This document shows positions 1 through 695 of a DNA stretch of 695 nt, one piece after another. Location: NCBI RefSeq assembly GCF_003334385.1, contig NZ_QOWN01000150.1, one strand, 5' to 3'. The notes under the pieces are model-generated. The model made no database searches and was not told where the DNA came from. It was given only the letters and a program-made list of their open reading frames with translations. Made by a program: the position numbers and the translations under genes. This DNA comes from Escherichia coli (lineage in GTDB: Bacteria > Pseudomonadota > Gammaproteobacteria > Enterobacterales > Enterobacteriaceae). How positions within the stretch are numbered: the first letter of the stretch is position 1; every line of letters begins with the position of its first letter.

Positions 1-30
1 CGACAGGCCGTATCTGATTTTTGCGTTCAT
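1..30 (-). CDS. 5' end (first 10 codons) of a putative prophage endolysin, GH24 lysozyme, RrrQ/YdfQ-like; gene continues beyond the left window edge
   Basis: Seen in sequence: minus-strand ATG at complement of 28..30 followed by AAC GCA AAA ATC AGA TAC GGC CTG TCG = M-N-A-K-I-R-Y-G-L-S, open to the window edge. Established knowledge, recalled from memory and not searched: the E. coli K-12 Qin prophage lysozyme RrrQ begins MNAKIRYGLSAAVLA.... Caveats: only 30 bp visible, and no Shine-Dalgarno motif within 15 nt upstream on the minus strand. Confidence 0.35.
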   Translation of the reverse strand, partial: MNAKIRYGLS

Positions 31-51
31 GGATATTTATCAGGATTTATC
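31..51 (+). repeat. Tandem direct repeat GGAT(AT)TTATC (31..41 and 43..51) in the divergent intergenic region; a third GGATAT copy lies at 66..71; possible protein-binding or operator-like site
   Basis: Seen in sequence: GGATATTTATC at 31..41 and GGATTTATC at 43..51, spaced about one helical turn apart; GGATAT recurs at 66..71. They lie immediately upstream of the putative lysozyme ATG (read on the minus strand as GATAAAT repeats) and upstream of the plus-strand small ORF. No confident match to a known operator consensus. Confidence 0.25.
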
Positions 52-91
52 GGTTCCGAATCCCTGGATATGTTAAGTCTTCAGCCCGCCA

Positions 92-331
92 GTGGTGGGC
101 ACTGGCGTAAACTCAACAATGCGAGATGGCTGCCTCGCAAAGATAATCAAAGCAATGGATGCACTAAGTAAAAATAACGCTGTGTCAGATTACCTGATCG
201 CCGAAATGGAACATCTAATTAAAGAAATACCAAAGACAGTTGCTCGTGATGATAAAAGATTCCTCAAGGCTGCTGAAGATGCTCTTTCAACAGTGAAGCG
301 CAGCTTAGATGCGCCGCGCGATCAAGAATAG
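92..331 (+). CDS. Hypothetical small protein (79 aa from GTG at 92, or 70 aa from ATG at 119); possible moron-like ORF; could be a chance antisense ORF
   Basis: Seen in sequence: open frame bounded by in-frame TAA at 74..76 upstream and TAG at 329..331. Candidate starts are GTG 92 and ATG 119, neither preceded by a recognisable Shine-Dalgarno motif. The predicted peptide is helical and charged (rich in A/K/L/D/E), with no signal peptide or transmembrane segment. Codons include ATA x2, CTA x2, AGA, CGA. The last 68 bp (264..331) overlap the 3' end of the minus-strand CDS, so one of the two readings in that segment may be non-coding. Hand-counted GC of 121..240 is about 40%, below the window average. 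Confidence 0.3.
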   Translation: MVGTGVNSTMRDGCLAKIIKAMDALSKNNAVSDYLIAEMEHLIKEIPKTVARDDKRFLKAAEDALSTVKRSLDAPRDQE

Positions 332-695
332 TTTCTTTCATTTCATCTGCTGCAAGCACCTCATTTTTTGTTGGGATGCTTTTTTTCAATTCAGCGATAT
401 AGCACTCCAGTTTTTCAATGCGTGATTCAATATCATCGTTTTCTGACCGCAATGCCGTCGGTGGCGTCTTCAGAGAACCAGTAATTATTCCCGGTAGTTT
501 TCCTCTGTAGGTTATCAACACATCCTGCGCCTCTAAAATTATGGGGCGCTTTTCCGGCGACTGCTCATCCCCTTCACATAAAGCGGCAGCAATATCCATG
601 AAAAACTGCTTCGCCTGTTTTTTCGCCTCAGCTTCGTAAAACTCCAGCGTGGCACCTTCAGTACGGTCAAGACTAATCGCCACATATGGCAACAA
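264..695 (-). CDS. Hypothetical protein, 5'-partial (N-terminus lies beyond the right window edge); predicted compact N-terminal region followed by a charged helical, possibly coiled-coil, C-terminus; function unknown
   Basis: Seen in sequence: uninterrupted minus-strand reading frame of 143 sense codons from the window edge (695) to TGA (complement of 264..266). The first codon TTG at 693..695 is probably a window-edge artefact, not the true start. The only internal ATG (complement of 597..599) has no Shine-Dalgarno-like purine run upstream. Amino-acid composition is protein-like, with a heptad-like charged stretch DDIESRIEKLECYIAELKK. Codon usage resembles horizontally acquired enterobacterial genes (ATA x3, CTA x2, AGA). 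No transmembrane-like stretch, so it is not a holin. No family recognised from memory. Confidence 0.7.
   Translation of the reverse strand: MLPYVAISLDRTEGATLEFYEAEAKKQAKQFFMDIAAALCEGDEQSPEKRPIILEAQDVLITYRGKLPGIITGSLKTPPTALRSENDDIESRIEKLECYIAELKKSIPTKNEVLAADEMKETILDRAAHLSCASLLKEHLQQP

Follow-up and report, generated by a model that had tools for sequence, protein, structure and literature searches.

The R endolysin of phage 21 (R21) is the prototype of the signal-arrest-release (SAR) endolysins without a cysteine in the SAR segment. R21 has been shown to undergo signal-arrest-release, whereas for endolysins of the RrrQ type this is only predicted. P1 Lyz, another SAR endolysin, is regulated by disulfide isomerisation and carries a catalytic Cys in its motif and a further Cys in its SAR domain. 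The SAR domain was reportedly defined for P1 Lyz and R21.

Endolysins of Stx phages have been described as predicted SAR endolysins whose N-terminal domain resembles that of R21 and which are paired with pinholins (PMC8136144), and the H-19B-type holins were assigned to the pinholins, within the P21 holin S family (PMC10462455). Deletion of rrrQ, the endolysin gene of the cryptic prophage Qin in E. coli K-12, resulted in no peptidoglycan or vesicle phenotype (PMC12287860), which is unsurprising for a cryptic prophage. In the searched literature, no direct experiment on the RrrQ/H-19B R endolysin type was found, only SAR predictions.

Here, a 695-nt stretch of E. coli DNA (the window) was compared with these systems. 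On its minus strand, positions 30..1 are very probably where translation begins for R, the endolysin gene of a lambdoid, Stx-phage-like prophage in E. coli. The product would be a 177-aa T4-lysozyme-like GH24 muramidase of the RrrQ/H-19B R type, with a SAR mechanism by analogy with R21.

Endolysin start and catalytic domain

When the window was compared with complete E. coli genomes using megablast, one match was 100% identical over the full length (E. coli JNEC-KY176, NZ_AP045172.1 2398407-2399101, minus strand), and 42 further genomes held at least 80% of the window. 'YdfR family protein' and 'lysozyme' were annotated under the match in every genome listed among these megablast matches. The JNEC-KY176 locus with its flanks, hereafter L001, is identical to the window at L001 6001-6695. 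The endolysin gene body was read from L001 and not from the window, to the left of which the source contig might in principle differ.

The reverse complement of window 1-30 (ATGAACGCAAAAATCAGATACGGCCTGTCG) translates to MNAKIRYGLS, the decapeptide that had been proposed for this edge. On the minus strand, window 30..1 is read as the codons ATG, AAC, GCA, AAA, ATC, AGA, TAC, GGC, CTG and TCG. Thus, window 1..30 (minus strand) contains ten codons of a 177-aa R/RrrQ-type gene, beginning with the start codon (30..28), and the remainder of the gene lies past the left edge. The first base of the annotated lysozyme CDS (534 nt, L001 5497-6030, minus strand, WP_001537093.1) is window position 30. Stop codons in frame with the ATG lie 4 (TGA) and 3 (TAA) codons 5' of it, and the next in-frame ATG, GTG or TTG of the ORF is at codon 57, beyond the catalytic residues. 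Therefore, the ATG at window 30..28 is the sole usable start.

A chance match of the decapeptide was ruled out by the DNA itself, as the H-19B R gene begins with the same 30 nucleotides and K-12 rrrQ agrees at 29 of them. The original prediction had assigned the decapeptide to the Qin-type lysozyme. The family was correct but the exact peptide was not, since K-12 RrrQ begins with MNTKIRYGLS and MNAKIRYGLS is the Stx-phage/H-19B R variant.

An early stop beyond the left edge was looked for in L001 and none was found, the ORF running for 177 aa. The GH24 motif Glu-8aa-Asp/Cys-5aa-Thr, which had been expected in the extended translation, occurs there a single time, as E35-GNHTTAYR-D44-GSGIW-T50 (spacing E35-8aa-D44-5aa-T50). 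When the endolysin was aligned with H-19B R, RrrQ and RrrD, E35, D44 and T50 were invariant columns, and they are in register with the corresponding residues of R21 and RrrD.

Residues 33-167 matched Pfam PF00959 (Phage_lysozyme, GH24; E = 1.8e-24; model positions 2-125 of 125), and the protein matched the PHROG endolysin family phrog_7 (E = 1.9e-62). Among the structures in the PDB, matches included the solved endolysin 7m5i (E = 5.8e-20), phage 21 R (3hde, E = 1.9e-16; 3hde/3hdf at about 2-4e-16), K-12 RrrD (4zpu, E = 3.7e-16) and P22 lysozyme (2anv, E = 7e-10), the last of which starts only at residue 31. The NCBIfam gene-transfer-agent endolysin model was rejected (70 bits against a cutoff of 315), as it adds only 'lysozyme-like'. 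From these matches, the endolysin is classified as a GH24 phage lysozyme (PF00959) and a predicted muramidase with the putative triad E35/D44/T50.

The closest described relatives are H-19B R and RrrQ. H-19B R of the Stx1 phage (AAD17382.1) also has 177 aa and is 95% identical (169/177) without gaps, thus differing by 8 substitutions, and it begins with the same MNAKIRYGLS and the same 30-nt start. RrrQ (YdfQ, b1554) of the K-12 cryptic prophage Qin, to which a comparison had been suggested together with R21, has 177 aa as well and is 90% identical (160/177) without gaps; it has the same triad and N-terminal segment, and differs at the start by MNTK instead of MNAK. Length, near-full-length identity and the position of the gene in the order S-(ydfR)-R-Rz on one strand assign the predicted protein to the RrrQ/H-19B R type.

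The other protein compared, K-12 RrrD, is annotated like R21 and is 33% identical. R21 and RrrD (3hde, 3hdf, 4zpu) share with the endolysin the GH24 fold family, the E35/D44/T50 triad in the same numbering, a Cys-free, uncharged, Gly/Ala-rich N-terminal segment and an S21-type holin partner. However, the endolysin is 12 residues longer than RrrD. It has a 7-residue insertion in the C150...C157 region (noted within residues 109-172) that is without counterpart in RrrD, and of its 8 Cys only C52, C74 and C136 align with RrrD cysteines.

Lysis cassette and surrounding prophage

In L001, the endolysin gene R (5497-6030) is accompanied by further lysis genes on the minus strand. A class II holin of 71 aa (L001 6799-7014) is named 'class II holin family protein' in RefSeq and matches PHROG holins. 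A YdfR-like ORF (L001 6267-6794) is located between the holin and the endolysin. Beyond R, two small minus-strand ORFs of no assigned function are followed in the gene order by an Rz-like spanin (L001 4537-5004; phrog_13, E = 2.3e-74). Inside the spanin gene, an ORF of 61 aa (L001 4599-4784, minus strand), absent from the RefSeq annotation, is Rz1-like with a lipobox-like LVVSAC and a proline-rich tail, and presumably encodes an Rz1-type o-spanin. HNH endonuclease, terminase and capsid genes follow beyond the spanin, also on the minus strand.

The predicted lysis cassette is thus complete on one strand, with an S21-family holin, the YdfR-like ORF, R and Rz/Rz1. The gene order is the same as in Qin (essQ-ydfR-rrrQ-rzpQ/rzoQ). 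With the S holin located upstream of R in H-19B the holin shares 94% identity, and with EssD and EssQ 80% and 79%, respectively. Its N-terminus, MYQM, shows the Met1/Met4 spacing of EssD (MKSM) but has no Lys at position 2. In phage 21, Lys at position 2 marks the longer antiholin form.

A prophage lysis module with right-to-left polarity had been predicted, and this agrees with the neighbours, since the class II holin, the YdfR-family ORF and the Rz-like spanin are all encoded on the minus strand. The window is accordingly placed in the lysis cassette within the late operon of a lambdoid (Stx-phage-like) prophage, transcribed from right to left. The polarity applies to the lysis genes but not to a small ORF remnant on the opposite strand (window 92-331). 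The endolysin start gives the orientation, as it places the window in the lysis cassette, fixes the reading direction and accounts fully for the left 30 bases.

A Stx-phage architecture was also observed in the prophage (L001 9723-10692), where tRNA-Ile and two tRNA-Arg genes and a NanS-p-like SASA esterase gene precede the lysis cassette. The gap between the tRNA genes and the esterase gene is about 970 bp and contains no conspicuous ORF, the longest being a plus-strand ORF of 107 aa. The stxAB operon takes up about 1.24 kb. Thus, unlike the Stx-converting phages, the window-identical locus has no room for stx genes, and the prophage in L001 appears to be stx-negative.

The endolysin is already known as a RefSeq-named lysozyme and is a very common prophage gene. 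Genes of the RrrQ/H-19B R lysozyme type were found in 4249 of the 5426 complete E. coli genomes (~78%), with a single genome containing them at as many as 13 positions. Records of the exact protein come from 523 contigs, and lysozyme is the name of every one of the 3409 proteins in its 90% cluster.

Such abundance bears on whether the gene is intact but functionally idle, a defective-prophage relic like rrrQ in the cryptic Qin that takes no part in host lysis. A genome can contain as many as 13 copies, and many of these surely reside in defective prophages; the K-12 rrrQ deletion had no phenotype (PMC12287860), and the adjacent small plus-strand gene is visibly decayed. However, the endolysin ORF is without lesion, the identical protein is found on those 523 contigs, and the surrounding genes in L001 (holin, spanin, HNH endonuclease, small and large terminase, capsid) are likewise intact. 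We therefore regard idleness as unlikely, and it would concern activity in one host and not the identity of the feature, for which the R endolysin start is preferred.

N-terminal segment and proposed export of the enzyme

The hydrophobic, Ala/Gly-rich continuation that had been anticipated behind the decapeptide is present. K4 and R6 of the endolysin are followed by an uncharged stretch of 18 residues, Y7-P24 (YGLSAAILALITAGASAP), which is 61% Gly/Ala/Ser/Thr, contains no Cys and reaches a mean Kyte-Doolittle hydropathy peak of 1.9 over 15 residues. For R21, the corresponding value is 62% Gly/Ala/Ser/Thr. E35 sits 11 residues past the segment. Since the PF00959 match begins at residue 33 and the P22 lysozyme match at residue 31, residues 1-30 form an N-terminal extension. 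This N-terminus has the profile of an R21-type SAR domain, from which SAR behaviour may be expected.

By analogy with phage 21 R, K4, R6 and the stretch 7-24 would act as the signal-arrest-release domain. The Sec system would export the endolysin, and the enzyme would remain inactive and anchored in the inner membrane until this is depolarised by the S21-family pinholin, whose gene lies upstream. Thereupon the SAR segment would exit the bilayer and the endolysin would refold to its active form; murein would be degraded, and the outer membrane would then be disrupted by the Rz/Rz1 spanin.

P1 Lyz resembles the endolysin in its overall SAR logic and in having a motif of the E-8-D/C-5-T class. 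In contrast to P1 Lyz, the endolysin has Asp44 in the motif and no Cys in the SAR segment. Control would therefore be of the R21 refolding type and not of the P1 Lyz disulfide-isomerisation type.

A conventional, cleavable signal peptide of the Sec type, by which the lysozyme would be released as a soluble periplasmic enzyme and not SAR-tethered, was considered for the same residues and is judged quite improbable. K4 and R6 could serve as its n-region ahead of the hydrophobic core, and A19-G20-A21 before S22 could fit the -3/-1 rule, so that A19-G20-A21|S22 is a formally possible signal-peptidase site on sequence alone. However, the best A-x-A site (A21-S22-A23) directly precedes Pro24, and Pro at +1 blocks leader peptidase cleavage. 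The 61% Gly/Ala/Ser/Thr composition and the register also fit the SAR segment of R21 and RrrD, the partner is a pinholin-family holin, and a free active periplasmic muramidase would cause premature lysis.

A classical cytoplasmic endolysin of the kind known from lambda (R) and T4 (E), with the N-terminus as part of the globular fold and a need for large holin holes, is hardly credible: the GH24 fold is indeed common to cytoplasmic enzymes such as P22 lysozyme (2anv, E = 7e-10), but the matches from residues 31 and 33 leave residues 1-30 as a transmembrane-like extension, and the upstream holin belongs to the 71-aa class II S21 family and not to the lambda S type. The R21-type SAR endolysin remains the preferred reading.

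Spacer between holin and endolysin

The YdfR-like ORF occupies window 264..695 (minus strand) with its 3' two-thirds; its stop is at 266..264 and its start lies past the right edge (L001 6794). The ORF is intact with 176 aa, of which residues 1-112 match DUF1327 (E = 6.9e-40) and about 64 aa form a C-terminal extension, and phrog_2091 is matched over the full length. The exact protein is in the databases as 'YdfR family protein'. RefSeq flags this intact ORF as a pseudogene 'missing C-terminus', and 'terminase small subunit', apparently a mis-annotation, is the name given to some proteins of its 90% cluster.

Directly 5' of the R start, the 54-nt endolysin leader (window 31..84, minus strand) is conserved in H-19B, PhiR5_1 and G1/2, whereas only about 12 nt of it are in common with K-12 Qin. 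The leader is AT-rich beside the ATG and contains the in-frame TGA and TAA. No Shine-Dalgarno-like purine run was seen in the 20 nt 5' of the endolysin ATG. In Qin, the stop of ydfR and the ATG of rrrQ share bases (ATGA), while in the window about 470 bp separate the DUF1327 domain from R. The upstream YdfR-like ORF ends 233 nt from the R start in the window, so this variant lacks the coupling of R translation to ydfR that K-12 shows. With neither an SD nor an upstream ORF ending at the R start, the route of R translation initiation is not obvious. The predicted fold of the leader RNA was not better than that of shuffled sequences (z = -1.1), and no regulatory structure is claimed. Likewise, a promoter and terminator scan of the window gave nothing above shuffle expectation.

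A perfect 8-bp inverted repeat (CGCCAGTG / CACTGGCG, 5-nt loop) is located at window 87..107, about 57 nt 5' of the R start, and forms in the predicted leader RNA fold. PhiR5_1 retains it, in G1/2 a single base of one arm is substituted, and H-19B lacks it. As a terminator this hairpin was rejected, since no T-run stands behind it on either strand and the terminator scan did not call it. A 9-nt direct repeat at window 382/411 was treated as chance.

The small ORF on the plus strand (window 92..331, 79 aa as listed) is a 5'-truncated copy of phrog_18136, a phage family of unknown function, and no significant Pfam match was found for its protein. In PhiR5_1, an ORF in this position is labelled 'DUF1823'. 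The full 91-aa form with an ATG (WP_021565043.1) is present in G1/2 (3156-3431 of its locus, L002) and in about ten others among the genomes listed.

Comparison of the window with G1/2 showed a 100-bp deletion, through which the small gene has lost its start codon and ~26 codons at its 5' end, corresponding to positions 1 to 17 of the family profile. The junction lies at window 135..147, where one copy of a 13-nt direct repeat survives (TTATCTTTG[G/C]GAG in minus-strand writing), and the window form of the small gene is thus a product of deletion between 13-nt direct repeats. At 264-331, the 3' ends of this ORF and of the YdfR-like ORF overlap in antisense. In G1/2, a terminator-like hairpin with a T-run was also observed behind the small ORF (L002 3454-3481). 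At window 354-381 (plus strand) a G-to-A change is found in the stem of this hairpin and a terminator is no longer called, which fits decay of the small gene in the lineage of the window. H-19B shares the 54-nt leader but, in contrast to the window, has no YdfR-like ORF extension, plus-strand ORF or 87-107 hairpin between S and R.

Two kinds of additional control were considered. The extra cysteines (5 of the 8 unaligned with RrrD, with C150 and C157 at the insertion) could add periplasmic disulfide control or stabilisation unlike that of R21, and the lost ydfR coupling, the SD-less leader and the convergent gene could together give antisense or structural control of dosage. We hold this to be very doubtful. 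If disulfide or antisense/structural control were true, the RrrQ/H-19B R type might not be regulated exactly like R21.

From the endolysin start as such, nothing new on lysis biology follows. A modest value lies only in the side observations of an intact YdfR-like ORF that is called a pseudogene and of a decaying reverse small gene between S and R, and these two illustrate the variability of the holin-endolysin spacer.

Follow-up and report, generated by a model that had tools for sequence, protein, structure and literature searches.

A probable reverse moron remnant between the YdfR-family and lysozyme genes of a complete lambdoid lysis cassette in Escherichia coli

Gene order and features of the locus

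The window, that is, the whole 695-nt stretch of E. coli DNA analysed here (GCF_003334385.1, contig NZ_QOWN01000150.1), is 100% identical to a lambdoid prophage of E. coli JNEC-KY176 (NZ_AP045172.1). More than 40 complete genomes are near-identical to it across at least 80% of its length. The minus strand of JNEC-KY176 carries, in this order, sialate esterase, DUF1378, DUF826, a class II holin (71 aa) and a YdfR-family ORF; after a gap come lysozyme, two small ORFs, Rz with an embedded Rz1, and terminase. All genes of the lysis cassette are on the minus strand, and the moron described below is on the plus strand. An earlier, sequence-only reading of this DNA had given the order essQ, ydfR, rrrQ for the Qin prophage, which is confirmed in K-12 Qin; the present cassette has this order with a spacer of 233 nt added. 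The features of the window are as follows.

1..30, minus strand: first 10 codons (MNAKIRYGLS) of the lysozyme gene, SAR-type, R/RrrQ-like, 177 aa at full length
31..80, plus strand: promoter-like region of the moron cassette, from conservation; read on the minus strand, an untranslated leader abutting the lysozyme ATG
81..138, plus strand: predicted structured 5′ leader of the moron transcript, from an inverted repeat, pairing statistics and a covariance model
138..146, plus strand: deletion junction, the sole remaining copy of a 9-bp repeat (CAAAGATAA), from alignment with four intact alleles
140..331, plus strand: moron gene remnant, codons 29-91 and stop, from translation, alignment and the PHROG match of the intact allele
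354..387, plus strand: intrinsic terminator of the moron gene, weakened here, from a terminator scan and stem covariation
264..695, minus strand: YdfR-family (DUF1327) ORF, C-terminal 143 codons and stop, from Pfam and PHROG
99..458, no strand: segment missing from H-19B-type Stx-phage cassettes, from pairwise BLAST, the H-19B sequence and a composition profile

The lysis genes

The ORF at the left edge had been taken for an endolysin gene, and the complete gene bears this out. The minus-strand ATG at 30-28 opens a SAR-type lysozyme of 177 residues; the full ORF is at nt 4497-5030 of the extended locus (L001) and is annotated as lysozyme. The protein matches the PDB entries 3HDE/3HDF, which we take to be structures of the phage 21 endolysin R21, and the RrrD entry 4ZPU, with E values of 2e-16 to 4e-16. 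Its N terminus is basic, then rich in G, A and S (YGLSAAILALITAGASAP) and weakly hydrophobic. This SAR-type N terminus, MNAKIRYGLSAAILALITAGASAP, is followed by a catalytic motif, E-8aa-D-5aa-T, read from the sequence. These features point to an endolysin with an N-terminal signal-anchor-release domain and a lysozyme motif. The lysozyme ATG is not preceded by an obvious Shine-Dalgarno sequence.

The sequence-only reading had suggested that the pinholin was missing and that the lysis module was rearranged or degenerate. This suggestion does not survive inspection of the neighbourhood beyond the window. A 71-aa ORF on the minus strand (L001 5799-6014, equivalent to window positions 799-1014) begins 104 nt past the right edge of the window. 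It matches PF04971 'P21 holin S' with an E value of 9.5e-33 over model positions 1-63 of 64, and also phrog_9876/phrog_20 'holin'. The stop codon of this P21-type class II holin is four bases upstream of the YdfR-like start, as in the Qin order. The holin thus occupies its canonical position, a finding that the earlier reading had itself named as evidence against its claim.

The search for spanin genes beyond the window recovered an intact embedded pair. Rz is encoded by a 155-aa ORF with an N-terminal hydrophobic segment, and the nested Rz1 is a 61-aa ORF with the lipobox LVVSAC. The ORFs of holin, lysozyme, Rz and Rz1 are all intact. The holin and endolysin genes are not directly adjacent; the YdfR-family ORF and the 233-nt spacer stand between them. 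The lysis genes are of the Qin and P21/Stx type, and have every defining feature tested except adjacency of holin and endolysin, which is also lacking in Qin. The lysis cassette is complete and of the ordinary Qin/Stx type.

The gap between the two same-strand genes

On the minus strand, three-frame translation of positions 31-263 gives open stretches of 14/23/21/16, 15/9/6/16/21/5 and 23/38/10/0/2 codons. As had been noted, every frame is broken by stops, and the longest run, of 38 codons, has no ATG; the only ORF found inside it is a 25-aa TTG ORF at 73-150. The run also carries a 15-residue hydrophobic patch (LFLLSASIALIIFA). This patch is not a holin candidate, because no start codon comes before it and the plus-strand gene opposite it is under selection; the statement that the gap encodes no hydrophobic holin-like peptide holds. 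Broken frames across 77 codons are the chance expectation, so that part of the observation is uninformative. The informative feature is the gap itself, 233 nt separating two same-strand genes that abut in Qin. A promoter scan of the gap found no minus-strand promoter for the lysozyme.

The moron gene and its deletion

The plus-strand ORF at 92-331 (79 aa, GTG start) is the remnant of a moron gene read back into its leader. Strain G1/2 and others carry the intact gene (91 aa), of which the 3′ two thirds are left here. Some pipelines call this open 79-codon frame a protein (P0019-P0023).

Alignment shows that the window is without exactly 100 bp relative to the intact alleles; in each of the latter the missing segment lies between two copies of CAAAGATAA. 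Lost with this segment were the ATG and its Shine-Dalgarno sequence (AAGGAA), together with about 28 codons in which the best-conserved motif of the family, LFDRIFTLELQVGF, lies. The deletion junction is identical in 15 complete genomes and five IMG/VR contigs and is also that of L001. About 29 complete genomes, and 14 of the loci retrieved, have the intact form. Homologues from Citrobacter and metagenomes already argue that the 100 bp were lost here rather than inserted in the other alleles.

The intact alleles differ from one another by 9-10% in DNA, with a pN/pS of about 0.2 and an in-frame 12-bp indel, showing that the moron gene is real; the intact alleles are under purifying selection. 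The intact allele matches phrog_18136 with an E value of 4.2e-52, and intact members are 87-91 aa. The window copy, with codons 29-91 only, falls short of a full-length phrog_18136 member (83-101 aa with the N-terminal LFDRIFTLELQVGF motif). Exhaustive searches show the family to be tiny, with 32 clusters at 90% identity and nine representatives at 50%. Searches for a function of the moron protein gave a best Pfam i-E of 0.013, no NCBIfam match, a PADLOC match at E 0.0048 that is not credible, and a PDB profile match at E ~0.5. The AlphaFold2 model of the protein is all-helical and of low confidence (pLDDT 62), with 66-79 for the C-terminal two thirds against 47-53 for the remainder.

Distant phrog_18136 homologues come from Citrobacter and from metagenome or read-assembly contigs, and in every case the late genes around them are on the other strand. 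Lysis genes of different types are nearby in four of the five contexts. These homologues keep the leader and the terminator with compensatory changes. The terminator of the intact alleles follows the stop codon and has the form AAGCACC...GGTGCTT with a T-run; its stem covaries, GCGTC/GACGC against GCACC/GGTGC, among the Citrobacter and metagenome homologues. A terminator scan called a terminator-like site in the intact allele (L002 4454-4481) and none in the window, where a G-to-A change at 376, seen only in this allele, breaks one stem pair.

Morons have been defined by their own promoter and terminator and by deviant G+C content (PMC3594210). The insert has a G+C content of 0.39-0.43, against about 0.46-0.55 in neighbouring segments of the lysozyme and YdfR domain, and the composition profile also shows a reversed AT skew. 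Its presence is patchy: it is absent from Qin and H-19B-type cassettes, and PhiR5_1 and Stx2-86 have other genes there. Patchy presence, a terminator of its own and deviant composition, the moron characters that were tested, are thus all found in the insert. The sequence-only reading had proposed an opposite-strand insertion beside the endolysin together with something degenerate. The insertion stands; what has decayed is the moron and not the lysis module.

Mosaic structure of the holin-to-lysozyme interval

Comparison of 31-263 with lambdoid lysis regions, which the earlier reading had called for, identifies the plus-strand moron as an insertion. Pairwise interval BLAST divides the window into parts of different distribution. 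Positions 1 to about 106 are common to all Stx/H-19B-type cassettes, and 107-266 are specific to this moron. The sequence from 267 is common with PhiR5_1, and that from about 459 with H-19B and Stx2-86. In H-19B, window position 98 is joined directly to 459, and a 114-aa YdfR-like ORF is encoded that is unannotated in the old record. The genes that the isolated phages PhiR5_1 and Stx2-86 carry in the same slot (phrog_2572, phrog_1853) are likewise on the opposite strand. Mosaic exchange in this S-to-R interval accounts for the variable tails of the YdfR-like ORF.

At least 80% of window 1-110 precedes this lysozyme start in 1082 of 5426 complete E. coli genomes, so an endolysin gene with an untranslated leader in front of it is nothing unusual. 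The S-to-R interval of Stx-like prophages may be regarded as one of several slots in the late operon for interchangeable opposite-strand cargo with one conserved promoter and leader.

The promoter-like region and the leader

The promoter-like elements of the window are TATCAGGAT at 38-46, GG at 66-67 and a -10-like TATGTT at 69-74. Since these motifs lie where they do, the module extends up to the lysozyme start codon. Across 74 distinct cassettes a TAnGnT hexamer, a G at -14 and the upstream TATCAGGAT motif are conserved; the frequencies are 0.88 for T at -12, 1.0 for A at -11, 0.88 for T at -7, and 0.95 each for G at -15 and G at -38. The window carries every one of the conserved positions. 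A sigma-70 scan at a threshold of 9/12 found no promoter in either the window or the intact allele, so the plus-strand promoter at 31-80 is a putative one, proposed from conservation. A sigma-54 type promoter built from CTGG...TTGA was rejected by eye, because the spacing is wrong.

The leader that follows begins with TCAGCC (81-86). Hairpin 1 pairs 87-94 with 100-107 (CGCCAGTG/CACTGGCG), and hairpin 2 pairs 121-125 with 134-138 (GCGAG/CTCGC). Hairpin 1 was considered as a terminator and rejected, since neither strand has a T-run. The loop GGCUG of hairpin 2 (128-132) is complementary to CAGCC (82-86), which makes a pseudoknot possible. Among the distant homologues, conservation is higher in the 5′ untranslated region than in the protein. 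The region has the order TCAGCC, hairpin 1, about 15 nt, hairpin 2 with the loop GAUGGCUG(A), Shine-Dalgarno sequence and ATG.

Pairing statistics over 58 leaders show hairpin 1 to be 98.1% paired, with five of its eight pairs changed on both sides. One of these pairs is UG in 25, UA in 17 and CG in 16 sequences of the alignment, which fits an RNA transcribed from the plus strand. CAGCC and GGCUG are 100% paired in 58 of 58 leaders and are nearly invariant, the only changes being five C-to-U cells that keep a G-U pair. Hairpin 2 is 95.3% paired in the canonical set, where it hardly varies. Its pair counts are limited to that set because loop lengths differ and MAFFT places the 3′ arms out of register; elsewhere hairpin 2 was read directly from the sequences. 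Whole-leader folding energies are not significantly below those of shuffled controls (z -0.02 to -2.25). The covariance model R1, built from this alignment, matches window 71-154 at 59.6 bits, a score to be read with near-identical relatives in the training set. Independent matches to the leaders of other S-to-R cargo are Stx2-86 at 41.9 bits and PhiR5_1 at 24.1 bits.

The leader is not confined to this gene. An exact scan of IMG/VR with the canonical 18-mer GGGATGGCTGATTACCTC gave at least 120 stretches in phage contigs. Among the matches listed, 115 have a small ORF (median 72 aa) that starts about 10-20 nt downstream of the motif. These 115 ORFs fall into at least 22 unrelated clusters among the matches listed, with no assignable function in any cluster tested. 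Lambda-like tail genes flank about half of the module copies among these matches, and these copies are always on the strand opposite to the tail genes. The named phages that carry the module include HK97 (gp23, annotated as 'reverse moron product'), HK022 (gp23, 'srb'), HK633, mEp043, mEp213, ES18 and SPN3UB. A conserved 3′ module was sought and not found: a crude terminator test picked out only 20 of the 115 cargo genes, with terminators unrelated in sequence. Only the 5′ module is common to the cargo genes.

Rfam 15 gave no relevant family for the leader, either with the E. coli allele in E-value mode or with canonical copies in gathering and E-value modes. A literature search, whose range lay outside the 2000 HK97/HK022 paper, found no mention of the 16-mer GATGGCTGATTACCTC or of 'reverse moron'. 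It is possible, as a tentative proposal, that window 31-138 is a diverged copy of an uncatalogued module, a promoter with a leader of about 75 nt, that drives dozens of unrelated antisense ORFs and places them under a shared post-transcriptional control. The module would operate in lambdoid late operons, in tail and lysis regions, with a possible pseudoknot beside the anti-Shine-Dalgarno-like GAUUACCUC. If so, strict conservation of the leader over unrelated cargo would suggest a shared control such as protection of the 5′ end from RNase E, or alternatively a translational switch read by a phage or host factor. A leader that is a real regulatory RNA would give a handle for finding phage accessory genes expressed in lysogeny, and a defined element for testing how such genes stay expressed inside a silent late operon. 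This shared leader is the one part of the locus that might be worth pursuit by specialists.

Comparison with known systems

The cassette resembles that of Qin in its 71-aa class II holin, in a DUF1327/YdfR gene 4 nt downstream, in a 177-aa lysozyme starting MN.KIRYGLSAA, and in an Rz gene with embedded Rz1 (rzpQ/rzoQ). The families, their order and the single strand are the same. However, Qin has a YdfR of 103 residues and an ATGA overlap of the ydfR stop with the rrrQ start, whereas the YdfR-like protein of the window has 176 residues with another tail, and 233 nt with a plus-strand cassette precede the lysozyme gene. DNA similarity to Qin upstream of the lysozyme gene is limited to about 10 bases next to the ATG (window 31-40).

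In phage 21 the Sec-exported endolysin remains bound to the membrane, and it is released when the pinholin depolarises that membrane. The holin of the present locus matches the P21 S Pfam family over its full length, and the lysozyme, like that of phage 21, is of the GH24 type with a weakly hydrophobic N-terminal segment and an E-D-T motif. Yet the lysozyme is of the RrrQ type and distant from R21, with an alignment that begins at residue 29. The holin also differs at its N terminus, MYQM; S21 has a lysine between two Met codons, which is absent from MYQM. In addition, an extra gene and the moron lie between S and R here.

HK97 gp23 and HK022 gp23 are small ORFs opposite the late operon with the same promoter-like region and leader. 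Their module copies are 81-84% identical to a canonical copy by blastn, and the records describe the products as (reverse) moron products. They lie between tail genes I and J, in contrast to the window moron, which lies between ydfR and R and is truncated, and their cargo proteins are unrelated to it.

The anti-sRNAs AsxR and AgvB and the Pas sRNAs are also encoded by small convergent accessory units in the late region of Stx-like prophages. Their sites, however, are either downstream of the PR′ moron genes, as convergent sRNA pairs 3′ of stx2B in Sp5, or beside the sialate esterase gene and the holin/lysozyme operon, and not in the ydfR-lysozyme gap. AsxR/AgvB and the Pas sRNAs bind Hfq; unlike the window cassette, they are non-coding. 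These known prophage sRNAs were rejected as the identity of the window element, as they map elsewhere and there was no Rfam match.

Interpretation of the gap and alternative explanations

The reading that we favour, and hold to be very probable, is that 31-263 consists of the promoter, the leader and the 5′-truncated body of a reverse moron, that the moron is most likely dead, and that the lysis cassette is complete. On this reading a small plus-strand unit with transcription of its own was inserted between the YdfR-family and SAR-endolysin genes as a reverse moron, and a 100-bp deletion between two 9-bp direct repeats removed its translation start. With its Shine-Dalgarno sequence, its start codon and some 28 N-terminal codons lost to the deletion, the moron gene is most likely dead and its remnant probably untranslated. 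As other lambdoid phages do, the prophage would express its lysis genes from a late transcript under Q antitermination, which would read through the moron in antisense. Lysozyme would initiate at its own ATG (window 30) and not by coupling to ydfR as in Qin. No obvious Shine-Dalgarno sequence precedes this ATG; independent initiation is therefore an assumption, made from the analogous isolated phages H-19B and PhiR5_1, which share the leader. The SAR endolysin and the P21-type holin would then act as in phage 21. The gene order, the homologies, the deletion, the selection on intact alleles and the covariation of leader hairpin and terminator are observed at this locus and its relatives; promoter activity, loss of moron expression and normal endolysin expression are inferred.

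A lysis module that is itself degenerate or rearranged, with an endolysin poorly expressed for want of a coupled gene or adjacent holin and a prophage cryptic for lysis, would account for the untranslated gap of 233 nt and the lysozyme ATG lacking a Shine-Dalgarno sequence. It would also agree with the pseudogene flag that PGAP gives to the YdfR-like gene and with the visible decay of the plus-strand gene. Yet the four lysis ORFs are intact, and the proximal leader is common to the Stx phage H-19B and to PhiR5_1 (listed host E. coli C), whose spacer is even longer and holds an opposite-strand gene. With the leader present in 1082 complete genomes as well, we regard such degeneracy as highly improbable. 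The degenerate part is the moron and not the lysis cassette, and the arrangement is common.

Continued translation of the truncated plus-strand ORF into a shorter, functional variant, of 79 aa from GTG 92 or of about 58 aa from ATG 155, is also unlikely. The frame is open through the native stop, the deletion allele occurs in 15 complete genomes from several countries, and the C-terminal two thirds that remain are the better predicted part of the protein. But the deletion took the ribosome-binding site, the ATG and the most conserved N-terminal motif, no Shine-Dalgarno sequence stands ahead of any remaining in-frame start, the disruptive terminator mutation occurs only in this allele, and PGAP annotates nothing at the truncated ORF. 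Identity among the carrier genomes is 99.5% over the region; there has thus been little time for decay, and the number of carriers says little on selection. Somewhat different is the idea that the promoter and leader (31-138) specify a non-coding RNA convergent to the late mRNA, which would damp leaky expression of the lysis genes in lysogens, the deletion having cost only dispensable cargo. In its favour, the window has the promoter-like motifs and the two hairpins undamaged, and an antisense RNA in prophage late genes, STnc6030, mediates superinfection exclusion (PMC7067206). However, the predicted start (about 81) is downstream of the lysozyme start (30), so the transcript would be complementary to the spacer and to the 3′ portion of ydfR and would miss the lysozyme initiation region. 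Moreover, the same leader lies between tail genes in about half of the copies among the matches listed, which suggests that it has no specific link to lysis. We consider this role very unlikely.

With a moron remnant as the preferred explanation, a holin present and a normal cassette, a false alarm is removed; the finding itself is ordinary and of little consequence. It also illustrates that annotation gaps beside lysis genes can come from decayed accessory genes.

The YdfR-like ORF

The upstream same-strand gene (264..695), which had been described as soluble-looking, encodes a soluble protein of the DUF1327/YdfR family. In the source genome the ORF extends past the window and occupies 264-794 on the minus strand (176 aa). 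DUF1327 is matched over residues 1-112 (Pfam E 6.9e-40), and phrog_2091 is matched with an E value of 2.5e-79. PGAP annotates the N-terminal part only, with the pseudogene flag. A recent report has Qin YdfR binding to RNase E, in its catalytic half, and perhaps to RNA (PMC13232886). The C-termini of YdfR-like proteins are variable, with lengths of 103-268 aa among relatives. Here the domain is followed by a 64-residue extension, partly antisense to the 3′ end of the moron and its terminator, which at a pN/pS of about 0.5-1 over few sites is under little constraint.

Leader module

A conserved promoter-like region and a structured leader some 75 nt long, which together precede the plus-strand moron in the window, lie upstream of at least 22 unrelated small ORFs on more than 120 IMG/VR contigs. 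HK97, HK022, ES18 and other phages also carry this module, and among the matches listed it is antisense to the late genes every time. Copies referred to here are:

Window 31-138, leader module copy
Comparison locus L074, 5478-5602, canonical copy
HK022 (L164), 1501-1621, canonical copy
HK97 (L165), 1501-1585, canonical copy

The leader contains a covarying hairpin and the anti-Shine-Dalgarno-like GAUUACCUC, and its sequence would allow a possible CAGCC/GGCUG pseudoknot. A search of Rfam 15 assigned no family to the module. Viral contig L087, which harbors two module copies about 4 kb apart, has a match to sRNA-Xcc1 exceeding the gathering score:

L087 5462-5546, plus strand, sRNA-Xcc1 (Rfam RF02221, 73.4 bits)

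A tiny upstream frame starts at an invariant ATG within the loop of hairpin 2 (ATGGCTG):

Window 126-146, upstream ATG frame, with equivalents in comparison loci L012, L013 and L040-L043

This frame closes after 6 codons in L040, L042 and the E. coli alleles. In L041 the main ATG overlaps the stop of the small frame, and in L012 and L013 the hairpin-2 ATG shares the reading frame of the main ORF. The frame may encode a leader peptide, or its presence may be coincidental.

YdfR-family ORF

The YdfR-family ORF bears a 64-residue C-terminal extension, the coding sequence of which is partly antisense to the 3' end of the moron and its terminator:

Window 264-458, minus strand, extension of the YdfR-family ORF
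L001 (matching prophage locus of strain JNEC-KY176) 5264-5794, minus strand, YdfR-family ORF

PGAP labels the ORF of the window a pseudogene, yet its 176-aa frame is intact and is spanned end to end by the phrog_2091 match. The tails of its relatives vary (103-268 aa). [quoted passage not shown]

The 399-nt "empty" interval between the holin gene S and the endolysin gene R in the original H-19B record contains an unannotated 114-aa ORF of this family:

H-19B (L005, AF034975.3) 1558-1899, minus strand, YdfR-family ORF

Downstream of this ORF lies a remnant of the reverse-moron promoter region, which makes the H-19B arrangement look like the product of a deletion.

Other sites

The slot between endolysin and spanins is a second variable one. 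It is occupied by an antirepressor gene in Stx2-86. In L001 two small annotated ORFs lie there, between the lysozyme and Rz genes; they are 43 and 60 aa long, and both include a strongly hydrophobic segment:

L001 4012-4143, minus strand, small ORF
L001 4158-4340, minus strand, small ORF

About 970 nt of L001 (8723-9692), from the tRNA cluster (Ile, Arg, Arg) to the sialate esterase gene, are devoid of annotated features, at a position which is the site of the toxin genes in Stx phages. An ORF scan gave nothing there but short plus-strand ORFs, the longest being 107 aa.

The deletion allele, which lacks the 100 bp between two direct repeats, is held by two different prophages of JNEC-KY176 (NZ_AP045172.1):

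2,398,407-2,399,101, deletion allele copy
3,356,545-3,356,914, deletion allele copy

In other strains, parts of the window match at up to 11 places per genome.

Follow-up and report, generated by a model that had tools for sequence, protein, structure and literature searches.

A likely mosaic junction upstream of the endolysin gene R in a Stx-type prophage of Escherichia coli

The 61 bp between the start codon of the endolysin gene R and a plus-strand open reading frame (ORF) in an E. coli prophage (positions 31–91 of the 695-bp stretch analysed here, referred to as the window) are probably a mosaic junction within the late operon, in which the leader of R meets the leader of a decayed moron, and not a divergent operator. 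A first-pass annotation had proposed a shared divergent control region with GGAT(AT)TTATC repeats as binding sites for a regulator. Between the window and divergent homologues of the plus-strand gene, DNA homology starts at the CCCTGG at position 62 and spans the hairpin, the 5′ UTR, the gene and its terminator, and the R-linked identity between the window and PhiR40_1 covers positions 1–55 only; 31–91 is therefore composite, with 31 to ~61 belonging to the R module and ~62 onward to the moron. PhiR40_1 lacks the plus-strand gene, and 63 nt separate the end of its ydfR from R. In PhiR5_1, a sequenced phage with E. coli C as its recorded host, the leader is identical to that of the window through position 106.

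The lysis region and its features

The window is 100% identical to part of the chromosome of E. coli JNEC-KY176, is covered to at least 80% in 43 complete E. coli genomes with partial matches in ~3,000, and is the lysis region within a Stx-type lambdoid prophage. According to the annotation of the 100%-identical locus, the minus strand carries, in order, tRNAs, a SASA/NanS-p-like esterase, DUF1378, DUF826, class II holin S, a ydfR-family (DUF1327) gene flagged as a pseudogene, lysozyme R, small ORFs, Rz, and terminase. The same annotation bears out the lysozyme gene that had been called putative, with its ATG at 30..28 on the minus strand, which puts 31–91 immediately 5′ of R within a late operon whose genes all run the same way. 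The R start codon is fixed by an in-frame TAA three codons before it. The features of the window are as follows.

1..30, minus strand: first 10 codons (MNAKIRYGLS...) of endolysin R, a 177-aa lysozyme, ATG at 30..28 (RefSeq annotation of the identical locus)
31..61, minus strand: R leader and translation-initiation region with repeat copies 1 and 2 inside, a block that stays with R whatever lies upstream
31–41: repeat copy 1, GGATATTTATC, directly adjoining the R start codon
43–51: repeat copy 2, GGATTTATC, upstream of the R start codon
62..107, plus strand: moron 5′ leader, including the third 'half-site' with TATGTT (66–74) and the hairpin (homology to the DNA upstream of 62–71%-identical homologues)
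66–74: third 'half-site', GGATATGTT, which holds the −10-like TATGTT (69–74)
87..107, no strand assigned: perfect 8-bp inverted repeat CGCCAGTG-GTGGG-CACTGGCG with a 5-nt loop, conserved in 8 sequences
138..146, plus strand: sole remaining copy of CAAAGATAA, a deletion junction (alignment with the intact allele, L002 3138–3246)
140..331, plus strand: phrog_18136 remnant, codons 29–91 and stop, a pseudogene in the window (PHROG match and alignment)
264..695, minus strand: ydfR-family (DUF1327) ORF of the late operon, entering from beyond the window (annotation and profile matches)
354..386, plus strand: intrinsic terminator of the plus-strand gene, a stem-loop at 354–381 followed by a T-run (scan and compensatory pairs, L002 3454–3487)

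The late transcript of lambdoid phages is driven by the Q-antiterminated late promoter pR′. The genes here are the same as those of the lambdoid lysis cassette (S, R, Rz/Rz1; pR′), in the same order and on a single strand; they lie downstream of nanS-p-like esterase and tRNA genes, as is typical for Stx phages, and R shares 94–99% identity with endolysins from many Stx and lambdoid phages. Unlike the standard cassette, a ydfR-family gene and an antisense moron sit between S and R, and R has no Shine-Dalgarno (SD) sequence. PGAP family homology of the ydfR ORF is confined to 453–695 and beyond. Literature searches on ydfR and DUF1327 turned up nothing on the 31–91 intergenic region, and an Rfam scan (E≤1) matched no family in 31–110. 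A sub-threshold match to ar15, an alphaproteobacterial sRNA, at 453–553 on the plus strand falls within ydfR coding sequence and, at 19.7 bits (gathering score 40, E = 0.15), is almost certainly due to chance.

The repeats and the R leader

The two repeats and the half-site lie where the first-pass annotation had located them, but the ~12-bp phasing it described is irregular, with start-to-start distances of 12 and 23 bp. Copies 1 and 2 have just one exact 7-mer in common, ATTTATC, and the two occurrences of this core are offset by 10 bp. Among dinucleotide shuffles, an exact near-tandem repeat of 7 nt or longer arises in 3.3% when the 61-bp region is shuffled and in 40% when the whole window is, the span that had originally been scanned, such that the repeat is at chance level for the 695 bp and statistically weak. 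The enrichment of the four GGAT/ATCC words is equalled by 8% of shuffles. A search for the repeat elsewhere in the same prophage, as the first-pass annotation had suggested, came up empty, as the post-hoc pattern GGAT(N0–2)TTATC has no further occurrence in 12.7 kb.

The moron-less, PhiR40_1-type arrangement has a stronger signal. Its 63-nt ydfR–R spacer has three copies of TTTATC, with GGA 0–4 nt ahead of each (PhiR40_1, L005 1531–1593), and three copies of any hexamer turn up in only 0.5% of shuffles; the ancestral R leader therefore had the repeat as a real, if modest, feature. The window retains two of the three ancestral TTTATC units, and the third was destroyed by the moron junction in the window lineage. 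Three copies exceed the base-composition expectation, which hints at a specific role or a duplication history.

Conservation of the repeats was surveyed in 79 IMG/VR loci with R at 94–99% identity, which include 17 distinct leader types. Copy 1 is exact in 66 loci and reads GGATATATTAA in the remaining 13; for copy 2 there are 40 exact matches, 21 loci with GGGTTTATC and two with GGATTTATA (63 loci exact or one base off), and 16 from which it is absent. The repeats are thus conserved at homologous loci, a conservation that lies within near-identical recombining modules and is not independent evidence. The moron leader hairpin is present in only nine of the 79 loci and the plus-strand gene in only four. 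Since the repeats occur in loci without the plus-strand gene, they track R and not the divergent arrangement, and their reading as a shared operator is not supported; co-occurrence with a target gene, as expected for a repeat operator, was found for R alone of the two genes. PhiR40_1, whose upstream neighbour ydfR is co-directional with R, has the repeats fully intact, and copy 1 is kept in PhiR42_1 even as coding sequence at the 3′ end of ydfR. In this phage the R ATG overlaps the ydfR stop codon (ATGA), which suggests ancestral translational coupling of ydfR and R. Copy 2 is missing from mEp460, PhiR42_1 and about 16 IMG/VR loci, and the tandem pair is therefore dispensable.

The R leader has unusual translational properties. 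No anti-SD complementarity was found 5–10 nt upstream of the R start, and the anti-SD duplex energy of R (L001 5497–6030) is +0.6 kcal/mol, the weakest among the 15 annotated coding sequences of the 12.7-kb locus, the other 14 ranging from −3 to −11 kcal/mol. Positions −20 to −1 are 75% A+U, and the segment from −30 to +30 folds with only −3.8 kcal/mol and is almost unstructured. In the R mRNA the repeats read GAUAAAUCC and GAUAAAUAUCC, directly adjoining the AUG. R is presumably read on the long Q-dependent late transcript together with holin S and ydfR, as in other lambdoid phages. With no SD, a high A+U content and weak structure, SD-independent initiation is most likely for R, with ribosomes loading on the open A/U-rich leader in a manner of the S1 or A/U-enhancer type. 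A/U-rich enhancers are described as the most abundant enhancer class (PMC2176067), and the R leader resembles the A/U-rich SD-independent initiation regions described there in being A/U-rich, weakly structured, immediately 5′ of the AUG and devoid of anti-SD complementarity. Its repeat structure is not a known feature of A/U enhancers, and an enhancer role here is a prediction from sequence. What counts in the repeat units is probably just their A/U-rich composition, and they may be duplication scars at the R-proximal boundary. A predicted hairpin in the R leader, CAGGG/UCCUG, includes copy 2 and retains pairing through two one-sided changes among leader types; RNA folds of the two strands of the region have z-scores of about −1.65 (the CAGGG/UCCUG fold) and −1.69, neither of which is significant.

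The units could be more than this. GAUAAA(N0–4)UCC might constitute a specific cis-element of the R mRNA, either a dedicated translational enhancer or a site bound by a protein or sRNA, and so determine how much endolysin is made or when. The three units of the ancestral spacer favour this, as does their strict adjacency to an SD-less start codon and the conservation of copy 1 in every leader type. However, lysis cassettes that are otherwise intact have repeatedly lost units 2 and 3 or have them changed to GAUAAACCC, the conservation is that of recombining modules, and no Rfam family matches the leader, so that we regard a dedicated element as unlikely.

The plus-strand gene and its leader

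The right-hand part of the mosaic belongs to a small gene on the plus strand. An ORF starting at 92 had been noted, and mechanically it is present, running from GTG-92 to 331; GTG-92 is nonetheless not a gene start. The ORF matches PHROG 18136 (5e-41), a family without an assigned function, and corresponds to the 3′ two-thirds of a 91-aa gene that is intact in strains such as G1/2, where it has an AAGGAA SD and an ATG and is annotated by PGAP. Alignments of the window with the intact allele show that exactly 100 bp are absent, flanked by the 9-bp direct repeat CAAAGATAA, and that the SD, the ATG and 27 codons have gone with them. The ORF at 92–331 is therefore a dead remnant and its GTG start an artefact. 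The in-frame starts GTG92, ATG119 and ATG155 have no SD (duplex energies of −0.9 to −1.5 kcal/mol), and PGAP, which calls the intact allele, calls no gene at the remnant in the window genome. Homologues with 62–71% identity in unrelated contexts (phage CharmingMan and the IMG/VR contigs L024–L028) encode the N-terminal residues that are absent from the window, and the window allele is therefore the derived, deleted state; the converse, an insertion of 100 bp in the relatives, is ruled out by these same residues. The deleted allele is widespread: of the top 20 E. coli genome matches at least 10 have it, as do five of 19 IMG/VR loci.

Among intact homologues the gene has a dN/dS of 0.07–0.2 outside its overlap with the ydfR tail, indicating that the phrog_18136 family is protein-coding and under purifying selection. 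That the plus-strand ORF is a mere shadow of a minus-strand gene is ruled out, as the minus-strand frames are closed and dN/dS in the plus frame is low. Comparisons of the protein with NCBIfam, Pfam, PADLOC and PDB sequences gave nothing significant. The GC content of the cassette is 36–42%, against 52–57% in the R and S flanks, and its skews are reversed. The terminator has compensatory changes in three of its 10 pairs across homologues; the scan calls it in the intact allele and not in the window, which carries a weakening G376A mismatch.

These properties are those of a moron, in this case a small gene that brings its own SD and intrinsic terminator and is inserted in the antisense direction between ydfR and R. 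Its flanking genes are the same in related phages with and without it (present in G1/2; absent from PhiR40_1, mEp460 and PhiR42_1, in which ydfR abuts R), and it has its own terminator, is coding under selection and is distinct in composition. In phage lambda, bor is a moron that adjoins the lysis genes on the opposite strand, and the gene described here is similarly small, equipped with an SD and a terminator, variably present, lower in GC than its flanks and opposite to the late operon. Unlike a typical moron, no promoter was found for it by scan, phrog_18136 has no known function, its 5′ leader and hairpin are common to three unrelated ORFs, and the window copy is inactivated.

The terminator on the plus strand sits inside the minus-strand ydfR ORF, whose tail (...LKKSIPTKNEVL...; window 264–390) extends in antisense across the 3′ end of the plus-strand gene and the moron terminator. 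In the unrelated context of L024 (1676–1831) there is a 51-aa minus-strand ORF just after an AAGGAG, with a homologous tail and the same stop position. The plus-frame dN/dS is 0.28–0.86 within the overlap. The ydfR tail and the plus-strand gene may be a convergently overlapping pair, or the tail may be fortuitous read-in.

Phage H-19B (L004 1550–1600 compared with window 77–84 and 454–473) and many Stx1 and Stx2 phages resemble the window with ~85–453 deleted. A deletion of this type takes the hairpin, the moron, the terminator and the C-terminal part of ydfR, and GTCTTCAG flanks the junction on both sides; a short remnant of the moron leader therefore stays upstream of R.

The leader recurs in other contexts (L009, L024–L028), and ~62–106 precedes plus-strand ORFs unrelated to phrog_18136 in PhiR5_1 (phrog_2572) and Stx2 phage 86 (gp06). 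The hairpin is accordingly found upstream of the phrog_18136 gene in two unrelated genomic contexts as well as upstream of these two ORFs. There are no compensatory pairs in the hairpin among the 8 sequences, in which one-sided changes are split between the strands, and no T-run follows it on either strand. A single slot between ydfR and R is occupied by three unrelated plus-strand ORFs, phrog_2572 (L003 3142–3402), phage 86 gp06 (L008 1659–1973) and phrog_18136 (L002 3156–3431), and PhiR5_1 retains a remnant of the phrog_18136 3′ end (tblastn, residues 56–91). The shared slot and the PhiR5_1 remnant point to putative nested cassette replacement.

The −10-like TATGTT had been described as preceding the plus-strand ORF, and it does so within a leader that is conserved with the plus-strand gene even in an unrelated context. 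The A2 and T6 positions are kept both in this hexamer and in its homologue in distant relatives, TAAGGT. If TATGTT were used, transcription would start ~5 nt before the hairpin, which could, speculatively, act as a 5′ stabiliser. As three unrelated ORFs have the 62–106 leader in common, this segment, with the −10-like hexamer and the hairpin, might be a portable platform (a weak promoter and a 5′ stabilising stem-loop) driving interchangeable antisense accessory genes in Stx-type lysis cassettes, and/or the GAUAAA units might be a dedicated SD-independent enhancer setting the dosage of endolysin; we think it quite improbable that matters are so.

Promoters and the divergent-operator model

The divergent-operator model would call for a promoter in 31–91. 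In a sigma-70 scan covering the two strands in both the window and the intact allele, no site in this segment reaches the threshold of at least 9/12 consensus positions, in keeping with the initial impression that no good −35 is evident, and no intrinsic terminator was found there by scan. The best candidate identified manually is TTTATC-17-TATGTT, a putative weak promoter with 7/12 consensus positions, the −35 of which would fall in copy 2.

Part of the original proposal stands. Intact relatives do have a divergent plus-strand gene, the two ATGs being 125 bp apart, and the right half of the segment (~62–106) is conserved with it; the repeats are not tied to that arrangement. For 31–91 to be a shared divergent promoter/operator, with the GGAT(AT)TTATC repeats binding a regulator of both R and the plus-strand gene, one might invoke these truly divergent alleles, the retention of A2 and T6 in TATGTT and of TAAGGT at the same place in divergent homologues, and the weak −35 at 17-bp spacing that copy 2 would give. 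A regulated promoter proximal to the endolysin gene is known in phi80 (PMC6715736) and offers a precedent, but the GCCTAA/TTAGGC half-sites of RacR, from the phi80 lysN/RacR case (PMC6715736), are absent from the window. The repeats are kept in R loci that have no divergent gene, copy 2 is lost in several viable arrangements, no site on either strand passes the scan, the motif does not recur in the other 12.7 kb of the prophage, and the repeat is at chance level for the window. Two functional genes do not flank 31–91 here, since R is intact and the plus-strand gene has lost its SD, ATG and 27 codons; with its ribosome binding site and start codon gone, nothing is left to co-regulate. We consider a shared operator very unlikely.

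The likeness to the 10–11-bp phased direct-repeat operators of response regulators is superficial, consisting of two A/T-rich repeats with TTATC cores 10 bp apart. Unlike such operators, the repeats come with neither a promoter nor a cognate regulator close by, and statistics for the window do not support them; they are part of a transcribed leader and follow R, not the divergent gene. The consensus of a CpxR site is GTAAA-N5-GTAAA. Comparison of the repeats with the consensus sequences for Fur, DnaA, CpxR, PhoP, ArcA and IHF gave only partial matches, such as ATAAA-N5-ATAAA to that of CpxR.

An internal minus-strand promoter for R, with the GATAAAT units as −10 and a short-leader or leaderless mRNA explaining the missing SD, is extremely unlikely: GATAAAT resembles a −10 hexamer at three of six positions and there is a TG dinucleotide within TGATAAAT, but there is no −35, no minus-strand site passes the scan, R has no need of an extra promoter in a co-directional late operon, and a lysogenic host would pay a cost for an endolysin promoter that is not regulated.

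The mosaic junction of an R leader and the leader of a decayed moron is an ordinary finding, and its importance is small beyond annotation hygiene: an apparent divergent control region, complete with repeats, can arise where two phage modules have been joined. It also places on record a moron family without a described function that has a conserved leader hairpin and a terminator and lies antisense in the Stx-type lysis cassette. If the SD-less, A/U-rich leader of R were a tuned element, it would bear on the dosage of endolysin, and so on the timing of lysis and the release of Stx.

Follow-up and report, generated by a model that had tools for sequence, protein, structure and literature searches.

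The window, by which we mean the whole stretch of 695 nucleotides analysed here, belongs to a lambdoid (Stx-phage-like) prophage of Escherichia coli and can be aligned to E. coli chromosomes, in the reverse orientation, with identities reaching 100%. At locus L001 the minus-strand gene order is holin S, YdfR-family gene, endolysin R and Rz, and it is the junction between the second and third of these that the window spans (Table 1). The start of R, read from 30 to 1, is part of the flanking late operon and lies outside the cassette described below. On the plus strand, between R and the ydfR-like gene, is the small ORF with which this analysis is concerned. A preliminary description of the locus had singled it out as an ORF of 70-79 aa opposite in strand to its neighbors, and this is confirmed, both neighbors being minus-strand genes. 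Its placement between the upstream gene and the endolysin needs qualification: the ORF is indeed flanked by the ydfR-like gene and R, but its last 68 nt (264..331) overlap the minus-strand ORF. Likewise, of the lower GC content of about 40% that had been noted, only a core (139..263, 35.2%) can be recovered, whereas positions 92..331 as a whole, at 44.6%, do not differ appreciably from the window at 44.9%.

Table 1. Features of the window (positions counted from its first nucleotide)
Feature	Position	Strand	Details
Endolysin R gene, 5' end	1..30	-	ATG is the complement of 28-30; translation MNAKIRYGLS...; lysozyme WP_001537093.1 annotated at L001 3497..4030
Promoter-like element	66..74	+	GG at 66-67, -10-like hexamer TATGTT at 69-74; predicted transcription start ~81-83
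Structured 5' leader, intact	81..138	+	P1, TCAGCC 81-86/GGCTG 128-132; P2, 87-94/100-107, loop GTGGG; P3, GCGAG 121-125/CTCGC 134-138
Cassette extent	83..451	+	Cassette-less Stx2a_1447 joins window 1-82 directly to ~452 onward
Reported ORF	92..331	+	GTG start, 79 aa; in-frame ATG119 gives 70 aa; stop at 329-331
Deletion junction	139..147	+	One copy of 9-bp repeat CAAAGATAA; window aligned with strain G1/2
ydfR-like late gene	264..695	-	Continues past the window end at 695; 453-695 YdfR-homologous; 264-452 is a tail, antisense of the 3' part of the cassette
Intrinsic terminator	354..386	+	Hairpin 354-381, T-run 380-386; G->A at 376

The length of the ORF is in itself no evidence of coding, as one of at least 79 aa is present in 45% of 2000 dinucleotide shuffles of the window; it is homology, together with the pattern of substitution in relatives, that raises it above chance. 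A search against phrog_18136 gave E 5.4e-41 and 140 bits, with the match confined to positions 18-87 of the 87 in the profile. Positions 140-328 of the window are the residual codons 29-91 of a gene of this family, and they specify residues 17-79 of the ORF, identical to those of the allele in E. coli strain G1/2. The first 16 codons (92..139), on the other hand, have no homology to coding sequence anywhere and correspond to 5' untranslated leader in every intact relative.

Comparison with strain G1/2 explains this composite structure. There the locus is 100 bp longer and carries a 91-aa ORF (L002 3156..3431, NZ_CP060083 2950405-2950680, annotated by PGAP as WP_021565043.1), the ATG of which lies seven bases past AAGGA, the Shine-Dalgarno sequence seen in the 91-aa allele. 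Intact alleles have two copies of CAAAGATAA 100 bp apart, flanking the Shine-Dalgarno sequence, the ATG and codons 1-28, where the window has one; in the alignment, a single copy of the repeat in place of two is what a deletion between short direct repeats leaves behind. As 100 is not a multiple of three, the nucleotides at 92-139 that are now read in frame are unrelated to the protein, and by chance the deletion has put the leader in frame with codon 29, giving rise to an apparent ORF of 70-79 aa. The uninterrupted junction was found in 16 of 5426 complete E. coli genomes, in none of which does PGAP annotate a gene beneath it, and the truncated allele in 5 of 20 IMG/VR loci; among sequenced strains, JNEC-KY176 (NZ_AP045172 2398407-2399101) has it. 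The intact form, annotated as 'hypothetical protein', was present in 10 genomes in the junction search and in 12 in a separate search. The truncated frame is still open and shows no disabling change beyond the deletion. Truncated alleles hardly differ from each other, and relaxed selection is not readable from their sequences. Other alleles vary in different ways. One group (L010 1430-1693 and L021-L025) has a compensated double frameshift near the C terminus, by which KRSSGAQLIQE replaces KRSLDAPQDQE and the frame is restored for the final two codons and the stop. In another (L007 2997-3273, also L006 and L008), an extra T in a T-run at about codon 12 is accompanied by a GTG start four bases past the usual ATG, such that the first 10 residues differ (VKKITKKIQRF...).

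The family from which the remnant derives is found in Escherichia and Citrobacter genomes. Intact alleles encode 85-91 aa, are annotated by PGAP and appear in RefSeq as 'hypothetical protein' (WP_021565043.1, WP_001001501.1 and WP_024246813.1), and the intact protein matches phrog_18136 over its full length (E 4.2e-52). Citrobacter, a metagenome and phage CharmingMan yielded relatives at 66-70% identity, and more distant ones, at 29-53%, were recovered from a search of 1.8 billion representative proteins. All homologs keep the nearly invariant N-terminal motif LFxRIFTLELxVGF and a C-terminal helix with the pattern A..AL..VKRS. The preliminary description had proposed conservation with synonymous-dominated substitutions as a check, and intact relatives behave in just this way: dN/dS in the plus frame is 0.08-0.3 (Nei-Gojobori), with a strong excess of third-position changes (the Citrobacter and metagenome copies differ at 12, 9 and 36 sites at codon positions 1, 2 and 3, respectively). 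In the 66 nt of overlap with the minus-strand ORF, dN/dS is 0.09-0.39 in the plus frame and 0.95-2.1 in the minus frame. Judged by these substitutions, the plus-strand gene is the selected one of the two and is a real gene, not a chance ORF. The gene is conserved where an intact minus-strand ORF is absent, and in every context examined, of which there are at least seven different ones, it lies antisense to the surrounding phage late genes. These contexts include positions upstream of three types of holin, between the lysis genes and terminase, and beside a methyltransferase or a glycosyltransferase.

It had also been allowed that the ORF might have arisen by chance, and one could equally see in it a shadow ORF cast by the ydfR-like gene on the other strand, one that has never been coding on the plus strand. 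The frequency with which ORFs of this length appear in shuffled sequence and the 68-nt overlap are both what such an origin would predict, but a match to a PHROG profile of the strength given above, the low dN/dS in the plus frame, the conservation of that frame and not its antisense partner within the overlap, and the persistence of the gene across contexts are not. Homology, substitution, overlap and context data together already refute it, and we consider its probability to be close to negligible. The preliminary description had further held that disruption of the frame in homologous loci, with the minus-strand gene conserved, would count against a gene here. This applies in part, in that the window allele turns out to be the frame-disrupted one.

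For the intact protein, AlphaFold (13 sequences, pLDDT 78.9) predicts a three-helix bundle with helices at residues 3-37, 42-60 and 67-84; with only 9 close sequences as input the model was poor (pLDDT 64) and was not used. The deletion takes out most of the first of these helices. The protein is acidic (pI 5.2), and the earlier view of the product as helical and charged agrees with the prediction. Searches for named relatives gave little: in Pfam nothing fell below E 0.01, there was no match in NCBIfam, the best hit of a sequence profile against the PDB was not significant (E 0.9), and Foldseek returned no fold match in either the PDB or BFVD (best E 1.4 and 0.76, respectively). Matches to PADLOC models (E 0.005-0.013) were weak and were rejected as not credible. 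No published description of the gene was found in the literature.

The minus-strand partner in the overlap deserves comment. PGAP labels the ydfR-like ORF a YdfR-family pseudogene 'missing C-terminus', and homology to YdfR stops at window position 453. The ORF is a fusion: its last 62 codons come from the strand antisense to the cassette, and in the overlap they show no conservation at the protein level. The tail (264-452) is read-through into cassette antisense, which is consistent with the PGAP label and with the end of homology at 453. A frameshift in L009 and stop codons in L005 disrupt the minus-frame tail, and the plus-strand ORF is intact in both. Beyond the plus-strand stop (window 332-436) dN/dS of the minus-strand tail is 0.15-0.98, a range derived from few sites. 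For YdfR of K-12 itself, a 2026 paper (PMC13232886) reports binding to the catalytic half of RNase E and co-purification with RNA.

Opposite-strand genes of this kind in late operons had led to the suggestion that the ORF is a moron, a concept described in PMC2629481 and reviewed in PMC3594210. On comparison of related prophages the moron interpretation holds for the gene family: there is presence or absence, orientation, low core GC, a -10-like box and a terminator to support it, although that the copy in the window is broken had gone unnoticed. At the same position the cassette is absent from Stx2a_1447 and the K-12 Qin prophage and is replaced in PhiR5_1 and Stx2-86. Intact alleles have their own terminator in the form of a hairpin and T-run after the stop codon, the stem of which changes in a compensatory manner from AGCACC/GGTGCT in E. 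coli to AGCGTC/GACGCT in Citrobacter, and also in metagenome copies. A terminator scan called this element in the intact allele (L002 3454..3481) and not in the window, in which the G->A substitution at 376, private to the window strain among 18 alleles compared, lowers predicted stability from -15.5 to -8.8 kcal/mol.

The slot that separates R from the ydfR-like gene (window 31-452; L003 3031-3402, L012 1531-1982, L014 1531-1580, L163 10055-10058) is itself variable. Alternatives to the present cassette are a plus-strand phrog_2572 'DUF1823' gene in PhiR5_1/PhiR63_1 and the 104-aa gp06 of Stx2-86. In Stx2a_1447 the slot is reduced to a 50-nt scar in which only the -10 region is kept, and in K-12 Qin it is empty, with ydfR overlapping rrrQ. 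The edges of the cassette resemble each other, with AGCCCGCCAGTGGTG on the left (window 83-97) and ATGCCGTCGGTGGCG on the right (452-466), and at the cassette-less joint is the hybrid-looking AGGCCAGCGGTGGAG (L014 ~1582-1596). These similar edge sequences suggest that the cassette may be gained and lost by recombination between short repeats. The resemblance to the lambdoid morons (bor and lom of lambda, gene 15 of HK97) lies in an extra unit within a late operon that is present, absent or replaced in relatives and that has its own base composition, promoter-like element and terminator, independent transcription being only predicted in the present case. In sequence the gene is unrelated to either bor or lom, and whereas bor encodes a lipoprotein, the product of the cassette gene looks to be a cytoplasmic helical protein. 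The cassette also adds to the classical description of a moron a conserved structured leader that is common to many unrelated cargo genes.

That leader is intact in the window. In intact copies of the cassette its order is a TAnnnT box after GG, then TCAGCC, a variable hairpin (P2), GAGGGATGGCTGATTACCTC and the Shine-Dalgarno site. P1 comes from the complementarity of this upstream TCAGCC to GGCTGA within GAGGGATGGCTGATTACCTC, and P3 from the GAGG and CCTC that GAGGGATGGCTGATTACCTC also contains, which can pair with each other. Among 111 distinct leaders anchored on TCAGCC, positions -12, -11 and -7 are T, A and T at frequencies of 0.87, 0.97 and 0.87, and positions -15 and -14 are G at 0.77 and 0.84. 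A generic sigma-70 scan of the window, which demands a -35 box, did not call the element, and it has no -35 box. The conserved -10-like box of this putative promoter stands at a fixed distance from TCAGCC, and from that spacing the transcript is predicted to start at the 5' strand of P1. About 100 nt 5' of the ATG are conserved even where protein identity falls to 29%. A covariance model trained on a set of 98 leaders from which the E. coli type was absent matched window 71..157 on the plus strand over the full model length (38.8 bits, E 7.5e-9). Rfam gave no match at gathering thresholds in the window or in the leaders of L002, L004, L005 and L007, and none overlapping the L062 leader at E<=10. 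In the G1/2 allele the 3' arm of P2 has A where the window has G (L002 3103, equivalent to window 104; CACTAGCG), which creates a C-A mismatch; the stem in the window is perfect.

The structure of the leader bears directly on the reported start codons. GTG92 is inside the P2 stem and ATG119 is in the leader, abutting P3, and a Shine-Dalgarno sequence precedes neither. The weak ribosome-binding context that had been remarked upon has its cause in this, namely that both codons are leader sequence and not start codons. Two states are predicted for the folded leader, one in which P1 is formed and CCUC is paired to the Shine-Dalgarno site, and another in which P3 is formed and the Shine-Dalgarno site is free. 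In these modelled folds the leader would act as a translation switch, its anti-Shine-Dalgarno-like ACCUC pairing either with the upstream GAGG or with the true Shine-Dalgarno sequence. Control of translation by sequestering the Shine-Dalgarno site is known from RNA thermometers of the ROSE and fourU types and from the lambda cIII leader. The likeness to these is that ACCUC can mask the Shine-Dalgarno site in the predicted alternative folds; the cassette leader, however, matches no Rfam family by sequence or by model, and its switching is only inferred.

The leader is by no means restricted to this gene. In IMG/VR there are at least 120 exact occurrences of the 19-mer GAGGGATGGCTGWTKACCT (loci L043-L162), and in species-representative genomes there are 45 (loci L164-L208), of which about 39 are in Enterobacterales, with genera that include Xenorhabdus, Pantoea, Erwinia, Enterobacter, Citrobacter and Pectobacterium, and about 6 are chance-like occurrences in unrelated phyla. 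Among the matches listed, 115 of 121 sites are followed at 8-31 nt by the start of a complete ORF, 49-211 aa in length and in nearly all cases 63-99 aa; in a separate listing the spacing is 13-22 nt. At 74 of 85 scored sites the closest long ORF on either side runs on the opposite strand. The leader-linked ORFs, from across Enterobacterales, fall into at least 27 BLAST clusters of 63-211 aa products, and every PHROG that they match is labelled 'unknown function'. The idea of a single superfamily for all of them was rejected, as HHalign relates only one other cluster to the present family (95.9%) and one more marginally. Of the 8 pairs in P2, 7 show double compensatory changes, and pairing over all cells is 93.5%; values this high were reached in 0 of 500 shuffles, and pairing in slid controls was 27-50%. 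The U-G pair found in 47 sequences assigns the structure to the plus-strand RNA. For P1 and P3, the bases in the 98-leader set are fixed by the search pattern, and only C->U changes that keep G-U pairs are seen.

In E. coli the canonical leader is uncommon (108 of 5426 genomes by blastn). The slot alternatives described above retain parts of it, with a leader variant in front of Stx2-86 gp06 (32.8 bits) and only P2 kept before the plus-strand gene of PhiR5_1. The K-12 Qin prophage has neither leader nor cassette, and hence no named K-12 gene offers a route into the literature, in which no published description of the leader element was found. A conserved 3' end common to unrelated cassettes was looked for and not found, and a clear hairpin with a T-run is present in only 30 of 94. 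A hairpin, GCGGCCTGTWTCTGGGCCGC, does recur 3' of unrelated leader-linked ORFs (e.g. L044, L063, L069 and L159), often without a clear T-run. Just 5' of the leader at L062 is a minus-strand hairpin with a T-run (2074-2147; AGCCGC..GCGGCTTTTTT), and an inverted repeat, CAGGGT...ACCCTG, overlaps the -10-like box. A candidate isrK on the opposite strand at L062 was dismissed, scoring 15.6 bits against a gathering score of 50.

From these observations a history of the window copy can be proposed. The intact unit would have been autonomous and antisense within the late operon, with a -10-type promoter, a leader of about 75 nt, a Shine-Dalgarno sequence and ATG, the ORF and a terminator. The 100-bp deletion between the CAAAGATAA repeats then eliminated the Shine-Dalgarno sequence together with the ATG and the first 28 codons, and as the putative promoter and the leader were kept, the remnant may still give rise to a non-coding RNA, antisense over the junction of the ydfR tail and R. 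What is left does not extend to the full length of phrog_18136, the N-terminal LFxRIFTLELxVGF helix being absent, and has no start codon with a ribosome-binding site outside the leader structure; translation has probably been lost. We conclude, with a probability of roughly 0.8, that the window copy is a truncated remnant of a moron gene, most probably not functional, and is best regarded as a pseudogene.

Two other outcomes of the deletion have to be weighed against this. The shortened ORF might still be translated from ATG119 or GTG92 and work as a smaller, two-helix protein. In keeping with this, the deletion has not closed the frame although its length is not divisible by three, residues 17-79 are unchanged from the intact allele, the truncated form has spread over 16 complete E. 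coli genomes and 5 viral contigs, and a 79-aa product has been called in some public collections (P0019-P0023). Against it stand the lack of a Shine-Dalgarno sequence before either start, the location of GTG92 in a conserved hairpin stem and of ATG119 in a conserved leader, the absence of the family's best-conserved motif and of the greater part of helix 1, and the fact that PGAP never annotates the allele; on this evidence continued translation appears improbable. It is also conceivable that coding has been lost and that the unit of promoter, leader and terminator makes an RNA of some 300 nt, antisense to the late transcript, which damps leaky expression of the lysis genes in the lysogen. The full retention of the -10-like box and leader, the complementarity of such a transcript to late mRNA just upstream of R, and the convergence of leader-family units with late genes (at the 74 of 85 scored sites among the matches listed) would all fit, but the terminator is weakened in the window strain, and selection in intact copies is on the protein, such that any role for the RNA would be secondary. 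A regulatory function of this sort is unlikely, though it would be compatible with a pseudogene. The preferred reading, that of a truncated and probably untranslated remnant, has a practical consequence: the 79-aa product is not worth annotating or studying, and attention is better given to intact 91-aa alleles such as that of strain G1/2.

What the intact protein does can be addressed only tentatively. Its antisense orientation, putative promoter and small, acidic, helical character, together with the company it keeps, lead us to guess at a binding protein expressed in the lysogen, its translation gated by the leader, that takes part in phage-phage or phage-host conflict or in the control of lysis, a role that we hold to be possible and yet somewhat doubtful.

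The leader may prove to be of wider importance than the gene. Window positions 62-138 and their counterparts, an element of about 95 nt that combines the -10 box, a 5'-terminal TCAGCC, the covarying hairpin and GAGGGATGGCTGATTACCTC, could constitute an undescribed cis-acting module, that is, a portable promoter and leader driving, and probably gating, dozens of unrelated small genes that lie antisense in the late regions of Enterobacterales prophages. To this proposal we would give even odds. The dead gene of the window would then be one decayed cargo of the leader system. A comparison may be made with the gene cassettes of integrons, in which many unrelated small ORFs are likewise associated with one conserved, structure-bearing flanking element. 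Here, however, the element is upstream and resembles a promoter and 5' UTR, not a recombination site, and it comes with no associated integrase and no conserved 3' end that could be found. If the leader is a regulatory RNA, it would represent a common control point for a large pool of uncharacterized prophage genes and would provide a simple sequence handle by which such genes may be located.

Follow-up and report, generated by a model that had tools for sequence, protein, structure and literature searches.

The 68-nt overlap of two convergent open reading frames in a 695-nt stretch of Escherichia coli DNA (the window) most probably belongs to a conserved convergent gene pair of temperate phages of the Enterobacteriaceae, in which the constrained ends of the two coding sequences meet at about position 305 and of which the plus-strand partner is degraded in the window. 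We put the probability of this reading at roughly 75%. According to it, the minus gene would be a long-form ydfR in the late (lysis) operon of the phage, encoding an N-terminal DUF1327 domain followed by a coiled-coil segment that ends in ILD-x-A-x-x-L. The plus gene would be a small accessory gene of low GC content, encoding a predicted three-helix bundle and equipped with its own leader, Shine-Dalgarno sequence and intrinsic terminator. Past position 305 or so, each ORF continues as an unconstrained tail through the constrained segment of its partner until a stop codon is reached, and these tails produce the 68-nt overlap.

The window matches the E. coli chromosome NZ_AP045172.1 with 100% identity and is part of the lysis cassette of a lambdoid prophage, in which the gene order on the minus strand is class II holin, YdfR-family gene, lysozyme. 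The first 10 codons of a prophage lysozyme of the R/rrrQ type lie at positions 1..30 on the minus strand, as is evident from the RefSeq annotation of the identical locus and from the ORF translation (MNAKIRYGLS...). The start codon of this gene is the reverse complement of 28-30 and the complete gene (L001 4497..5030) corresponds to window positions -503..30. The slot between holin and endolysin is filled by a YdfR-family gene in the annotations of four prophage loci (L001, L002, L003 and L063) and of the Qin prophage of E. coli K-12, where ydfR abuts rrrQ and no convergent overlapping partner gene is present.

The plus ORF as called starts with a GTG and covers positions 92..331 (79 aa, stop codon TAG at 329-331). 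The minus ORF occupies 264..695 within the window, with the reverse complement of 264-266 as its TGA stop codon. The ORF list bears out exactly the 68-nt overlap at 264..331 on both strands that a sequence-only reading of the window had described, including its count of 22 codons per strand inside the overlap, to which each strand adds part of its stop codon. The offset of the frames places plus codon position 3 against minus position 2 and plus position 2 against minus position 3, and pairs the two first positions with each other. The contribution of chance was assessed by holding the plus protein fixed, drawing synonymous codons randomly and scoring the antisense frame across the 22 codons. 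This frame was open through all 22 codons in a fraction of 0.22-0.36 of the random-synonymous trials, so the length of the overlap in a single sequence is not beyond chance. The overlap of two ORFs as first noted is an ordinary finding. Unlike its length in one sequence, the recurrence of the overlap in every lineage examined is beyond chance.

Recurrence of the pair and the terminator of the plus gene

Homologues of the plus gene were gathered from protein databases, viral contigs and metagenomes, complemented by an exhaustive HMMER search. In every homologue with readable flanks a convergent minus ORF overlaps the 3' end of the plus gene, and this partner recurs in at least five different genomic contexts. 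The length of the overlap ranges from 20 to 86 nt and is 68 nt in most lineages (L004, L005, L006, L011, L013, L023, L024, L053 and L063). The 68-nt version occurs in E. coli lysis cassettes, where the minus ORF exists in several diverged versions that are fused to DUF1327, in another E. coli context (L006), which lies upstream of a different holin cassette, in Citrobacter with a standalone 57-aa minus ORF (L004), and in a context of the Enterobacter type that follows a 485-aa gene and has standalone minus ORFs of 51-57 aa (L023, L024, L053). A 54-aa minus ORF in a tail-region context (L055) overlaps by 71 nt, and the overlaps in the distant HMMER representatives L056, L057, L059 and L061 are 47, 86, 20 and 20 nt, respectively. 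These four representatives were too diverged for alignment at the DNA level.

The standalone minus ORFs of four lineages start with an ATG preceded by a strong Shine-Dalgarno sequence (GGGAGG, AAGGAG, AAGGAGG and AAGGAG). The partners share the C-terminal motif ...K-x-P-x-K-x-E-x-L-x-x-D-E-x-K-x-x-I-L-D/S-W-A-A-x-L, also in L056, L057 and L059; the most distant partner, that of L061, is the sole exception. Pfam searches with the minus partners of L056 and L059 returned no DUF1327 match. For the L056 partner hhalign gave a probability of 91.9%, and this 144-aa protein aligns over its full length with the 176-aa minus protein of the window (BLASTP E = 1e-5). The comparisons indicate that the plus and minus ORF families are real genes that travel together as a conserved convergent pair. 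The sequence-only reading had left the choice between a spurious call and a true overlap of 3' ends, and each alternative turns out to hold in part. The two families overlap at every known occurrence of the plus gene, the pair of overlapping coding sequences is annotated by RefSeq itself in strain M21816, and GenBank entries of E. coli name both exact products of the window (176 aa and 79 aa). The pair is intact in the E. coli strains G1/2 (NZ_CP060083.1) and M21816 (NZ_CP133923.1). On the other side, the plus ORF starting at GTG 92 in the window is not the native gene, the 5' end of which has been deleted.

Some part of the plus gene was found in 136 of 5,426 complete E. coli genomes, with the full gene in 28 of these and the deletion seen in the window in about 15. 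In the remaining genomes of the 136 the body of the plus gene is replaced, and only its 68-nt tail and the terminator are kept, within a longer minus ORF. Phage PhiR5_1 provides an example with a 211-aa ORF and a different convergent gene that overlaps by 53 nt. The minus gene persists in about 100 of the 136 genomes with the plus gene deleted or replaced, which implies that the plus partner is dispensable for the minus gene. The plus gene is absent from K-12 Qin and from most lambdoid prophages, and peptide-pattern and DNA-pattern scans of representative genomes of 100,044 species gave no match. The family is rare and largely limited to some E. coli, Citrobacter, Enterobacter and metagenomic phages.

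A terminator hairpin had not been evident to the sequence-only reading on either strand in or just past the overlap. This was wrong in substance: a conserved hairpin with a T-run, also found in the closest relatives, is located at 354..386 on the plus strand, with a stem formed by 354-363 and 372-381, an 8-nt loop and a T-run extending to 386. This intrinsic terminator of the plus gene begins 22 nt past the plus stop codon, inside the minus ORF at the KKSxPxK motif. A terminator scan was positive in L002, L004 and L053, a shorter form occurs in L056 and L059, and in L055 the position is taken by an unrelated hairpin with a U-run. In an alignment of nine sequences 95.5% of the cells were paired, compared to 38-67% in slid controls, and three of the pairs were compensatory. 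The folding energy was -16.7 kcal/mol in L002 (z -3.4) versus -10.0 kcal/mol in the window (z -1.0). The window carries a G-to-A substitution at 376, found in only three of the compared sequences, which weakens the stem by a C.A mismatch and changes a Thr of the minus protein to Ile. Because of this single mismatch a simple scan misses the terminator of the window.

If a plus transcript ended at this terminator, it could pair with the mRNA of the late operon over a minimum of about 120 nt (264-386). A terminator on the minus strand is present ca. 145 nt upstream of the plus start in several contexts, and there nearly the whole of the two transcription units would be antisense to each other. 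With both genes intact, each partner could on expression disturb that of the other via transcriptional collision or cleavage of an RNA duplex. In the window any antisense effect would come from a remnant transcript that is non-coding and whose terminator is weakened. Antisense interference between the two genes is geometrically possible, as judged from the arrangement of ORFs and terminators.

A further step would be that the overlap itself is functional and acts as an antisense switch, of the type reported for lambda oop/cII and for excludons, by which expression of the plus gene in the lysogen and of ydfR from the late operon would exclude each other. We consider such a switch possible and rather unlikely. 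Persistence of a 3' overlap in all lineages in spite of its variable length would be in agreement with it, as would the location of the plus terminator, which is always inside the minus ORF, and the overlap of ca. 500 nt that the transcripts would have where the minus terminator sits upstream of the plus leader. However, the length of the overlap is not conserved (20-86 nt), the physical overlap alone makes co-inheritance automatic, and the minus gene is unchanged in the ca. 100 of 136 E. coli genomes that have the plus gene deleted or replaced. Further support for a switch comes from a 2026 study reporting that K-12 YdfR uses residues 1-72 to bind the catalytic (N-terminal) domain of RNase E and that RNA co-purifies with it, both having been reported for K-12 YdfR only (PMC13232886). 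We prefer the conserved convergent pair as such, in which the overlap is an ordinary result of the tight packing of phage genomes.

The plus gene and its remnant in the window

In close relatives the full plus gene has 100 extra bases, encodes 91 aa and possesses a good Shine-Dalgarno sequence (AAGGAA) and an ATG start codon (L002 3156..3431). Proteins of the family, phrog_18136, are 85-91 aa long, and the 91-aa relative matches the whole profile (residues 7-91 versus profile positions 3-87 of 87, E = 4.2e-52). When the window was aligned to L002, L012 and L006, it emerged that in the intact relatives two copies of a 9-bp direct repeat, CAAAGATAA, flank AAGGAACAGATATG plus 28 codons; the lone remaining copy in the window, at 138..146, marks the deletion junction. 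A 100-bp deletion between the repeats took the ribosome-binding site together with the ATG and the first 28 codons, and the alignment therefore identifies the called plus ORF as a 5'-truncated remnant of a real gene. The native part of the coding sequence is 140..331 on the plus strand (63 codons plus stop), homologous to residues 29-91 of the 91-aa protein. The preceding 92..139 is upstream leader sequence that became part of the called ORF as an accidental in-frame leader. An intact start codon, a ribosome-binding site and the conserved N-terminal helix of phrog_18136 are missing from the window. The 28 lost codons encoded most of the invariant 17-residue block FDRIFTLELQVGxLxPK and most of predicted helix 1.

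It appears improbable that the plus ORF of the window is still a working gene that yields a shortened protein from GTG 92, ATG 119 or ATG 155. The reading frame has remained open and identical in many assemblies, with the exact 79-aa product on record for 331 contigs, and the leader is intact, which speaks for a working gene. Against this, inspection of the window sequence revealed no Shine-Dalgarno sequence at GTG 92 or at the in-frame ATG codons at 119 and 155, and most of the invariant block and of helix 1 is gone. Gene callers choose 79-, 70- or 58-aa versions of the remnant, and RefSeq annotates the full-length gene in relatives and nothing at its position in the genome of the window. Further independent truncations or replacements of the plus gene were found in the same genomic context, which also speaks against a working remnant.

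The substitution pattern of the part of the plus coding sequence that lies outside the overlap is that of a protein-coding gene under constraint, with 24/14/48 changes at codon positions 1/2/3 and a pN/pS of 0.31, and over this region the plus frame is the sole frame open across all lineages. The GC content of the plus gene is 0.40 versus 0.54 for the holin and lysozyme genes. An AF2 model of the plus protein has three helices (pLDDT 77.5), of which helix 3 comprises residues 67-85 (window 254-310); the last six residues are predicted to be disordered and the pLDDT falls to 38 for the last residues. Searching the model against PDB and BFVD gave no match below E = 1. With a pass level of E = 0.001 for the plus gene in Pfam, NCBIfam and PADLOC, no match passed: Pfam returned matches at chance level only, NCBIfam placed none of the four proteins searched in a family, and PADLOC gave two weak, non-significant matches (E = 0.005 and 0.026).

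Upstream of the junction, a leader at 31..137 on the plus strand shows conservation that extends beyond E. coli to Citrobacter and metagenomic lineages. Within this leader a structured element is predicted at about 82-132, composed of CAGCC, a hairpin formed by CGCCAGTG/CACTGGCG, and GGCTG. The RNAalifold consensus of this element has 16 pairs, two of them with compensatory changes, and Rfam at E ≤ 1 found no family in the window. A consensus sigma-70 scan of the conserved leader in four lineages detected no site, and weaker or non-sigma-70 promoters could escape such a scan.

The minus gene and the division of constraint

The minus ORF continues past the end of the window to an ATG at window-equivalent position 794 (L001 5264..5794, 176 aa). 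The window contains the C-terminal 143 codons plus stop of this long-form YdfR-family gene (264..695 on the minus strand, phrog_2091, E = 2.5e-79). The protein belongs to DUF1327 (Pfam PF07041, E = 6.9e-40), the domain covering aa 1-112 of 176 and model positions 1-92 of 93; the part of it inside the window is encoded by 459..695 on the minus strand. Residues 1-74 are 42% identical to K-12 YdfR. A literature search yielded nothing on the function of DUF1327 and no paper connecting ydfR with holin. Beyond the Pfam domain there is a C-terminal extension of 64 residues (267..458, minus strand) with a coiled-coil-like segment, the motif LKKSxPxKxExLxxDExKExILDxAxxL and a variable tail; the C-terminal part of the protein includes ...ILDRAAHLSCASLLK. 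In other phages the extension stands alone as an ORF of 51-57 aa that has a Shine-Dalgarno sequence and an ATG of its own. The idea that the minus tail is mere read-through arising from insertion of the plus gene was dropped, since standalone and distant partners share both the motif and the overlap.

RefSeq calls only the N-terminal 114 codons of the minus ORF, as a partial 'YdfR family protein' pseudogene (453..794) that is 'missing C-terminus'. The ORF of 176 aa is intact and the pseudogene flag is probably wrong, to judge from the sequence comparisons; it looks like an artefact of mosaic C-termini. The full-length alignment with the L056 partner implies that the long architecture is old and likewise makes the flag look artefactual.

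Selection inside the overlap was analyzed with 11 distinct related sequences in a gap-free alignment of 66 nt. In 263-304 the substitutions at plus codon positions 1/2/3 numbered 6/5/16, a distribution indistinguishable from that of the plus-only region (Fisher p = 1.0). In 305-328 they numbered 4/10/4, which corresponds to enrichment at minus position 3, and this differed from both the plus-only region (Fisher p = 0.0009) and 263-304 (p = 0.013). An OLGenie-style count gave dN/dS values of 0.35 for the plus and 2.09 for the minus frame over 267-304, and of 1.06 and 0.49, respectively, over 305-328. Purifying selection in one frame only across 264..331 had been named by the sequence-only reading as the pattern that would argue against a true overlap; the observed signal is split, with the signature of the plus frame only in 267-304 and that of the minus frame only in 305-328.

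The plus-constrained part (267..304) codes for the greater part of plus helix 3 (...KAAEDALSTVKRS), and the last 13 minus codons, which lie here, are unconstrained except for a possible core. This core is the block GTGAAGCGC at 293-301, in which no position varies, not even three plus third positions in a row, and which hints at a short stretch constrained in both frames. The minus-constrained part (305..328) encodes ILDRAAHL of the minus protein and harbors the last eight plus codons (LDAPRDQE), which are unconstrained and include the six predicted to be disordered. The boundary at about 305 coincides with the end of predicted plus helix 3 and with the minus ILD-x-A-x-x-L motif. An example is L013, in which five changes at plus position 2 turn the plus tail SLDAPQDQE into SSGAQLIQE and the minus protein changes only from D to E and from S to N.

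Beyond the plus stop codon the minus frame is the sole one of six that is open in all 8 lineages over 333-392, with a pN/pS of 0.52. The minus-only spacer of 22 nt at 332-353 had no clear third-position excess (6/4/4), and part of its conservation could therefore be due to constraint at the RNA level. In L005 and L012, 1-nt indels in or beside the terminator break the minus frame. That the plus frame alone is real, with the minus extension (267-458) as non-functional read-through of a pseudogene and the conservation stemming from the plus tail, 3' UTR and terminator, would agree with the RefSeq flag, with these frameshifts and the spacer pattern, and with the position of much of the all-lineage conserved segment antisense to plus tail, spacer and terminator, but it is very improbable in view of the minus-frame signature in 305-328 and the rewritten plus tail of L013, the minus frame that alone stays open over 333-392, the still open minus ORF of L055 with its different terminator sequence, the four standalone versions with strong translation starts, the full-length architecture shared by a distant lineage, the intact annotation of the equivalent gene in another strain, and the naming of the exact protein of the window in GenBank.

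Relation to known systems and significance

Three kinds of known systems resemble parts of this arrangement. Phage morons, of which bor of lambda is said to be an example, are a close parallel for the plus gene, which is small, of lower GC content, located between conserved late genes and missing from many related prophages. Its presence or absence between conserved neighbors and its deviating base composition were both observed, and it has its own intrinsic terminator, which is weakened in the window. It is also oriented against late transcription, as lambda bor reportedly is. In contrast to a free-standing moron, the plus gene overlaps the coding sequence of its neighbor and always travels with the C-terminal segment of that neighbor, which is atypical.

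A second parallel is the antisense pair that oop RNA and the 3' end of cII reportedly form in lambda, together with the so-called excludons. Here too, judged from the sequence, convergent units in a lambdoid phage would have transcripts with 3' ends complementary over tens of nucleotides, with one terminator inside the other unit. The difference is that both partners of the present pair are protein-coding, with Shine-Dalgarno sequences, ATG codons and coding-type substitution patterns.

Type I toxin-antitoxin pairs with convergent 3' overlap, such as txpA/ratA and bsrG/SR4 of Bacillus subtilis prophages, are similar in being small two-gene prophage modules with convergent transcripts that overlap at their 3' ends. 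This assignment was rejected. Both partners are coding (Shine-Dalgarno sequence and ATG), leaving no non-coding RNA partner, and there is no small hydrophobic peptide: the maximal Kyte-Doolittle means over 19 aa were 1.37, 1.29 and 0.55, and a hydrophobic or membrane toxin peptide was not found.

The minus gene itself can be compared to K-12 ydfR of Qin, also a DUF1327 member in the slot between holin and lysozyme. The 42% identical region, aa 1-74, is the one reported to contact the N-terminal domain of RNase E (PMC13232886). The proteins differ in length, 176 aa versus 103 aa, and the ca. 100 residues past aa 74 are unrelated, including the 64-residue extension with its motif. Unlike K-12 ydfR, the long-form gene is accompanied by a convergent gene that overlaps it. 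In view of the finding on K-12 YdfR and RNase E, a connection at the RNA level deserves to be tested, but that finding proves nothing for the pair in the window.

At its most speculative, and in our view improbably, a self-contained regulatory module could be made up of the long-form ydfR gene and the convergent gene for the three-helix protein, in which the mRNAs pair over at least 120 nt, the YdfR-family protein joins in the decay of the duplex or of host transcripts, and the choice between lysogenic and lytic expression is coupled to RNase E. If true, the pair would represent an antisense-coupled adaptor system for RNase E, encoded by phages and of a kind not described before.

For annotation, the conserved convergent pair means that plus-strand 'hypothetical protein' calls of 58 to 79 aa are a deletion remnant and that both overlapping calls are legitimate elsewhere. 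The work defines a small portable two-gene module, composed of a long-form ydfR gene and a phrog_18136 gene. It offers a clean natural example of DNA that is shared by convergent genes with little true double coding, one gene having its terminator written inside the other. Since RNase E binding has been reported for a relative of the minus protein, the pair is a reasonable candidate for tests of antisense control in the lysis regions of prophages.

Leader and surroundings of the module

Sequence comparison showed that about 110 nt 5' of the plus gene (phrog_18136 family) are conserved in all contexts. A leader element was predicted at 82-132, inside the conserved leader at 31-137, with equivalents at 3056-3158 in the intact E. 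coli relative L002, 2901-3003 in the Citrobacter prophage L004 and 2386-2488 in L023, a locus of Enterobacter-type context. The predicted fold is an 8-bp hairpin (CGCCAGTG/CACTGGCG) closed by CAGCC...GGCTG, and in Citrobacter the hairpin carries compensatory changes. The element had no match in Rfam and no consensus promoter was found in the leader region. Possible readings are a structured 5' leader and an operator palindrome.

Directly upstream of this leader, a minus-strand intrinsic terminator occurs in the non-lambdoid contexts L023 (2341-2358), L053 (Enterobacter-type; 2494-2511) and L059 (a distant homologue; 1369-1388). In these contexts the module is thus bracketed by terminators of opposite polarity. 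In the Citrobacter prophage L004 the sRNA STnc100 (Rfam RF02076) occurs twice beside the module, at 3527-3728 and 3823-4031; one copy scored 81 bits and the other, at 40 bits, falls short of the gathering score. The locus further contains a C4 antisense RNA and a cspA thermoregulator.

In phage PhiR5_1 (L003), where the body of the plus gene has been replaced, another small gene on the plus strand (phrog_2572, with the annotation DUF1823; 3142-3402) is also convergent with the extended minus ORF (3350-3985) and overlaps it by 53 nt.

Annotation and variants of the minus ORF

RefSeq lists the YdfR-family gene as an incomplete pseudogene at the window equivalent of 453-794 (5453..5794 in the identical prophage locus L001); the 176-aa ORF is nonetheless intact, and GenBank names a protein of identical sequence. 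Within the 90% cluster of the 176-aa protein, some members bear the name 'terminase small subunit', apparently through misannotation.

E. coli HVH 184 (L050, 1501-2489) has ORFs of 162 and 161 aa; the reading frame is broken between them, inside the 68-nt region. They look like one split long ORF, consisting of DUF1327, a coil and some 160 further residues, for which the comparison was phrog_1085 (296 positions). The 162-aa form represents a cluster of 216 sequences.

ORFs of 63 aa in Salmonella enterica (L051, 2001-2192) and Citrobacter freundii (P0058) occur without the plus gene. They share their N-terminal half (MTLEQRVEILERSVSGLKKS.P.K.E.L.LD) with the small minus ORF and differ from it in the C-terminal half. 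Their tail, ...KITGSLRAPIKL, resembles IITGSLKTPPTAL farther upstream in the window's minus protein, a similarity that points to shuffling of modules or to an internal repeat.

Sequence changes affecting the plus gene

Among the sequences compared, the window, L001 and L035 alone carry the G-to-A change at position 376, which introduces a C.A mismatch that weakens the plus terminator and also replaces Thr by Ile in the minus protein (KKSTPTK to KKSIPTK).

In the predicted protein P0032 (70 aa, from a Logan contig of 1,093 bp) the last 25 residues of the plus gene product are joined to the N-terminus of a lysozyme, implying an inversion or an assembly chimera.

The plus gene of the window is truncated by a 100-bp deletion with its junction at 138-146, between two 9-bp direct repeats (CAAAGATAA), an arrangement that suggests slippage or a microhomology deletion. 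The remnant's 79-aa product is recorded in identical form for 331 contigs, and the deleted allele is accordingly widespread.
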